Assembly (NCBI GenBank): GCA_963667465.2
Contig: CAXXDN010000002.1
Location: forward strand, 320,001-384,000
Origin: Dehalococcoidia bacterium
Lineage (GTDB): Bacteria > Chloroflexota > Dehalococcoidia > UBA2979
Direction of reading: 5' to 3'
Length of the DNA: 64,000 nucleotides
Each line of letters begins with the position of its first letter. Positions within the stretch are counted from its first letter, which is position 1. Of the stretch, positions 1 to 64,000 are shown piece after piece. The translations under genes and the position numbers were made by a program. The notes under the pieces were generated by a model, which had not been told where the DNA came from, searched no databases, and was given only the letters and a program-made list of their open reading frames with translations.

Positions 1-158
1 GCGCCTCCAGCAAGTCCACGCAAGGCCGCAACGACTTCGCCCAGCGGCTGGCCGAATGTTGCACGGAATTCGTCGTAGATCTGGCGATCTGCTTCGCTTG
101 GCGTTTGCGCCTGGCGCAAGCGTCTCCCCGCGCGGTTGATCTGACTGCGTGTCAACAT
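1..158 (-). CDS. 5' part of a probable RelA/SpoT-domain (small alarmone synthetase/CapRel-like) protein, runs off the window
   Basis: Hand translation from ATG 158: MLTRSQINRAGRRLRQAQTPSEADRQIYDEFRATFGQPLGEVV..., resembling the 'S+SQ+DRAG..L...+R..+..PL' N-terminus of these proteins; catalytic domain not visible. Confidence 0.45.
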   Translation of the reverse strand, partial: MLTRSQINRAGRRLRQAQTPSEADRQIYDEFRATFGQPLGEVVAALRGLAGG

Positions 159-196
159 GGCCAGACCAGCGTCGCACAAATCGAGGGTCGGGCGCG

Positions 197-817
197 CTAC
201 TCGCAGTAGCCGCCGTCGGCGAGCAGCGAGGCCTGGCGGAAGGCGAGGCTGATCAGCTCGTCCACCGGCAGGTTGCTGTCGGTGATCTCCGCGGCGCTCG
301 TCGCCTCGGCGATGATCTCTTCCTGCTCCTCGAGCGCTGCCTCCAGGTCGCGGTAGGTCGTCAGCAACAGGCGGTGCAACTCCGCCGTCCGCTGCGGCGG
401 ATCGATCGCCTCCAGGATGTTCGCGGCTCTGCTCACGGCGCTGTACTGCACGGGGAACATCGCCGCCGCGCGGTCCTTGCGTGCCTCCAGGTTCAGCTCG
501 CCCGGATCCTGCGAGTCGCCGCTGGCGAGGAAGTCGACGGTGAAGGCGCTGGCCGCGGCGCAGACCTGGCGGCCCCACGCCGCCACTGCCTCCTCGGGGG
601 TCAGCTCGTCGGGGGTCGCGGTCACGGTCGGCTGCGGGGTGGCGGTCGTCACGCCGGAGCCCGCGCCCGGCGGCGTCGCGGTCGCCTCGACCGGCTCCCC
701 GGCCGGGCTGGTGCAGGCGAGTAGCAGCAGCGCCAGCAGCGCACCGGCGGCTCCGAGGAGCCACGCTGAGCGCCGCGCCCACCCTGCTGCTGCCTCGGTG
801 CGTTGTGCTGTCGCCAT
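197..817 (-). CDS. Hypothetical lipoprotein
   Basis: ATG 817 preceded by GGAGG; hydrophobic stretch ending LLLAC (lipobox), then Pro/Thr-rich linker and a helical domain. Confidence 0.7.
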   Translation of the reverse strand: MATAQRTEAAAGWARRSAWLLGAAGALLALLLLACTSPAGEPVEATATPPGAGSGVTTATPQPTVTATPDELTPEEAVAAWGRQVCAAASAFTVDFLASGDSQDPGELNLEARKDRAAAMFPVQYSAVSRAANILEAIDPPQRTAELHRLLLTTYRDLEAALEEQEEIIAEATSAAEITDSNLPVDELISLAFRQASLLADGGYCE

Positions 818-947
818 GCGACCTCCGGGACGCGCCGCCGCCGCGGACTCCCCGGCGAGGGGGCGCGAGCGCCGCGCTTCTGGGATCATTCTATCGAGGC
901 CTTCGCGGCTGGCGGGCAGTGCGGCCGATCTCTGGAGGGAGAGCGCC

Positions 948-2162
948 ATGGCGGATATACAGGTCTACGGAGCGCCGTGGTGCCCGGATTGCCGGCGCTC
1001 CAAGAAGTTCCTGGGCGAGCACCGCGTCGAGTACGACTGGATCGACATCGACACGGACGCCGCCGGCCTGCGCTTCGTCGAGGAGTTGCAGAACGGCGGA
1101 CGGACGATCCCGACGATCAGCTTCCCGGACGGCAGTTCCCTGCTGGAGCCCTCGAACGAGGAGCTCGCCCGCAAGCTCGGCCTCAACATCGAGGCCGAGC
1201 GCGCCTTCTACGACCTCGCGATCATCGGGGGCGGTCCGGCCGGACTCGCGGCGGGCATCTACGCGGCTCGCGAGGGCATCGACGCGATCATCGTCGACGG
1301 CGGCTCGCTCGGCGGGCAGGCCGGCGTGACCGAGCGCGTCGACAACTACCCCGGCTTCCCGGACGGCATCGAGGGCGGCGAGCTGGCCGACCGCTTCGTG
1401 CGGCAGGCCCGGCGCTACGGCGTCGAGCTGCTGGAGGCGGTGTCCGTCAGCAACCTGCACGCCGACGAGCAGGAGGGCGACGTCTCGCTGACGCTCAGCT
1501 CCGGGCAGGCGATCAGCGCCCACGCCACGCTGATCGCCACGGGCTCCTCGTACCGCCGCCTCGAGGTTCCCGGCGAGGACGGGCTGATCGGCGCGGGCGT
1601 GCACTTCTGCGCGACCTGCGACGGGCCGTTCTACCGCGGCTCGGAGGAGCTGCTGGTGATCGGCGGCGGGAACTCCGGCCTCGAGGAGGGGCTGTTTCTC
1701 ACGAATTTCGCCGAGCGTGTGCGCATCCTGGAGCGCAACCCGGAGCTCAAGGGCTCGCAGCTGTTGCAGGACAAGGTGCGCGGCCACCCCGCCATCGAGG
1801 TCCACACGAACACCGCGGTGGTCGAGCTCCTCGGGCGGGGCGGCCGCCTGCAGGAGGTCCGCGCGCGCAACAGCGAGAGTGGCGCGGATCTGGTCTGGCA
1901 GCCGTCCGGCGTCTTCGTCTTCATCGGGCTGACACCGAACACGGAGTTCCTGCGGGGGGCCGTGGAGCTGGACGAGTGGGGCTTCGTCGCCTCCGAGGGC
2001 TTCGCGACCTCGCTCGAGGGCGTCTTCGTGGCCGGCGACGTGCGGGCCGGCTCCACGAAGCAGCTCGGATCGGCGACCGGTGACGGCATCGCCGCGCTGC
2101 TGGCGGTTCGCGAGTACCTCGGTCAGCACGGGCACATGCTGGAGGCGGCTCGCCCGGCGTAG
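948..2162 (+). CDS. trxB: Glutaredoxin-like domain fused to thioredoxin reductase
   Basis: N-terminal YGAPWCPDC domain; GGGPAG FAD motif, CATC redox motif, GGGNSG NAD(P)H motif, FVAGD; GGAGG upstream. Confidence 0.9.
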   Translation: MADIQVYGAPWCPDCRRSKKFLGEHRVEYDWIDIDTDAAGLRFVEELQNGGRTIPTISFPDGSSLLEPSNEELARKLGLNIEAERAFYDLAIIGGGPAGLAAGIYAAREGIDAIIVDGGSLGGQAGVTERVDNYPGFPDGIEGGELADRFVRQARRYGVELLEAVSVSNLHADEQEGDVSLTLSSGQAISAHATLIATGSSYRRLEVPGEDGLIGAGVHFCATCDGPFYRGSEELLVIGGGNSGLEEGLFLTNFAERVRILERNPELKGSQLLQDKVRGHPAIEVHTNTAVVELLGRGGRLQEVRARNSESGADLVWQPSGVFVFIGLTPNTEFLRGAVELDEWGFVASEGFATSLEGVFVAGDVRAGSTKQLGSATGDGIAALLAVREYLGQHGHMLEAARPA

Positions 2163-2197
2163 CGAGGCCCAGCCCAGGGGCGCGGCTGGGACTACGC

Positions 2198-2246
2198 GTA
2201 ACCGGTCCGTAACGCGCGAGAAACCATTCCGTTATCCACATTTCAC
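2198..2246 (+). promoter_or_regulatory. GlnR-box-like array upstream of amtB
   Basis: GTAAC-N6-GTAAC-N6-GAAAC-N6-GTTAT-N6-TTCAC with exact 11-bp period; matches the actinobacterial gTnAc-N6-GaAAc consensus. Confidence 0.65.
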
Positions 2247-2307
2247 AGTGGCGACACTGTGACGAAACGGCGCAGTCCTACCTTTCATCGGAGGGAAGGG
2301 GGCGTCT

Positions 2308-3807
2308 ATGAGGATGCGCCATCGAACCGTCGTCGCTGCGGCGGTCGGAGCAATGGCGGCGTTTGCCGCCGGAACCGGGTTCGCGAATGCCCAGGAGGTG
2401 GGCGACGCCATTGACGATCTGACGTCCGCGATTGATATCGCGTGGCTGCTGATCGCCGGCATTCTGGTGTTGTTCATGCAGGCCGGCTTCGGTCTGGTCG
2501 AGTCGGGGTTCATCCGCTCGAAGAACGTCACCAACATCCTGATGAAGAACGCGCTGGACCTTTCGTTCGGCGCGATCGCCTATTGGGCGGTCGGCTGGGG
2601 CCTGGCCTACGGCACCACCGAGTTCATCGACATCAGGTTCTTCGGCGGCGGGAGCTTCTTCTACGGCGGAGAAGACGCGGACTACGCCGGGTTCTTCTTC
2701 CAGTTCGCCTTCGCGGCCACGGCCGCGACGATCGTGTCGGGCGCCGTCGCCGAACGCACCAAGTTCGCGGCGTACCTGGTCTACACGGTCGTGATCACGG
2801 CCGTGATCTACCCCGTGGTTACGCACTGGGCGTGGGGTGACGGCTTCCTGAGCGCGTACGCCTCGGACATCCAGTTCGGCGATAACGGGATGATCGACTT
2901 CGCCGGCTCCACCGTCGTCCACTCGGTCGGCGGCTGGGCAGCGCTGGTAGGCGCGATCATGGTCGGCGCCCGCCGCGGCAAGTACAGCGCGGATGGCAGC
3001 GTCAATCCGTTGCCCGGTCACTCGATGCCGCTCGGCTTCCTTGGAGTGATGATCCTCTGGATCGGCTGGTACGGCTTCAACGCCGGCTCGACCCTCGGGC
3101 TGAGCGGTGGCTTCGCCGACCTCGCCGCGCGCGTCGCCGTGACGACGACGCTCGCCGCCGGGGCCAGCGCCGCGACGGCGATGGTCATCTCGAGGCTGCG
3201 CACCGGCAGGTCGGACCTCTCGCTGACGCTCAACGGCGTGCTGGGCGGTCTGGTCGGCATCACGGCCGGCTGCGCCACGGTCGAACCGTGGGCGGCGGTC
3301 GTGATCGGCATCGTCGCGGGTGTGGTCATTGTCTTCGGCGTCGAGCTGCTCGACAACCTGAAGATCGACGACCCCGTGGGCGCGGTGCCGGTGCACCTCT
3401 TCAACGGCATCTGGGGGACACTCGCGGTCGGTCTCTTTACCACGCAGACCAACCTCGCGCCGAACTACGCCGACTCCAGCAGCTACGGTCTGCTCGTCGG
3501 GGGCGGTGTCGATCAGTTGCTCTTCCAGGCAATCGGCGTGATCGCCGTGGGCGTCTGGACCGTGGTGGCCTCGGTGATCATGTTCACGATCATCAAGCAC
3601 ACGGTCGGCCTGCGCGTCTCCGAAGCCGAGGAGGAGAGCGGCCTGGACGTCGCCGAGCACGCGATGGAGGCCTATCCCGAGTTCACCGGCGGCAGGGATC
3701 CGTTCGGAGCCCACTTCGGTGGGGCGGCCCTGTCCACCAGCTCGGGCGCTCCGATCGCGGGCGGTGCGCCCGAGGCAGACGAGGAGGCGACTCGTGCAGA
3801 GAGTTGA
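2308..3807 (+). CDS. amtB: Ammonium transporter
   Basis: FMQAGF, FQFAFAATAATIVSGAVAER, DFAGSTVVH, WYGFN, IDDPVGAVPVH; twin-His intact; N-terminal signal peptide. Confidence 0.97.
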   Translation: MRMRHRTVVAAAVGAMAAFAAGTGFANAQEVGDAIDDLTSAIDIAWLLIAGILVLFMQAGFGLVESGFIRSKNVTNILMKNALDLSFGAIAYWAVGWGLAYGTTEFIDIRFFGGGSFFYGGEDADYAGFFFQFAFAATAATIVSGAVAERTKFAAYLVYTVVITAVIYPVVTHWAWGDGFLSAYASDIQFGDNGMIDFAGSTVVHSVGGWAALVGAIMVGARRGKYSADGSVNPLPGHSMPLGFLGVMILWIGWYGFNAGSTLGLSGGFADLAARVAVTTTLAAGASAATAMVISRLRTGRSDLSLTLNGVLGGLVGITAGCATVEPWAAVVIGIVAGVVIVFGVELLDNLKIDDPVGAVPVHLFNGIWGTLAVGLFTTQTNLAPNYADSSSYGLLVGGGVDQLLFQAIGVIAVGVWTVVASVIMFTIIKHTVGLRVSEAEEESGLDVAEHAMEAYPEFTGGRDPFGAHFGGAALSTSSGAPIAGGAPEADEEATRAES

Positions 3808-4132
3808 GGCGATCATTCGCCCCGAGAAGCTTGACGTGGTCAAGACGGCGCTCGAGGACCTCGACCACGCCGGCATGACGCTGACGGAGGTGCGCGGCCA
3901 CGGCACTCAGCGTGGCGTGACCGAGCAGTGGCGAGGCCGCACCTTCGCGGTCGAGTACCTGACGAAGGTCAAGATCGAGCTCGTCGTCAACGACGAGGAC
4001 GTGGACGCGATTGTCGAGCGCATCGTGGACGCGGCCCGCACCGGGCAGGTCGGGGACGGCAAGATCTTCGTCAGCCCGGTGAGTAGCGCGGTGCGGATCC
4101 GCACCGGAGAAGCGGACAACGCTGCGCTCTAG
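3794..4132 (+). CDS. glnK: P-II nitrogen regulatory protein
   Basis: GTG start with GAGGAGG RBS, 112 aa; AIIRPEKL, GDGKIFV, RIRTGE motifs; overlaps amtB stop. Confidence 0.95.
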   Translation: MQRVEAIIRPEKLDVVKTALEDLDHAGMTLTEVRGHGTQRGVTEQWRGRTFAVEYLTKVKIELVVNDEDVDAIVERIVDAARTGQVGDGKIFVSPVSSAVRIRTGEADNAAL

Positions 4133-4238
4133 GAACATCCTGTTCCCGGCGCAGAGCGCAGCGGTCTGACGCCGGCCCTGGAGGCGTCCTCCCCTCGCGG
4201 GAGGCGCCTCCGGGGCCCGGCGGCAACGGCCAGGCGGA

Positions 4239-4589
4239 ATGATGACCAGCAACCTCATCGGTAGTCCACCCGCAGACGGCGCTCCCGAGGCGCGCATCAC
4301 GGTCGGCGACCTGGTCGTGGACCGCGAGCGCTTCCGGGTCACCGTGGCGGACGAACCCGCCCCGCTTACCTACATGGAGTTCGAGACCCTCTACGTCATC
4401 GCCGGGGGCGGTGGCCGCGTGGTCGGCTACGACCAGATCGCCGAGGCGCTGTGGGGCGCGGCCGGCGACGACCACCGAGCTCGCCTCGCCGTGCTGGTCT
4501 CACGCATCCGCTCGAAGATCGGCCCCGCCGCGCGCTACCTGCAGACCGTCCGCCAGGTCGGCTACCGGCTCACACCCGCCCCGGCCTGA
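4239..4589 (+). CDS. Stand-alone OmpR/GlnR-type winged-helix DNA-binding domain
   Basis: GDLVVD...LTYMEFETL...GRVV...LWG...VSRIRSKIG...TVRQVGYRL; no receiver domain. Confidence 0.8.
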   Translation: MMTSNLIGSPPADGAPEARITVGDLVVDRERFRVTVADEPAPLTYMEFETLYVIAGGGGRVVGYDQIAEALWGAAGDDHRARLAVLVSRIRSKIGPAARYLQTVRQVGYRLTPAPA

Positions 4590-4624
4590 TTCGCGCCCCG
4601 GCCTGATTCGCACCGTACGGCTCC

Positions 4625-5056
4625 CTACGCGAGCACCGCCTCGATCTGCGCGATGTGCTCCTCGCGGTGGGGCCAGCGGCGGAACGTGTACTCCTGCCCC
4701 GCCTCGCGCAGCGCAGCGCGCTGCTCTGCCGAGAGGCCCTGCGAGGTCGCGTCGAGCCGTGCGGCCGCCTCGACGGCCGCACGGCCGGCCGCTGCCGGGT
4801 CGAACAGTGCCGCGATCGCTTCGAGCGTCTGATTGACTGTCTCGTCCTCGGACGGAATGGCCTCGCCCAGCGCGTGGCCGCGCAACGCGACCGCCTGGCG
4901 GGCGTCCCAGAAGGCGAGGTGGACGAGCGCGAAGGCCACCGTCCAGCCGCCACCGAGCGAGCGATCGAGGTCGGCGCTGCCAAGGCGGGCGACGAGGTCG
5001 CCCAGGCGCGTGGTCGCCTCGGCGTTGCGTTGCAGGTCGGTGTCGTGGTCGCTCAT
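4625..5056 (-). CDS. DinB/MDMPI-like four-helix protein
   Basis: GWTVAFALVHLAFWD and C-terminal HREEH. Confidence 0.75.
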   Translation of the reverse strand: MSDHDTDLQRNAEATTRLGDLVARLGSADLDRSLGGGWTVAFALVHLAFWDARQAVALRGHALGEAIPSEDETVNQTLEAIAALFDPAAAGRAAVEAAARLDATSQGLSAEQRAALREAGQEYTFRRWPHREEHIAQIEAVLA

Positions 5057-5183
5057 CTTGCCTCCGCCGGGTCATTGTCCCGGTGGTGTGTCCATGCGGC
5101 CAGCGCGTCCGGCTCGATGCTTTGCGCCGGGGCGGCTAGCATGGCGCCCACCAAGCCGCCGCCGAGTTGATGACGGAGCCGCT

Positions 5184-6341
5184 ATGCCGCGCAAGGATCT
5201 GCATGACGTCGTGATCGTCGGCGCGTACAACACGGTGCAGTCGCGCTATCTCAAGGAGCACAGCTCCTTCTCGATCACCCTCGATGCGGTGAAGGGCGCG
5301 ATTGCCGACGCCGGCCTCCAGGTCTCCGACATCGACGGGGTCAACGTCAGCACCGGCACCGGTCACGGAGGCGGGCAGCGCCAGTGGGTGCACCAGCTCG
5401 GAGGCCGGCCAACCTGGGTCGGCGTCGCGAACATGGGCATCCCCGCCGTGCTTCAGGCAGCTGCCGCCATCGCCGCCGGGTACGCCAACACCGTGGTCGT
5501 CGGCAACGGCCAGGCCGGGGCTTACACGGAGCGCGCCTCGACGGCGCCGTGGACGCGTCCCTCCAACGAGTTCGTCGAGTGCTTCGGCCTCTACACCGCC
5601 GCCGAGTTCGCGCTGATCGCGCAGCGCCACATGCACATGTACGACACGGAGCCCGAGCACCTCGCCGAGGTCGCCTCGGCGATCCGCACGCACGGCGGGA
5701 TGAACCCGGACGCGGTCTACACCGGGCGGGTCATCACCCCCGACGACGTGCTCAACTCGGCAATGATCGCCGACCCTTTCCACCTGCTGGACTGCGCGAT
5801 GACCAGCGAGGGCGGCGCCGCCATGGTGCTCACCACCGCCGAGCGCGCGCGCGACCTCGATGTCACGCCGATCCACATCCTTGGCGGTGGCCTGGACGGG
5901 CGGGGGCAGGCCTACGTCGCGGGGCCGCTCTGGCACGTCACGGGCGATGTCGGTTCGTTCTCCTCGCGGCAGGCGTTCGAGGCCTGCGGCCTCGGTCCGT
6001 CCGACATCGACGTGTGCGAGTTCTACGACCCGTTCTCGTTCGAGATCATCCGCCAGTTCGAGGCCTTCGGGTTCTGCGAGGTCGGCGAGGGCGGCCCGTT
6101 CGTAATGGACGGCCGCATCCGCGTCGGCGGCGAGTTCCCCGTCTGCACCGACGGCGGCACGATGTCGTTTGCCCACCCCGGCACTGCCCAGTTGCTGCAG
6201 AAGGTGATCTCCGGCACGAAGCAGCTGCGCGGCGAGGCCGGCAACCGCCAGGTCGAGGGCGCCGAGGTCGCGATGTGCACGAACGGCGGCGCGGGCGCGC
6301 TCTTCACCGACGTGGTCCTGCTCGGCCGGGAGGCGCCGTAG
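5184..6341 (+). CDS. Thiolase-like (SCP-x/lipid-transfer type) protein
   Basis: IADPFHLLDC...EGGAA, EFYDPFS, CTDGG...HPG. Confidence 0.85.
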   Translation: MPRKDLHDVVIVGAYNTVQSRYLKEHSSFSITLDAVKGAIADAGLQVSDIDGVNVSTGTGHGGGQRQWVHQLGGRPTWVGVANMGIPAVLQAAAAIAAGYANTVVVGNGQAGAYTERASTAPWTRPSNEFVECFGLYTAAEFALIAQRHMHMYDTEPEHLAEVASAIRTHGGMNPDAVYTGRVITPDDVLNSAMIADPFHLLDCAMTSEGGAAMVLTTAERARDLDVTPIHILGGGLDGRGQAYVAGPLWHVTGDVGSFSSRQAFEACGLGPSDIDVCEFYDPFSFEIIRQFEAFGFCEVGEGGPFVMDGRIRVGGEFPVCTDGGTMSFAHPGTAQLLQKVISGTKQLRGEAGNRQVEGAEVAMCTNGGAGALFTDVVLLGREAP

Positions 6342-6422
6342 CCGCCTCCCGCTCGCATCCCGGCGGCGATTGCGCGATCATCGATAGAGCGATCACGCGC
6401 ACCTGCCGCGAGGGGAGCGAAC

Positions 6423-6902
6423 ATGACCACGACCCACGAGACCGGTTCCGCTGCGCCCGAATCCCGCGTGCAGCTGGCGCTCAACGTCACCGACCTCGAC
6501 GCCGCGATCGGCTTCTACTCGGAGCTGTTCCACACCGAGCCGCACAAGCGACGCGAGGGCTACGCCAACTTCGAGGTCGCCGATCCGCCGCTCAAGCTGG
6601 TGTTGATCGAGCAGGCCGGCAAGGAGTCCGGCGGCCAGTCCCTCAATCACATCGGCGTCGAAGTCTTCAGCACCGAGCACGTCATCGCCGAGACGCGGCG
6701 CCTCGGAGCGGCCGGCCTCGAGACGCGCGTCGAGGACGGCGTCGTCTGCTGCCACGCCGAGCAGGACAAGGTCTGGGTCAGCGACCCGGACGGCCTCGCC
6801 TGGGAGGTCTACACCGTCACCGACGACGACCCGGCGATGATCGAGTTCGTCCCGGCCTCCGGCGTGCCCGGGGACTGCGACGACCCGGCCTGCTGCGAGT
6901 AG
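6423..6902 (+). CDS. ArsI/CadI-family VOC metalloenzyme
   Basis: VQLALNV, GYANF, PPLKLVLIE, LNHIGVEV, vicinal CC in CCHAEQDKVWVSDPDG. Confidence 0.85.
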   Translation: MTTTHETGSAAPESRVQLALNVTDLDAAIGFYSELFHTEPHKRREGYANFEVADPPLKLVLIEQAGKESGGQSLNHIGVEVFSTEHVIAETRRLGAAGLETRVEDGVVCCHAEQDKVWVSDPDGLAWEVYTVTDDDPAMIEFVPASGVPGDCDDPACCE

Positions 6903-6926
6903 CTCGCCCGGGCGCGCGGTCGCCCG

Positions 6927-8153
6927 ATGCAGGATTCTCCGCCCACCGACGCGCGTATGGAGCGCAGCCTGCGGCTGCTTCCCTTCTGGTGGGTGCTGCG
7001 CTGGGCCTGGCTGGGCGAGGCGATCTGGGTCGTCTACCTGGTCGAGACACGCGGACTGACGATCGGGCAGATCCTGCTCTTCGACGCCGTGTTCTTCGCC
7101 AGCTTGCTGCTCTCCGAGGTGCCCACCGGCGTCGTTGCCGATCGCTACGGGCGGCGGATCAGCATGCTTTGGGGATCGCTGCTGATCTCGGTGGGGTTCC
7201 TCGTGTTTGCGCTCGCCGATGTGCTGCCGGTGCTGCTCACGGCGTACGTGTTGTTCGGCGTCGGCAGCGCGCTGATGAGCGGGGCGGACGACGCGTATCT
7301 GTTCGACGCGCTGCGTGCGGTGGGCCGGGTGCGCGAGTTCCCGGCTGTGGCGGGGCGGCTCAACGCGATGATGACGCTCGCCGTCGCGGGCTTCACGATC
7401 ATCGGCGGCCTGATGGCGACGGTCACTCCGCTGTCCTGGCCGATCGTCGCCAGTGGCGTCCTCTCGATCATGGCCGCCAGCCTCGTCTTCCGGCTCGATG
7501 AACCGCCGCGCGATCCCGGCAGCGCGGCTGACTCGTTCTTCGCCACGGGCCTCTCGGCGGCACGCCGCGTGGTGCGCGTGCCCTCGCTGCGCTGGGCGGC
7601 GACGCTCGGCGCGCTGCCCTGGGTGGCGGGCTTCGCCGCGTTCACGGTCTGGCAGCCGGTGCTGATCGGCTACGAGGTGCCCGTGGTCGCGTTCGGCTGG
7701 GTCGCGGCGGGAATGATGCTCATCGCGGCGACCGGCGGGTGGAGCGCCGACTGGTTCTCGCGGCGGCTCGGGATGAGCGGCGCGCTGCTACTGCTGCCCG
7801 TCATCGGGGCCATTTCACTGCTCGGCGGCAGCGGGGGCGGGCTCTGGTTCGTGCCCCTGTTCGCGCTCGCCCCCTTCTCCCAGAACGCGCTGCACCCCAT
7901 CAGCACCGTCTACATCTCGCGGCGCGTGCCGGACAGCGAGCGCGCGACCGCGCTGTCCCTCCAGCAGTTCGGAGCGCAGTTCGCGACGATCTTCCTCATG
8001 CTGTCGCTCAGCGCCCTCGTCTCGCGCGTCGCCCTCGGCCACGCGCTCGCCGGGGCCAGCGCCCTGCTGCTTGCCGTCGCCATCGTCTGCTGGCTGCTCT
8101 GGCGCCGCACCGGCGATCGCGAGCTCGCGCCCCCCGAGGACCTCGCGGCCTGA
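6927..8153 (+). CDS. MFS transporter
   Basis: About 12 hydrophobic segments; EVPTGVVADRYGRR motif A. Confidence 0.88.
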   Translation: MQDSPPTDARMERSLRLLPFWWVLRWAWLGEAIWVVYLVETRGLTIGQILLFDAVFFASLLLSEVPTGVVADRYGRRISMLWGSLLISVGFLVFALADVLPVLLTAYVLFGVGSALMSGADDAYLFDALRAVGRVREFPAVAGRLNAMMTLAVAGFTIIGGLMATVTPLSWPIVASGVLSIMAASLVFRLDEPPRDPGSAADSFFATGLSAARRVVRVPSLRWAATLGALPWVAGFAAFTVWQPVLIGYEVPVVAFGWVAAGMMLIAATGGWSADWFSRRLGMSGALLLLPVIGAISLLGGSGGGLWFVPLFALAPFSQNALHPISTVYISRRVPDSERATALSLQQFGAQFATIFLMLSLSALVSRVALGHALAGASALLLAVAIVCWLLWRRTGDRELAPPEDLAA

Positions 8154-8203
8154 GGCCGGTCTGCGCGCTGCGACCACCGACCCGCGCCTGCTACTCTCGG
8201 CGC

Positions 8204-8425
8204 ATGTGCAGGAGTATCAAGACCCTTCGCGAGGGCGCCCAGCTCGCCGGCGACGAGGAGATCGAGGCTGCCGCGTTGCAGTTCGTGCGCAAGGTGAGCG
8301 GTTTCCGCCAGCCCGCCGCGCACAACGCCGCGGCCCTCGACAATGCCGTCGACGAGATTGCTGCGGCCACCCACGAGCTGCTGCACTCGCTGCGGATCGG
8401 CCGCCCCGCCGCGCGGTCCGGCTGA
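8204..8425 (+). CDS. DUF2277-like small protein
   Basis: MCRSIKTLR...AAALQFVRKVSG; TACTCT 6 nt upstream of ATG. Confidence 0.85.
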   Translation: MCRSIKTLREGAQLAGDEEIEAAALQFVRKVSGFRQPAAHNAAALDNAVDEIAAATHELLHSLRIGRPAARSG

Positions 8426-8440
8426 GCCGCCGGTGACCCC

Positions 8441-9301
8441 GTGAGCGCGACCTACCGCACGCGCGAGATCGATGTCGGCGAGGCCGTGCTCGTCCTCGAC
8501 GAGTGGCCGGGCAAGGGCGCGCGTCCGGTGCTGTTCCTGCACGCCACCGGCTTCACGCGCGGCGTCTGGAGGCCGACGGCCGGAGCCCTGACCGATGCCT
8601 GCCGCCCGATCGCGCTCGACCTGCGCGGCCATGGCGGTTCGCACTGCGACCTGCCGGTCGGGCGCTGGGCCGAGCTGGCCGGCGACGTCGAGCGTCTCGC
8701 GGGCATCGAGAGCTGGTCCGGGCTCGTGATCGTCGGGCACTCGCTCGGCGGCGGCGTCGGCACGCTGCTCGCGCTGGAGCGTCCGGACCTCGTGGATGCG
8801 CTGCTGCTCATCGAGGCGCCGTTGAAGCCGCCGGACGGCGAAGGCGGCGGGAACGCGAGCGACATGGTCGAGGTCGCGCTGCGCCGCCGCTACGAGTGGC
8901 CGAGCCGCGCGGCCGCCGCTGAGCACCTGCGCGCCCGTCTGCCGTACAGGGCATGGGATACCGAGGTCTTCGCCGGCTTCGTCGACTCGGGCCTGCGGGC
9001 GGTCGGCTCCGCTGGCGCAGTGCAGCTGGCCTGCGCGCGAGAGACCGAGGCCGCCGTGTTTACCGGCGGCAGGGTTGGTGATCTGTGGGCCGCACTCCCG
9101 GAGCTCGAATGCCCCGTCTGGATCGGGCGTGGCACCGGCTCGCTCGGCCTCTTCTCGACAACCTCGGAGCAGGCGGCCTCGCTCCCGAAACGCGCCTACG
9201 AGTGGGTCGCCGAGGGCAGCGGTCACTTCGCGCCGCTCGAGCGCCCGCAGTGGGTGGAGGCGATGGTGCGCGAGGCGCTCGCGGTCCTCGACGGCTCGTA
9301 G
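8441..9301 (+). CDS. Alpha/beta hydrolase
   Basis: LFLHATG, DLRGHG, GHSLGG nucleophile elbow, GHF. Confidence 0.9.
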   Translation: MSATYRTREIDVGEAVLVLDEWPGKGARPVLFLHATGFTRGVWRPTAGALTDACRPIALDLRGHGGSHCDLPVGRWAELAGDVERLAGIESWSGLVIVGHSLGGGVGTLLALERPDLVDALLLIEAPLKPPDGEGGGNASDMVEVALRRRYEWPSRAAAAEHLRARLPYRAWDTEVFAGFVDSGLRAVGSAGAVQLACARETEAAVFTGGRVGDLWAALPELECPVWIGRGTGSLGLFSTTSEQAASLPKRAYEWVAEGSGHFAPLERPQWVEAMVREALAVLDGS

Positions 9302-9371
9302 CCGTCGCAACCCGCTAGCGCCGCGCCAGCCCGCGCCCATACGCTGATCGGGCAACGTTCACACGATCGAG

Positions 9372-11021
9372 GTGCACACGATGCAGCGTCGCCCGGCTCT
9401 GCCCGCCGCGCTCGTCCTGCTCGCCGCCGCGTGGCTCATTGCCTGTGGCGACGAGCGCGACGCCGCCGCACCCGCGACGGCGACGGCAGCACCCGAAACG
9501 CCGGCAGCGACGCCCACCGCCAGCCCCTCGATCGCGACGGCAACGCCGACCGCCGCGGTCGCGACGCCGACCTCCACGCCGAGGGCGACGCCCACGCCCC
9601 GGCCCACCTTCGAGGCGCCTCCCGGCGTCGACTCCGGGCCGATCTCCGACCGCGAGGCTGCGAACCTGCTGAACGCCTTCATTCACTCACCCGTGGAGGG
9701 GCCGGTACGGGAGGCGCTGTGGCGCATCGTGGCCGCTGAGGACCAACGCTTCGTCGCCGTGCTGATCGACATGCTGTTCGCGCGCCTTGCCCGCGTGATC
9801 TCGGTGGGACCTGACCGCTTCGAGTACGGGGACGCCCTCGACCTGCTCACCGGCCAGACGATCGGCTACGACTACTTCAGCTGGCTCAGGTGGTATGGAG
9901 CGACCGACCTGGTTCCGCCGCCCGGCTACCTGGGCTGGAAGGGCCGCCTGCTCGCGAACATCGACGAGCGTTTCCAGGACTTCCTGAACGACGAGCACGC
10001 CTCGGCGATCCGGGTCGAGGAGATCGTCTGGGGCGGTGTAGGCGTCGACGGCATCCCGCCGCTCGACCTCCCGCGCACGATCGCTCCGGAAGCGGCGGAC
10101 TGGTTGGGGCCGGAGGAGGTGGTCTTCGGCATCTTCATCAACGGCGAGGCGCGCGCCTACCCGCTGCGGATCATGGACTGGCACGAGCTGGCGAACGACA
10201 TCGTCGGAGGCGTGCCGTTCTCGCTCGCCTACTGCACGCTCTGCGGCGCTGGCATCGCCTACGACGGCCGCGCGCCGAACGGCGAGCTGTATACCTTCAG
10301 CACCTCGGGCTTCCTCTACCGCAGCAACAAGCTGATGTACGACCGCGTCACGCGCACGCTCTGGAACCAGTTCACCGGCAAGCCCGTGCTCGGCGAACTC
10401 GTCGGCGCGGCCGACACCGAGGGCAACCCGCTCCAGCTCAGCCTGCTCCCGGTCGTGCTCACCAGCTGGGAGGACTGGCTCGCCCAGCACCCCGAGACGG
10501 ACGTGATCGACATCAACACCGGCTACTACCGCCCCTACGAGCCCGGTATGGCCTACGGCGAGTACTTCTCCGAGAGCGGCACCCTGTTCCCGGTCTGGCT
10601 CGAGAGCAACGAGCTGAGCCTCAAGAACTTCGTCTACGGCCTCCGCATCGGCGGCGACCGCAAGGCCTACCGGCTGACCGCGATCGCCAGGGAGCGCGTC
10701 GTCAACGACGCCGTCGGCGATCAGCAGGTCGTGCTCGTCGCCGCCCGCGGCGAGGTCCAGACCGAGGGCGCCAACGAGCGCAGCGGCCCGGTCGTCTACA
10801 ACTCCGGCGGCGAGGTGCGAGCCTTCGCGCGCGACCGCTTCTTCACGCCCGGCGACGGCCCCGACGTGCTGCTCGACGCCGCGGGCGGCGAGTGGCGCTT
10901 GACCGAGGAGGCGCTGCTCGGTCCCCGCGGCGAACGCCTCGAGCGGATCAACGGCCACCTCGCCTACTGGTTCGGCTGGTACGCCTTCTACCCAAACACC
11001 GAGGTCTACGGCGCGAACTGA
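9372..11021 (+). CDS. DUF3179-family lipoprotein
   Basis: Lipobox LIAC, Pro/Thr linker, DGIPP, RAYP...[29 protein letters not shown]; start may be ATG 9381. Confidence 0.85.
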
Positions 11022-11094
11022 CCCGGTCCAGCGTCCCGCGGGTCCATTCGAGGCTGGCCGCGTAGAATCGCGCCCGGCGGAAGGAGCTACCGCG

Positions 11095-11913
11095 ATGGAG
11101 CAACTCGAAGGCAAGGTCGCCGTCGTCACCGGTGGTGGCAGCGGCATCGGCGAGGGCATCGCCCAGGCCTGCGCGGACGCGGGGATGCGCGTCGTGATCG
11201 CGGACATCGAGACCGGTGCAGCGGAGCGCGTCGCGAACGCGCTCCGCGAGACGGGCGCCGAGGCGATCGCCGTGCAGACGGACGTGACGGACCGGGACGC
11301 CCTCGACGCGCTCGCTGATGCGGCCTACGAGGCCTTCGGCGCGGTCCACCTGCTCTGCAACAACGCGGGCGTGATCTCGGTCGGCGAGATCGCCTCGACC
11401 ACGCCGGGCGACTGGCAGTGGCTCTTCGGCGTCAACCTTTTCGGCGTCGTGCACGGCATCCAGGCGTTCGTGCCGCGAATGCGCGAGCAGGGTGGCGAGG
11501 CGCACATCGTGAACACTGGCTCGATGTCCAGCATCGCGGCCACGCGCGCCGTGCAGGTCGGCGTCTACTGCGCGACGAAGCACGCCGTCCTCGGCCTCTC
11601 GGAGACGCTGCGCAACGAGCTCGAGGGCGACGGGATCGGCGTCTCGATCATCTGCCCCAGCGGTGTCGCGACGCAGCTCTTCGCCGCCGACCGCAACCTG
11701 CCCGACGAGCTGCGCGGCCGTGTGACGCCGCGCGTCGAGGAGCGGCGGGACGTCGCACGGATCGCGCCGCGCGAGGTCGGCGCGATGGTGGTCGACGCCG
11801 TGCGCGCCAACCGTTTCTGGATCATCACGCACCCGGAACGGCGGGCCACGATCGAGGAGCGCTCCGCGGGCCTGCTCGCGGCGTTCGACGAGGCCGCCGC
11901 GAGCCAGGCGTAA
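11095..11913 (+). CDS. Short-chain dehydrogenase/reductase (copy 1 of 4)
   Basis: TGGGSGIG, NNAG, YCATK. Confidence 0.93.
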   Translation: MEQLEGKVAVVTGGGSGIGEGIAQACADAGMRVVIADIETGAAERVANALRETGAEAIAVQTDVTDRDALDALADAAYEAFGAVHLLCNNAGVISVGEIASTTPGDWQWLFGVNLFGVVHGIQAFVPRMREQGGEAHIVNTGSMSSIAATRAVQVGVYCATKHAVLGLSETLRNELEGDGIGVSIICPSGVATQLFAADRNLPDELRGRVTPRVEERRDVARIAPREVGAMVVDAVRANRFWIITHPERRATIEERSAGLLAAFDEAAASQA

Positions 11914-11964
11914 CGAAGCCGGCAGAGCGGGCCAGCCAGGACGCACCGGAAGGAGCGATCGGCG

Positions 11965-12783
11965 ATGGAGCAACTCGAGGGCAAGGTGGCCGTCGTCACC
12001 GGCGGTGGCAGCGGCATTGGCGAAGGCATCGCCCGCGCGTGCGCGGACGCCGGGATGCGCCTCGTCATCGCGGACATCGAGGCGGACGCAGCCCAGCGGG
12101 TAGCCGACTCGCTGCGCGAGCCCGGCCGCGAGGCAATCGCCGTGCGTACGGACGTGACGGACCGTGCTGCCCTCGATGCGCTCGCCGACGCGGCGTACGA
12201 GGCGTTCGGCGAGGTCAACCTGCTGTGCAACAACGCCGGCGTGATCTCGGTCGGCGAGATCGCCTCGACAACGCCGGAGGACTGGCAGTGGCTGTTCGGC
12301 GTCAATCTCTTCGGCGTCGTGCACGGCATCCAGGCGTTCGTGCCGCGGATGCGCGAGCAGGCCGGCGAGGCTCACATTGTGAATACCGGGTCGCTGGCCA
12401 GCGTCTCGATCACGCGCGCGGTCGATGTCGGCGTGTACTGCGCGACGAAGCACGCCGTCCTCGGTCTCTCGGAGACGCTGCGCAACGAGCTCGAGGCTGA
12501 CGGCATCGGCGTCTCGATCCTCTGCCCGGGCGGAGTGGCGACGCAGTTGTTCGCAGCCGACCGGAACCTTCCCGAGGACCTGCGCGGCCACGTCACGCCA
12601 CCCGTGCGGGAGCGCGATGACGTCGATCGGATGCAACCGCGCGAGGTGGGCGAGCGGGTGGTGCAGGCTGTCCGCGACAACCGCTTCTGGATCATCACGC
12701 ATCCCGAATTCCGCGGCATGATCGAGCGGCGCACGCAGCGCCTGCTCGACGCGTTCGACGAGGCCGCGGCCAGCGCCGGATAG
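11965..12783 (+). CDS. Short-chain dehydrogenase/reductase (copy 2 of 4)
   Basis: TGGGSGIG, NNAG, YCATK. Confidence 0.93.
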   Translation: MEQLEGKVAVVTGGGSGIGEGIARACADAGMRLVIADIEADAAQRVADSLREPGREAIAVRTDVTDRAALDALADAAYEAFGEVNLLCNNAGVISVGEIASTTPEDWQWLFGVNLFGVVHGIQAFVPRMREQAGEAHIVNTGSLASVSITRAVDVGVYCATKHAVLGLSETLRNELEADGIGVSILCPGGVATQLFAADRNLPEDLRGHVTPPVRERDDVDRMQPREVGERVVQAVRDNRFWIITHPEFRGMIERRTQRLLDAFDEAAASAG

Positions 12784-12820
12784 CACGCGCGAGGGCGATC
12801 AGCGAAAAGGAGGCAGGGCA

Positions 12821-13636
12821 ATGGAGCAACTCGAGGGAAAGGTGGCCGTCGTCACCGGCGCCGGCAGCGGCGTTGGCGAGGGCATCATCGAGGCCTGCGT
12901 GGATGCCGGGATGCGCGTCGTCGTGGCCGACATCGATCTCGAAGGAGCCGAGCGTGTCGCCTCGGCGGCCCGCGAGCGGGGGGCCGAGGCGATCGCGGTG
13001 CAGGTGGACGTCTCCGACCGGATCGCGATGGACGCGCTCGCCGACCGCGCCTACGAGGAGTTCGGGGAGGTCAACCTGCTCTGCTGCAACGCGGGGGTCA
13101 TCGTCGAGACTACGATCGAGGACAGCACGGACGCGGACTGGGAGTGGCTGTTCCGCGTGAACGTGATGGGCGTGGTGCACGGCGCGCAGGCATTCGCCCC
13201 GCGCATGCGAGAGCAGGAGGGCGCCGCGCACATCGTCAATACCGGCTCGATCGCCGGCATCTTCGTGCCGCCACTGGACGTCGGCACCTACGCGGCGAGC
13301 AAGCACGCCGTCATCGCCATCTCCGACCGGCTCCGCCACGAGGTCGCCGACGCCGGCATCGGTGTCTCCGTGCTCTGTCCGGGCGGGGTCACGACCCGGC
13401 TGTTCGAGGGGCATCGCAACGTGCCCGCCGACCTCGCCGACAGCGTCACTCCCGCCACGCGCATGGACGGCGCAGGGGGCATGGCGCCCGCCGAGGTCGG
13501 CAAGCGAGTCCTCGACCACGTGCAAGCGGACCGCTTCTGGATCATCACGCACCCGAGGGACGACGACCGCGGGCGGCTCGAGGAGCGCTACGGAGGCCTG
13601 CGCGACGCCTACGAGTGGGCCCTCGAGCGCTCGTGA
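12821..13636 (+). CDS. Short-chain dehydrogenase/reductase (copy 3 of 4)
   Basis: TGAGSGVG, CNAG, YAASK. Confidence 0.93.
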   Translation: MEQLEGKVAVVTGAGSGVGEGIIEACVDAGMRVVVADIDLEGAERVASAARERGAEAIAVQVDVSDRIAMDALADRAYEEFGEVNLLCCNAGVIVETTIEDSTDADWEWLFRVNVMGVVHGAQAFAPRMREQEGAAHIVNTGSIAGIFVPPLDVGTYAASKHAVIAISDRLRHEVADAGIGVSVLCPGGVTTRLFEGHRNVPADLADSVTPATRMDGAGGMAPAEVGKRVLDHVQADRFWIITHPRDDDRGRLEERYGGLRDAYEWALERS

Positions 13637-13681
13637 GCGCCTCCCGAGAGCGGGGCGCAGCGGCGTAGGGAGACAACGGCG

Positions 13682-14491
13682 ATGGACCAACTCGAAGGCA
13701 AGGTGGCCGTCATCACGGGCGGCGGCAGCGGGATCGGCCAGGGCATCGTCGGCGCCTGCGTCGAGGCCGGGATGCGCGTCGTCGTCGCCGACATTGATCT
13801 CGACAGCGCGGAGCGTGTCGCCTCGGCGGCCCGCGAGAGCGGCGTCGACGCGATCGCGGTGCAGGTGGACGTCTCCGACCGCGTCGCGATGGACACCCTC
13901 GCGGAGCGCGCCTACGAGGAGTTCGGCGAGGTCAACCTGCTCTGCTGCAACGCGGGCGTGATCGTCGAGACCTCGATCGTGGACAGCACGGACGCCGATT
14001 GGGAGTGGCTGTTCCGCGTCAACGTGCTGGGTGCGGTGCACGGCGCCCAGACGTTCGTCCCGCGCATGCGCGACCAGGAGGGCGAGGCGCACGTCGTCAA
14101 CACCTCCTCGATGGCCGGGATCACCGTGCCGCCGGTGAACGTCTCCACCTACGCGGCCAGCAAGCACGCGGTCGTCGCCCTCACGGATCGCCTCCGCCAC
14201 GAGGTGGTCGAGGACGGCATCGGCGTCTCCGTACTCTGCCCGGGCGGGGTGGCCAGCCGGCTGTTCGAGGGCCATCGCCACGTGCCGGAGGACCTCGCCG
14301 ACAAGGTCACGCCCGCGCTGCGTACCGAGGGCCGCGGCCGCATGTCGCCCGCGCTCGTCGGCAAGCGAGTGCTGGACGCCGTGCAGGCCGGCCGCTTCTG
14401 GATCATCACGCACCCGCGCGAACGGGAGCGTGTCGACGAGCGCTACGAGGAGCTCCTCGCCGACTTCGCCTGGGCGCTGGAGCGTTCGTGA
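13682..14491 (+). CDS. Short-chain dehydrogenase/reductase (copy 4 of 4)
   Basis: TGGGSGIG, CNAG, YAASK. Confidence 0.93.
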   Translation: MDQLEGKVAVITGGGSGIGQGIVGACVEAGMRVVVADIDLDSAERVASAARESGVDAIAVQVDVSDRVAMDTLAERAYEEFGEVNLLCCNAGVIVETSIVDSTDADWEWLFRVNVLGAVHGAQTFVPRMRDQEGEAHVVNTSSMAGITVPPVNVSTYAASKHAVVALTDRLRHEVVEDGIGVSVLCPGGVASRLFEGHRHVPEDLADKVTPALRTEGRGRMSPALVGKRVLDAVQAGRFWIITHPRERERVDERYEELLADFAWALERS

Positions 14492-14958
14492 GCGCCGCCA
14501 GCCCCGTTGCCGCCGCGCGCCGCGAGATCGAGCGGCTCGTCTACTACTACGCCGAGCTGCAGGACGCCGCGGACTGGGACGCCATCGCGGACATGTTCGA
14601 GCACGGCGACTTCGTGGCGGACTCGGGCGTGGGCTGGCGCGGCAAAGCGATCGCGGAGCGCCGCACGGCCAACGTGCGCGCCTACTTCGACGGCACGCCG
14701 CGCACCCGCCACGTCACGACGAACCTGACGATCGACATCGACCTCGATCGTGGCGAGGCAAGCGCCGAGTCCTGCTACACCATCCTGCAGGGCCCGCCCG
14801 CGTTGCCGCTCCAGCCGATCGCGGCCGGTCGCTACATCGACCGTTTCGAGTACGTCGGCGGCGCCTGGCGCTTCACCTACCGTCGCAGCGCCCTCGACCT
14901 GCTCAACCGCTTCGACGCCTTCCGCCGCGACTACGAGCCGCCCGAGGACGCCTCGTAG
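14488..14958 (+). CDS. NTF2/SnoaL-like protein
   Basis: GTG overlapping the SDR stop (GTGA); IERLVYYYAELQD, TRHVTTN, GRYIDRF...WRF. Confidence 0.85.
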   Translation: MSAASPVAAARREIERLVYYYAELQDAADWDAIADMFEHGDFVADSGVGWRGKAIAERRTANVRAYFDGTPRTRHVTTNLTIDIDLDRGEASAESCYTILQGPPALPLQPIAAGRYIDRFEYVGGAWRFTYRRSALDLLNRFDAFRRDYEPPEDAS

Positions 14959-15043
14959 GACCCCCATCCTGGACGAGCACGCGCTGCGCGCGGCTCTGGC
15001 CCGCCCCACCCGCCCTCAGTGGATGCGGGGCTGCGCCCGCCGA

Positions 15044-15070
15044 CTGGATTCCGGCTTTCGCCGGAATGAC
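15044..15070. repeat. REP-like palindrome
   Basis: CTGGATTCCGGCTTTCGCCGGAATGAC, hairpin ATTCCGGC-TTTC-GCCGGAAT; resembles the widespread GTCATTCC...GGAATCCAG extragenic repeat type. Confidence 0.7.
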
Positions 15071-15126
15071 GGGGAGGGGATCCGGCCCCCTCTTCCGGGG
15101 GAGAGACACCCCAGGGTGCTAAGGCG

Positions 15127-16350
15127 TCAAGCGGCGAGCTGTTCGCGGTCGTGGCGGTGCGCCCAGGCGGTGGCCTCGTCGTAGGGGCGACGTGCCTTCA
15201 GGCAGCCGTGGAGGTAGCCGACGAGGCGGTTGCCGAGAGCGCGCAGCGCCTGGTGGTGGAGGTCGCCCGCGGCGCGGCGGCGGTGGTAGAAGTCATGGCA
15301 GCCGGGGCTCGCCTGCAGCGAGCAGAGCGCCCAGCGGTCCACGGCGTCGGCGAGCCGGCGGTTGCGCACGAAGCGGGCGCGCACGCTGCGCTTGCGGCCC
15401 GATGCTACGGTGAGCGGCGAGGTGCCGGCGTAGTTCCTGCGGGACTTCGCCGACTCGTAGCGTTCGGGGTCGTCCCCGAACTCGCCGAGCACCCGGGCGC
15501 CGAGCACGACACCGAGACCGGGCAGGGAACGGTAGATTGCGGCGTCCGGGTGCTGCTCAAAATGGCTCGTGAGCGCGGCCTCGAGCTCCGTAAGCTGACG
15601 GTTGATCTCGCTGATCTGCGCGACCGCCGCGCGGGTGCTCGCGGCGAACGCCCGGCTCACGGCAGGCGGCGCCTCGAGTTGCGGGGAGCGCAGCGCGTCG
15701 CGCACCGCGGCGGCGCGCCGCTCGAGGTTGCGCTGACGTCCGCCGCGGCGCAGCGCCGAGCGGATCTTCGACGTGCTCAGGCGCGCCGCCTCGCGCGGCT
15801 CGCTCGCCCGCGCCAGCACGCCCAGGGCGTCGCCGTGCGCGAGGCTGGGGAAGGCCTGCAGGGCAGCCGGGAAATACTCCCTGAGGGCGTTGCGCAGCCG
15901 GTTGGTCTGGCGCACGCGGTCCCAGATCAGCTGCTGGTGGGCGCGGGCGAGGATGCGCACCGCGGCAGCCTCGTCGCTGTCGCCGGCCAGCGGACGGTGG
16001 TTGTGGCGGTCGGTGCGCACGAGGTCGGCGAGCAGCTTCGCGTCGGCGGCGTCGGACTTGGCGCCGCCCAGGTGGTGACGCTCACGGTAGCGCGCCGCCG
16101 AGCGGGGGTTGATCGCGTAGACGCGGTAGCCGGCCGCGAGCAGGGCCGTGACCCAGGGTCCGCGGTCGGTCTCGATGCCGACCACGACCGCGCCCGGGTC
16201 TGAGGCGTGCTCGGCAACCAGTTCGTGCAGCACGGCGACGCCCGCGACGCCCTCGGGCAGCCGCCTGGCGGCGAGCCGTTCGCCGGCCTCGTTCATGAGC
16301 TGGACATCGTGGTGGTCTTCGGACCAGTCGTCACCGACGTAGAGGGTCAT
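15127..16350 (-). CDS. IS110 transposase (DEDD RuvC + Tnp domain bridge recombinase)
   Basis: YVGDDW, GIETD, INP, KSDAADA, SLPGLG, YAGTSP...SG catalytic-Ser motif. Confidence 0.95.
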   Translation of the reverse strand: MTLYVGDDWSEDHHDVQLMNEAGERLAARRLPEGVAGVAVLHELVAEHASDPGAVVVGIETDRGPWVTALLAAGYRVYAINPRSAARYRERHHLGGAKSDAADAKLLADLVRTDRHNHRPLAGDSDEAAAVRILARAHQQLIWDRVRQTNRLRNALREYFPAALQAFPSLAHGDALGVLARASEPREAARLSTSKIRSALRRGGRQRNLERRAAAVRDALRSPQLEAPPAVSRAFAASTRAAVAQISEINRQLTELEAALTSHFEQHPDAAIYRSLPGLGVVLGARVLGEFGDDPERYESAKSRRNYAGTSPLTVASGRKRSVRARFVRNRRLADAVDRWALCSLQASPGCHDFYHRRRAAGDLHHQALRALGNRLVGYLHGCLKARRPYDEATAWAHRHDREQLAA

Positions 16351-16359
16351 CGTGCCTCG

Positions 16360-16590
16360 CTTTCCTGCGCTTCGTGCTGCTGTTTGCGACCTGCCGGGCT
16401 GGTCCTGCGACGGCCTAATGGACCAGTGCTCTCGGGCACGACACCCCAGGAGTGCTGTGGACCACCCGGACACACCAGCCGGGGCACGGTCTCTCCCTGG
16501 AGATCGCAGTGTCTCGGGGAGGGGCAGTGCTCACCGGCCGGCCGGTCCAAGACCAGTCTCCCAGATCGCTCCAGGGTCCGGTCGAACCCC
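16360..16590 (-). ncRNA. Predicted IS110 bridge RNA (target-binding and donor-binding loops)
   Basis: Two stem-internal loop-stem units with guides GGGAGAG (16491-16497), CTGCCCCT (16520-16527), CCTGGGGTGTC (16440-16450) and CCATTAG (16415-16421) matching target and donor; RNA ends approximate. Confidence 0.8.
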
Positions 16591-16690
16591 ATTAGGGTGG
16601 GGGTGAGGGGGCTCGCCCAACGCAGCTCGCGACCTCGGTTGGTTGTTACGCCCCTCCGGCCGGGGCGTGGAGCGCCGCTGTGCAGCCTCG

Positions 16691-17116
16691 TTAGAACGCG
16701 CGGTGCGTATCGATACGGCCGACGAGGTCCACGTGGGAGCGGCGGTAGAGGAAGCGCCACTCGCCGTCGACGCGCTCGAAGTGGTCGTGGTAGCGGCCCG
16801 CGACGATCGGCTCCAGCGGGAGCGTGTCCGTGCCCTGGAAGACCGTGTAGTACGAGTCAGCCGAGGCCGAGTTGTTCTCCTCGTCCACATCGATGGTGAT
16901 GTTCGTGGTGACGTGCTTCGTGGCGAGCTTGCCGTCATGCAGGATGTTCGAGCGCTTGCGGTGCGCGGACACCTCCGGACCGAGGAACGACTTGCCGTCG
17001 CCGCGCTGGAAGATCCCGTGCGAGAACAGCTCGGCGACCGCGTCGAAGTCGGCGGCGTCCTGCAACTCCGAGTAGTGGAACATCAGGCGGCGAATCGCCT
17101 GCTCGCTGGTGCTCAT
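16691..17116 (-). CDS. NTF2/SnoaL-like protein
   Basis: IRRLMFHYSELQDAADFD, TKHVTTN, GRYHDHF...WRF; paralog of 14488-14958. Confidence 0.85.
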   Translation of the reverse strand: MSTSEQAIRRLMFHYSELQDAADFDAVAELFSHGIFQRGDGKSFLGPEVSAHRKRSNILHDGKLATKHVTTNITIDVDEENNSASADSYYTVFQGTDTLPLEPIVAGRYHDHFERVDGEWRFLYRRSHVDLVGRIDTHRAF

Positions 17117-17154
17117 CGGCCGTCCGCCCTGTCAGGCTGTCCCGGCGGGCCCCG

Positions 17155-17532
17155 CTAGCCGGTGACCTCGGTCACGCTGTCGGCGGTGGTGACGGTGATG
17201 TGGGACATCGGCGAACCGGTGTCGCCCGCGCCGTGCCAGTGATCCTCGCCCGCGGGCACGAGGGCGAAGTCGCCCGCGCTGATCACTTCCTCGCTGTCCG
17301 CGGTGCCGACCTTGCCGATGCCGGCGACGACATAGAGCATCTGGTCGCTGCTATGGCGGTGCATGCGCGTGCGCGCGCCCGCCCCGAACTGCACGATGCC
17401 GAAGCTCATGTCTTGCCCGCGGCCCGTGTCGCCGCCCGCGAGGCGCCGCGCCCAGACCTGCCCGCCCGTGAAGATCTCGGCGGGTGTGCTTTCCGATGTC
17501 TCACCCTCGGAGGACTTGATCACCTCGACCAT
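17155..17532 (-). CDS. Cupin-domain protein
   Basis: FTGGQVW, HRH..DQ, GD...VPAGEDHWHGA; GGGAG RBS. Confidence 0.85.
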   Translation of the reverse strand: MVEVIKSSEGETSESTPAEIFTGGQVWARRLAGGDTGRGQDMSFGIVQFGAGARTRMHRHSSDQMLYVVAGIGKVGTADSEEVISAGDFALVPAGEDHWHGAGDTGSPMSHITVTTADSVTEVTG

Positions 17533-17651
17533 GCTGTTGCTCCCATCCGTGTAGAGCCGTCTCCGCGTCGCCGTGCGAAGCGTGCAGGCGGACGTTAGAG
17601 GCGAGGGCGCGGCGCTGTCAAAGCGCGCCGCGAATCCGGCTCGGTGCGCCC

Positions 17652-18578
17652 TCAGCGCTCCGGCAGCGTGCGCTGCAGGTAGGCGTCCAGCTCGCGCGCG
17701 AACTCGACCGGCTTGTCGCCCTGCACGGTGTGGCGCGCGCCCTCGATCTCGACGAGTTCGGCGCGCTGCATCGCGTCGACCACCGCGCGGGCGTGCTCGG
17801 CGGAGAGGATCTTGCTCTCCGTGCCGCGCACCAGCAGTGTCGGCGTCGGGATCGCGCGCGCGCACTCCCAGAGCAGCGAGGTGCGCTCGTCGGCCAGCTT
17901 CTTGCGCGCCGCCTCGTCCAGCTTCGGGCGGGGGCGGCGGTCGTTCTTCCAGGTCCAGCCCTCGTCCGTCGCGCGCAGCGCACGCATGAGGCTGTAGCGC
18001 AGGTGGCCGATCGGGCGGTCGGGGTTGAACTTCGTCGCGCGCTCCAGGAAGTCCTCGAAGCGCTCGAGCGTCTCCGTCGCCTGCGCAAACTGCTCCATCT
18101 CGACGATCCCGGCGCGCATCGTTTCCGGCGCGACATCGACGATCACGAGCGCGTCGAGGCGGTCCGGGTGTGCGGCGGCGTGCTGGAAGGAGTTGATCCC
18201 GCCCATCGACATTCCGACGAGCGTGAAGTGCTCGTAGCCAAGGTGGTCGAGGAAGGCGCGCGTGTCCTCAACCATGAGCGCGCTCGTGTCGTCCCCGACG
18301 TTCGGGGTCCAGTCCGTGTCGCCGTGGCCGCGCTGGTCGAGGGCGACGAGGTGGTAGGAGTCGCGCAGCAGCAGCGCGGCCATGTCCCAGGTGTGCGCCG
18401 TCAGCGAGCCGCCGTGCAGCAGCACCAGGTGCGGCAGGTGCCTGTTGCCCCAGTCGAGGTAGTGGAAGCGCAGGCCGTTCAGCTCGACTTCGTGGTCCTC
18501 GGGCAGCACGAACCGGGAGGGCTCGACGCCGGCCGCCTCGGCGGCGGCCGCCAGCAGCTCCAGAGGATCTCCGGTCAT
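17652..18578 (-). CDS. Alpha/beta hydrolase
   Basis: HYLDWG, LLHGG, DQRGHG, GMSMGG, ARHTV. Confidence 0.9.
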   Translation of the reverse strand: MTGDPLELLAAAAEAAGVEPSRFVLPEDHEVELNGLRFHYLDWGNRHLPHLVLLHGGSLTAHTWDMAALLLRDSYHLVALDQRGHGDTDWTPNVGDDTSALMVEDTRAFLDHLGYEHFTLVGMSMGGINSFQHAAAHPDRLDALVIVDVAPETMRAGIVEMEQFAQATETLERFEDFLERATKFNPDRPIGHLRYSLMRALRATDEGWTWKNDRRPRPKLDEAARKKLADERTSLLWECARAIPTPTLLVRGTESKILSAEHARAVVDAMQRAELVEIEGARHTVQGDKPVEFARELDAYLQRTLPER

Positions 18579-18628
18579 CTCGTGCTCCCTCGGTCCGCAC
18601 GGGCAGCCTACACGGCTATGATGCGCGC

Positions 18629-19171
18629 ATGGCGACCGACGAACAGATCGCGGAACTCTTCGAGAAGCTCGAGATCGAGCGCTCGGCGATGCTCGCCTCG
18701 CTCGAGGGCATCCCGGACGAGCAAGCCGGTGAGCGTCCACCCGAGGGCGAGGGCGAGGATGGCTGGTCCGTCAAGGAGCAGGTCGTGCACCTCGCGGCGA
18801 TGGACCGCAGCTACCGCGGCTGGGTGCGCCGCGCGATCGCTGAGGACAGCCCCAACGTCTCGGACGGCCGGACGCCGAACATCCCGCTCGACATCCCCTT
18901 TGAGCAGGCGCACGACGCCGACCTCGCAAGCCTCGTAGCGCAGCTGCAGAGCGAGCGCGAGGAGACGCTGGAGCTGGCGCACACCTTCACGCCGGACCAG
19001 TTCGATCGCACGGCACGCACGGATATCTTCGGCGAGCTGACGGTCCTCCAGTGGCTGCGCTCCTACTACCGCCACGACCGCATGCACCACGCCCAGATGC
19101 TCGGCAAGGTCTCCGACTACCAGCCCCAGTACGCCCCCGGCCAGCAGGAGCCGCCCCTCCAGCGCGACTGA
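18629..19171 (+). CDS. DinB-family protein
   Basis: WSVKEQVVHL and HDRMH; TATGAT 6 nt upstream of ATG. Confidence 0.85.
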   Translation: MATDEQIAELFEKLEIERSAMLASLEGIPDEQAGERPPEGEGEDGWSVKEQVVHLAAMDRSYRGWVRRAIAEDSPNVSDGRTPNIPLDIPFEQAHDADLASLVAQLQSEREETLELAHTFTPDQFDRTARTDIFGELTVLQWLRSYYRHDRMHHAQMLGKVSDYQPQYAPGQQEPPLQRD

Positions 19172-19177
19172 GCGCTG

Positions 19178-19354
19178 TCCCACCCGGCCCCCCGCCCCCG
19201 GAGGCTTCTTCTGTGGAGGCACAACCCCCACGCCCCACCTGGCGCGAGTGGCCACCTGCGCCCTCGATCTTCGAGACGGGCTCCGGCGGGCCGGCGATCG
19301 GGGCGTGGGGGCGCAGCCCCCACAGAAGAAACTCCGAGGGAGGGTGGGTCGGAA
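19178..19354. repeat. Long imperfect inverted repeat (REPIN/MITE-like)
   Basis: Arm GGAGGCTTCTTCTGTGGAGGCACAACCCCCACGCCCC pairs with GGGGCGTGGGGGCGCAGCCCCCACAGAAGAAACTCC between convergent genes. Confidence 0.7.
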
Positions 19355-19439
19355 GAGCAGCCCTGCGAGGTATCCCTCGCGTCCACCGACCGTCCACGAG
19401 ACGGCCGTCCACGAGACGACCGTGCGCGTGCTCGTCCGG

Positions 19440-20621
19440 TTACGCGCCGTCGGCGGAGAGGATCAGCGCGCTCGTTGGGACGCCCGTCCCGGCGGTTGCG
19501 AGGGCGGTCCGGGGGCGGCGCTCCAGCTGGTTCACTGCGTCGCCGCGGATCTGGCGCGCGGCCTCCGTGATCATGCTGAAGCCGTGCAGGTAGCCGTCTG
19601 CGAGCTGCCCGCCGTGCGTGTTGAGCGGGATGTCGCCCTCGAGGGTGGTCCGGCCCTCGCGGAATAGCTCGTGGGCCGCGCCGGGCGCGGCGAACCCATA
19701 GGCCTCGAGCGACATCAGCACCATCGGCGTGAAGTGGTCGTAGAGCTGCAGCGTCTCCATGTCGCCCGGCTCCATCTCGGCCACGCGGTAGACCTCGCGC
19801 GCTGTCTCCTCGGCCTCTTCGAGTACGGACATGCTGTCGCGCTGGTAGCTGGTCATCGACTCGGTGCGGCTGCCGGTGCCCTGCGCGGCGCCGGTGATGT
19901 ACACGGGCGGACGCCTGGAGCGTCCGCTCGCCGCCAGCTCCCGCGCCTTCTCCGCCGAGACGACGACGACGGCGCTGCCGCCGTCCGTCTCGAGGCAGCA
20001 GTCGAGCAGCCGCAGCGGCTCCGAGATCCAGCGCGAGTTGTGGTGGTCCTCGAGGGTGACGGTGCGGCCGTACTGCATCGCGTGCGGGTTGATTGCGCCG
20101 TTGTTGCGGATCTGCACGGCGCAGAGGCCGAACGCCTCGGTGGTGAGGTCGTAGTCGTTGAGGTAGCGCCGCCCGAACATCGCGACCCACTGCACGGGGG
20201 TGACGAGGCCGACGGGGATGCGGTACTGCATCCCGTCGGGGACGTAGCGGCCGGCGCGCGAGCGGCTGGCCGGCATCAGCGAGCGGCGGATCGAGCGGAA
20301 GCAGACGACGACGTCGGCCTGCCCGGCGGCGATCGCCGCGGCCGCATGCACGACGGTGCCGACAGAGCCGCCGCCGCCGTGCGGGATCTCGCTGAAGAAG
20401 CGCAGGTTCTGGATGCCGAGGCTGCGCATGATGTCGATCTCGAAGAGGTCGGTGTTGGCGTGCATCTTCACGATCGCGTCGACGTCGCCAGGCGTGAGCC
20501 CGGCGTCCTCGAGCGCCGCGGTGATCGCTTCGAGGGCGAGTTGCAGGTTGGAGCGTCCGGCGTTGCGCGAGAACTCCGTCTCGCCCACCCCCACGATCGC
20601 CGTCCGGTTGCGAACGCTCAC
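19440..20621 (-). CDS. Ltp2-like lipid-transfer/thiolase-fold protein (putative retro-aldolase)
   Basis: AIVGVGETEFS, PLRLLDCCLETDG, LYDHFTP, NTHGGQL..GYLHG. Confidence 0.85.
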   Translation of the reverse strand: MSVRNRTAIVGVGETEFSRNAGRSNLQLALEAITAALEDAGLTPGDVDAIVKMHANTDLFEIDIMRSLGIQNLRFFSEIPHGGGGSVGTVVHAAAAIAAGQADVVVCFRSIRRSLMPASRSRAGRYVPDGMQYRIPVGLVTPVQWVAMFGRRYLNDYDLTTEAFGLCAVQIRNNGAINPHAMQYGRTVTLEDHHNSRWISEPLRLLDCCLETDGGSAVVVVSAEKARELAASGRSRRPPVYITGAAQGTGSRTESMTSYQRDSMSVLEEAEETAREVYRVAEMEPGDMETLQLYDHFTPMVLMSLEAYGFAAPGAAHELFREGRTTLEGDIPLNTHGGQLADGYLHGFSMITEAARQIRGDAVNQLERRPRTALATAGTGVPTSALILSADGA

Positions 20622-20750
20622 GCCGCCTCCCTCGCGCGCGTTGCGAGGATAGCGGAGCGGGCGAGTGGCGTGGGGGGAGACGTCACAAGGACAGAGACCG
20701 CCACGAGGGCGGTCTCGACCCTGCGGCCGGACGCTGACGGCGAGTGCTCC

Positions 20751-21650
20751 TCAGTACAGCGCGTCGAGGGGGTGGAAGCGGAACTCCGGGGCGGCTTCGG
20801 CGAGGGTTTCCGGGGTCCAGGGCTCGTCGCCCTCGATGGTCTGGGTGACCTCGAGGGGGGCGAAGAGGCCGACGGCGTTGCCCTGCACGAGGAAGGTCTG
20901 GCCGTTGATGTCCGCCGCCGCCGCTGTGCAGAGGAAGGCGATCACCGTCGCCACACGCTCCGGCTCCTGTGCGACCGCCAGCATTCGCTCCGCCGAGGAG
21001 CTGTCGAGGCCTCTCGCGCGGGCACGCTCGACGGCATCGCCGATCATGCGCGTGTGGGTGGCCGCCGGGTTCACGTTGTTGACCGTGATCCCGTAGCGCC
21101 CGAGGTCGCGTGAGGCGGAGTTGGTGAAGCCGTAGATGCCTGCCTTGCCCGCCGCGTAGGCGGAGGTCCCCGCGGACCCCAGCAGCCCGGCCCGCGAGAC
21201 GATGTTCACCACGCGGCCCCAGCCGCGCTCGCGCATGCCCTCGACGGCGCGGCGGGTGCAGTGGAACGTGCCGAAGAGGTGCACCCCGACGACGGTCGCG
21301 AACAGCTCCGGGTCCAGCTTGTCGATCGGCGCGCCCGCCGCAACCCCGGCGTTGTTGACGAGGATGTCGACCGCGCCCAGCTCGCGCTCCGCCGTCTCGA
21401 TGATGCGCCCGGCCGACTCCCACTCCGCGACGGAGTCGTAGCTGGCGACGGCGGTGCCGCCGGATGTGCGGATGCCCTCGACGACTTCGTCGGCGAAGGC
21501 GCGGTCCTCGCCCGCGCCGCGATCGCTCACGCCGGGATCGTTGACGACGACGGCCGCGCCGAGGCCGGCGAGCGCCTCGGCCGCGGCCCGCCCGATGCCG
21601 CGCCCGGCCCCGGTGACGACGGCCACGCGGCCAGCGAGGCGCGTGCTCAC
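20751..21650 (-). CDS. Short-chain dehydrogenase/reductase (MFE-2-like)
   Basis: TGAGRGIG, VVVNDPG, NNAG, YAAGK. Confidence 0.9.
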   Translation of the reverse strand: MSTRLAGRVAVVTGAGRGIGRAAAEALAGLGAAVVVNDPGVSDRGAGEDRAFADEVVEGIRTSGGTAVASYDSVAEWESAGRIIETAERELGAVDILVNNAGVAAGAPIDKLDPELFATVVGVHLFGTFHCTRRAVEGMRERGWGRVVNIVSRAGLLGSAGTSAYAAGKAGIYGFTNSASRDLGRYGITVNNVNPAATHTRMIGDAVERARARGLDSSSAERMLAVAQEPERVATVIAFLCTAAAADINGQTFLVQGNAVGLFAPLEVTQTIEGDEPWTPETLAEAAPEFRFHPLDALY

Positions 21651-21681
21651 GGTGGGGCTCCGGTCGTGCGCCCTCCGCGCC

Positions 21682-22446
21682 CTACGAGTTGCTCTCGATG
21701 AAGGCGAGCACGCGCTGCCAGGCATCCGCCGAGGCGGTCTGGTTCTCCTCGGCGGTGCGGTCGAAGAAGGAGTGCGGCGCGCCGTGGTAGGAGATCACGA
21801 GGTGCTCGACGCCTGCATCACTGAGTGCGGCCTCGAAGCCGTCGTTGTGCTCCTTCGTGATGTTCCCGTCGGCGCCGCCCTGGATCGCGAGCACCGGGCA
21901 TGCGAACTCGGCGACGCGGTCGATCACCGGCGCGGAGTCCTCGAACCACTTGTTGGTCGGCATGCCGTAGAAGCCGATCACGCCGGCCAGCCCGTGGCCC
22001 TCGACGGCCTGCTGCCAGGACGAGGAACCGCCGAAGCAGAAGCCGATCGTGAAAACGGCGCGGTCGGCCTGGCCCTCGCGGCTGCGTAGCCTCTCGCTGG
22101 CCGCGCGCACGTCGGCGGCGACGCCGGCGGCGGTCGTCGCCTTCACCTCAGGCCAGAAATCGAAGTCCTCGCCACGCTTGCCGAGGCCGGCCGTGCGCCC
22201 GAAGTAGTCGATCGCGATCGAGTCGTAGCCGCGCTCGGCGAAGCGCAGCGCGAGTTCCTCGTAGAAGCGGTAGAGCCCGCGCACGTCCGGCATCACGACG
22301 ACGGCGGGGCCGAGCGGCTCATCGGCCAGCGCGCTGAAGGCCGAGAGCTGCGTGCCGTCCGAGGCGGTGAGCGTCAGATCCTCATGCTGAACGGCTGCGC
22401 CGGCGATGGCCGGCACGGGCGGCAGGGCGTCGAACTTGAAGCACAT
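21682..22446 (-). CDS. Dienelactone hydrolase family protein
   Basis: PDVRGL, GFCFGG, GAPHSF. Confidence 0.9.
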   Translation of the reverse strand: MCFKFDALPPVPAIAGAAVQHEDLTLTASDGTQLSAFSALADEPLGPAVVVMPDVRGLYRFYEELALRFAERGYDSIAIDYFGRTAGLGKRGEDFDFWPEVKATTAAGVAADVRAASERLRSREGQADRAVFTIGFCFGGSSSWQQAVEGHGLAGVIGFYGMPTNKWFEDSAPVIDRVAEFACPVLAIQGGADGNITKEHNDGFEAALSDAGVEHLVISYHGAPHSFFDRTAEENQTASADAWQRVLAFIESNS

Positions 22447-22544
22447 GATGGGGTCCCTTTCAGCTTCTCAGGTGGTGTACAGCGGTCGCGCAGCACCGTA
22501 CGCGAATCGCGCTTCGATGTGAACCGATCCGGCCTCGATCCCGG

Positions 22545-23222
22545 CTACTCGTCCAAAAGGCGGCGGAACTCGTCCGCCAGCCGGGCGACCGCCGCGCCGC
22601 CGTCGGCCGGCCGCGAGGGCTCGCCCACGACCTCGAAGCGGTCGCTCTCCTCGTCCCAGCGGTGCAGCAGCGTTGCCTCGACGACGCCGTCGCGCACGCC
22701 GGTCACCTCGTGCAGCTCGGCGACGACGCGGCGCGTCGGCTCGCGCCAGTCCGGGCCGAGGCTGCGGATGTGCACCGCGTAGTCGAGCAACGCCGCGTCG
22801 GCGTCCGGCACCGCGTTGCCTTCGAGGATGATCGAGAACGCTTCGTCGATCCCGCCGGCGTGCAGCACCGTCGCGAGCGAGAGGCCGTCCTGGCGCAGCG
22901 CCTCGAAGACGCGCCGCACCGGCTCACCCCAGAGGTAGTGGGGGAAGGGTGTCTCGGCGATCTCGTGCATCACGATGTAGCCGCCGTCCGGCGGGTCCGG
23001 GATGCCGAGGTCCGGTTCCGTGTCGGTCGAGAGCTCGTGGATCGGCGTGCCCTCGGGGGCGTAGTCGAGCGTTGCGAGCATCGTGGTCGTCTTGCCGGCG
23101 AGGCGTGGGATGGCGAAGAAGAGCAGCGAGCGCCGCTCGCGCGCGGCGGCCGCCAGCGTCGCCGCCAGCTCCGGCGACATCGTGCGGTTGGCTACGAGGT
23201 CCGCGAGTCCCGGTTCCGCCAT
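22545..23222 (-). CDS. Stand-alone VirB11/CpaF-like P-loop ATPase domain
   Basis: MSPELAATL, AGKTT Walker A, YIVMHEI Walker B, TVLHA. Confidence 0.7.
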   Translation of the reverse strand: MAEPGLADLVANRTMSPELAATLAAAARERRSLLFFAIPRLAGKTTTMLATLDYAPEGTPIHELSTDTEPDLGIPDPPDGGYIVMHEIAETPFPHYLWGEPVRRVFEALRQDGLSLATVLHAGGIDEAFSIILEGNAVPDADAALLDYAVHIRSLGPDWREPTRRVVAELHEVTGVRDGVVEATLLHRWDEESDRFEVVGEPSRPADGGAAVARLADEFRRLLDE

Positions 23223-23301
23223 CACGTGCTCCCAACTTCCGCGCCGTAAGCACTGATCATAACGTGCAGGGGGTCATAACGTTCAGGGGGAAAATGCGCC
23301 G

Positions 23302-23706
23302 TCAATCGAGCTGCTGGAGCTGGACGACGTTGCCCTCGGGGTCTTCGAGCTGGCAGTAGCGGCCCCCGCCGGTCGAGGCGCCGAGCGGGACGGGGAAGTG
23401 GCAGCCGGCCGCCTCGCAGCGTGCGGCGAGCTCGTCGATGTTGCGGACGTGGATGGTGAGGTAGCGCAGGCCGGTCTGCGCGCGCGTGCCGCCTCGGGCG
23501 TGGCGGTGAGGCGGCGGCTCCGGCGGGTCGAGCAGCTTGAGCAGCGAGTCGCCGCATTCGAGGAGGTGCATCGTGCCGCCGGGCCCGGTCTGGCGGGAAC
23601 GCTGGAAGGTCAGCCCCAGCGTGTCGCGGTAGAACGCCACCATCCGCTCCGCGTCCGTAACCACGATGGCGACGTCCAGCCCCGCCTTTGCCAGTTGCAG
23701 CACCAT
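23302..23706 (-). CDS. VOC/glyoxalase family protein
   Basis: FYRDTLGL, EDPEGNVVQL. Confidence 0.85.
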   Translation of the reverse strand: MVLQLAKAGLDVAIVVTDAERMVAFYRDTLGLTFQRSRQTGPGGTMHLLECGDSLLKLLDPPEPPPHRHARGGTRAQTGLRYLTIHVRNIDELAARCEAAGCHFPVPLGASTGGGRYCQLEDPEGNVVQLQQLD

Positions 23707-23827
23707 CTCCGCCTCCCCGCTCGCCGCGTGATGGTAGCCGCACCGCGCATGTTCTGCCCTCGACGCGGCGCGCGCGAGGCCGCAGACTCACGGGCGGCGC
23801 GCGAGCGCCGTACCCGAGGGAGGCGCA

Positions 23828-24799
23828 ATGTCCGGCGGAGGCTACGGCTCGGCCCACGACCACCGGCACGTCTTCACCGGCAGCCCGCTCGACCGGGCGG
23901 GGAACGAACGCCGCGACCGTGCATGGATCGAGCGCCAGCGCGCGCATGCCGGACGACGCTTCCTCGCGCTGCGCGACCTCGAGGCGCTCGTCGAGGGCGA
24001 CCCGGCGCCGACCATTGCCTGGCTCACGTCCGACGAGCTACCAGACGGCGCGCTCGCTGGCGATGCGGTCCTGCTCGGCCTCGACGACGCCGCACCGCGC
24101 TTCGCGATCGACCTCACGGCTATCGATGAGGCGGCGCTGGCCGGGCCGCTCGCCAACGGGCGGCGCTTCGCCGAGGTGCGAGGCGTCGCGCCGGACCTGC
24201 CCACGGACGACACGGCGATCCTCGCGCAGGCGCGATCGTTCGTCGACTGGCACGCACGGCATCGCTTCTGCGCCGTCTGCGGGGGCCCGACTGCCCCACG
24301 CAACGGCGGGGGGATGCGGGTCTGCGAGGACTGCAACGCGGAGCACTTCCCGCGCGTCGACCCGGTCGTGATCGTGCTGATCATCGACGGCGATCGCTGC
24401 CTGCTTGTCAGCGGGCGCGCGCGGCCCGGCTCGAACTACACCTGCATCGCCGGCTTCATGGAGCCGGGCGAGACGGTCGAGGAGGCCGTGCGCCGCGAGG
24501 TGCGCGAGGAGGCTGGCGTGGAGGTCGCAGCCGTGCGCTACCACTCCTCGCAGCCGTGGCCGTTCCCCGCTTCGCTGATGCTCGGTTGCCACGCCGAGGC
24601 CGCCAGCGAGTCGATCGCGATCGACCCGGAGGAGATTAAGGACGCTCGCTGGTTCGATCGCGCCGACGTCGCGCGCGCAATCGCCTTCGCGGCGGGCGAG
24701 GTCGAGGGCGAGAGCGGCCTCGACTTCGGCGTGCCCGCGCCGTTCACGATCTCGCACCAGCTGATCCGCGCCTGGACCGCGGAGGCGGATGGCGCATGA
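23828..24799 (+). CDS. nudC: NAD(H) diphosphatase
   Basis: Zn ribbon FCAVCG/CEDC, Nudix box GFMEPGETVEEAVRREVREEAG, SQPWPFPASLM signature. Confidence 0.95.
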   Translation: MSGGGYGSAHDHRHVFTGSPLDRAGNERRDRAWIERQRAHAGRRFLALRDLEALVEGDPAPTIAWLTSDELPDGALAGDAVLLGLDDAAPRFAIDLTAIDEAALAGPLANGRRFAEVRGVAPDLPTDDTAILAQARSFVDWHARHRFCAVCGGPTAPRNGGGMRVCEDCNAEHFPRVDPVVIVLIIDGDRCLLVSGRARPGSNYTCIAGFMEPGETVEEAVRREVREEAGVEVAAVRYHSSQPWPFPASLMLGCHAEAASESIAIDPEEIKDARWFDRADVARAIAFAAGEVEGESGLDFGVPAPFTISHQLIRAWTAEADGA

Positions 24800-25203
24800 G
24801 CGACGAGAAGCAGGCGGCCTGGTTCGGCGGCGAGGCGGAGCGCCGCTACGGCTACGCGCAGGCCGTCCGCGTCGGCGACACGGTGTACGTCTCAGGGCAG
24901 ATCGCTCGCGACGAGGACGGCGCGCTGATCGGTGCGGGCGACATGGCTGCCCAGCTACAAGCCGTCTACGCCAACATCGCCCGCGCGCTCGCCCCCCTTG
25001 GCGCGGATTTCTCCAACGTCGTCGAGGAGGTGGTCTACGTCACCGACGTCGCCGCCGCCTCGAGAGCCGCGGGGGAAGTGCGGCACGAGGCGTACGGGGT
25101 ACCCAAGGGCGAGCCGATCGCTGTGGCGAGCACGCTCGTGCAGGTCGTGGCACTGGCGCACCCGGACTTCATGGTCGAGATCCGCTGCACGGCGCGGCTG
25201 TAG
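24796..25203 (+). CDS. RidA/YjgF family protein
   Basis: GYAQAVRVGDTVYVSGQ, STLVQV..LA, VEI. Confidence 0.88.
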   Translation: MSDEKQAAWFGGEAERRYGYAQAVRVGDTVYVSGQIARDEDGALIGAGDMAAQLQAVYANIARALAPLGADFSNVVEEVVYVTDVAAASRAAGEVRHEAYGVPKGEPIAVASTLVQVVALAHPDFMVEIRCTARL

Positions 25204-25227
25204 CGCGCCCTGCCGCGAGACCGGCGC

Positions 25228-26538
25228 CTACCACGGCGATCGAGGCGAGACCGCGCCCTGCTCGACGACGCCTGCGGTTTCGAGCGCTTCCACCTCGGCG
25301 CGGGCGAAGCCGAGCTCCGTCAGCACTTCGCGGGTGTGCTCGCCGAGCGCGGGCGCCGGGAGTCGCGCCTCGGTCGGCGTCTTCGACATCGTGACGATCG
25401 GGCCGACCACCCGCTGCGGACCGGTCACGGAGTGCTCGAGGTCGCTGATCATCCCCTCGGCCACCACTTGCGGGTCATCGGCGAGCTCTTCCGGCAGCTG
25501 GACCGCCGAGGCCGGAACGCCGGCCGCGCCGAACTCCTCGATCCACTCGGCCACCGGGCGCTCCGCAAGCTGGGCGCGCACGGTCGAGAGCCAGCGCTCG
25601 GTCGCGGCCTGGTTCTCGGGGTCCGTAGCGTCGAAGTCGGGGTCGTCGGTGCGCTCGCCCTCGAGGCCGAGGATGCGCCGGATGCTGTCGCGCGTCGCCG
25701 GTGTGAGCGCTCCGAGCACGAGCCCGCCGTCGCGAGCCCGGTAGCCGCCGTAGAAGATTCGCAGGGAGGCCCGCAGCCTGCGCGCGAATTGCCGCAGGCC
25801 GACGATGTCCGCGTACGAGCCGCCTGAGGCGCGCGCCTCCGCGACGGCCTGGAGCATCGGCTGTGTCGTGACCGCGTCCGTCACCGGCTCCCGCATGACG
25901 GCGTTGGCCTGCATGAACAGCGCCGAACGCAGCAACGAGGCGCGGACCACCTGCCCCTCGCCCGTGCGCTCGCGGTGGTAGAGCGCGGCGCAGATTCCCA
26001 TCGCCGCCCCAAGCGCCGTTCCGTAATCGGAGACCGGCGTCGCGCTGATCGTCTCCGGTGCGCCGTGTTCGTCGACCTTCGCATTGCCTGCCATGAGGCC
26101 GGAGTAGGCCTGCGCGACGATGTCAGATCCCGCGAGCGCACTCGCCGGCCCGCTGGCCCCGAACCCGGTCGCCTCGAGGTAGATCAGGTCCGGCCGCAGT
26201 TCGACCAGCGAGTCGTAATCGATCCTGAGTCGCTCCGCGACGCCGGGGCGGTAGTTGTTGGTGACGACGTCGATCTGCGGCATGAGGCGGTGGATCACCT
26301 CGAGGCCTCGCGGGTCTGCGAGGTCGACGATGATGCCGCGCTTGCCCCGGTTGTAGCCCTGGAACGCCTTGCTCTCGTTCGGCACGACCGCGCCGGACTG
26401 GCGGATCGCCTCGCCGCCCGGTGGTTCAACCTTGATCACGTCGGCGCCGAGGTCCGAGAGATTGATGCCGCATGCGGGCCCGGCGACGATCAGCGAGAAC
26501 TCAAGCACCCGAATGCCGGCGAGTGGTCCTGCGGCCAT
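25228..26538 (-). CDS. Family III (CaiB/BaiF) CoA transferase
   Basis: PLAGIRVLE, LGADVIKVEPP, NRGKR, NYRPG, RERTGEGQ, APALGEHT. Confidence 0.92.
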   Translation of the reverse strand: MAAGPLAGIRVLEFSLIVAGPACGINLSDLGADVIKVEPPGGEAIRQSGAVVPNESKAFQGYNRGKRGIIVDLADPRGLEVIHRLMPQIDVVTNNYRPGVAERLRIDYDSLVELRPDLIYLEATGFGASGPASALAGSDIVAQAYSGLMAGNAKVDEHGAPETISATPVSDYGTALGAAMGICAALYHRERTGEGQVVRASLLRSALFMQANAVMREPVTDAVTTQPMLQAVAEARASGGSYADIVGLRQFARRLRASLRIFYGGYRARDGGLVLGALTPATRDSIRRILGLEGERTDDPDFDATDPENQAATERWLSTVRAQLAERPVAEWIEEFGAAGVPASAVQLPEELADDPQVVAEGMISDLEHSVTGPQRVVGPIVTMSKTPTEARLPAPALGEHTREVLTELGFARAEVEALETAGVVEQGAVSPRSPW

Positions 26539-26683
26539 TGCTGTGCAGCTCCCCGCGCTGCCCGCCTCGGCGCATCGTGAGCGGAGTGGCGGGCGATCCC
26601 GCGCCGCTCGCGAGCCAGCGCGGACTTGTGACGGCGTGATGGTAATCGCAATGAGGCAGCGCGCCGAGCGGTGCGGCGGAGGC

Positions 26684-26760
26684 TGGTCGGGGAGGCCGGA
26701 TTTGAACCGGCGACCTCTTGACCCCCAGTCAAGTGCGCTGCCAGGCTGCGCCACTCCCCG
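26684..26760 (-). tRNA. tRNA-Pro(GGG)
   Basis: CGGGGAGTGGCGCAGCCTGGCAGCGCA-CTTGA-CTGGGGG-TCAAG-AGGTCGCCGGTTCAAATCCGGCCTCCCCGACCA; cloverleaf, encoded CCA. Confidence 0.97.
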
Positions 26761-26844
26761 ACGAAGGCCGAATTCGATTCTAACAGGGCGCCCCGCGGGG
26801 GCCAGGACAGGCCAGACGGCGCGGAGCGCCTCGCTGCGGACGGA

Positions 26845-28188
26845 TCAGGCGAGGTCGGTCGCCCGCGCGGCCGTGACGATCACCGCGCCGATTGCGGCCA
26901 GGGCGCTGTACTGGACCAGCACCTCGCGGCTGAGCTGGCCGCGCAGCCGGGCGGCCAGCACGCCGCTCACGAAGAAGAAGGCGATCAGCAGCGCGACGGC
27001 GGCCAGGTGGCCGTCCAGCGGCACGAAATGCAGCGCCCAGCGCAGCTCCCCGATCACCAGCGCCCCCACCAGCGCGAAGGTCAGCATGTCGAGCAGACCG
27101 AGGCTGGAGTTGCGCAGCACCTCGAACGAGAGCAGGCCACCCACGAGCGCCGCCGTAGCGACGGCGGCGGGCAGCGAGGGGTCGCGGGTGTAGAGCAGCG
27201 AGAGCAGCGCGAAGGCGGTCAGGTAGGCGCCCACGTCCGAGACCAGGCGCGCCTCGGCGGCCCCGATCGCGAACTCGCGGACGCTGCGGAGCTCGGCGAC
27301 CACGATTGCCGCGAAGCCGAGTCCGGCGGCGATGGCACTGAACGGGACCCAGAGGCCGCGCGCGTTCTGGTCGATGAACAGCGGGATCGCCAGCGCATAG
27401 AGCGCGGGCAGCACGAGTTGCGGCGTGCTGTCCGCGCCGAGCTCGAACGTCCTCGGATGCTCGCTGCGCAGCACGCCGTGCGTGCCGAGCGCCGCCGCGA
27501 GGACGCCAAGGAGCAGGATCCAGCGCGGCGCAGGCTCGGTGAGCACGAACATCAGGAAGGACAGCGTGACGATCGTCACCAGCACGATGGCCGCGGCGGG
27601 TGTCGCTGCGCGCAGCCACCGGAAGGCCTCGGCCAACAGCTTGGCCAGCACCCGCAGCCGCCGGAGCGCCCGGATGGCGAGCCTGCGTAGCGCCCGCAGC
27701 GCCACGACCGTGATGTGGTGCAGCCACACGAGCAACCGGGCGATGAGGGCGCGGAGCCGCCGAAGCGCCCGGACGATGAGATCGCGCAGCGCCCGCAGTC
27801 GGGGGCGTGCCCAGGCGGCGAACTGGCGCAGCCGCGCGAGTGCCCAGGCGGCGAACTGGCGCAGCCGCGCGAGTGCCCAGGCGGCGAAGGCGCGCAGTGC
27901 CCGCAGCCGGGGGCGTGCCCAGGCGGCGAACTCGCGGAGCAGCGTGAGCACTCGTGCGGCGAAGGCGCGCAGTGCCTGCAAGTGAGGGCGTGCCCAGGCG
28001 GCGAACTCGTGCAGCCGCGCGTTCCCGCGCACGGCAACCTCGCGCACCCGCGAGAGCGCCGGGCCAGCGCCGTCCCGCACCGCGCGCAGCCGCGCGCGCG
28101 GCTGCGCGCGCGCGGCAAGGTCGCTCAGCTGCTCGCGCGCCTGCGCCCAGATGCCCCCGTCATCGCTCGGCGGCTCGGGGTCGGCCAT
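26845..28188 (-). CDS. Multi-pass membrane protein (possibly DUF5656-like) with N-terminal amphipathic repeats
   Basis: About 8 hydrophobic helices C-terminally; repeated FAAWA(RPR/LAR)LR units N-terminally. Confidence 0.7.
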   Translation of the reverse strand: MADPEPPSDDGGIWAQAREQLSDLAARAQPRARLRAVRDGAGPALSRVREVAVRGNARLHEFAAWARPHLQALRAFAARVLTLLREFAAWARPRLRALRAFAAWALARLRQFAAWALARLRQFAAWARPRLRALRDLIVRALRRLRALIARLLVWLHHITVVALRALRRLAIRALRRLRVLAKLLAEAFRWLRAATPAAAIVLVTIVTLSFLMFVLTEPAPRWILLLGVLAAALGTHGVLRSEHPRTFELGADSTPQLVLPALYALAIPLFIDQNARGLWVPFSAIAAGLGFAAIVVAELRSVREFAIGAAEARLVSDVGAYLTAFALLSLLYTRDPSLPAAVATAALVGGLLSFEVLRNSSLGLLDMLTFALVGALVIGELRWALHFVPLDGHLAAVALLIAFFFVSGVLAARLRGQLSREVLVQYSALAAIGAVIVTAARATDLA

Positions 28189-28228
28189 GGCGCCGCCCGG
28201 CTCCTCGGCCGCCGCGCCGTCCGGTTCC

Positions 28229-29137
28229 TCAGTCTGGTCGGTTGGTTGGCTGCTCGTCGGCAAGTACCGGCTCCGCCTCCCCGAACAACTCCGCAGCATT
28301 ACGGTACCAAATGCGATCGCGCTCCTCGTCGCTCAGCCCCAGTGCTTCGAACATCCAGCGGAAACGGTCGACGTGCTGCCCGATCTCCTCGTTCCCACAG
28401 TCGGAGCCCCAGACCAGCTTCTCGACACCGATCTCGCGGCCGATCAGGCGGCGTTCCATCGCGTGGCGCTCGATCGTCTCGCCGCCGGAGAGGTCGAACA
28501 CCACGTTGTGCCGCCAGCGCGCCACTGACGCCGACTCGTCGTAGTTCCCGGTGCCTCCGAGGTGCGCGCCGATCAGCGGGAGGTCCGGGAAGTTGTTCGC
28601 GATCGTGTCGAGCTGGAAGGGCCGCATCCGCGCCGCGGAGACATTGCGCGGGCCGCCGCGGCGGCGGAACTCCTGCCAGCGCCGCAGTGCGGCGGCCGCC
28701 TCCGGATCGCGTCGCGGGTGCGTGATCGAGTAGTCGACACCTCCGCCGATGACGCCGAGATGGAAGAGGATCGGCATGCGCCGCTCCTCGGCGGCGGCGT
28801 ACACGGTGAAGTAGCTCGGGTCGTCGATGGGCAGGGGAGCCCCGATGATCTTGAGGCCGCGGTAGCCGATGCCGTGGAGCCGTTCGATCTCGCCCGGCGG
28901 AACCTCCCCCATTGGCAGCGAGGCGACGGGGACCAGCAGGTCCTCGTGCCGCCGCAGGTACTCCAGGGCCTCGTCGTGCGAGGGGCCCGGCATGTTGCGG
29001 CCGCCGCACAGCACCGAGGCGCGCGTGACGCCGGCCGCGCGCAAGGCGTCGGCGCGCGCGTCGATCTGCTGTGCGTGGTCCTCGCGCTCGGGGTGTTCCC
29101 AGTCGCGGGGGAAATGGCAGTGCACGTCCCAGATCAC
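28229..29137 (-). CDS. Amidohydrolase_2 family protein
   Basis: WDVHCH, GLK, ILFHLG, IGAHLG, KLVWGSD, NAAELF. Confidence 0.88.
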   Translation of the reverse strand: MIWDVHCHFPRDWEHPEREDHAQQIDARADALRAAGVTRASVLCGGRNMPGPSHDEALEYLRRHEDLLVPVASLPMGEVPPGEIERLHGIGYRGLKIIGAPLPIDDPSYFTVYAAAEERRMPILFHLGVIGGGVDYSITHPRRDPEAAAALRRWQEFRRRGGPRNVSAARMRPFQLDTIANNFPDLPLIGAHLGGTGNYDESASVARWRHNVVFDLSGGETIERHAMERRLIGREIGVEKLVWGSDCGNEEIGQHVDRFRWMFEALGLSDEERDRIWYRNAAELFGEAEPVLADEQPTNRPD

Positions 29138-29161
29138 GGTCAGTCCTTCCCTCGAGGCCGC

Positions 29162-29635
29162 CTACGGCCTTCGCATCGTCTGCACCGAGCGCGTCTCGAA
29201 GCCGAGCTTCTCCCAGAAGCGGCGCGCCGGCGTGTTCGCCCACAACACCGAGGCCTCCACGGACGTGACGCCGCGGGCTCGCATCCTCGCCAGCCAGACC
29301 TCGACGGCGGCGCGGCCGACGCCGCGAGCGCGCTGCGCGGGCTCCACGTAGCACTCGATCACCTCGCCGATCTCGCGCTCCTCCTCGGGCCAGTCCGGGA
29401 CGACGCGCGTGATCAGGAAGCCGGCCCGCGCGGCGCCGGCGATCATCCACTCGATCTGCTGGCCGTCCGGGTCGGCGTCGAGCGCCTCCCGGTACGCCTC
29501 GACGGGCGGCGCGGGGTCCCATGGCAGCTCGTAGGCGTCGAGCTCGGCGAGGTAGCCGGCGAGCATCGCGAAGAACGCCTCCCGCTCGCCGGGCGCGACT
29601 TCCCGCAGTGCGACGGGCGCACCGCCGGCGGTCAT
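29162..29635 (-). CDS. GNAT acetyltransferase
   Basis: YVEPAQRARGVG, NTPARRFWEKLGF. Confidence 0.88.
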   Translation of the reverse strand: MTAGGAPVALREVAPGEREAFFAMLAGYLAELDAYELPWDPAPPVEAYREALDADPDGQQIEWMIAGAARAGFLITRVVPDWPEEEREIGEVIECYVEPAQRARGVGRAAVEVWLARMRARGVTSVEASVLWANTPARRFWEKLGFETRSVQTMRRP

Positions 29636-32600
29636 GCGCGCACCGCCCCGGCAGGCGTGCGCGGAGCAGCCGTGTCCGGCTCGCCGAGCAATCGCAGGAG
29701 CGCCTCGATCGCGTCGAGCCAATCCGTGCCGAGGGCTGCGCGAGGCAGCCGCAGCTGCGTCTGGCCGATGCGCACGCCGGCCGGCAGCGGCGGGAGCCGG
29801 CGGCGGCCGAACGGGGCGCCCTGGCGCGCGACGAGCACGATCTCGCCGCCCTCGGCGCGGACGGCGGACACGCCTGCCTCACCCGCGGCGAGCCGAATAC
29901 GCACGAGGGCGAACAGCTCGCGCAACGGCTCCGGGAGCTCGCCGAAGCGGTCGATGACCTCGGTGCTGAGGTCCGTCTCCTCGCGCAGGTCGCGCAGTCC
30001 GGCGATGCGCTGGTAGAGCGCGATGCGCGCCTCGAGGTCCTCGATGTAGCGCTCGGGGATGAAGGCGGAGGCGGGCAGGTCCAGCGACACCGGGCGCGGC
30101 GGCGAGGGCGCGTCGCGCCCGTCGCGCTTCGCGCGCAGGCCCTCGACGGCCGTCGCGAGCATCTGCGTGTAGAGGTCGAAGCCGACGGCGGCGATCTGGC
30201 CGCTCTGCTCCGCGCCCAGCAGGTTGCCGGCGCCGCGAATCTCGAGGTCGCGCAGCGCCACCTGCAGCCCCGCGCCCAGCTCGGTCGCCTCGAAGATCGT
30301 TGCGAGGCGCTGCTGCGCGGCCTCGTTGAGGACGCCGCCGCGGCGGTGCAGCAGGTAGGCGCGCGCCTGCTGTGAGCCGCGGCCGACGCGCCCTCGGAGC
30401 TGGTAGAGCTGCGCGAGGCCGAGCCGTTCCGCGAGGTCGACGATCAGCGTGTTGACGTTCGGGATGTCGATGCCGGACTCGATGATCGTGGTGCAGACCA
30501 GCACGTCCGCCTCACCGGCGGCGAAGCGCTCCATCACGCTGCGCAGCACCCCGCGATGCATCTGCCCGTGCCCGACCACGATGCGCGCCTCCGGCACGAG
30601 CTCGCGCAGCCGATCGGCGAACTGGTCGATGCTGTGTACGCGGTTGTGGACGACGTAGGTCTGCCCGCCGCGCTCGAGTTCGCCGAGGATCGCCTCGCGC
30701 ACAAGTGCACCGTCCCACTCGGCCACCCAGGTCTGGACGGGCAGGCGGTCCTCGGGGGCCGACTCCATCGTCGACATGTCGCGGATGCCGGCCAGGGTCA
30801 TGTGCAGCGTGCGCGGAATCGGCGTCGCCGAGAGCGTGAGCACGTCCACCTCGAGGCGCATGCGCTTGAGTCGCTCCTTGTGCGCCACGCCAAAGCGCTG
30901 TTCCTCGTCGATGATCACAAGGCCGAGGTTTGCGAACTCGACGCCCGGCTGGAGCAGCCGGTGCGTGCCGATCACGATGTCGATCGCGCCCTCGCGCAGG
31001 CCCGCGATCACCTCGCGGGCCTCGGCGTCCGTGCGGAAGCGCGAGAGCGTCTCGATGCGCGCGGGGAAGGGCGCGAGGCGCTCTCGGAAGGTGCGCTCGT
31101 GCTGCTGCGCGAGCACTGTCGTGGGTACGAGGATGGCGACCTGGTAGCCGTCCTGGACGGCCTTGAAGGCGGCGCGCACGGCGACCTCGGTCTTCCCGAA
31201 GCCGACATCGCCGAGGACGATGCGGTCCATCGGCTGGCGCGCTTCCATGTCGCGCTTCACCTCGGCGATCACGCGCTCCTGGTCCGGGGTCTCCTCGTAG
31301 GGGAACGCGGACTCCAGCTCGTGCTGCCACTCGCCGTCGGCGGCAAAGGCGTGACCGCGCAGCAGCTGGCGCGCGGCGTAGAGACGCAGCAGATCCGCCG
31401 CCAGCTCCCCGACCGCCTCGCGCACCCGCGCGCGCGTCCGTGCCCACTCCTGCGTGCCGAGGCGCGTGAGCCTTGGCGCCCGGTCCGAGTCCGCGAGGTA
31501 GCGGCTGACGCGGTCGATCTGCTCGATCGGGACGTAGAGCCGATCCTCGCCCGCGTAGCGCAGCTGCAGGTAGTCGCGCTGCTCCTCGCCCACGTCGCGG
31601 CGCACGATGCCGGCGAAGCGCGCGATCCCGTGGTCGGCATGCACCACGAAGTCGCCGGGCGTGACGTCGGCGAGGAAACGCGCGCGGTGCGAGGCGCCGC
31701 GGCGCAGCGCGCGGCGCTTGCGGATGAAGCCCAGCAGCTCGCGGTCCGTCGCCAGCGCCAACTCGCCTCGCGGCGTCGCGATACGCCAGCCGCCGGGCAG
31801 CGAGCCCTGCACGAGGGCGAGCGAGCCGGGTGCGGGCGGCGCAGCGAGCCCGCTCTCGACGCGGACGGGCACGCCCGCCTCGGCGAGCAGCTCGCGGAAG
31901 CGCTGCGCCTGCTGCGTAACCACGACGATGCGGTCGCCGCGCTGCACGCGCCGCTCGAGCTCGCGTGCGGCGATCTGCAGTCGCCCTGCGTAGGCGTCGT
32001 GCACGGCGAACGGCAGGCGCAGCGCGCCGGCCCCGGCGCCGGTGACCCAGCGCGAGAACGTCGCGCGCGGCGCGCGCCGCTCGATCTGCTCGATCAACGC
32101 CTGCTCACCGAGGTGCGGGCGCGGCGCGTCCGCAGGCAGTTCGCCTTCCCGGGCGAGGAGTTGCGCGCGCTCGGCGGTCAGCTCGTCCTGCTCGGCCGCC
32201 GCGGCGAGCACTGCGTCCTCCTCGTCGACGATCAGCAGCGCACCGTCACCGAGGTGATCGAAGAGCGTCGCCTCCCCGGCGAGTGGCCCGTAGCGGGAGG
32301 GCGCCGGCAGCTCGCCTCGCCCCAGCGAGGCGAGCTCCTCGCCCAGCTCGCTACTCGTCGTGCTCCCCGTATTCGTGACGCCATCGAGGCGGGCCGCCAG
32401 GTCGAGCAGCGCGTGGCGGTCCGGGAACCACTCGCGCGCCGGGCCGATCTGTGCCGCAGCGAGGCGCTCGACCGTGCGCTGCGTCTCCGGGTCGAAGCGC
32501 CGGATCGACTCGACCTCGTCGCCGAACAGCTCGATGCGCAGTGGCAGTGCCTCGGTCGGCGGGAAGACGTCGAGGATCCCGCCACGCCGCGCCGCCTCGC

Positions 32601-33150
32601 CTGGCGCCTCGACGAGCGGGCCGAGCGTGTAGCCGGCCTCGACGAGCTCGAGCGCGAGCGCATCGAGGGCGATCCGGCCGCCCGTCGCGACGCGACCAGG
32701 CCCGGCTCCGAGGTCAGGGCGCCGTGCGGTGAAGCCCGTGGCCGCGACCACGGAGGCAATGACGATCGGCGGATCGGGATCGCGATCGCCGAGCGCGAGC
32801 CTCGCGAGGAGTGCGAGCCGGCGCTGCGTGACCGTCGCCGGTGCGGGCTCGCGTGCGTAGGGCAGCCCCGGCCGTGCCGGGAAGTGGAGCGCTGTGTCCC
32901 CGACCCAGACGCTGAGCGCTTCGGCGTAGGCCTCGGCGTCCCGCTCGCGCGGGACAAGCAGCAGCACCGGTCGGCGCAGGCCGTGCCGCAACGAGGCGAC
33001 GACGGCCGCCTTCGCCCCGTCCGCGACACCGAGCGCGAGGCGCTCGCCCCTCCCGAGGCGTGTTGAGGCCTCGGCAAGCGGCGGGACCGCGCCGAGCGGG
33101 TCGAGCAGCGCCTCCAGCGGCGCCGCGAGGGCAGGGGACGAGCGGTCCAG
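29632..33150 (-). CDS. mfd: Transcription-repair coupling factor
   Basis: RGGILDVFP, CarD-like VVHADHGI, GDVGFGKTEVA, DEEQRFG, SATPIPRT, QLRGRVGR; start uncertain (CTG 33150 after AAGGAGG, or TTG 33192). Confidence 0.97.
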   Translation of the reverse strand: MDRSSPALAAPLEALLDPLGAVPPLAEASTRLGRGERLALGVADGAKAAVVASLRHGLRRPVLLLVPRERDAEAYAEALSVWVGDTALHFPARPGLPYAREPAPATVTQRRLALLARLALGDRDPDPPIVIASVVAATGFTARRPDLGAGPGRVATGGRIALDALALELVEAGYTLGPLVEAPGEAARRGGILDVFPPTEALPLRIELFGDEVESIRRFDPETQRTVERLAAAQIGPAREWFPDRHALLDLAARLDGVTNTGSTTSSELGEELASLGRGELPAPSRYGPLAGEATLFDHLGDGALLIVDEEDAVLAAAAEQDELTAERAQLLAREGELPADAPRPHLGEQALIEQIERRAPRATFSRWVTGAGAGALRLPFAVHDAYAGRLQIAARELERRVQRGDRIVVVTQQAQRFRELLAEAGVPVRVESGLAAPPAPGSLALVQGSLPGGWRIATPRGELALATDRELLGFIRKRRALRRGASHRARFLADVTPGDFVVHADHGIARFAGIVRRDVGEEQRDYLQLRYAGEDRLYVPIEQIDRVSRYLADSDRAPRLTRLGTQEWARTRARVREAVGELAADLLRLYAARQLLRGHAFAADGEWQHELESAFPYEETPDQERVIAEVKRDMEARQPMDRIVLGDVGFGKTEVAVRAAFKAVQDGYQVAILVPTTVLAQQHERTFRERLAPFPARIETLSRFRTDAEAREVIAGLREGAIDIVIGTHRLLQPGVEFANLGLVIIDEEQRFGVAHKERLKRMRLEVDVLTLSATPIPRTLHMTLAGIRDMSTMESAPEDRLPVQTWVAEWDGALVREAILGELERGGQTYVVHNRVHSIDQFADRLRELVPEARIVVGHGQMHRGVLRSVMERFAAGEADVLVCTTIIESGIDIPNVNTLIVDLAERLGLAQLYQLRGRVGRGSQQARAYLLHRRGGVLNEAAQQRLATIFEATELGAGLQVALRDLEIRGAGNLLGAEQSGQIAAVGFDLYTQMLATAVEGLRAKRDGRDAPSPPRPVSLDLPASAFIPERYIEDLEARIALYQRIAGLRDLREETDLSTEVIDRFGELPEPLRELFALVRIRLAAGEAGVSAVRAEGGEIVLVARQGAPFGRRRLPPLPAGVRIGQTQLRLPRAALGTDWLDAIEALLRLLGEPDTAAPRTPAGAVRA

Positions 33151-33286
33151 TGCGGCCTCCTTGCTGCTGCGGTCGTGCGACGCGCGCCCCAATACGGGGC
33201 GTTCCCCGCGGAGCGCCCCGTGGCTGGTGTGCCGAGTCTGGGAGCCAGTCTAGCCCGGCCCGGGTTTACGCCCCCGTAATGCTGGA

Positions 33287-33982
33287 CTACCCGCTGCCGT
33301 GGAGGCTGCGCATCGCGGCCTCCACGCTTTCGCGCACCGCGAGCTCCACCGCGTCCGCAGCCGCCTCGACGGCGCCCCCGAGGGCTTCGCGCTCCTCGCG
33401 GCCGGGCTTCCCGAGCACCCAGTCCGCGACGCGATCGGGGTCGCGCACCGGCTTGCCGTCGTCGTAGGGGCGGTCGATGCCGATGCGGATGCGCGGGAAG
33501 TCGCCGCCGCCGAGCGCGCCGATGATCGAGCGCATCCCGTTGTTGCCGCCGTGGCCGCCCTGCTGGCGCATCCGCACGCGCGCGAGCGGCAGATCGATCT
33601 CGTCGTAGACGACGAGCAGGGCGTCGCGCAGCAGCCCCAGCCGCCGCAGCTCCGAGGCGACGGCGGGGCCGCTCTCGTTGTAGTAGCTGCGCGGCGTGGC
33701 GAGGTGCAGCGTGTGCCCGTCGAGCTCGATCGTGGCGCGCGCTACGCGGCGGTCGCGCGAAAGCTGCGCGCCGTACCGTGCCGCGAGCCGCTCGATGCAC
33801 CAGGCGCCGGCGTTGTGGCGCGTGCCACGGTACTCGGCGCCGGGGTTGCCGAGACCGACGACGAGCCTCGGGCGCACCGCCTCGCCCGCCGGCGCCTCAT
33901 CAGGCTCGGCGCCCTCGGCGTCGTGGCGGGGCGCCTCGCGGAGGCGGGCGCGGAAGGCGGCGAAGCGGCGGCGCAGGCCCAT
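33287..33982 (-). CDS. pth: Peptidyl-tRNA hydrolase
   Basis: LVVGLGNPG.EY..TRHNAG, YNESG, GGHGGNNG, RIRIGI; start uncertain. Confidence 0.93.
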   Translation of the reverse strand: MGLRRRFAAFRARLREAPRHDAEGAEPDEAPAGEAVRPRLVVGLGNPGAEYRGTRHNAGAWCIERLAARYGAQLSRDRRVARATIELDGHTLHLATPRSYYNESGPAVASELRRLGLLRDALLVVYDEIDLPLARVRMRQQGGHGGNNGMRSIIGALGGGDFPRIRIGIDRPYDDGKPVRDPDRVADWVLGKPGREEREALGGAVEAAADAVELAVRESVEAAMRSLHGSG

Positions 33983-34058
33983 GCAGCCATCGTCCGGCCA
34001 CGGATGGCGCAGGTGCAAGGCGCTTGCTGCCAGCCGCGCTCGTGGTGGTTGAGTCCTG

Positions 34059-34079
34059 ATATGATACTCAGTATCATAT
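34059..34079. promoter_or_regulatory. Perfect 21-bp palindromic operator
   Basis: ATATGATACT-C-AGTATCATAT, AT-rich, between divergent pth and acyl-CoA dehydrogenase. Confidence 0.7.
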
Positions 34080-34122
34080 GCGGTCAGCCAGGGACGGCCG
34101 GGGGCACTCGCCGGAGGTGACC

Positions 34123-35391
34123 GTGACACATGCGCCGGTAGAGTCGACACGATTCGTTGGACTGGGTGAGCCCCCGATGGTCACGCTGCCCTGCCGCGAG
34201 TTGATTGAGATCGCGCGCAGCCTCGGCGCCGCGCACGCCGACGCCGCGGCTGCGTGCGACCGCAGCGGCGAGATCAACGTCGCGCTGGTCGAGGATCTGC
34301 GGGCCGCCGGCTACCTGACCGCGGCCATGCCGCGTTCCAGCGGCGGCGGCGGGCACAGCCTCGGGGAGATCGTGCTCGCGCAGGCCGCCCTCGCGGAGTA
34401 CGACGCGGCGACTGCTCTCGGCGTTGGGATGCACCTCATGGTACTCGGCAACGAGGGCTGGGGGACACGCTGGCATCCGCGCCGCCGGGAGCGCCTGTTC
34501 GACTACGCCCGTCAGCCCGGCGCGCTGTTCAACGTGCTCGCGACGGAGCCGGATCTCGGGGCCCCACAGCGCCTCGAGCGGCCCGCGACGACCCTCGCCC
34601 CGGACGGTCCGGACCGCTGGATCCTGAACGGGCGCAAGTCGTTCGCAACGTTCGCCGAGCGGCTCAGCCACGGGGTGGTCTACGCCTCGGTCGACGACGG
34701 CTCCGATGACGTCTGCCTCGTGCTGCTGCCGATGTCGACGCCCGGCATCTCGATCAAGCGGACCTGGAACGCGGTCGGCATGCGTGCGACCGCCTCCCAC
34801 GACGTGATCTTCGATGGCGTGCCCGTGGGCGCGGACGACATCGTGAATCGCTCGGGGTACCGTGTGCTCACGAAGCGCCCGGCAATGACTCCCTGGTTCG
34901 CGCTCCCGGTCGCCGCGGTCTACCTCGGCATCGCGCGCGCCGCGAGGAATCACGCCATCGAGTACGCCCGCACCCGGCGGCCCGGCGGTGGGGCCCGGGC
35001 CGCGGATGACCCGCATGTGCGCGAGCTCACGGGGCGCATGGACGCCGAGCTGATGGCCGCCGAATCGACGATCCTCGTCGCCGCGTCGGCGGCCGGACTC
35101 GAACTGCTCGCAGCGCCCCGCTTCGAGGCGATCGAGCCGATCGAGGCGGCCGCGAAGCTAGTGGTCACCTCGACCGCGGTCCGCGTCGTGGACGCGGCGA
35201 TGCGCATCGCCGGCGGTGCGGCGCTCCGCGACGGCTTGCCCCTCGAGCGCTGCTACCGCGACGTGCGCTCCGGGCCCGTGCACCACCCGAACGACGGACG
35301 CGCGCTCGCGGTGCTCGCCGGGCACGCACTCGACCAGCTCCGCCGGCCGGTCGGCATCGAGGGATCGCGGCTGTTCCGGGCCATCGCCTGA
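34123..35391 (+). CDS. Acyl-CoA dehydrogenase / flavin-dependent monooxygenase-fold protein
   Basis: WILNGRKSFAT, WNAVGMRATASHDV, LERCYRDVR; GGAGGTG RBS. Confidence 0.85.
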   Translation: MTHAPVESTRFVGLGEPPMVTLPCRELIEIARSLGAAHADAAAACDRSGEINVALVEDLRAAGYLTAAMPRSSGGGGHSLGEIVLAQAALAEYDAATALGVGMHLMVLGNEGWGTRWHPRRRERLFDYARQPGALFNVLATEPDLGAPQRLERPATTLAPDGPDRWILNGRKSFATFAERLSHGVVYASVDDGSDDVCLVLLPMSTPGISIKRTWNAVGMRATASHDVIFDGVPVGADDIVNRSGYRVLTKRPAMTPWFALPVAAVYLGIARAARNHAIEYARTRRPGGGARAADDPHVRELTGRMDAELMAAESTILVAASAAGLELLAAPRFEAIEPIEAAAKLVVTSTAVRVVDAAMRIAGGAALRDGLPLERCYRDVRSGPVHHPNDGRALAVLAGHALDQLRRPVGIEGSRLFRAIA

Positions 35392-35481
35392 GGCCCCTCC
35401 TCCGCCCGCTCGCTTGCGGCTCACGAACGCGCGTCCGTATGCTCGCAGCGCCTTACGCCGCCACGAGGATTGGAGCACCAG

Positions 35482-36174
35482 TTGAGCGACCCGATCGCCG
35501 CCGCACGCGCGGACGGCCGCACACTCCTGACCGAGGTCGAATCGAAGCAGTTGCTCCATGACGCGGGCATCACCGTCACGCAGGCGCGCCTCGCGACGAG
35601 CGCCGACGAGGCTGTCGCCGCCGCCGAGGAGTTCGGCTACCCGGCCGTCCTCAAGGTCGTCTCCGGCGACATCGCCCACAAGTCCGATGTCGGCGGCGTC
35701 GAGCTCGGGCTTGGCGACGGCGACGCGGTGCGCGCGGCCTACGACCGCATCATGGCCTCGGTGAAGGCCGCCGAGCCCGACGCCCACGTAGGCGGCGTCT
35801 CCGTACAGCAGATGGCCGACCCCGGTGTCGAGGTGATCATCGGCATGACCACGGACCCGCAGTTCGGTCCGGTCCTCGCCTTCGGCCTCGGCGGCATCAT
35901 GGTCGAGGTGCTGAAGGACGTCGCCTTCCGCATCGTGCCCCTGGAGCCGCGCGACGCCGGACAGATCGTGCGCGAGATCAAGGGCTACCCGGTCCTCGAG
36001 GGCGTGCGCGGGCAGCCCGGCGCCGACATCGACGCGCTGGAGTCGATGATCCTCGAGGTCTCCGCCTTCGCGGAGGCCCACCCGGAGATTGCGGAGCTCG
36101 ACCTCAACCCGGTGTTCGCGCGCCCGGACGGCGCGATCGCGGTGGACGCGCGCGTCGTCCTCGCGGAGGCATAG
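35482..36174 (+). CDS. NDP-forming acyl-CoA synthetase, beta (ATP-grasp) subunit
   Basis: LTEVESK, GYPAVLKVVS..IAHKSDVGGV, DPQFGP, ELDLNP, VDAR. Confidence 0.92.
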   Translation: MSDPIAAARADGRTLLTEVESKQLLHDAGITVTQARLATSADEAVAAAEEFGYPAVLKVVSGDIAHKSDVGGVELGLGDGDAVRAAYDRIMASVKAAEPDAHVGGVSVQQMADPGVEVIIGMTTDPQFGPVLAFGLGGIMVEVLKDVAFRIVPLEPRDAGQIVREIKGYPVLEGVRGQPGADIDALESMILEVSAFAEAHPEIAELDLNPVFARPDGAIAVDARVVLAEA

Positions 36175-36182
36175 CCGCCTCG

Positions 36183-37610
36183 ATGGCCGTCGACCGCGAT
36201 CGCCTGCACCGTACGCTCACCCCGCGCACCGTCGCCGTCGTCGGCGCGAAGGGGCCGGACTTCGGCTGGATCGAGAACCAGCGCGAGTTCCAGGGCCCCC
36301 TCTACTCCGTGCAGCTCGACCCCAACGAGATCGTCGAGATCGAGAAGCGCGGCTTCACCAACTACCTGAAGCTCGAAGACGTGCCCGAGGACATCGACCT
36401 CGTGATCTGCGCGGTGCCGCGCAACATCGCGCCGTTCATCCTCAGCGACGCGATCAAGAAGGGCGCCGCCGGGATCGCGATGTTCACCGCCGGCTTCGCC
36501 GAGACCGGCGAAGAGGACGCCATCAAGCTGCAGGAGGCGATTGTCGAGATGGCGAACGCCGACGGCATGCCGGTCATCGGCCCGAACTGCATGGGCGTGT
36601 ACAACCGCCGCCGCGGCGTCAAGTTCCACTCGGACGTCGACCAGGGCGACAGCGGCAACGTCTCGATCATCGGCCAGAGCGGGACGCACACGATCAACAT
36701 GACCACTGCCGCCCAGCGCGCCGGCATCGACGTCGGCCGCGGCATCTCGATCGGCAACGCCGTCGTGGTGAACGAGGCGGACTACCTCGAGTACCTGCGC
36801 GACGACCCCGACACCGAGGTGATCGGAATGTACCTCGAGGGGCTCAAGGACGGGCGGCGCTTCTTCGAGGCGCTGCGCGAGACCACGCGCAAGAAGCCGG
36901 TGGTCATCTGGAAGGGCGGGCAGACGAGCGCCGGACAGCGCGCGACGCGCTCGCACACGGCCTCGCTTGCGACCTCCTCGGCGACCTGGGACGCACTGAT
37001 CAAGCAGACCGGCGCGATCCCCGCCAACAACGGCGACGAGGTGATCGACGTGATCCAGGCACTGGTGCACTCGGCGCCGCCGCAGGGACGCCGGCTGGCG
37101 CTGATGGCGATGACCGGCGGGCAGTCGGTGGCGATCTCGGACGCCTTCGGTCGTGTCGGCCTCGAGGTGCCGGAGCTCGCGGACGACTCCTACGAGCAGC
37201 TGGGCGAGTTCTTCAACGTGATCGGCGGCTCCTACCGCAACCCGTTCGATATGGCGAATACGATCGGGCGGTCAGGCGACGCGGACAACCTGCGCCGCAT
37301 CATGGACATCCTCGCCGAGGATCCGAACATCGACGGCATGGTCTACGAGTTCACGGCGAACTTCTTTGCGCGCTTCTGGAAGGAAGAGCCGGGACTGTTC
37401 GACGAGATGATGCAAACCCTCGACGCCTTCCGCACGCGCACCGGCCTGCCGCTGGTGACGGTGATGCACCCCGGCCACAAGGACGAGGACGTGATCCCGC
37501 TGCGCGACGACGTGATCAGCCGCGGCTTCGCCGTCTACCAGTCCTTCGACCGTGCCGCCCTCGCCATCTCGCGCGTGGTGGCGTACCGGGAGTGGCTGGC
37601 CGCGCTGTAG
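36183..37610 (+). CDS. NDP-forming acyl-CoA synthetase, alpha (CoA-binding) subunit
   Basis: VAVVGA, AGFAETG, IGPNCMG, QSG, SHTASLA phospho-His motif. Confidence 0.9.
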   Translation: MAVDRDRLHRTLTPRTVAVVGAKGPDFGWIENQREFQGPLYSVQLDPNEIVEIEKRGFTNYLKLEDVPEDIDLVICAVPRNIAPFILSDAIKKGAAGIAMFTAGFAETGEEDAIKLQEAIVEMANADGMPVIGPNCMGVYNRRRGVKFHSDVDQGDSGNVSIIGQSGTHTINMTTAAQRAGIDVGRGISIGNAVVVNEADYLEYLRDDPDTEVIGMYLEGLKDGRRFFEALRETTRKKPVVIWKGGQTSAGQRATRSHTASLATSSATWDALIKQTGAIPANNGDEVIDVIQALVHSAPPQGRRLALMAMTGGQSVAISDAFGRVGLEVPELADDSYEQLGEFFNVIGGSYRNPFDMANTIGRSGDADNLRRIMDILAEDPNIDGMVYEFTANFFARFWKEEPGLFDEMMQTLDAFRTRTGLPLVTVMHPGHKDEDVIPLRDDVISRGFAVYQSFDRAALAISRVVAYREWLAAL

Positions 37611-37615
37611 GGGGG

Positions 37616-38299
37616 CTACACGGCTTCGGGAAGCGTCAACTGTTCCTGGGTTCCGATGCTCTGTCCCTCGCGGATTGACTGCAGCAACCGAGTCAATTGT
37701 GGCATCGTCGAGACCGCGATTCCGCCGCGCTGGATCAGTTCCGCGTTGCCTTCGGTCTCCGGCGGCTCTTGGCGTTGCACCACCAATAGGGGCTTGCGGC
37801 GCCTCAGGCACTCAAGCCCCGCTTCCCAGGTTCCGCCCGACTCGCCCGACTGCACCACCACAAGCGCAAGGGACAGATCGAGGATCGTCTTGTTCCGCTG
37901 CATCGCCTGCCAGACCTGCCAACGGGCCTCGGGCGGGAACTCACTCACTGCCGCATAGTTCCCCGGGCTCTCCCCGACGCTCAGGAGCCCTCGATAGCGT
38001 ACGCGCGGCTTCCAGCCCGCGAGGCCTTCTGCGAGCACCGAAATGACTGAGCCCCCCGCTCCGAGCGCGCCGAACTGTGCGGCGTCGTCGACACCACGAG
38101 CATTCCCAGACACCAGCACGAGTCCCAGCTTGGCGACCAAGCGACCGAACTTCTCCGCCAGATCAAGGGCGTGAGCATCAGCGTTGCGCGAGCCGCACAA
38201 CCCAATTGCAGGGCGACCGAGAAGAGTCCGGTCACCCTGAACGGCAACAGACGGGCGATCGGCTGTCGCCTCGGTCTCTGCAGTCATCACGGCCCTCAC
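37616..38299 (-). CDS. DprA/Smf (SLOG) Rossmann-domain protein, ShosA-like
   Basis: IGLCGSR, VSGNARGVD, SEFPP, MQRN, SGGT; lacks the SAM and winged-helix domains of competence DprA; GTG overlaps upstream TGA (alternative ATG 38287). Confidence 0.85.
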   Translation of the reverse strand: MRAVMTAETEATADRPSVAVQGDRTLLGRPAIGLCGSRNADAHALDLAEKFGRLVAKLGLVLVSGNARGVDDAAQFGALGAGGSVISVLAEGLAGWKPRVRYRGLLSVGESPGNYAAVSEFPPEARWQVWQAMQRNKTILDLSLALVVVQSGESGGTWEAGLECLRRRKPLLVVQRQEPPETEGNAELIQRGGIAVSTMPQLTRLLQSIREGQSIGTQEQLTLPEAV

Positions 38300-39126
38300 T
38301 CGAACCGGTACCTCCGGGTTCCGGTTCGATCTTTCGCAAGCGTAACGGATGCGGTCCGCTGAGCGCCCGCTTCCCGGAGTGCCCGATTCGCCTCGCGCAC
38401 AGTGCTGGCATGCGCCATGAAATCGTCGACAACAACGATCAATCGTTGGTCGCTGACTATCGACGCGCTCATCGTGTCCCTCTGGTTGGCGTCACGGTCG
38501 GCGCCGTTGGGGAGGTTCTTCTGAGGCTCTGCCGTGGTAGTCCGCCGGAGTTCAACAATAGGTACGCCGAGAGCGTCGGAAACCTCTGTCGTGGCTAGCG
38601 AGAGCAGGCGGCTCGTACTCCCAACGCGGGAACTCGGCATTGCCGCCACTCCCGTCAGTTGGGACAGCACTGGATGACTCTCGATGTACGACACCATCCG
38701 GCGGTGGCATTCCGAAACTGCGGCCCGGCTCTCGCGTCGCTGAGGACGGTACTTCGCATCGTGAACCAAGTCTCCTACGGCGGTGTACACCCACTCATCC
38801 TGCCGTTCGCCCTCTACGGGATGCCGGTAGAAGTCGAGGCACACGGAGATATCGCAGCCTGTGTCTATTGCCGTAACCACCGGATCGAGGTGGCTCTCGA
38901 GCAATGCGAGTGCGCCGACCCGTTTCTCGGTCGGTATCCGGTAACGGACTGAGTGCCCGCCGCTCAAGTCGCCGAAGGTCTCCGTCGCGCGCTGGATCCC
39001 TGGAGCGACCATCTCCAGCAGATCACCTATGTTTGTGTTCAGCGGGCCCAGCGAGTACGTCTCGACCCCCACCTTGTCGCCGGGCAACTCGCGGACGTCG
39101 ACAACCCTGTAGCAATTCACTCCCAT
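38296..39126 (-). CDS. ComF-like phosphoribosyltransferase, ShosT-like
   Basis: YTAVGDLVHDAKY, MPSS, PQKN, IVVVDD, LREAGA..SVTLAK. Confidence 0.75.
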   Translation of the reverse strand: MGVNCYRVVDVRELPGDKVGVETYSLGPLNTNIGDLLEMVAPGIQRATETFGDLSGGHSVRYRIPTEKRVGALALLESHLDPVVTAIDTGCDISVCLDFYRHPVEGERQDEWVYTAVGDLVHDAKYRPQRRESRAAVSECHRRMVSYIESHPVLSQLTGVAAMPSSRVGSTSRLLSLATTEVSDALGVPIVELRRTTTAEPQKNLPNGADRDANQRDTMSASIVSDQRLIVVVDDFMAHASTVREANRALREAGAQRTASVTLAKDRTGTRRYRFE

Positions 39127-39201
39127 CGCGCGAGACTACCTCGATACTAGTAAGAACACAAGTTCTAGGCCCTCCGCTTAGCAACGCGGTACCATCGCGC
39201 C

Positions 39202-40410
39202 ATGACCAACTCCGCGGACCCGCCCGATCGCCGCATCTACCTCGACGCGGCCGCATCCACGGCCGTGCGGCCGGAGGCGCTCGCGGTGATGCTGCCGCTC
39301 TTCTCGCAGCACTTCGGGAACCCGTCGGCGCATCACGCGGGCGGGCGCGCCTCGGCCGAGGCGCTGGCCGTTGCGCGCGAGACCGTCGCCGAGGTGCTCG
39401 GCGCGCGCGCCGAGGAGGTCGTCTTCACCTCGGGCGGGACGGAGAGCATCAACGCGGCGATCAAGGGCGTCGCCTTCGCGCAGCGTGACGCCGGGGCCGG
39501 CGCGCACGTCGTCACCAGCGCCGTCGAGCACCACGCCGTGCTGCACTCGATGCACTACCTCGAGCGCTTCGGCTTCGAGGTCGAGATCGTCCCTGTCGAC
39601 GAGCACGGCGTCGTGGACCCGGCGGCGATCGCTGCGGCGGTGCGCGACGACACCGTCCTGGTCTCCGTGATGTACGCCAACAACGAGGTTGGCACCGTCC
39701 AGCCGCTGCCCGCGATCGTCGAGGCGGTCCGGGAGCGCCAGCGCGCCAGCGGGCGGCCGATCCCCTTCCACACGGATGCCGTGCAGGCCGCCGCCTCGCT
39801 CCCGCTCCAGGTGGATGCGCTTGGGGTGGACCTGCTCTCGCTGTCGGGGCACAAGTTCGGCGGGCCGAAGGGCGTGGGAGTGCTCTACATCCGGCGAGGC
39901 ATACCGTTCCTGGAGCAAACCTCGGGCGGGGGTCAGGAGCGCCAGCGGCGCTCGGGGACGGAGAACGTGCCCGGCGCCGCCGGCTTCGCGACGGCGCTGC
40001 GGCTCGCCCAGGCCGAGCGCGAGCGCTTCGCCGAGCGCACCTCGGCGCTGCGCGACCGGCTGCGCGACGGCCTCGCCACGGCGCTGCCCGGCGCGCGGCT
40101 CAATGGCCACCCTACCCAGCGGCTGCCGCACAACCTCCACCTCTGCTTCGATGGCATCGAGGGCGAGTCGCTCGTCGGTGCGCTGGACGAGATTGGCGTG
40201 GAGTGCTCGGCGGGGGCGGCCTGCACCTCGGCGACGTGGGAGCCCTCGCACGTGCTGCTGGCGATGGGCGTGCCGCTGGAGCTGGCGATCGGCTCGGTGC
40301 GCCTGACGCTGTCGCCGGAACTCAGCGAGGCCGACATCGACTACGTCGCGGCACATTTGCCGGCGCTCGTCGCCGGGCTGCGCGAGGCGGGTGCGCCCGC
40401 GCTGCCGTAG
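39202..40410 (+). CDS. iscS: Cysteine desulfurase (IscS/NifS type)
   Basis: IYLDAAAST, FGNPS, FTSGGTES, HTDAVQ, SGHKFGGPKG, SAGAAC. Confidence 0.93.
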   Translation: MTNSADPPDRRIYLDAAASTAVRPEALAVMLPLFSQHFGNPSAHHAGGRASAEALAVARETVAEVLGARAEEVVFTSGGTESINAAIKGVAFAQRDAGAGAHVVTSAVEHHAVLHSMHYLERFGFEVEIVPVDEHGVVDPAAIAAAVRDDTVLVSVMYANNEVGTVQPLPAIVEAVRERQRASGRPIPFHTDAVQAAASLPLQVDALGVDLLSLSGHKFGGPKGVGVLYIRRGIPFLEQTSGGGQERQRRSGTENVPGAAGFATALRLAQAERERFAERTSALRDRLRDGLATALPGARLNGHPTQRLPHNLHLCFDGIEGESLVGALDEIGVECSAGAACTSATWEPSHVLLAMGVPLELAIGSVRLTLSPELSEADIDYVAAHLPALVAGLREAGAPALP

Positions 40411-40447
40411 CTGCGCGCGTGCCTCGAACGAGGGGGGCGCAGCAACT

Positions 40448-40503
40448 CTCGTCTCGCCAACCCTCGTCTCGCCAACCCTCGTCTCGCCGCCGCTCGTCTC
40501 ACC
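40448..40503. repeat. 15-bp tandem repeat (about 3.7 copies)
   Basis: CTCGTCTCGCCAACC x2, CTCGTCTCGCCGCCG, CTCGTCTCACC. Confidence 0.85.
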
Positions 40504-40592
40504 GGAAATGTGTATGCGCTTTACAACAGGCCTGTTGGCAAGTTATGGTTGCGTATGCACGTCAACAATTCCACGCCGACAGGAGGAGCTGC

Positions 40593-40808
40593 GTGCCCGA
40601 CTCCCCGTTCGACGACTATCTCGATCTCGTGGAGGCTGCTCGTGAGCTGGGGATCCATCCCCAGAGCCTGCGCAGGCTCATCAAGCAGAAGCGCGTCCCC
40701 GCGGTGCTCTTCGCCGGCAAGTACCTGATCGAGCGCGACAAGCTCGAGATGTTCAAGGCCAACTACGACCCGCGCCCCGGCCGCAAGCCGCTCCGTCGCC
40801 TGATCTAG
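40593..40808 (+). CDS. Small excisionase/BldC-like (HTH_17) DNA-binding protein
   Basis: AGGAGG RBS; YLDLVEAARELGIHPQSLRRLIK..RVPA..FAGKYLI. Confidence 0.85.
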   Translation: MPDSPFDDYLDLVEAARELGIHPQSLRRLIKQKRVPAVLFAGKYLIERDKLEMFKANYDPRPGRKPLRRLI

Positions 40809-40837
40809 GACGAGCCCAGGACGCCGGAGGCCCGAGC

Positions 40838-41530
40838 GTGACGCTGCCGCGGGACGCGGGTACGGACGAACCGCGCGGCCGCCTCTGGCTTGCCGACCTG
40901 CTCTGGCGCATCGGCTGCGTGCAGTTCGGCGACTTCTCGCTGGGGCGCACCGTCCGCAACTCGCCGATCTACATCAATCCCAAGCTGATCGTCTCTCAGC
41001 CCGAGGCGCTCGCACGCGTCGGGGCGTTGATCGACGAGGAGCTGCGGCTCGCGATGTCGATGCGCAACCCGCACGTGGAGCGTTTCGACGTGATCGCGGG
41101 CGTCCCAATCGGCGGGTTGCACATCGCGACCGCGCTCTCGCTGCAGATGCGCATGCCGCTCATCTACGCCCGTCCGCGCGCGGCCGGCGACGATCCCGGG
41201 CAGCGGCCGCAGATCGAGGGCAGCTACCGGCCCGGCCAGACCGCACTGATCGTCGACGACCTCGCGGCGGGCGGAGGATCGCTCGTCGAGGCGGTGGAGA
41301 GCCTGCGCCGCGCGGGCCTGCGGGTGCGCGACGCCGCGGTGCTCATCGACCGCGAGCAGGGCGCGACGCGGCGCCTCGAGGCGCTCGGCGTGCGGCTGCA
41401 CCCGACGCTCACGCTGGAGGTGCTGCTCACCTTCCTGCACGGCGAAGAGCGGATCGACCCGGACGACTACCGCGCCTCGATGGCCTACCTGCACCGCGAG
41501 GGCGAGCCGCGCTCCGAGTTCGACCAGTAG
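40838..41530 (+). CDS. pyrE: Orotate phosphoribosyltransferase-like protein
   Basis: QFGDF.L, SPIYIN, IAGVPIGG, IEG, LIVDDL, VLIDREQG. Confidence 0.75.
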   Translation: MTLPRDAGTDEPRGRLWLADLLWRIGCVQFGDFSLGRTVRNSPIYINPKLIVSQPEALARVGALIDEELRLAMSMRNPHVERFDVIAGVPIGGLHIATALSLQMRMPLIYARPRAAGDDPGQRPQIEGSYRPGQTALIVDDLAAGGGSLVEAVESLRRAGLRVRDAAVLIDREQGATRRLEALGVRLHPTLTLEVLLTFLHGEERIDPDDYRASMAYLHREGEPRSEFDQ

Positions 41531-41626
41531 CCTGCCTGGCCTGCTCCGCGGGCGTTCCGCGGTGGCTCTGCTACACTCGCGCAGGACACCGATTTCAGGC
41601 CTGACCCACGCCGAGAGGAACGACCG

Positions 41627-41962
41627 ATGGCCGTCAAGAACGAGCTGGAGCCCTTCACGCGCATCGACGTGCACGAGGCGAACGAGATGATCGAGCAGGG
41701 CGACGTGCAGGTGGTCGACACGCGCGAGCCGTACGAGCACGCCGAGGGCCACGTGCCCGGCTCCCTCAACATCCCGCACATGGCTACCCTGCCGCGCGTC
41801 GGGGAACTGGCGACCGACCGCCCCATTCTCTTCATCTGCAAGGCTGGCCAGCGCTCCGCCGTCGCCGCCGAGTTCGCCGCCACCATGGGCCTCACCGACC
41901 TCTACAACGTCGAGGGCGGGCACGACGAGTGGCGCGAGGCCGGCTACCCGATCGAGCTGTAG
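41627..41962 (+). CDS. Rhodanese-domain protein
   Basis: VDTREP.E..GHVPG, active loop CKAGQRS, NVEGG. Confidence 0.92.
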   Translation: MAVKNELEPFTRIDVHEANEMIEQGDVQVVDTREPYEHAEGHVPGSLNIPHMATLPRVGELATDRPILFICKAGQRSAVAAEFAATMGLTDLYNVEGGHDEWREAGYPIEL

Positions 41963-41987
41963 CGGCGAGCGCGCCGCGCGCACGCGG

Positions 41988-42698
41988 ATGACCGCCGACC
42001 CCGGCAGCCCCGAGGCCCGCTGCTACCTGCTGTTCGACATCGACGGCACGCTGATGGAGGCCGAGGGCGCGGGCCGCGCCGCCCTCGAACGCGCCTACGA
42101 CGAGGTGACCGGCGTCCCCGGCGCGCTGGACGGCGTGATCTTCGCCGGCCGCACCGACCACTGGATCGTCTCCGAGGTGGAGCGCACGAGCGGCGTGAGC
42201 ATCGACCGGGAGACGTTCGTGCCGCGCTACCTTGAAATCCTCGAGGAGGAGCTGGACGCGCGGAATCCGCGGGCGCTGCCGGGAGTCGCCGAGCTGCTGA
42301 AGCGGCTCGCGGCGCGCGCCGACGTGGTGCTCGGGCTCTGCACGGGCAACATGCGGGCGGGCGCCTTCGCCAAGCTGCGCAGCGCCGGCCTCGACGGCTA
42401 CTTCGCCACGGGCGGCTTTGGCGACCGCCACGAGGACCGCGTGGACGTGACGCGCGAGGCGGTGCAGGCACTCGGTTGGACGCGCGGTGCGCCGCTGGCG
42501 CACGTCGGCGACACCGAGCACGACATCCACGCCGCGCACGCCATCGGGGCGGCGGCGATCGGCGTCGCCACCGGCTGGCACAGCGCCGACCAGCTGCGCG
42601 AGGTGGACGCCGACCTGCTGCTGCAGGACCTCTCGGGCGGCGAGGCCACCGTGGCGGCGCTGCTTGCGGTGGCGCGCACCGCGGCCCCGGGCGCATGA
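41988..42698 (+). CDS. HAD-superfamily hydrolase
   Basis: LFDIDGTL, TGN, VGDT..D, GVATG. Confidence 0.9.
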   Translation: MTADPGSPEARCYLLFDIDGTLMEAEGAGRAALERAYDEVTGVPGALDGVIFAGRTDHWIVSEVERTSGVSIDRETFVPRYLEILEEELDARNPRALPGVAELLKRLAARADVVLGLCTGNMRAGAFAKLRSAGLDGYFATGGFGDRHEDRVDVTREAVQALGWTRGAPLAHVGDTEHDIHAAHAIGAAAIGVATGWHSADQLREVDADLLLQDLSGGEATVAALLAVARTAAPGA

Positions 42699-43920
42699 GC
42701 GTCAGCGGCGAGGTCACACACGACGTCGCCGTCATCGGCGCGGGCATTGTCGGCCTTGCGACGGCGAAGGCGCTGCTGGAGCGCTGGCCGCAACTGCGGG
42801 TCTGCGTGCTGGAGAAGGACGCGCGCGTCGCCGGCCAGCAGACCTCGCACAACAGCGGCGTGATCCACTCCGGCATCTACTACCGGCCGGGCTCGCTGAA
42901 GAGCGAGTTCTGCGTGCGCGGCCGGGACGCCCTCGTGCGCTTCTGCGAGGAGCACGCGATCCCCCACGAGCTCTGCGGCAAGCTGATCGTCGCCACGCGC
43001 GAGGAGGAGCTGCCGCGCCTCGAGACACTCGCGGAGCGGGCGACGGCGAACGGGGTCCGGGGGCACGAGCTCGTGGGGCCGGAGCGGGTGGCCGAGATCG
43101 AGCCGCACGTGCGCGCCCTGCGGGCGCTGTGGGTGCCCTCGACGGGCATCGTCGACTTCACGCTGCTCGCCGAGGCCTACGCGGGCATCGTCCGCGAGGC
43201 GGGCGGCGAACTGCTGCTCAACGCTCCCGTCGAGGCCTCGCATGTGGCCGGCGGGGTGCGCTACGTGCGGGCGGGCGAGGTGGAGCGCTCGGCGCGGCTG
43301 TTCGTGAACTGCGCAGGGCTGCACGCCGACCGCGTGGCGCGGCGGCTGGGGGCGAACACCCCGATGCGGATCGTGCCCTTCCGGGGCGAGTACTACACGC
43401 TGCGGCCGGAGCGGGCGGACCTCGTGCGCGGGTTGATCTACCCGTGCCGGACCCGGCGCTGCCCTTCCTCGGGGTGCACTTCACGCGCAACATGCGCGGC
43501 TACGTCGAGGCCGGCCCCAACGCCGTGCTGGCGAGCGCGCGCGAGGGCTACCGCAAGCGCGACGTGAACCTCGGCGATGTCTGGGAGATCGCGCGCTACG
43601 GGGGATTCTGGCGCGTCGCGCTGCGCGAGTGGCGGACGGGGCTCAAGGAGGTCCACCGCTCGCTGCGCAAGTCCGTCTTCGTGCGCGACCTGCAACGGCT
43701 GGTCCCGGAGGTTCGCAGCGAGGACCTCAGCACGGGCGGCTCCGGCGTGCGCGCGCAGGCCGTCGCGCCCGACGGCACGCTGCTCGACGACTTCCTGATC
43801 GAGCACACGGAGGCGGCGCTGCACGTGCTCAACGCGCCTTCCCCGGGGGCGACCTCCTCGCTGCTGATCGGCGAGCACATCGCCTCGATGGCCGGGGAGA
43901 TGCTCGGGCTGGCCGCCTGA
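42695..43920 (+). pseudogene. lhgO: L-2-hydroxyglutarate oxidase with a single-base frameshift near 43441-43444 (pseudogene or sequence error)
   Basis: One frame gives IGAGIVG, QTSHNSGVIHSG, PFRGEY, GLIYP; a second frame continues VPDPALPFLGVHFT...GVRAQ...NAPSPGATSS. Confidence 0.85.
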
Positions 43921-44023
43921 CGGCGCTGTGCTCCGGCGCGGCCGGGCAACCCGGTCGGGGACGCGGCACATTGCGCGCGTTGTAACCTAGCCCCCAGCGC
44001 CGGTGCAGCCGAAGGAGCACGAC

Positions 44024-46561
44024 ATGGCGACGCCTCTCATGCCCGACGGCGCTCCACCCCCGCTCGAGGGCGTGCGAGCGATCGAGGTTGCCTCGGGGCT
44101 GGCGGTCGCCTACTGCGGGCGGCTGCTGGCGCAGAGTGGCGTCGAGGTGGTCCGCATCGAGCCGCCCGGCGGCGACGCCATTCGCCGAGCCGGGCCGTTC
44201 AGGGATGACCGTTCGGACATCGACGGCGGCGGGCTGCACCGGCTGCTCAACGCGGGCAAGCGCAGCGTCGCGCTCGACCTCACGACGGCCGAGGGCGTCG
44301 AGGCGCTGGAGCCGCTGCTGCGCGGCAGCGCGCTGCTCATCGGGAGCTGGCGCACGCCCTCGGCGCTGCCGCTCGCCGAGCCGGAGCAGATGCGCGAGCG
44401 CTTCCCGGACACGACGTACCTCTCGATCAGCGAGTTCGGCGTCGACGGGCCATACGCCTCGCACCAGGCGGACAGCCATATCATCGAGGCGCTCGCCGGG
44501 AACTCCTACGTGAGTGGCGACCCCGATCGCGAGCCGCTCAGCTCCGGCGTCGAGCTTGCCGACTACTTCGGCGCGGTCGTCGGCTGGATCGGCGCGCTCG
44601 CGGCCATCGCGGAGGCGCGGGCCGGGGAGCGCCCCGGCTTCGTCGATGTCTCGACCCACGAGACGCTGACGATGACCGACGACCACAATCTGTCGGTCTA
44701 CCTCGGCACCGGCGGGGTGCGGCGCCGCTACTACTCGCGCATCCTGCCGGGCTACCCCTCGGACATCTTCGCCTGCAAGGACGGCCACATCGCCTTCGTC
44801 ACCGCCGGGCCCGGCGGGCGGGACTTCGCCGGCAACATCTCCAAGCTGGTCGAGCAGCCCGAGCTGGCGATGCACCCGCTCTTCACCAACGTGGCCGCGC
44901 GGCTGGTGCACTGGCGCGAGTTCGACGAGCTGGTCAAGCCGTGGTTCGAGTCGCACACCGCGCGCGAGATCTTCCTGCGCACCGGCGAGCTCGACCTGGG
45001 CTTCGGCGAGGTGGCGACCGTGCCCGACCTGCTCGACGACCCACACCTCGAGGCGCGCGGCTACTGGCGCGCCGAGATCGACGCGAACGGCGAGGCCACG
45101 GGCGGAGTGCTCCCCGGCCCGGCGGGGAGGTTCACGGAGAGCCCGTTGCTGATCGGCCCCGAAGCGCCCGCCCTCGGCGAGGCGAACGCGCTGCTATCCG
45201 AGGCGGCTGGGGCGGACGAGCCGGCCGTGCCGGCCTTCGCCACGCGGCACGAGGCGCCAAGCGGACGCCTGCGCTACTTCGAGGGCATCCGCGTGGTGGA
45301 CCTCTCGCGCGGCTGGACGGGATCGCTTGCCGGCCGGCTGCTCTCGGAGATCGGCGCCGACGTGGTGAAGGTCGAGTACGCGCGTCCGCCGCACTCCTCG
45401 ATCGGCCCCGCCTACTTCACGGCGCGACAGGCAAGCAAGCGATCGGCGGCGCTCAACCTGCGATCGCCCGAGGGCCGGGAGCTGATGCTGCGCCTGCTCG
45501 AGCGCGCGGATGTCTTCGTCGAGAACTTCCCACCGCGCGTCACACGCGGGCTGCACCTGACCTACCCGGAGATCGCGGACCGCTGCCCGCGCCTCGTGAT
45601 GTGCTCGATCGCCGGGTTCGGGCAGTCCGGCCCCAACGGCGAGCGATCGGCGGTGGGCATGACGATGGAGGCCGCCTCGGGGCCCGCCGCCGTCACGGGC
45701 TACCCCGGCGAGCCGCCGCTCAAGACCGGCCAGACCTGGGTCGACCCCTTCACCGGCCTCAACGGTGTCGGCGCGATCATCGCTGCGCTGATGCGCCGCG
45801 AGGTGACGGGGCGCGGCCAACGCATCGACGTTTCGATGCAGGAGTCGACGGTGCCGACGCTCGGGCCGCACCTCGCGGACTACCTGCTTAACGGTCGGCT
45901 GCACGGCGGCGCTGGCAACCGCCGTCCGGGCATGGTGCGCGGCGCCTACCCGTGCGCGGGCGAGGACGAATGGGTCGCGATCTCGCTGCGTAACTACCCC
46001 GAGTGGGAGGCGTTCTGCCGTGCGAGCGGGCATGACGCCTGGCTCTCCGACCACCGCTTCGCGAGCGCCGAGGCGCGCACGCGGCTCCACGACGAGATCG
46101 ACGCGCTGATCGCGGACTGGACGCGCGAGCGCTCGAAGTCGGAGGTTGCGGAGCTGCTACAGGCCGCCGGGGTCCCGGCCGCCGGGGTGCTGAAGGCGGA
46201 CGAGATCCTGCTCGACCCGCACCTCCGCGCCCGCGAGTTCTTCGACCCCGTCTATGTCGAGGATCTTGGCCCCGTACCGCTCCAGCGCTACTTCCCGGCG
46301 AAGTTCGACGGCCGAGGCTTCCCCACGCGCAATCCCGTGCCTCCCTTCGGCGAGCACACGGCCGAGGCCTTGATGGAGGTTGGCCTCACCGAGGCCGAGG
46401 CACGAGAGGCCGCGGGCTCGCAGGGTCTCGTTGCGCCCTCGGCGGGCTGGTGGGACCCGGACGTGGTCGCGGCCCGCGACGAGGAGTTCGCGGACTACGC
46501 CGGGCTCGGCTCGATCCTGCGCTTCGACGCGGACTTCCTCGAGCGGGTGCGCCTCGGGTAG
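44024..46561 (+). CDS. Family III CoA transferase, two fused domains
   Basis: Two CaiB units (PLEGVRAIE...NAGKRS and FEGIRVVDL...GADVVKVE...ENF); AAGGAG RBS. Confidence 0.9.
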   Translation: MATPLMPDGAPPPLEGVRAIEVASGLAVAYCGRLLAQSGVEVVRIEPPGGDAIRRAGPFRDDRSDIDGGGLHRLLNAGKRSVALDLTTAEGVEALEPLLRGSALLIGSWRTPSALPLAEPEQMRERFPDTTYLSISEFGVDGPYASHQADSHIIEALAGNSYVSGDPDREPLSSGVELADYFGAVVGWIGALAAIAEARAGERPGFVDVSTHETLTMTDDHNLSVYLGTGGVRRRYYSRILPGYPSDIFACKDGHIAFVTAGPGGRDFAGNISKLVEQPELAMHPLFTNVAARLVHWREFDELVKPWFESHTAREIFLRTGELDLGFGEVATVPDLLDDPHLEARGYWRAEIDANGEATGGVLPGPAGRFTESPLLIGPEAPALGEANALLSEAAGADEPAVPAFATRHEAPSGRLRYFEGIRVVDLSRGWTGSLAGRLLSEIGADVVKVEYARPPHSSIGPAYFTARQASKRSAALNLRSPEGRELMLRLLERADVFVENFPPRVTRGLHLTYPEIADRCPRLVMCSIAGFGQSGPNGERSAVGMTMEAASGPAAVTGYPGEPPLKTGQTWVDPFTGLNGVGAIIAALMRREVTGRGQRIDVSMQESTVPTLGPHLADYLLNGRLHGGAGNRRPGMVRGAYPCAGEDEWVAISLRNYPEWEAFCRASGHDAWLSDHRFASAEARTRLHDEIDALIADWTRERSKSEVAELLQAAGVPAAGVLKADEILLDPHLRAREFFDPVYVEDLGPVPLQRYFPAKFDGRGFPTRNPVPPFGEHTAEALMEVGLTEAEAREAAGSQGLVAPSAGWWDPDVVAARDEEFADYAGLGSILRFDADFLERVRLG

Positions 46562-46608
46562 TCCGTACGGCGGGCCCCGCCCGCCTCGTTCGACCAGCAG
46601 GAGGCGAG

Positions 46609-47469
46609 ATGGATCCCACGCACGCATTGCGACCGTCGCTCGAGGAGGCCCGCGCGGCCTGGACGAGGCTGGTCGACGCCGACGCCGAGCAGGTCGCGCG
46701 CGTGCGCGAGCCCGAGCCCGCGCACGACTTCTATGCGCCGGTCGCGGGGACGTTCCGGCCTTCGGAGTCCTCGGCGGCAGAATTCGCAATCCTCGACTCC
46801 CTCGCGCAGCCCGAGGATCGCTGGCTCGACATCGGCGCGGGCGGCGGCCGCTTCGCGCGGCCGCTCGCGCGCCGGGTCAGTGAGGTCATCGCCATCGAGC
46901 CCTCGCCGGCGATGCGTGCGGTGCTTGCCGAGGGCGTGGAGGCGGACGGGCTGACGAACCTGTCCGTCCACGATGCGCGCTGGCCGGTGGAGGGCTGGCC
47001 GGTGGAGGGCTGGGCGGAGCAGGCGGACGTCACCCTGGCCGCCCATTGCCTCTACGACAATCGCGAGCCGCTCCCCTTCCTCGCGGCGATGGAACGGCAC
47101 GCGCGGCGCCTCTGCGTGGTGTCGCTCGCGCGGTTCCCCAGGGGCACGCAGTTCGCCGAGCTGTTCGAGGCGGTCCACGAGGAACCGTTCCAGCAGCTCC
47201 CGGCATTGCATGAGTTCGTGGCGCTGCTCGGTGCGCTCGGGCGCTCCTACGAGGTGCGGCGCGTGTGGGCCGGTGCGCCCGCGGAGCCGATCGACCCCGA
47301 GCACGCGCGGAGCTTCGTGCGGCGCATGCTCTGGCTGCAGCCCGGTTCGGAGAAGGACCGGCGGATGTGCGGTCTCATCGACGAGTGGTGGGGAGGGCCG
47401 TCCGGCGTCCTGCTGCCACTGGGACTGCGGGAGGTCGGGATGGTCAGTTGGCGAACATCGGACATATAG
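46609..47469 (+). CDS. Class I SAM-dependent methyltransferase
   Basis: WLDIGAGGGRF, AIEPSPAM; AGGAGG RBS. Confidence 0.85.
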   Translation: MDPTHALRPSLEEARAAWTRLVDADAEQVARVREPEPAHDFYAPVAGTFRPSESSAAEFAILDSLAQPEDRWLDIGAGGGRFARPLARRVSEVIAIEPSPAMRAVLAEGVEADGLTNLSVHDARWPVEGWPVEGWAEQADVTLAAHCLYDNREPLPFLAAMERHARRLCVVSLARFPRGTQFAELFEAVHEEPFQQLPALHEFVALLGALGRSYEVRRVWAGAPAEPIDPEHARSFVRRMLWLQPGSEKDRRMCGLIDEWWGGPSGVLLPLGLREVGMVSWRTSDI

Positions 47470-47514
47470 GCGACCGCGCTCCGATATGATGGCGCTCGCC
47501 TGGGGAGGTGCGGA

Positions 47515-49161
47515 ATGGCTGAGAACTCTGGATCGGAAGTGCTTGCGCGTCAGATGCGCGAGGAGGGGGTCGAAGACCTCTTCTACCTGATGGGTGGCCC
47601 CATCATCGAAACCGCCGGGTTCGCCGGTGACTTCGGCATCCGCACGATCGACTGCCGCCACGAGCAGGGCGCCGCGATGGCCGCGCACGGCTACGCGCGC
47701 GTCAAGCGCTCGCCGGGCATCTGCCTCGCCGCCTCCGGGCCGGCGACCACCAACCTGCTCACCGGCGTCGCCAACGCCTATCTCGACGGCGTTCCGATGG
47801 TGGCGCTGGGTGGCGCGGCCGCGATCCGCGCCTTCGACAGCGACGCCTTCCAGGAATACGACCAGCTCACGATGGCCAGGCCCGTCACCCGCTGGGCCGC
47901 GCGTGTCCATCACGCCGACCGCATGGCCGAGTACTTCAACATGGCGATGCGCAAGGCGCAGGGCCCGAAGCCGGGCCCGACCTACCTCGATCTGCCCGGC
48001 GACGCGCTCTACGAGCGGGTCGACGACTCCGGCGTCTGGTTCCCGCCTGGCGGCCAGCGTCCGGCGCGCCCCGCGCCGGACGAGGGCTCCATCGAGCGCG
48101 CGATTGAGATCCTGTCCGAGGCCGAACGCCCGCTGGTGCTCAGCGGCAGTGGCGTCTTCTGGTCCGACGCCGCCGCGGAGCTGCGCGAGTTCATCGACGA
48201 GGCGCGCATCCCCTTCTACACGACGCCGCTCGGGCGCGGCGTCGTCCCCGAGGACCACGAGCTGGCGTTCCTCGCCTCGCGCGGGCAGGCCTTCCGCGAG
48301 GCGGACGCGATCGTCGTCGTCGGCACGCGCTTCAACTTCATCATCTCGTTCGGGCACCCGCCTCGCTTCGCCGAGGACGTGAAGATCATCCAGATCGACA
48401 CCGACTCGACGGAGCTCGGCCACAACCGGCCGATCGAGCTTGGCATCGTCGCCGACGCGAAGCTCGCCCTGCGCGCGCTGATCGACAAGGCGAAGGAGGT
48501 CGGCCTGCAGGGCTCGCAGGACTGGATCGCGCGCCTCGGCGAGAGCGACCACTCGAGGCGTCAGCGGACGCTCGAGCTGGCCGAGTCCGACGCGTCGCCG
48601 ATCCACCCGCTGCGCATCGCGAACGAGATCGTCAACACGGTCGAGCGAGACGCGATCATCTGCATCGACGGCATGGAGACGCTGAACTTCGGCCGGCAAT
48701 GGATTCCCGCGTTCGCCGAGGGCGGCCGGCTGAACGCCGGACCGAACGGCTGCATGGGCACCGGCATCCCCTTCGCGATGGGAGCGAAGGCCGCGGCGCC
48801 GGGCCGCCAGGTGGTCGCCTTCATCGGCGACGGTTCGTTCCTGATGAACGTGCAGGAGTTCGACACGATGGTGCGGCACGACCTGCCGATCGTGGCGGTG
48901 ATCAACAACAACGGCGGCTGGACCGGCGGCCCGAACACCACGCCGGGCCGCAGCCTCGGACAGTCTCAGCGCTACCACGACGTCGTCGAGGCGCTGGGCG
49001 GGTACGGCGAACTGGTCACGAAGCCGGAGGAGATCCGCCCGGCCATCGAGCGCGCCTTCGCCAGCGGCAAGCCCGCCTGCGTGCACGTCATCGCCGACGA
49101 GCACGCCCGCGCCAGCACGGTGCCGTTCGGCGGCTACTCGACGATGATGCAGCGCGAGTAG
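47515..49161 (+). CDS. TPP-dependent enzyme, 2-hydroxyacyl-CoA lyase/oxalyl-CoA decarboxylase-like
   Basis: RHEQGA, SGP, FQE, GPNGCMG.G.PF, GDGSF...NN. Confidence 0.85.
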   Translation: MAENSGSEVLARQMREEGVEDLFYLMGGPIIETAGFAGDFGIRTIDCRHEQGAAMAAHGYARVKRSPGICLAASGPATTNLLTGVANAYLDGVPMVALGGAAAIRAFDSDAFQEYDQLTMARPVTRWAARVHHADRMAEYFNMAMRKAQGPKPGPTYLDLPGDALYERVDDSGVWFPPGGQRPARPAPDEGSIERAIEILSEAERPLVLSGSGVFWSDAAAELREFIDEARIPFYTTPLGRGVVPEDHELAFLASRGQAFREADAIVVVGTRFNFIISFGHPPRFAEDVKIIQIDTDSTELGHNRPIELGIVADAKLALRALIDKAKEVGLQGSQDWIARLGESDHSRRQRTLELAESDASPIHPLRIANEIVNTVERDAIICIDGMETLNFGRQWIPAFAEGGRLNAGPNGCMGTGIPFAMGAKAAAPGRQVVAFIGDGSFLMNVQEFDTMVRHDLPIVAVINNNGGWTGGPNTTPGRSLGQSQRYHDVVEALGGYGELVTKPEEIRPAIERAFASGKPACVHVIADEHARASTVPFGGYSTMMQRE

Positions 49162-49179
49162 CCGCCTCGAGGGTCGCGC

Positions 49180-49848
49180 CTACGCGGCAGCCAGCTTGCG
49201 CTCGATTGCAGCGGCGGCGGCGCGGATCGCCGCCAGTTCCGCGCTCACGTCCGGCGGCGCCGGGCGGCTGAGCGTCGCGAGCAGCGGGATCAGCCGCCGG
49301 CCCGGACAGGACGTCGCCTGTGGCAGCGGGTCACCCGACGCGTTCGCCGTGGGCGTGAGTCCGTGCCCGAAGACCGGCGCGCCCGGTGCGGTGAAGCGAA
49401 AGCCCCGGATCTCCTCGACAGCCTCTTCGATCGCCTCGTGCAAGCCGGGCGTCGGCTCGTCGCCGCCCCGGCGCTCGTAGTCGCCGAGGGCGCAGATGCC
49501 GATCGCCTCGAGGTTCCAGAGCACGCCCGTCTCCGGGCTGCGGCCCTTCGTGTGCGCGCGGTGCGTCCCCGCCTTGCCGACGGCGTAGAGTCGCCCGCTC
49601 GGGAAAGCGACGTAGTGGTAGCCGGGCCCGATGCCGAACCGGGTGTGGTGGTCGCGAGCCAGCGAGTGGATGCGCTGCTCCTCGTCACGCCTCGAGGCGT
49701 CCGCGCCGAGCGGCGGTCCGTACCACCCCGCCGCGTGGTGGAGCACGATCGCGCGTACGGGCCACGTGTCGCGGTCCAGCTTCCAGCGCGCCATCCCGTC
49801 CCGCATGAACTCCGTCGCGAAGTAGCGTTCCGTCAGGTCGATGGCCAT
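49180..49848 (-). CDS. N-acetylmuramoyl-L-alanine amidase (Amidase_2/PGRP fold)
   Basis: IVLHHAA, GYHY, AHTKG...N..AIGI, GH, TSCPG Zn-ligand motifs; AGGAGG RBS. Confidence 0.8.
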   Translation of the reverse strand: MAIDLTERYFATEFMRDGMARWKLDRDTWPVRAIVLHHAAGWYGPPLGADASRRDEEQRIHSLARDHHTRFGIGPGYHYVAFPSGRLYAVGKAGTHRAHTKGRSPETGVLWNLEAIGICALGDYERRGGDEPTPGLHEAIEEAVEEIRGFRFTAPGAPVFGHGLTPTANASGDPLPQATSCPGRRLIPLLATLSRPAPPDVSAELAAIRAAAAAIERKLAAA

Positions 49849-49924
49849 GCGAGCCTCCTCGCCGCGCTGTGTACCCGGCGGAGGGGCGTGCTCGAAGAGG
49901 GGAGTGGCGCTCTGGGTGGCGGCT

Positions 49925-50992
49925 CTAAGACGTGGGGGCGTACACCAGCTGTTGCCGCAGGTCGTTGAACCGATTATGGGGAATGACCTTCTCGTGCTGA
50001 AGTCGCCCGACGACGATTCCCGGCGCGATACCCAGGCGCGAAGCGAAGGCCTCGACGCTCGCCCGGCCGGGGGCTTCGAACGTGGCGAAGTGCTTCCAAT
50101 CATCGGGTGGGATCAGGAAGTCGGCGGCGAAGCGATCGGCGTCGTCCTCGCGCTCGTCTCGCTCCATCCCGTTCCGTACGTCGACGAATATCTCCTTCTG
50201 CGGATGCCTGAGGACGTGGCATGCCTCGTGGAAGAAGGTGAACCAGAAGATGTCGGCCCAGCGGTAGCGGATGTTGATCTGGATCAACGCCTTCTCCGCC
50301 GTGAGCCAGCGGGCAACGCCCTGTGCTCCGGTCTTCGGGAACTCCTGAACGGCTACAAGCGCGACCCCTGCCGAGGCGCACAACTCGTGCATGGGCGACC
50401 AGAAGTCGCTCTCGGTGGTCAAGCCCCGGATTCCCTCGAGAGCAGTCCGGAACCGCGTCTCGTCGTACGGCTCGGTGGGTGTGTCGAATCCCTCGATCTC
50501 GCCGCGCCGTACCCAGGTATGCAACGCGAGCCGGTCCGTCTTCGCCTTCGCAGAAAGGCGGAAGCCGAGGGCCTCGTGCCGCTCGTCCCAGTAGGAGAAG
50601 GATTGGAGACCGAAGAACTGCAGCAGGGCCCGCACTTGATCCGCCACTGAGTCTCCTGGCTGCATCCAGTTGCGTTTCGTCATCTCCCTCACGGGAAACC
50701 GATCCAGCCAGTGGGCCTGCTCCTCGAGTGCTGTTTCCTCCTGGAGCCTCGCTCGCGCGAGGCCGTACATCGACTGGAGGTTCAGCCACACGCGCGCGGG
50801 CGTCCCGAGTACGCGCTCGAGGCCGAGGGCGGTCTCCTCGGAGATGGCCTTGTGGCCGCGGACGACCTCGTTGATGACCTGGACGGGGCGCTCCATGCGG
50901 CGGGCGAGTTCAGACTGCGTCAAGCCGCGCGCCTCGATTTCCTCGCCGAGGTAGACCCCCGGGTGGATCGCGCGGTCAGGCGTGCTAGCCAT
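49925..50992 (-). CDS. higA: HigA antitoxin fused to ImmA/IrrE metallopeptidase
   Basis: HPG..L.E XRE HTH, WLNLQ, WFTFFHEACH, E..ADRFA. Confidence 0.9.
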   Translation of the reverse strand: MASTPDRAIHPGVYLGEEIEARGLTQSELARRMERPVQVINEVVRGHKAISEETALGLERVLGTPARVWLNLQSMYGLARARLQEETALEEQAHWLDRFPVREMTKRNWMQPGDSVADQVRALLQFFGLQSFSYWDERHEALGFRLSAKAKTDRLALHTWVRRGEIEGFDTPTEPYDETRFRTALEGIRGLTTESDFWSPMHELCASAGVALVAVQEFPKTGAQGVARWLTAEKALIQINIRYRWADIFWFTFFHEACHVLRHPQKEIFVDVRNGMERDEREDDADRFAADFLIPPDDWKHFATFEAPGRASVEAFASRLGIAPGIVVGRLQHEKVIPHNRFNDLRQQLVYAPTS

Positions 50993-51290
50993 GATAGTCC
51001 TCCACCCCGACGACCCAGAGCATGCGCTCGTCGTCGCCGGGCTCCACGATCAGCCGCCACTTGCCGGTCAGCTTCGCGGCGTACTGCCCTTCCCGGTCGT
51101 GATGCAGCGGATGGAAGGCCAAGAACTGGAACCTGAAGAGGTCGTCCCACACCTCCAATCCGAGGATGAAGTTGACGCGTTCAACGTAGCGGGGGCCTAC
51201 ATCCGTACCCCAACGCCTGGTCGCCTGCGCTTCGCGTTCAAAACAGCGTTGGAGTTGGCGGTTCCCGAACCGTACTTCCAATGCTTTCAC
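50985..51290 (-). CDS. higB: HigB/RelE-like toxin (plasmid maintenance killer type)
   Basis: F.NRQL, HPL..DREGQYA..LTGKWRLI, EDYH; overlaps the higA start. Confidence 0.88.
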   Translation of the reverse strand: MKALEVRFGNRQLQRCFEREAQATRRWGTDVGPRYVERVNFILGLEVWDDLFRFQFLAFHPLHHDREGQYAAKLTGKWRLIVEPGDDERMLWVVGVEDYHG

Positions 51291-51344
51291 CCTTCAGGTG
51301 AAAGCATACGCATAGAGAGGCGATATTTCAACCTATGGGTGAAA
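51281..51344. promoter_or_regulatory. Twin palindromic operators of higBA
   Basis: ATGCTTTCACC-N5-GGTGAAAGCAT covering the higB start codon, and TTTCAACC-TAT-GGGTGAAA upstream. Confidence 0.7.
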
Positions 51345-51351
51345 GCCCGCG

Positions 51352-51750
51352 CTACTCCGGCCGCAGCACGATCAGCACGGCGGCGAGCGCGATGCCGGCG
51401 AGTAGCGCGAGCAGCGCGCCGCGCAGCACGAACGACGGCTCGAGGCGTGTGCGGCCGCGCGAGAAGGCGCTGCGCCGGCCGTCCCAGCCGGACTCGATGA
51501 GCGCCGTCGCGGCGGCCTCCGCCTGGCGCGCGGGGACGAACAGCGCGTACACGAACGGCGCCCCCGCGGGATAGACGGAGGAGCGCGAGCCGAAGCTTGC
51601 GGCGTGCTCGATGTGCAGCTCCGCCTCGATGCCCTCGGCGAGCAGCAGCTCGTGGTAGTCGCCCGCGCGCTCGGCGTCCTCTTCGACGGTCAGCAGCACA
51701 AGCCCTCGCTGGCCCGGCGGCAGCTCCGCCGGGTCGGGTGGCGAGGTCAC
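51352..51750 (-). CDS. Hypothetical protein (DUF2007-like domain) with C-terminal TM helix
   Basis: LLLAEGIEA...LFVP..AEAA pattern and hydrophobic C-terminus; start uncertain. Confidence 0.6.
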   Translation of the reverse strand: MTSPPDPAELPPGQRGLVLLTVEEDAERAGDYHELLLAEGIEAELHIEHAASFGSRSSVYPAGAPFVYALFVPARQAEAAATALIESGWDGRRSAFSRGRTRLEPSFVLRGALLALLAGIALAAVLIVLRPE

Positions 51751-51754
51751 TGTC

Positions 51755-51820
51755 GGGCGGGCCGTGCGGGCCGTGCGGGCCGTGCGGGCCGGGCGGGCCG
51801 TGTGGGCCGTGTGGGCCGGG
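51755..51820. repeat. 9-bp tandem repeat (VNTR)
   Basis: About 6-7 copies of GGGCCGTG(C/T). Confidence 0.8.
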
Positions 51821-51838
51821 GCACCGGGCGCGTCGGGC

Positions 51839-54394
51839 TCAGGCGGGCTGGAGCGCCCGCACCCGGACCGGGGCAGCGCCGTCGGCGGCTCCACGCAGCG
51901 GGAAGAGCGCCATCAGCGCGCCGCCGTCGAAGTAGCGCGAGGCGTAGACGACGCCGGCCGGGACGCCGTCGTCGAGCTGCGCCGTGATGCGTACCTCGTG
52001 CGAGCCGTTCGCCAGCACCAGCTCGTCCCCGTTGCGCACGCCGAGCGGTTCGGCGTCGGCGGGGTTGATCAGCAGCGTCTCCTCGCGGTGCAGCTTGTCC
52101 GCCTCCTCCGAGCGGAGCGAGGCGCCCTCCCACGAGGTGTAGAGCGAGCGACCGGCGATCAGCCGCAGGCCGTCCGCCTCCGCGGCGTCGCCGCTCGCCG
52201 GTACGGGCTGCAGGCTCGCGCCGGAGGCGGGCGAGGCGGACAGCGCGCGCGTGCGCCCGGAGCGGATCGCCTCGTGCGGCTCGTAGCCCTCGAGGCCGGC
52301 GGCCGCCTCGGCCATGACCGCGCCTGCGCTCTCGTGGGCGAAGTCGCCGCCGAGCGCGTTCGCGAGCGCCACGAGGATCGCGACGCCGTCGCGCTCGTCG
52401 CGGTGCGGCGGCGCGGCGGGGCGCTGGCGCGTGATGCGGCGATCGCCGCTGGTGATGGTCCCGTCCTTCGCGAAGAAGGGCAGCTCCGCCAGCACGACGT
52501 TCGCGTGCTGCGCTGTCGTCGAGCGAAGCGAGTCGATCACGACCAGCGCCTCGACCGTCTCGAGGGCGGCGCGCACGTCGTCGCTGCCCGGTGCGTTGAG
52601 CAGCGGGTTGTCGTCGTGGATCAGCAGCCCGCGAATCGCGCCGTCGCGTGCGCCCTCGATGATCTCGGGGAAGGAGCGCCCGCCCTCGCCCGGCGCGACG
52701 CCCATGTCGCTGATGCCGAGCACGTTGGCGTCGGTCGGCAGGTAGTGCAGGCCCTGCGCGGCGCGATCGCCGAGGGCGGCGACGGCGAGATTCGTGCAGG
52801 CTGCGGCCTGCGCTCCGGCCGCTTCGGCGCTGAGCGCGCCCGGAGCGAAGACGATCGCGCAATCCGGCGCGCCTGCTGCGCCGTCCGCCGACCGCTCCGC
52901 GAGGAGCGCCCGTGCGGCCTCGAGGCGATCGGGGTCGACGCTCGCCGGTGCGGTGGCGTTGGCCTCGGCGAGCGCCTGGACCGTGGCGGCCTCGGCGCCG
53001 GGCTGCGGTTGCAGCCAGGCGGTGGCGAAGTCGACCAGCTCGCCCCAGCGGGGCGAGACGAGCACGAGCTTCGCGCCGTGCTTCACGACCGCATCCTTGA
53101 CGCGCAGCGAGATGACCTGGTGCGACTCCTCGATGTCGCCGCCGACGACGATGATCGTCCCGGCCTGCTCGATGTCGGAGTAGCTGGACGGCAGCTCGGC
53201 CGAACCGAGGCCGCGCTCGAGGGCAGCGGCGGCGGCGCGGTGCACTGGCCCGTGCGAGAAGTCGAGGTGCGGCGTGCCAATCACCTCGCCCGCGAGCTTC
53301 GCGAGCAGCGCTGCCTCCTCATTCGTCGCCAGCGGCGAGCCGAGGACGGCGATCGCCTCCGCGCCGTGCTGCTCCCTGACGCCGGAGAGCAACCGCGCGG
53401 CCTCGGCCAGCGCGCCCTCAGGCGTGGCCGGGAGCAGCAGGTCGCCCTCGCGGAGGAGTGAGCGGCTGAGGCGCTCGCGGTCGCCGACGGCGTCGTAGTG
53501 GAAGCGCCCGCGCACGCAGATCTGGTCGCGGCTTGTGGGGTTGAGACGGTCCGGGCGCACGATCATCGGGCGGCCGTCGCGCAGGCCGTAGGAGATGGTG
53601 CAGCCGACGGCGCAGGAGTTGCAGGCGGAGTTGGTCCATTCCTCGGAGAGCGCCATCCACTTGTTGGGCTTCTCCATCAGCGTCGCGGTCGGGCAGACAT
53701 CGATGCAGGCGCCACAGAAGTCGCAGTTGGACTCGTGGATGGCGCCGCCGGTGCCGAAGGCGATCATCGTCGTCGAGCCCTTGCCGGAGAGGCTGATCGC
53801 GCCGGTGTGGCGCAGGTCGGCGCAGGCGCGCACGCAGCGCGTGCAGATGATGCACATCTGCGGGTCGAACTCGAGGAACGGGTTGGCGCGGTCCACCTCG
53901 GGTGGCGGTGTCTCGTAGTAGGAGCGCTCCTCGCCGACCCACGGTTCCTCGAACTCGCCCATATCGATCAGCTCGGTCGAGGTCTGCAACTCGCAGCGGT
54001 AGTTCTTGCTGCAGGTCAGGCAGCGATGCGTGACGACGTCGTCGCGCAGGCAGATCTCGCCCGGCTGGCAGTGCACGCGGCGGTGGCAGGTGAGGCAGCG
54101 ATCGGGGTGGTTCGCCATAATCAGCGACATAACCTGCTGCCGCGCGCGTTTCACATCGGAGGTCTCGGTGTTGACCGCCATGCCGTCGGCGGTGACGGCG
54201 GTGCAGGAGAGCTGCAGTTCGGTCGGCCGCGCGCCCTCGATCTCGACGATGCAGGTACGGCAGCCGGCGTAGGGTTCGAGGCCGTCGATGTAGCAGAGGT
54301 TCGTGATGCGAACGCCCTGCTCCTTGATCACCTCGACGAGCGGCCGTCCGGCCTCGACGTCGAGCGCTTCGCCGTTGAGCGTGATCGTGACCAC
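51839..54394 (-). CDS. NuoG/FdhA-like multi-Fe-S protein with a degenerate molybdopterin domain
   Basis: 2Fe-2S (LC...CRTC...SC), HxxxCxxC, CIICTRC...C, CDFCGAC...CP, CNSCAVGC...C.RG; C-terminal molybdopterin dinucleotide-like domain. Confidence 0.88.
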   Translation of the reverse strand: MVTITLNGEALDVEAGRPLVEVIKEQGVRITNLCYIDGLEPYAGCRTCIVEIEGARPTELQLSCTAVTADGMAVNTETSDVKRARQQVMSLIMANHPDRCLTCHRRVHCQPGEICLRDDVVTHRCLTCSKNYRCELQTSTELIDMGEFEEPWVGEERSYYETPPPEVDRANPFLEFDPQMCIICTRCVRACADLRHTGAISLSGKGSTTMIAFGTGGAIHESNCDFCGACIDVCPTATLMEKPNKWMALSEEWTNSACNSCAVGCTISYGLRDGRPMIVRPDRLNPTSRDQICVRGRFHYDAVGDRERLSRSLLREGDLLLPATPEGALAEAARLLSGVREQHGAEAIAVLGSPLATNEEAALLAKLAGEVIGTPHLDFSHGPVHRAAAAALERGLGSAELPSSYSDIEQAGTIIVVGGDIEESHQVISLRVKDAVVKHGAKLVLVSPRWGELVDFATAWLQPQPGAEAATVQALAEANATAPASVDPDRLEAARALLAERSADGAAGAPDCAIVFAPGALSAEAAGAQAAACTNLAVAALGDRAAQGLHYLPTDANVLGISDMGVAPGEGGRSFPEIIEGARDGAIRGLLIHDDNPLLNAPGSDDVRAALETVEALVVIDSLRSTTAQHANVVLAELPFFAKDGTITSGDRRITRQRPAAPPHRDERDGVAILVALANALGGDFAHESAGAVMAEAAAGLEGYEPHEAIRSGRTRALSASPASGASLQPVPASGDAAEADGLRLIAGRSLYTSWEGASLRSEEADKLHREETLLINPADAEPLGVRNGDELVLANGSHEVRITAQLDDGVPAGVVYASRYFDGGALMALFPLRGAADGAAPVRVRALQPA

Positions 54395-54424
54395 CGGCGG
54401 CTCCTCTGTGCGCGCTGCGGGCGT

Positions 54425-54979
54425 TTAGTCGCGGTCGAGCTTGCCGGGCAGGTGTTGAGGCCCGAAGGGCCCCGCCTCGCCGGCGACGGGGAAGCGTCCG
54501 CGCGCGGTCGGCAGCGCCGTGCGCAGCGGGTGCTCCTCCTGCTGCTGGCCGTTGGGGTAGACCCCGTCGCTGCGATCGAGGTACTCGCTGGCCTCGCGGC
54601 TGAGCGCGTCGCGGTCGCGGTACATGTCCTCGAAGACGTAGACGGCGTCGTCGTAGCGTCCGCCGGCCTGGATCGCCTGGTAGGGGCAGGCCTCGGTGCA
54701 GAGTCCGCAGTACATGCAGATCCGGAAGTCGATCTCGTAGCGGTCGATGTTGAGCGTGCCGTCGGCGCGCGGCGAAGTCTCGACGAGGATGCAGCCATCG
54801 GGGCAGGCCTGCGCGCAGGTGGAGCAGCCGGTGCAGCGTTCCTCGAACCAGAGCAGGTTAGTGCGGGCGCGCAGGGGCACGTCGCGCTCCTCCTCCGGGT
54901 AGGAGACGGTGATGGGGGGCCTGAAGATGTGCTTGAAGGTGACGAGCAGTCCCTTGGCGATGCCCAGTCCGTAGGCCAC
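54425..54979 (-). CDS. nuoI: NuoI-like 2x[4Fe-4S] protein
   Basis: GLLVTFKH, TVSYPEE, CTGCSTCAQACP, CMYCGLCTEACP; start approximate. Confidence 0.8.
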   Translation of the reverse strand: MAYGLGIAKGLLVTFKHIFRPPITVSYPEEERDVPLRARTNLLWFEERCTGCSTCAQACPDGCILVETSPRADGTLNIDRYEIDFRICMYCGLCTEACPYQAIQAGGRYDDAVYVFEDMYRDRDALSREASEYLDRSDGVYPNGQQQEEHPLRTALPTARGRFPVAGEAGPFGPQHLPGKLDRD

Positions 54980-55142
54980 GCGAACCCCTCGTCCCGCCGC
55001 AGTCTCCCGCATCCGGCGCTCGCGGCGAAGCATAGCCGACGGCTGCGGCAGGGGGTAGCGGGCGGCGGGGGGCATTGCGGGCGCCGAGGGCCGCCTGTAC
55101 TGTGCAACACAGAAACTGTGAGACTGTGGATGAGACTGCGGC

Positions 55143-55406
55143 ATGAGAAACATCACCGTATCCGTCGACGAGGAGACGCATCGCCTCGCCCGCATCCGCG
55201 CGGCGGAGCTCGACACCTCCGTCTCGGCCCTCGTGCGCGACTATCTCCTGGAGCTCGTGCAGGACCAAAACAACGAGTCCCGATTCGATCGCCTGCGGAG
55301 GCTGCAGGACGAGACCCTGGAGGCGATTCGCGCTCGTGGCGGTGGCCTGCGGTCGGCCGACAACCTGTCGCGAGACGAGTTGTACGAGCGCGATGCGCTT
55401 CGTTGA
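55143..55406 (+). CDS. Ribbon-helix-helix antitoxin (VapB-like)
   Basis: MRNITVSVDEE...AAE..TSVSALVRDYL, C-terminal SRDELYER overlapping the PIN gene. Confidence 0.85.
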   Translation: MRNITVSVDEETHRLARIRAAELDTSVSALVRDYLLELVQDQNNESRFDRLRRLQDETLEAIRARGGGLRSADNLSRDELYERDALR

Positions 55407-55818
55407 CACGAATGTCCTGCTCTACGCCGTCAGCGAGGCGCCGGAAGACAGTGCCAAGCAGGAAATCGCGCTCGACCTGCTTGGGCGGCGGGATCTCGCC
55501 CTATCGGTACAGGTCCTGCAGGAGTTCTACACGCAAGCGACTCGAGCCTCGCGCCCGCGAGCGCTGGCGCACGAGGAAGCAGCAGCGTGGGTCCGGTCTC
55601 TCGGGCGCTTTCCGGTACAGGCCGTCACGCTCGACGTGCTGTGGGACGCGCTCGCCATCCACGAGCGGTTCGGCCTGTCCTACTGGGACGGCGCCGTCCT
55701 TGCGGCCGCCAGACTGCGAGGGTGCGACATCGTCTACTCCGAGGATCTGAGCGACACGCAGGATTACGGCGGCCTGCGTGTCGTCAACCCCTTCGCCGAC
55801 GCAGGGGTAGGCGCATGA
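55393..55818 (+). CDS. vapC: PIN-domain toxin
   Basis: FVDTNVLLYA, SVQVLQEF, SYWD, YSEDL, VVNPF. Confidence 0.9.
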   Translation: MRFVDTNVLLYAVSEAPEDSAKQEIALDLLGRRDLALSVQVLQEFYTQATRASRPRALAHEEAAAWVRSLGRFPVQAVTLDVLWDALAIHERFGLSYWDGAVLAAARLRGCDIVYSEDLSDTQDYGGLRVVNPFADAGVGA

Positions 55819-56444
55819 CCACAACCCGCTGGCAGCCCGGGGCCTTCATTACCGGCCGCAGCATCTGGTACGGTCGCGTCTTCACGGCCTGGCCCTTCGT
55901 CGTCATCGAGGATCGCGGCGACGTGATCGCCGCCTGCACGCCGCCGGGCACGGTCTGGAAGCGCCCGACCGACCTCGAGGGCAACGACATCCGGCTGCCC
56001 CACGGCGAGTGGGGGCTGCGCGACGACGTCTGGTACGGCCGCGGCATGGTGCGCGTCTTCATCGAGGGCGCCGCCCACTCCGTGCTCGTCTTCCTCGGCG
56101 AGGGCGACGTGCGGCGCTGGTACGTGAACCTCGAGGCGCCCTTCCGCCGCACGGCGATCGGCCTCGACACCTCGGACCAGCACCTCGACATCGTCTTCCC
56201 GCCCGGCCTCGGCGAGCCCGAGTGGAAGGACGAGGACGAACTCGAAGAGGCCGTCGCCTACGGCAGTATGACCCGCGGAGAGGCCGAGGCGACCCGCGCC
56301 GAGGCCGAGCGCGCGATCGCATGGATCCAGCGCGGCGACCACCCCGCCATCGACGACCGCTGGCGTACCTGGGCGCCGGCCCCGGAGCTGGGCATCCCGG
56401 CGCTCGCGCCGGACTGGGAGACGCTGCCGCCTCAGATCTCGTAG
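55815..56444 (+). CDS. DUF402/FomD-like protein
   Basis: WYVNLE.P, DT.D..LD+V, WKDEDE. Confidence 0.85.
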   Translation: MTTTRWQPGAFITGRSIWYGRVFTAWPFVVIEDRGDVIAACTPPGTVWKRPTDLEGNDIRLPHGEWGLRDDVWYGRGMVRVFIEGAAHSVLVFLGEGDVRRWYVNLEAPFRRTAIGLDTSDQHLDIVFPPGLGEPEWKDEDELEEAVAYGSMTRGEAEATRAEAERAIAWIQRGDHPAIDDRWRTWAPAPELGIPALAPDWETLPPQIS

Positions 56445-57181
56445 GTCGCGAAGTCCTCGGCCAGCTGGACGCGAGCGAGGGCGCGCGCCCAGTCCGGCAC
56501 GGCGAGCGGGTCGTAGTGCGTCACCAGCAGTCGCGTCGAGGGGTGGAGCGCGTCGCGCAGATCGCGCACGTCGTCCCAGCTCGTGTGGCCGTAGGCGCGG
56601 TCGCCGCCGCACTCCGTGATCAGCAGGTCCGCGCCCTCGGCGAGAGTGAGCACTGCGTCCACGTACGCCGTGTCGCCGGTGTAGGCGACGACGCCGTCCG
56701 GGTGCGAGACGCGGAAGCCGAGCGCCTCGATGCCGTGGCCGTGCTCCATCGAGACGCACTCGACGCGCAGCCCGGCCCACTCGAAGGCCGAGCCGCCCGC
56801 CTGCTCGAACCAGCGCACGCGTGGGTCGTCGCGCTCGGGCAGCCGGTCGGAGGCCCCGATCACCTCGCGCAACCGGTCGTGGATGCCCGGCGGCCCGGCG
56901 ATGCCGAGCGGCTCGCGTGGGGCGCCCTCGCGGGCCGCTTGGCCCACCGTCGCCTCGAGCAGGAGGAGGTCCATGCCGCCGATGTGGTCGGAGTGCTCGT
57001 GCGAGAGCAGCACGAGGTCGATCGCCTGCGTCGGCACGCCGAGGCGGAAGAGGTGCGCGAGTGTCTGCGGCGGGCAGTCGAGCAGCACCCGCCCGTCGAG
57101 CAGGAACCCGCTCCAGTAGCTCCCGTGCGAGAACGCGAACCCGGACCCCAGGCAGTCGAGGCGCAGCCGGTTGCGAGTCAC
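56432..57181 (-). CDS. Metallo-beta-lactamase-fold (RNase Z-like) hydrolase
   Basis: LLDC, SHEHSDH, YTGDT, ITEC, GH, VTH. Confidence 0.87.
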   Translation of the reverse strand: MTRNRLRLDCLGSGFAFSHGSYWSGFLLDGRVLLDCPPQTLAHLFRLGVPTQAIDLVLLSHEHSDHIGGMDLLLLEATVGQAAREGAPREPLGIAGPPGIHDRLREVIGASDRLPERDDPRVRWFEQAGGSAFEWAGLRVECVSMEHGHGIEALGFRVSHPDGVVAYTGDTAYVDAVLTLAEGADLLITECGGDRAYGHTSWDDVRDLRDALHPSTRLLVTHYDPLAVPDWARALARVQLAEDFATYEI

Positions 57182-57210
57182 GTGTGCCGAGTCGTCGCGG
57201 CCCGCCGCCG

Positions 57211-57840
57211 CTACCGGCCGGCGGGGGCGGGGTTGGGGACGCCGCAGAGCCGGCGGCCCTCGGCGAGCGTGTCGGGCGTGTCGAGGTCGATGCGCACGAT
57301 CGGCTCGTCGTCCATCGCAAGCTCGACGGGCGGGTGGCGGCGCAGCACGGAGCGCAGGCCCAGCTCCTCCTCCGTCGCCGCCGCCAGCTCCTCGAGCAGC
57401 TCGCCGGAGACGACGACCGGGTGGCCTCGCGAGCCGAGGTACGAGGGCTGGACCGCCTCGGCGCCCGTCGAGCGCAGCTCGTCGACGAGCCGGTCGATGA
57501 TGTCGGCGCGCGTCGGCTGGTCGACGTTCTGGATCACGACCGCGTCGGGCCGCCTGCGACTCGGCGAGAGCAGCGCCGCCGCGCCGGCGGCCAGCGAGGT
57601 CGAGCGGCCCTGCGCCCAGCGCGCGTTGAAGACGCAGTGCTGTCGCTGGCCCTCGGCGAGCGCGCGCCGCACGTCGTCGGCGTACGCCCCGGTGACGACC
57701 ACGACGCCCTCGATCTGCGTGCGGGTGAGTTCGTCGAGCTCCCAGGCGAGCAGCGAGTCGGCGCCCCAGGGCAGCAGCGGCTTGGGCGAGCCCATGCGGG
57801 TCGAGGCCCCGGCGGCGAGCACGAGCGCGGCGACGCTCAT
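57211..57840 (-). CDS. Molybdenum cofactor cytidylyltransferase-like (MocA/YgfJ) nucleotidyltransferase
   Basis: LAAGASTRMG.PK, DQP, GHP, DLDTP. Confidence 0.85.
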   Translation of the reverse strand: MSVAALVLAAGASTRMGSPKPLLPWGADSLLAWELDELTRTQIEGVVVVTGAYADDVRRALAEGQRQHCVFNARWAQGRSTSLAAGAAALLSPSRRRPDAVVIQNVDQPTRADIIDRLVDELRSTGAEAVQPSYLGSRGHPVVVSGELLEELAAATEEELGLRSVLRRHPPVELAMDDEPIVRIDLDTPDTLAEGRRLCGVPNPAPAGR

Positions 57841-58259
57841 GAGGCGGCTCCCGCGCGCTCAGCTGTCCGGCTGGCGGCGGGGTCGTTGCGCCAGCCCTCG
57901 ATCGCCTCGCGCACGGCGGCGGCGGCGAGGACGGAGCAGTGCAGCTTGGACTTCGGGAGCCCGCCGACGGCCGCGGCGTAGTCCTCGCGCGAGAGCGCGG
58001 CGGCCTCCTCGAGGCTGCGCCCGAGCAGCAGCTCGGTGGCCGCGGAGGACGTCCCGATCGCGGCCGGGCAGCCCGAGGTCAGGAACGAAGCAGCGGCCAC
58101 GCGCTCATCCTCGATCCGCAGAAAGATCCGCATCGAGTCCCCGCAGACGGGATTGACCACGTACGCCTCGGCGTCCGCATCCTCCATCGCCCCCGCGTTG
58201 CGCGGCCGCTCGAAGTGCTCAATCAGCGCCTCGCTGTAGCCGGTCGTCGTTGCTGCCAT
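57837..58259 (-). CDS. iscU: IscU/NifU-N Fe-S scaffold
   Basis: HF..PRNAG, NPVCGD, GC..A, KLHCS. Confidence 0.9.
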   Translation of the reverse strand: MAATTTGYSEALIEHFERPRNAGAMEDADAEAYVVNPVCGDSMRIFLRIEDERVAAASFLTSGCPAAIGTSSAATELLLGRSLEEAAALSREDYAAAVGGLPKSKLHCSVLAAAAVREAIEGWRNDPAASRTAERAGAAS

Positions 58260-58336
58260 GGCCGTATTGTCTCACGGGTTTGGGGAAGGGGGGCGGCGCA
58301 ACTGCCCCATGGCAAGCCGGCGCACGGTGCGCTGCG

Positions 58337-58789
58337 CTAGAACTCCGCGTCCATCCTGAACTCGCGGTGTCTGAGCGCAAAGATGCTCTCTCGATTGAGT
58401 GCGACTCTGATCCCATCGTCATTTGTAACCACATCCCATCGCTCGGGCAGGTGATCGCGGAAGTGGATGGCCGTGCAGACGACCATTGGATCAGCCGCAC
58501 CGTCTGATGTGGTGAAGAACTGCCCATAGCGTTCAATCACGTGATCGTGGTGGGCTAGAATCTCCGCGGTCTCGGGAACAGTCAGCACCTCACGATTCCT
58601 CCTGGCCCAGCCACGGAGCTTGTCGTCCTGGCGGTCTATCTCACGCAACACAGCAGCCGGTACGCGGAGACGCCCGCTCTTGGCTAGTCTGGTCAGGAAG
58701 TTCATCGGTGCATTCGGGTTCCTACCGCCGAGGAGATCGATCAAAGCGCTTGAGTCAATCAGGTAGCCCTTGTCCGGTGCGAGCACCAC
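58337..58789 (-). CDS. DUF4411-like PIN-fold protein
   Basis: YLIDSSALI, V..EI, ADP.VV, VVT.D; GTG overlaps the upstream TAG. Confidence 0.75.
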   Translation of the reverse strand: MVLAPDKGYLIDSSALIDLLGGRNPNAPMNFLTRLAKSGRLRVPAAVLREIDRQDDKLRGWARRNREVLTVPETAEILAHHDHVIERYGQFFTTSDGAADPMVVCTAIHFRDHLPERWDVVTNDDGIRVALNRESIFALRHREFRMDAEF

Positions 58790-59964
58790 TACTCGGCGAG
58801 CAACGCAGCGTCCGACGCCTTGATGCGAAGCGCTCTGGCGACTTCCGAGACGGTGATCGCTTCGTCCTGAAGCGCACGTCCAAGAAGTTTCGCGGAGCGG
58901 TCGCCCAAGTACCTGCTGTACCGCTTGTACTTCGCCACGCCTCTTCCGCGCGCGCGGCCAGGCTTGGCCCTCCAGAACGGCTTGTATCCGCTGTCGGCGA
59001 CGATGCCTAGCTCCCTTAGTCGAATCCCTATGACCGCACCACCTACGTGGAAGCGGCGCTGCAATTCTCTGCGGACAGCCGCGGGCCAATCGAGGAAACT
59101 CACCGGCATGGCATCCTCTGGGAGGGCGGCGAGGACTTCCGCGGCGGGCACCAGCATCTCGGCAGCGAAAGCGTTGGCGTTCCGCTCTTCATCGCGCGGC
59201 TCGACCACATGAGGATCACAAAGGGTTCCCGATCCGGCGTTCAAAACGAGGTGTCCCACTTCATGGTGGAGAGTGAACATCCGACCCGCTGCTGTGTCGG
59301 AGGAGTTGAGGGCGATCGCCGGTGGTCCTCCCCGGTCCCAACGAGACATTCCGCGGAGTTCGTCGATCGGCATAGGGAAGCGAAAGACCGAAACCCCGAC
59401 GCCTTCAACGGCTTCGATCCATCCGGCGAGTGCGTCTTCCTCACCTCCCCAAGCATCCAGCTCCTCAGTTCCAATCCCCAATGCTGAGCGCGTCTCGATG
59501 GCGAGCGATCGGAGATCGGGAGCGTCAGATTCCCGTCCGCTTGTCGATGGAAGTGCAATTGGCTCCGCGTCGGCAAGTCGCGAGAGCACCTGCCGCGTGA
59601 TCTCGTAGAGGCGATCGAAGAGATCAATGCGCTCGCACGCTGAGTAGCTCAGTGTGCTCTTGGCGCCGGGTGGCCGACGGAAGTCCCGGAACGGTGACCG
59701 CGGTAGCTCTGCGGAAAAGAGATCCACGTAGCGCACGAGACACGTGCTCGCCAGCGCCTCCGCCTCCATCACGCTCGGCAAACGCTCACCGCGCTCCATA
59801 GCCTCGATGTCGTGCGCGGTTATCGGCGAATCGGGCCGGTGCCGCTTGAGCGCCTCCGATGCGCGTTCGGCCGCCTGATCATGGCTTAGCCCAACGCGAC
59901 GACGCGCGGCGGCAAGTGTGCCGCGATGGACAGCCACACCGACTTCGGCTCCCTCGACAGCCAT
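58789..59964 (-). CDS. XRE-HTH + ImmA/IrrE metallopeptidase
   Basis: AARRRVGLS...ERGERLPS, DFR, FTLHHEVGH, E..ANAFAAEMLVP. Confidence 0.9.
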   Translation of the reverse strand: MAVEGAEVGVAVHRGTLAAARRRVGLSHDQAAERASEALKRHRPDSPITAHDIEAMERGERLPSVMEAEALASTCLVRYVDLFSAELPRSPFRDFRRPPGAKSTLSYSACERIDLFDRLYEITRQVLSRLADAEPIALPSTSGRESDAPDLRSLAIETRSALGIGTEELDAWGGEEDALAGWIEAVEGVGVSVFRFPMPIDELRGMSRWDRGGPPAIALNSSDTAAGRMFTLHHEVGHLVLNAGSGTLCDPHVVEPRDEERNANAFAAEMLVPAAEVLAALPEDAMPVSFLDWPAAVRRELQRRFHVGGAVIGIRLRELGIVADSGYKPFWRAKPGRARGRGVAKYKRYSRYLGDRSAKLLGRALQDEAITVSEVARALRIKASDAALLAE

Positions 59965-60055
59965 CGTGCTTGTCTCCCGGTTGTCCGTTCGGACGCCACA
60001 CCCTAGGGCCTTGGCGGACCGTCCGGCGTAGTACCAGCCTACTAGAACAATCCGT

Positions 60056-61231
60056 TCAACCCACCCCCCGCAAACACAGCAACCCTTCCAGCGACACCCC
60101 CTTCGCCTGCGCCAGCACGCGGATGCGCCCGAGGCCGGCGGGGTCGAGGAGGGTGTCGGCGGCGCGGCGGGCGGTGGTGTAGGCGGCGAGGTCGCCCGCG
60201 GCTCGGGAGCGGGCGGACTCGAGCTGCTCGCCGATGCCGAGGGCGATCAGCGCCTCGGACTGGGAGACGGAGGGGGCGGACTCGAAGCCGGCGTCCGCCG
60301 CGGCCGCGCCCAGCGAGGTGAGGTCGACGTGGGCGGTGAGGTCGGTGAGGCCGGGCCGGGCGAGCGGGTCCGGCTGCGGGCTGTGACGGCGGAACGCCAT
60401 CAGCGTGCCCATGCGCCGCCACGGCGCGTACAGCCGCTCCGCCTCGTAGCCGTAGTCGATCGTCAGCAGGTAGCCGCGATGGAAGCGCGAGGCGAGCGCT
60501 CGCATCGCCTCGATCGCCGCGGGCGAGAGCTCGGCGCGGCAACCGTCGCCGGGCTCGACGCCGAGCTGCGCGAAGTGCGCCGCGAGCGCGGGGTCGCTTG
60601 CCTCGCCGAGCGCGAGGCGCAGCGCGCCGCCCTCGCTCGTCACGTACCACTCGCGCAGCTCCTCGCCGCGGCGCTCGACGAGGTGGACGGGGAAGGCGTC
60701 GAACAGCTCGTTGCTAATCGCGACGCCCTCGAGGGGTTGGGGTTCGGCGAGCCAGTCGGCGAGCAGCGCGGTGCGCGCCTCGTGGCCGCGCGCGGCGAGG
60801 GCGGCCTGTTGCTCCTCGCCTCGCGCCGGGTGGCCGTCGAGGAGGGTGACGCGCGCGGCGGCGTGGCACTCGGGTGCGCGCGCCCGCAGCCAGTCGAGTA
60901 TTGCCGATGTGAAGGCGCCGGATCCCGCGCCCGGCTCCACGAGGTCGAAGGCGGCGGGTGAGCCGAGGCGTTCCCAGCACTCGGCGACCTGGCGCGCCCA
61001 GAGGTAGCCGAAGATCGGATGCACCTCGGGCGAGGTCTCGTAGTCGCCGTCGCGGCCCCAGGCGAGGCCGGGGCGGGCGTAGTAGCCGTGCTCCGGGTGG
61101 CTGAGGGCGAGCTCCATGAAGCGCGCGAAGGTGATCCACCCACTGGCGGCGATCTCCGCCTCGATCACCGCCGCGAGGGGTGTCGCGCCCTCGGCGAGGG
61201 CGAAGTCGTCGGCTGCGGGCTGCGTGCTCAC
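60056..61231 (-). CDS. MidA/NDUFAF7-like SAM-dependent methyltransferase
   Basis: FMELAL.HP..GYY, GDY.TSPE, EPGAG, SNELFDAFP, IDYG, DLTAHVD. Confidence 0.9.
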   Translation of the reverse strand: MSTQPAADDFALAEGATPLAAVIEAEIAASGWITFARFMELALSHPEHGYYARPGLAWGRDGDYETSPEVHPIFGYLWARQVAECWERLGSPAAFDLVEPGAGSGAFTSAILDWLRARAPECHAAARVTLLDGHPARGEEQQAALAARGHEARTALLADWLAEPQPLEGVAISNELFDAFPVHLVERRGEELREWYVTSEGGALRLALGEASDPALAAHFAQLGVEPGDGCRAELSPAAIEAMRALASRFHRGYLLTIDYGYEAERLYAPWRRMGTLMAFRRHSPQPDPLARPGLTDLTAHVDLTSLGAAAADAGFESAPSVSQSEALIALGIGEQLESARSRAAGDLAAYTTARRAADTLLDPAGLGRIRVLAQAKGVSLEGLLCLRGVG

Positions 61232-61275
61232 GACGCCATCGTAGCGGTGTGCGGGCGTGGGGGAACGGGGACTCG

Positions 61276-61833
61276 CTACTCGCTCGCGCTCTCGCCGCGG
61301 AGGCCCATCACCTGCACGGTGACGCTGCGCAGTTGCTCGCCCTCGAAGCGGCCGGGCGGGAAGTCGAGCTCGACGAGGAAGACGCTCTGCCAGACGCCGA
61401 GCCGCAGCTCTCCGTTCTGCACGGGCAGCGTTTCACTCGCGCCGATCAGCAGGTGCTGGCAGTGCGAGTGGCCGTTCTCCGGCTCGCCCTCCGGCACGTC
61501 GGTGCGGATCGTGAAGTCGTTGTGCTCGTAGTAGTCGTTGGCGGGGACGATACGGTCCAACACGCGGGCCATGTCGCGCAGCAGCAGCGGCTCGTGCTCC
61601 TGCACGGTCACGGCGGCCGTTGTGTGCGCCGATGCGATCAGCACCTGCCCGAAGGCGACGCCGGAGCGTTCGATGACCGCCCGCACGTCCGTGGTCACAT
61701 CGATGAACTCGCTGGAGTGCTGCGTGGCGTACTCGAAACGCTCGCTCACGATGACGAACTCGCTCGCCGGGGCGGTCGTTTCGGAGAGCAGTTCGCGCTT
61801 GAGCGCGCGCGAAGGGGGCGAGGATTGCGCCAT
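61276..61833 (-). CDS. yjbQ: YjbQ (UPF0047) family protein
   Basis: HTTAA...E, YEHND, NGHSH, LGVWQSVFLVELD. Confidence 0.88.
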   Translation of the reverse strand: MAQSSPPSRALKRELLSETTAPASEFVIVSERFEYATQHSSEFIDVTTDVRAVIERSGVAFGQVLIASAHTTAAVTVQEHEPLLLRDMARVLDRIVPANDYYEHNDFTIRTDVPEGEPENGHSHCQHLLIGASETLPVQNGELRLGVWQSVFLVELDFPPGRFEGEQLRSVTVQVMGLRGESASE

Positions 61834-61862
61834 TGCCGCCTCGATCCGTCCCGCGCGACCGC

Positions 61863-62723
61863 TCAGGCCGTCTCGGCCGCGAGGTGACGCCGCAGCGAGC
61901 GTACGGCCTCGGTGATTGTCGCGGCGTCCGGCGCTTCCGGCCGGAAGCGCACGTAGGCCTCGAGGTCCGGCAGCGCGGCGGCGTAGTTGCCGGCGCGCTC
62001 CTGCAGGCGGCCGCGGTCCCGCAGCTCGTCGAGGTCCCAGGGCGCGAGCGTGAGCAGCAGCTCGATCGCGCGTTCCGCCTGCGCCTCGTCGCCGCGCTGG
62101 AGCGCCCGGCCCTTGAGGTTGTGCAGGAGCCGCTGCAGCACCTGCCGAGGCGTGAGCGGGTCCAGGAAGTGGTCGCGGAAGGGCGTGCGGGCGCCGTAGA
62201 TGGAGCGCACGATCTGCTGCAACTGCTCCACCGAGCGCCGGGCGCCGCCGCGGAAGACGTCGCTGAACAGCGGCTCGCCGTCCTCGATCTCGAGGCGGGT
62301 CACCACGTGGCCCGGCAGCCCGACCGCGCGCAACTCCAGCCCGGCGCGCTGGCAGACAGCGACGGCGAGGATGGCGAGCGAGACGGGGATGCCCGTGCGC
62401 CGTTCGATCACCTCGTGCAGCAGCAGGTTGCGGGGGTCGGCGTAGTGGTCCTCGTTGCCCTGGAAGCCGAGCTCGTTGAAGAGCAGGTCGGTGGCGGCGT
62501 CCAGGCGCTCCTCGGGGCCGCCAGCGGGGAGTACGCGCGCCGCCAGCTCGCGGCCCCACTCGTCGAGCTGGGCCTCGTAGCGGTCGACGTCGAGGCCGGG
62601 CGCCTCGGCCTGGGCGATGAGCAGGGCGGCGCGCGCCAGCGGCGTCTCCTCGGGGCGGCCGGCGACAGTGACGCGGAAACGCTCGAGCAGGTCGGAGAAG
62701 TGGTCGCTCAGCGGGGAGGTCAT
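61863..62723 (-). CDS. SirB1/transglutaminase-like + TPR protein
   Basis: GFQGN..Y.DPRN..L..V..RRTGIP.SL, PGH, RLLHNLK, RDRG. Confidence 0.88.
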   Translation of the reverse strand: MTSPLSDHFSDLLERFRVTVAGRPEETPLARAALLIAQAEAPGLDVDRYEAQLDEWGRELAARVLPAGGPEERLDAATDLLFNELGFQGNEDHYADPRNLLLHEVIERRTGIPVSLAILAVAVCQRAGLELRAVGLPGHVVTRLEIEDGEPLFSDVFRGGARRSVEQLQQIVRSIYGARTPFRDHFLDPLTPRQVLQRLLHNLKGRALQRGDEAQAERAIELLLTLAPWDLDELRDRGRLQERAGNYAAALPDLEAYVRFRPEAPDAATITEAVRSLRRHLAAETA

Positions 62724-63280
62724 GCGATCGCGACTCCCTCGACGCGCCAGAGCTTGACGAAGAGCAGGGAGACGAGGGCAGCGACGCCGACCATCGGCGT
62801 CTGCGGCGCCTCCAGCACGTAGGCGATCGGGATCACGGAGAGCAGACCGGTGAGCCCGCCGAGCCGCCGCGACCCGCCGACCCGCCAGACGATGAACGCG
62901 ACGGCGCTGGCGAGCAGGCCGGGAGCAGGCAGCAGTACGAGAATCGCGCCGACCGTCGGCCCGGTGCCGTTACCACCGTGCAGCCGCAGGAAGATCGGCC
63001 AGAGGTGGCCGACGACCGCGACGAGGCCGGCGAGCACGGCTTCGACCTCGCCGAGACCGACGGCGTAGGCGAGGGCGACGGCGGCAGCGCCCTTGCCGAT
63101 GTCCAGGGCGCCGACGAGCACCGAGGTCTTGAAGCCGACGTGGTCGCGCACGTTCATCGTGCCGGGGTTGCCGCTGCCGATGCGGCGGATGTCCTCGCCG
63201 GTCAGGCGGCGAACGACGAGGTAGGCACTCGGCACGGAGCCGAGGAGGTAGGCGGCGCCCAGAATGAGCGCGAGTTGCAT
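62720..63280 (-). CDS. plsY: Glycerol-3-phosphate acyltransferase
   Basis: YLLGSVP, DIR..GSGNPG.MN, DIGKG, GH.WP.F...GG.G. Confidence 0.88.
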   Translation of the reverse strand: MQLALILGAAYLLGSVPSAYLVVRRLTGEDIRRIGSGNPGTMNVRDHVGFKTSVLVGALDIGKGAAAVALAYAVGLGEVEAVLAGLVAVVGHLWPIFLRLHGGNGTGPTVGAILVLLPAPGLLASAVAFIVWRVGGSRRLGGLTGLLSVIPIAYVLEAPQTPMVGVAALVSLLFVKLWRVEGVAIA

Positions 63281-63366
63281 TAGGTGCCCTCCGGGCCGGT
63301 CCCCCAGGCTGAGAGTACCGAGGCGGGGTGGGGGCGAGCAAGCGCCGGACGCTGCTCACCCCCGCG

Positions 63367-63777
63367 CTACGGCGCGGGGGGGTCGATCGGGCGGCGGCCG
63401 GCGAAGCCGCTCTCGCGCGGGTGCCACCAGGCGATGTCCGCCTCGCCCGCCTGCCAGCACCAGTAGGCAGGCCGGCCCTCGAGCGTCGTCGGGAAGTCGA
63501 GCAGGCCCTGTTCGAGGCCCTTCAGCTCCGCGCCCGTGGCCGTGACCTCGGCGATCAATCGCCGGGCGCGCTCGCCGAGGACCGCGAGGCGCTCCGCCAG
63601 CTCGCGCTCGTGCGCGCCGTGCGCGCGACCGTTGCCGCGGCTCCGCTCACGGCTCCGGGAGAGTTCGTGCGAGAGCGAGTCGATGTTGCCCTGCACCTCG
63701 CGCAGCGCCTCGAACGGCGCTCGCGCGGCGGCCAGCGCCTCGCGCGCTTCCTCCAGCGTGAACTCGTGCTCGGCCAT
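63367..63777 (-). CDS. DUF2203-like protein
   Basis: FTLEEA, LK.LE.GLLDFP, YWCW..GE..I.WWH...GFAGR.P. Confidence 0.85.
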   Translation of the reverse strand: MAEHEFTLEEAREALAAARAPFEALREVQGNIDSLSHELSRSRERSRGNGRAHGAHERELAERLAVLGERARRLIAEVTATGAELKGLEQGLLDFPTTLEGRPAYWCWQAGEADIAWWHPRESGFAGRRPIDPPAP

Positions 63778-63818
63778 GCGTCGCCTCCGAGCCGGTCAGG
63801 CGGTTCCGAGGGAGCGGG

Positions 63819-64000
63819 TCACTCCTCGAACGGCGTGAAGCCCTCATCCGGCGGGGGATCGGGCGGCCGCGGCGCGCTCCCGCGTCCCGCCTCGGCGTCC
63901 GCCGGGTAGTCCTCGATCACCGTCGCCGGCTGAGGTTCCTGCGAGGTCGCGAAGCCGGCGCGCTCAAGGGCCTCGCTGAGGCTGCCGCCCAGCGCCGTCA
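63819..64000 (-). CDS. 3' end of an unidentified CDS entering from the right edge
   Basis: Open frame ...TALGGSLSEALERAGF...PPDEGFTPFEE* with GC-rich third positions. Confidence 0.55.
   Translation of the reverse strand, partial: TALGGSLSEALERAGFATSQEPQPATVIEDYPADAEAGRGSAPRPPDPPPDEGFTPFEE

Follow-up and report, generated by a model that had tools for sequence, protein, structure and literature searches.

An IS110 element lies on the minus strand of the window, the 64,000-nucleotide stretch of DNA that was analysed, where a recombinase gene is preceded by a long non-coding left end and followed by a short right end. The two halves of a REP-like target flank it. The features of the locus, in the direction of the minus strand, are as follows.

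16594 to 16617, minus strand: left half of the REP-like target, a C-rich block up to the CT core at 16595-16594, kept at the 10 genomic copies and at 42 empty sites
15104 to 16595, minus strand: the whole IS110 element including both copies of the CT core, its ends identical at the 10 genomic copies
16593 to 15106, minus strand: the element proper, 1,488 bp
16351 to 16593, minus strand: non-coding left end encoding the predicted bridge RNA, 243 nt
15127 to 16350, minus strand: recombinase gene, 407 codons and a stop codon, with matches to PF01548, PF02371 and NF033542
15125 to 15130, minus strand: TTGACG of the right end, a -35-like hexamer that overlaps the stop codon and is kept as TTGACN in the family
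15081 to 15105, minus strand: right copy of the CT core (15105-15104), then the right half of the REP-like target with its palindrome arms

Ten full copies of the element are present in the genome, and the boundary sequence at each of them (10/10) reads flank...CT/AATGGGG...GGGGTGT/CT...flank, where slashes mark the element ends. A collection of copies had been proposed in an earlier note on this DNA as a check on the limits of the element, and all of those collected share the same ends, with a CT core at each. This pair of core dinucleotides, the absence of terminal inverted repeats, and the combination of a long left end (243 nt) with a short right end (21 nt past the stop codon) are the layout of the IS110 group. 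Elements of the IS1111 group, according to the available excerpts of PMC11208160, carry their RNA in a long right end and have sub-terminal inverted repeats of 7-17 bp. With a right end of only 21 nt and the structured RNA in its left end, the element is not assigned to that group.

The total difference between the ten copies amounts to one base, and the recombinase frame is intact in all ten. In a related strain, a 6,081-nt contig spans the locus without the element, skipping positions 15106-16595. The ten near-identical copies and the related-strain locus together point, indirectly, to recent mobility. A second joint, from 15103 to 16595 (X1, X2 and X3), was rejected as an empty allele; its shorter side is only 25 letters long and lies in repeat sequence. 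It is very unlikely that the element has lost its mobility and survives as a relic, decaying or domesticated. Such a relic would fit with the circle junction not being seen in the contigs of four runs, contigs being prone to drop rare forms, but not with ten copies in which every frame is intact and only one base of the 1,488 differs, nor with a related strain that has no element at the locus. We conclude that this is very probably a functional and recently active IS110-group insertion sequence forming a bridge recombinase system. The genome has a G+C content of 70.5%, and the earlier description of an intact IS110-group element from a high-GC host, with a bridge RNA in its left end, is therefore upheld; every sequence that the earlier note spelled out was also found where it had been placed.

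The recombinase matches the N-terminal DEDD RuvC-like domain PF01548 with 130.3 bits (cut-off 29), covering the full profile from 1 to 155, and the C-terminal Tnp domain PF02371 with 42.8 bits (cut-off 21.3). It also matches NF033542, 'IS110 family RNA-guided transposase', with 185.8 bits (cut-off 140). No IS110 protein was among the solved structures matched by the single sequence, although E values of up to 10 were allowed. A profile built from 13 homologues, when compared with solved structures, matched ISCro4 (9t56) at E 1.4e-11 and IS621 (8wt6) at E 4.7e-11. The likeness to ISCro4, the best profile match, is remote only; the G-x-D, K-[ST]-D-x-x-D-A and S-G motifs align, such that D8, D100 and D103 fall on the G-I-D and K-T-D-x-x-D motifs of ISCro4 and S317-G318 on its S-G. 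These residues are invariant in 13/13 homologues, in a protein alignment that excludes L094 and L107 (each with an in-frame stop). E60 is a putative catalytic residue, assigned by motif only since the HMM alignment puts the family's E two columns from it.

The left end had been described as two stem/internal-loop/stem units, with fold and covariation analysis across homologues named as the check. L093, in which the gene is cut by a contig start, and L030 and L036, whose left ends are not alignable, were dropped before counts were made. The two modules were recovered from the 28 homologues that were aligned, with 43 pairs, and the features of the predicted RNA, in 5' to 3' order, are as follows.

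16551 to 16583, minus strand: 5' helix (helix 1), 16583-16579 with 16555-16551, 95% of cells paired and 1 compensatory pair
16474 to 16542, minus strand: target-binding module, with an outer stem (helix 4) of 16542-16527 with 16487-16474 round an internal loop
16516 to 16524, minus strand: left target guide, CCCCTCC followed by CC at the two core positions, the best 9-mer against the 10 left flanks
16500 to 16515, minus strand: inner hairpin of the target-binding loop (GAGA...TCTC, helix 5), 4/6 pairs compensatory
16491 to 16497, minus strand: right target guide GGGAGAG, reverse complement of CT and CTCCC
16489 to 16490, minus strand: AC, a candidate target-loop handshake guide that complements GT at donor positions 6-7
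16402 to 16462, minus strand: donor-binding module, with outer stems (helices 7 and 8) of 16462-16452 with 16411-16402 round an internal loop
16440 to 16450, minus strand: left donor guide CCTGGGGTGTC, the same sequence as the right end with the first core base
16426 to 16439, minus strand: inner hairpin of the donor loop, GTGC-CCGAGA-GCAC (helix 9)
16415 to 16421, minus strand: right donor guide CCATTAG, reverse complement of CT and AATGG
16413 to 16414, minus strand: GC, a candidate donor-loop handshake guide whose first base complements that at target position 7

It can be seen that both hairpins noticed earlier are present, at 16439-16426 between the donor guides and at 16515-16500 in the target loop, the latter covarying in relatives. 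Across the alignment 97.0% of cells are paired, against 90.9% in shuffled alignments and 27-44% when the partners are slid, and 16 of the 43 pairs have changed on both sides; none of 500 shuffles reached the alignment on any of five measures. The outer stem of the target module (helix 4, 14 pairs) has 98.5% of its cells paired and five pairs with a compensatory change, and the outer stems of the donor module (helices 7 and 8) have four compensatory pairs between them. Helix 9 is invariant in 28/28 sequences and fits the fold, but carries no covariation information. Support for the fold comes from the alignment, since shuffled sequences reach a minimum free energy as good as that of the single sequence (z -0.24). 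When positions 14800-16900 were searched against Rfam (release 15), with E values of up to 1 allowed, the left end (16351-16593) had no match to any family. The only significant Rfam match was Ms_AS-4, antisense inside the coding sequence.

Both donor-loop guides are exactly as the earlier note had read them. The left donor guide at 16450-16440 is identical to the downstream end of the element at 15115-15105 and is a unique 11-mer in the left end. Its 21 occurrences genome-wide are accounted for by ten guides, ten right ends and one partial copy. The right donor guide (16421-16415) is the reverse complement of CTAATGG at 16595-16589 and occurs once in the left end, and its CATTAG is invariant in all 28 aligned homologues. 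In the family a G-to-A change in the left donor guide is paired with the same change in the right end (seven loci, in two guide/end classes).

The right target guide at 16497-16491 is likewise the reverse complement of the core and flank CTCTCCC, as had been reported. It is the top-scoring 7-mer of the left end against the ten right flanks, matching at 7/7 positions at nine copies and at 5/7 at the remaining one. The left target guide had been placed at 16527-16520 (CTGCCCCT) and described as mismatched, which suggested either tolerance of mismatches or preference for a repeat variant, TGCCCCTCTCCC. The mismatch arises from a 3-nt error of register. The true guide is CCCCTCCCC at 16524-16516, directly 5' of the hairpin, which, of all 9-mers in the left end, fits the ten left flanks best (mean 6.9/9) and matches five to seven of the seven non-core flank bases at all ten insertions. 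It pairs with the first core base only, the second core position facing C instead of U. We give practically no credence to CTGCCCCT as the left guide, whether with three mismatches tolerated or with the TGCCCCTCTCCC variant preferred. It does match the left flanks at five to six of eight positions, which is not above chance, but its first letter, a C, is the last base of the outer stem of the target-binding loop (TBL), which it closes (GCAC with GTGC), and its next two, T and G, precede the guide columns in the 5' part of the loop. Further, in relatives it is the nine nucleotides adjoining the hairpin, the columns filled by CCCCTCCCC, that track the left flank; the shifted 9-mer outscores all other 9-mers of the left end; and TGCCCCTCTCCC occurs nowhere in the genome (0 occurrences). 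With the guide in the CCCCTCCCC register, some of the proposed tolerance remains, although not where it had been noted: it lies at the second core position and at LT position 5, where the guide has U and the top strand has G in 40 of 42 empty sites.

Orthologues of the element (loci L028-L107) were found in Dehalococcoidia, Acidimicrobiales and Actinomycetota at 67-92% protein identity, the closest being from Dehalococcoidia MAGs. They share its ends (AATGGG... and ...GGG[G/A]TGT) and its RNA architecture, and many of them target the same CCCC-N-CC-CT-CTCCC repeat. They differ in carrying other target guides (25 guide pairs, with 13 distinct right-guide classes), and the left guide of the present element is found in none of them. 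When guides were compared with their own flanks across the 13 right-guide classes, 127 of 156 positions matched, against 57.5±7.4 when permuted (0/20,000), although such permutation P-values overstate independence since the relatives are phylogenetically related. Positions 1-6 of the right-guide target agree with the guide in every class (100%), position 7 in 62-77% of them. The predictions that specificity can be read from the loops and that guides co-vary with their own targets among homologues are therefore supported, the guides matching the flanks at all ten copies and tracking them in relatives.

The matches to ends and flanks could in principle be protein-binding or terminal-repeat sequences, the protein alone picking the target with no guide RNA. 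The donor-side segments, being nearly invariant in the family, could on their own be protein sites. In contrast, the segments on the target side are free to vary and follow the flanks across 13 classes, and within each pair one segment is identical and the other complementary to the DNA, which fits pairing with opposite strands. The stems that bear the guides show compensatory changes, and the mechanism has been established experimentally for IS621 (as given in the available parts of PMC11208160 and PMC11208158). Recognition by protein alone is thus most improbable, and we favour guide pairing by a bridge RNA.

By analogy with IS621 (the accessible text of PMC11208158), AC at 16489-16490 is a candidate for the handshake guide of the target loop. 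In the family AC stands opposite GT in 62 loci and AT opposite GT in nine, and these positions barely vary. In the donor loop, the first base of the candidate handshake guide is G in 75 loci, in 73 of which target position 7 is C, and it is C in three loci, in all of which (3/3) target position 7 is G. Complementarity therefore holds in 76 of 78 loci, with the switched pair included.

A potential promoter would be rebuilt across the circle junction. In 71 of 72 family elements TTGACN is followed, after 17-19 nt, by a -10-like hexamer that is formed only when right end, core and left end are joined. From the sequence we infer transcription, circle formation and catalysis, which may proceed as follows. 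The element would be excised as a circle, in which the right end is joined to the left end via the CT core, creating a sigma-70-type promoter with its -35 (TTGACG) in the right end and its -10 across the junction. This promoter would transcribe the 243-nt left end to give a bridge RNA of about 190-240 nt. The first internal loop of the RNA would read the target and the second the donor junction, CCUGGGGUGUC pairing with the right end and CCAUUAG with CT and the left end. The DEDD/Ser recombinase would then exchange strands at the CT core, with insertion into the 5' arm of the REP-like palindrome at CCCC-N-CC-CT/CTCCC, the slash marking the point of insertion.

In this layout the element agrees with IS621 of E. 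coli, which the earlier note had cited as a bridge recombinase with a bispecific RNA and a CT core. As far as IS621 is described in the available excerpts of PMC11208160 and PMC11208158, both have a DEDD RuvC-like domain and a Tnp domain with a Ser-Gly loop, and a short right end with a long left end in which the RNA order is 5' helix, target-binding loop, donor-binding loop. In each loop the 5' guide corresponds to the top strand and the 3' guide to its complement; the CT core is included, and the left donor guide ends at the first core base. Two-base handshake positions (candidates here) lie 3' of each right guide, a promoter spans the circle junction (here by sequence), and the natural targets are of the REP type. 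The element differs in its protein, which is very distant, matched by profile only and 407 aa long against 328 residues in the solved IS621 chain, and in its host, with 70.5% G+C. According to the same excerpts, the right target guide (RTG) of IS621 comprises four bases, whereas here it reads the core and 4-5 nt, and IS621 strongly prefers full core pairing and perfect matches (PMC11208160), whereas here the left guide has C at the second core position.

The element is a well-supported, ordinary addition to the known bridge-recombinase family and leaves the known mechanism unchanged. What it adds is a cleanly delimited and, judging by its sequence, evidently active bridge recombinase from a genome of 70.5% G+C, whose four guides and both candidate handshake positions can be read directly. 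Its natural target spectrum (10 occupied and 42 empty, perfectly cognate sites), with some 25 differently programmed relatives, makes a ready data set on where in the guides nature tolerates a mismatch or a wobble, and the element is also a candidate for engineering as a high-GC orthologue. Among the papers listed by a literature search on IS110 elements in Dehalococcoidia, Chloroflexota or sponge symbionts together with bridge RNA, none describes it, although the supplementary tables of PMC11208160, which according to its available text hold thousands of predicted bridge RNAs, may contain relatives.

The target had been called a REP-like repeat, and a search for empty sites had been suggested. 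Both are borne out by a palindromic repeat with ten occupied and 42 empty cognate sites in the genome. The CT core is located in the 5' arm of the palindrome, and a complementary 3' arm (at least 8/9) follows within 30 nt at 38 of the 42 empty sites. Pairing may be only part of specificity, with the hairpin or hairpins of the repeat itself serving as a second, structural determinant read by the recombinase (a dual-match rule). We consider this possible but somewhat unlikely. It would explain how an imperfect left target guide lands almost only in the REP-like repeat, and it is consistent with the position of the core in a conserved palindrome. All ten insertions lie in one repeat family, with similarity that reaches some 15-25 nt to either side, much further than the guided 14 nt, and although the genome has 216 sites with two mismatches outside LT position 5, only one of the ten insertions is at such a site. 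A rule of this kind is also reported for ISPpu10 in the available portion of a preprint (bioRxiv 10.64898/2026.03.19.712850). However, if most occurrences of the guided 14-mer are inside the repeat, conservation of the flanks across it would follow in any case, and relatives with other guides insert into non-repeat sequences. ISPpu9 and ISPpu10 of Pseudomonas putida, IS110-family elements of REP or conserved intergenic repeats, likewise occur in many copies in a palindromic intergenic repeat (excerpts of PMC12288879; bioRxiv 10.64898/2026.03.19.712850), whose structure, the preprint excerpt suggests, may contribute to recognition; their host phylum and sequence differ from those of the element here.

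Site variants able to pair with the guide U at LT position 5 account for three of the ten insertions against two of the 42 strict empty sites (P 0.043), and no difference is seen when sites with up to two other mismatches are used (P 0.76 and 1.0), the outcome depending on how candidate sites are defined. It is doubtful, and suggested tentatively, that this clade uses looser left-target rules than IS621, with the structure of the repeat supplying the missing specificity; were this so, it would represent a natural 'degenerate guide plus structural gate' route by which to colonise a whole repeat family. The suggestion arises from the guide base opposite the second core position, which is free (T, A or C among the 25 guide classes of the relatives), from an excess of G·U wobbles (36 of the 83 cells that are not identical, or 0.43, whereas permutation gives 0.26), and from the spread of the element to ten copies despite a guide U that faces C at LT position 5 of the dominant repeat variant.

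The insertion sequence at window 16595-15104 (minus strand) is a real, well-delimited element that fits the IS110 family in all features examined. An earlier note had read it as an IS110 element with a readable bridge RNA programmed against a REP-like repeat, and this interpretation stands except for the register of the left target guide and a proposed variant target. The genome of the window (G000; contigs C1 and C2, 2.97 Mb, 70.5% G+C) carries ten full copies and one partial copy at a contig end, and the element has spread there recently. Each of the ten full copies measures 1,488 bp and keeps the 407-codon frame intact, and the sole base that differs among them, window 16472, is private to the window copy. 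Since in every full copy CT is followed by AATGGGG at one end and GGGGTGT is followed by CT at the other, the element has a CT core on both sides without terminal inverted repeats. Non-coding sequence makes up 243 nt at the left end, and the right end extends 21 nt past the stop codon, a layout that is IS110-group and not IS1111-group by the criteria in PMC11208160. In a related strain (public run X9), a 6,081-nt contig spans the locus without the element, skipping 15106-16595 exactly, with 11 other letters in its place. Literature searches found no paper on the element; the supplementary tables of PMC11208160 may list relatives.

Features of the element and its surroundings
16350 (ATG) to 15129-15127 (stop), minus strand: recombinase open frame, 407 aa
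Left end, minus strand: 5' helix (RNAalifold)
16542-16527 / 16487-16474, minus strand: outer stem of the first (target) module, with an internal loop and hairpin 16515-16500 (RNAalifold)
16462-16452 / 16411-16402, minus strand: outer stems of the second (donor) module, with an internal loop and hairpin 16439-16426 (RNAalifold)
16524-16516, minus strand: left target guide CCCCTCCCC, 9 nt adjoining the hairpin
16497-16491, minus strand: right target guide GGGAGAG, complement of CT + CTCCC
16450-16440, minus strand: left donor guide CCTGGGGTGTC, equal to the right end plus the first core base
16421-16415, minus strand: right donor guide CCATTAG, complement of CT + AATGG
15130-15125, minus strand: TTGACG in the right end, overlapping the stop codon
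14521-14955, plus strand: paralogous SnoaL-like gene, PF13577 (E 4.4e-17)
16694-17116, minus strand: paralogous SnoaL-like gene, PF13577 (E 1e-17)

In Pfam the recombinase matched DEDD_Tnp_IS110 (130.3 bits) and Transposase_20 (42.8 bits); it also passed the curated NCBI model NF033542 ('IS110 family RNA-guided transposase'; 185.8 bits, cut-off 140). A search of solved structures with the single sequence gave no match, and a profile of 13 homologues found the recombinases of ISCro4 (9t56, E 1.4e-11) and IS621 (8wt6, E 4.7e-11). When aligned with ISCro4, D8 and the K-S-D100-A-A-D103-A motif lie opposite the catalytic Asp residues of the family and S317-G318 opposite the Ser-Gly of ISCro4; the D8, D100 and D103 motifs and S317-G318 are invariant across the 13 homologues. 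The catalytic Glu, E60, is offset by two columns in this alignment and is therefore assigned by motif only. The Rfam family Ms_AS-4 (RF02464) also matched window 15445-15526 on the plus strand (65.1 bits, gathering score 50), on the strand opposite the best-conserved coding stretch of the recombinase; the family probably detects IS110 coding sequence here and not a separate sRNA gene.

Eighty related loci, with 67-92% protein identity, were collected from Dehalococcoidia MAGs, an Acidimicrobiales MAG, Actinomycetota MAGs, Smaragdicoccus and a Mycobacterium MAG. From these, 28 non-redundant left ends were aligned and folded with RNAalifold, and pairs were counted on the structure listed after removal of three predicted intra-loop pairs. 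The fold and covariation analysis proposed in the earlier note supported the two-module structure: 97.0% of cells were paired, as against 90.9% after shuffling and 27-44% with partners slid, 16 of the 43 pairs had changes on both sides, and none of 500 shuffles reached any of five fold measures. Covariation was strongest in the inner target-loop hairpin (four of six pairs compensatory), whereas the donor-loop hairpin was invariant in the alignment and thus uninformative either way. The single left-end sequence folded no better than its shuffles (z -0.24), and support for the fold comes from the alignment, not from the single sequence. No Rfam family matched the left end. The unpaired linker that joins the two modules contains position 16472, which is T on the minus strand in the window copy and C in the nine others and in contigs from four public runs.

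The donor segments originally proposed, CCTGGGGTGTC and CCATTAG, match the element ends exactly, and all 21 genome-wide occurrences of the 11-mer CCTGGGGTGTC fall within IS copies. The right target segment GGGAGAG is likewise exact, being the top-scoring left-end 7-mer against the ten right flanks (7/7 at nine copies, 5/7 at one). The left target segment CTGCCCCT (16527-16520) was mis-registered: only 5-6 of its 8 positions match, the first letter is the closing base of the outer stem, and the second and third fall in the loop 5' of the guide. The 9-mer adjoining the hairpin, CCCCTCCCC, fits better at 10/10 copies, matching the left flanks at 6-8 of 9 positions (5-7 of 7 non-core), and is the top 9-mer of the whole left end against them. 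The suggested alternative target TGCCCCTCTCCC has no occurrence in G000.

The flanks of the copies belong to one repeat family, and the pattern CCCC-N-CC-CT-CTCCC identifies 42 further empty sites in G000 (N is G in 40 and C in 2). At 38 of the 42, the 5' arm of a palindrome contains the CT and the complementary arm is at most 30 nt downstream, and the window repeat is located between the two convergent SnoaL-like genes. The label 'REP-like' is thus a fair one for the target. Repeat structure has been reported as a determinant for ISPpu10 (bioRxiv 10.64898/2026.03.19.712850, a preprint), and by analogy the palindrome might be an added structural determinant here. The guide U at left-target position 5, the N of the pattern, faces the dominant G variant; a comparison of whether insertions favour variants pairable at this position gave P 0.043 when the candidate set was strict and no signal when it was relaxed. 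Many repeat copies, such as the empty ones near C2 1892721 and C1 277726, have by eye (uncounted) a variable hairpin rich in G and C directly 5' of the conserved C-rich block, which may be relevant to a structural part in target choice. Copy 10 (C2:1583191-1584712) and relatives L028 and L029 have AACCC instead of CTCCC after CT, so that the right guide is mismatched at two positions immediately following the core; they represent either an off-target used repeatedly in nature or a second variant of the repeat.

Guide-DNA covariation was scored at 78 loci with an alignable left end (L093, L030 and L036 were dropped), which hold 25 different guide pairs. On average, left guides matched their own flank at 5.1 of 7 non-core positions (2.5 for non-cognate flanks) and right guides at 4.8 of 5 (2.1 non-cognate). 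Collapsing the loci by distinct right guide gave 13 classes with 127/156 cognate matches, compared with 57.5±7.4 on permutation (maximum 95; 0/20,000), figures that overstate independence since the loci are related to one another. Despite this, 13 differently programmed classes would be hard to account for in another way. The core plus 4 nt of the right guide matched in all classes and the fifth nucleotide in 62-77%, with chance agreement beyond. G·U wobble makes up 36 of 83 non-identical left-guide cells (share 0.43, permuted 0.26±0.025), so part of the apparent left-guide mismatch is wobble. On the donor side, guide GGGATGT accompanies right end GGGATGT at seven loci in two classes, with one locus discordant. 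At 75 loci a G immediately follows the right donor guide on its 3' side, and target position 7 is C in 73 of these; at three loci a C follows the guide, and target position 7 is G in all three. PMC11208158 describes like behaviour for the IS621 'handshake guide'.

Compared with IS621, the recombinase is only remotely similar and longer, and so is the right target guide longer, as it reads 4-5 nt in addition to the core. Opposite the second core position the left guide has C in this element and T, A or C among relatives, whereas in IS621 pairing with both bases of the core was strongly preferred (PMC11208160). The guide U facing the dominant G variant at left-target position 5 is a further difference. 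The element offers a natural, multiply programmed data set and a high-GC orthologue.

TTGACG lies 18 nt upstream of a hexamer formed only when the last right-end base, CT and the first three left-end bases are joined. This hexamer agrees by eye at 5/6 positions with the sigma-70 -10 consensus, TATAAT, and TTGACN, a 17-19 nt spacer and the junction hexamer recur in 71 of the 72 family elements with both ends identified. At the level of sequence only, this is a putative junction promoter, and it mirrors the one reported for IS621 in PMC11208160 and PMC11208158. Anatomy, conservation, covariation and recent spread are shown by the data, and by analogy we infer transcription, a circle and catalysis: the element would excise to a circle, as in IS621, and its junction promoter would drive transcription of the bridge RNA. 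In this RNA the target loop would pair with both repeat strands and the donor loop with both junction strands, and the DEDD/Ser composite site would exchange strands at the CT core. No circle joint was seen in contigs of four runs, and no RNA run appeared among the public runs that contain the stretch.

Some of the public runs containing window 14500-17200 (X2, X7, X8 and others) are sponge metagenomes; about a third of its words also occur in runs labelled with several coded organisms, probably because these contain the element or its relatives only. The partial copy (C2:1903804-1904564, the very end of C2) has the right flank of the full copy C1:3248-4783, and the two are either a single locus that was assembled twice or a segment duplicated at the contig ends. 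Outside the window, G000 also has another, distinct IS110-family element (C1:223676-224143, C1:460108-460575 and C2:26930-27397). Its three copies are identical over a block of about 1,514 bp, which contains an open frame of 423 codons and is bounded on either side by a run of C.
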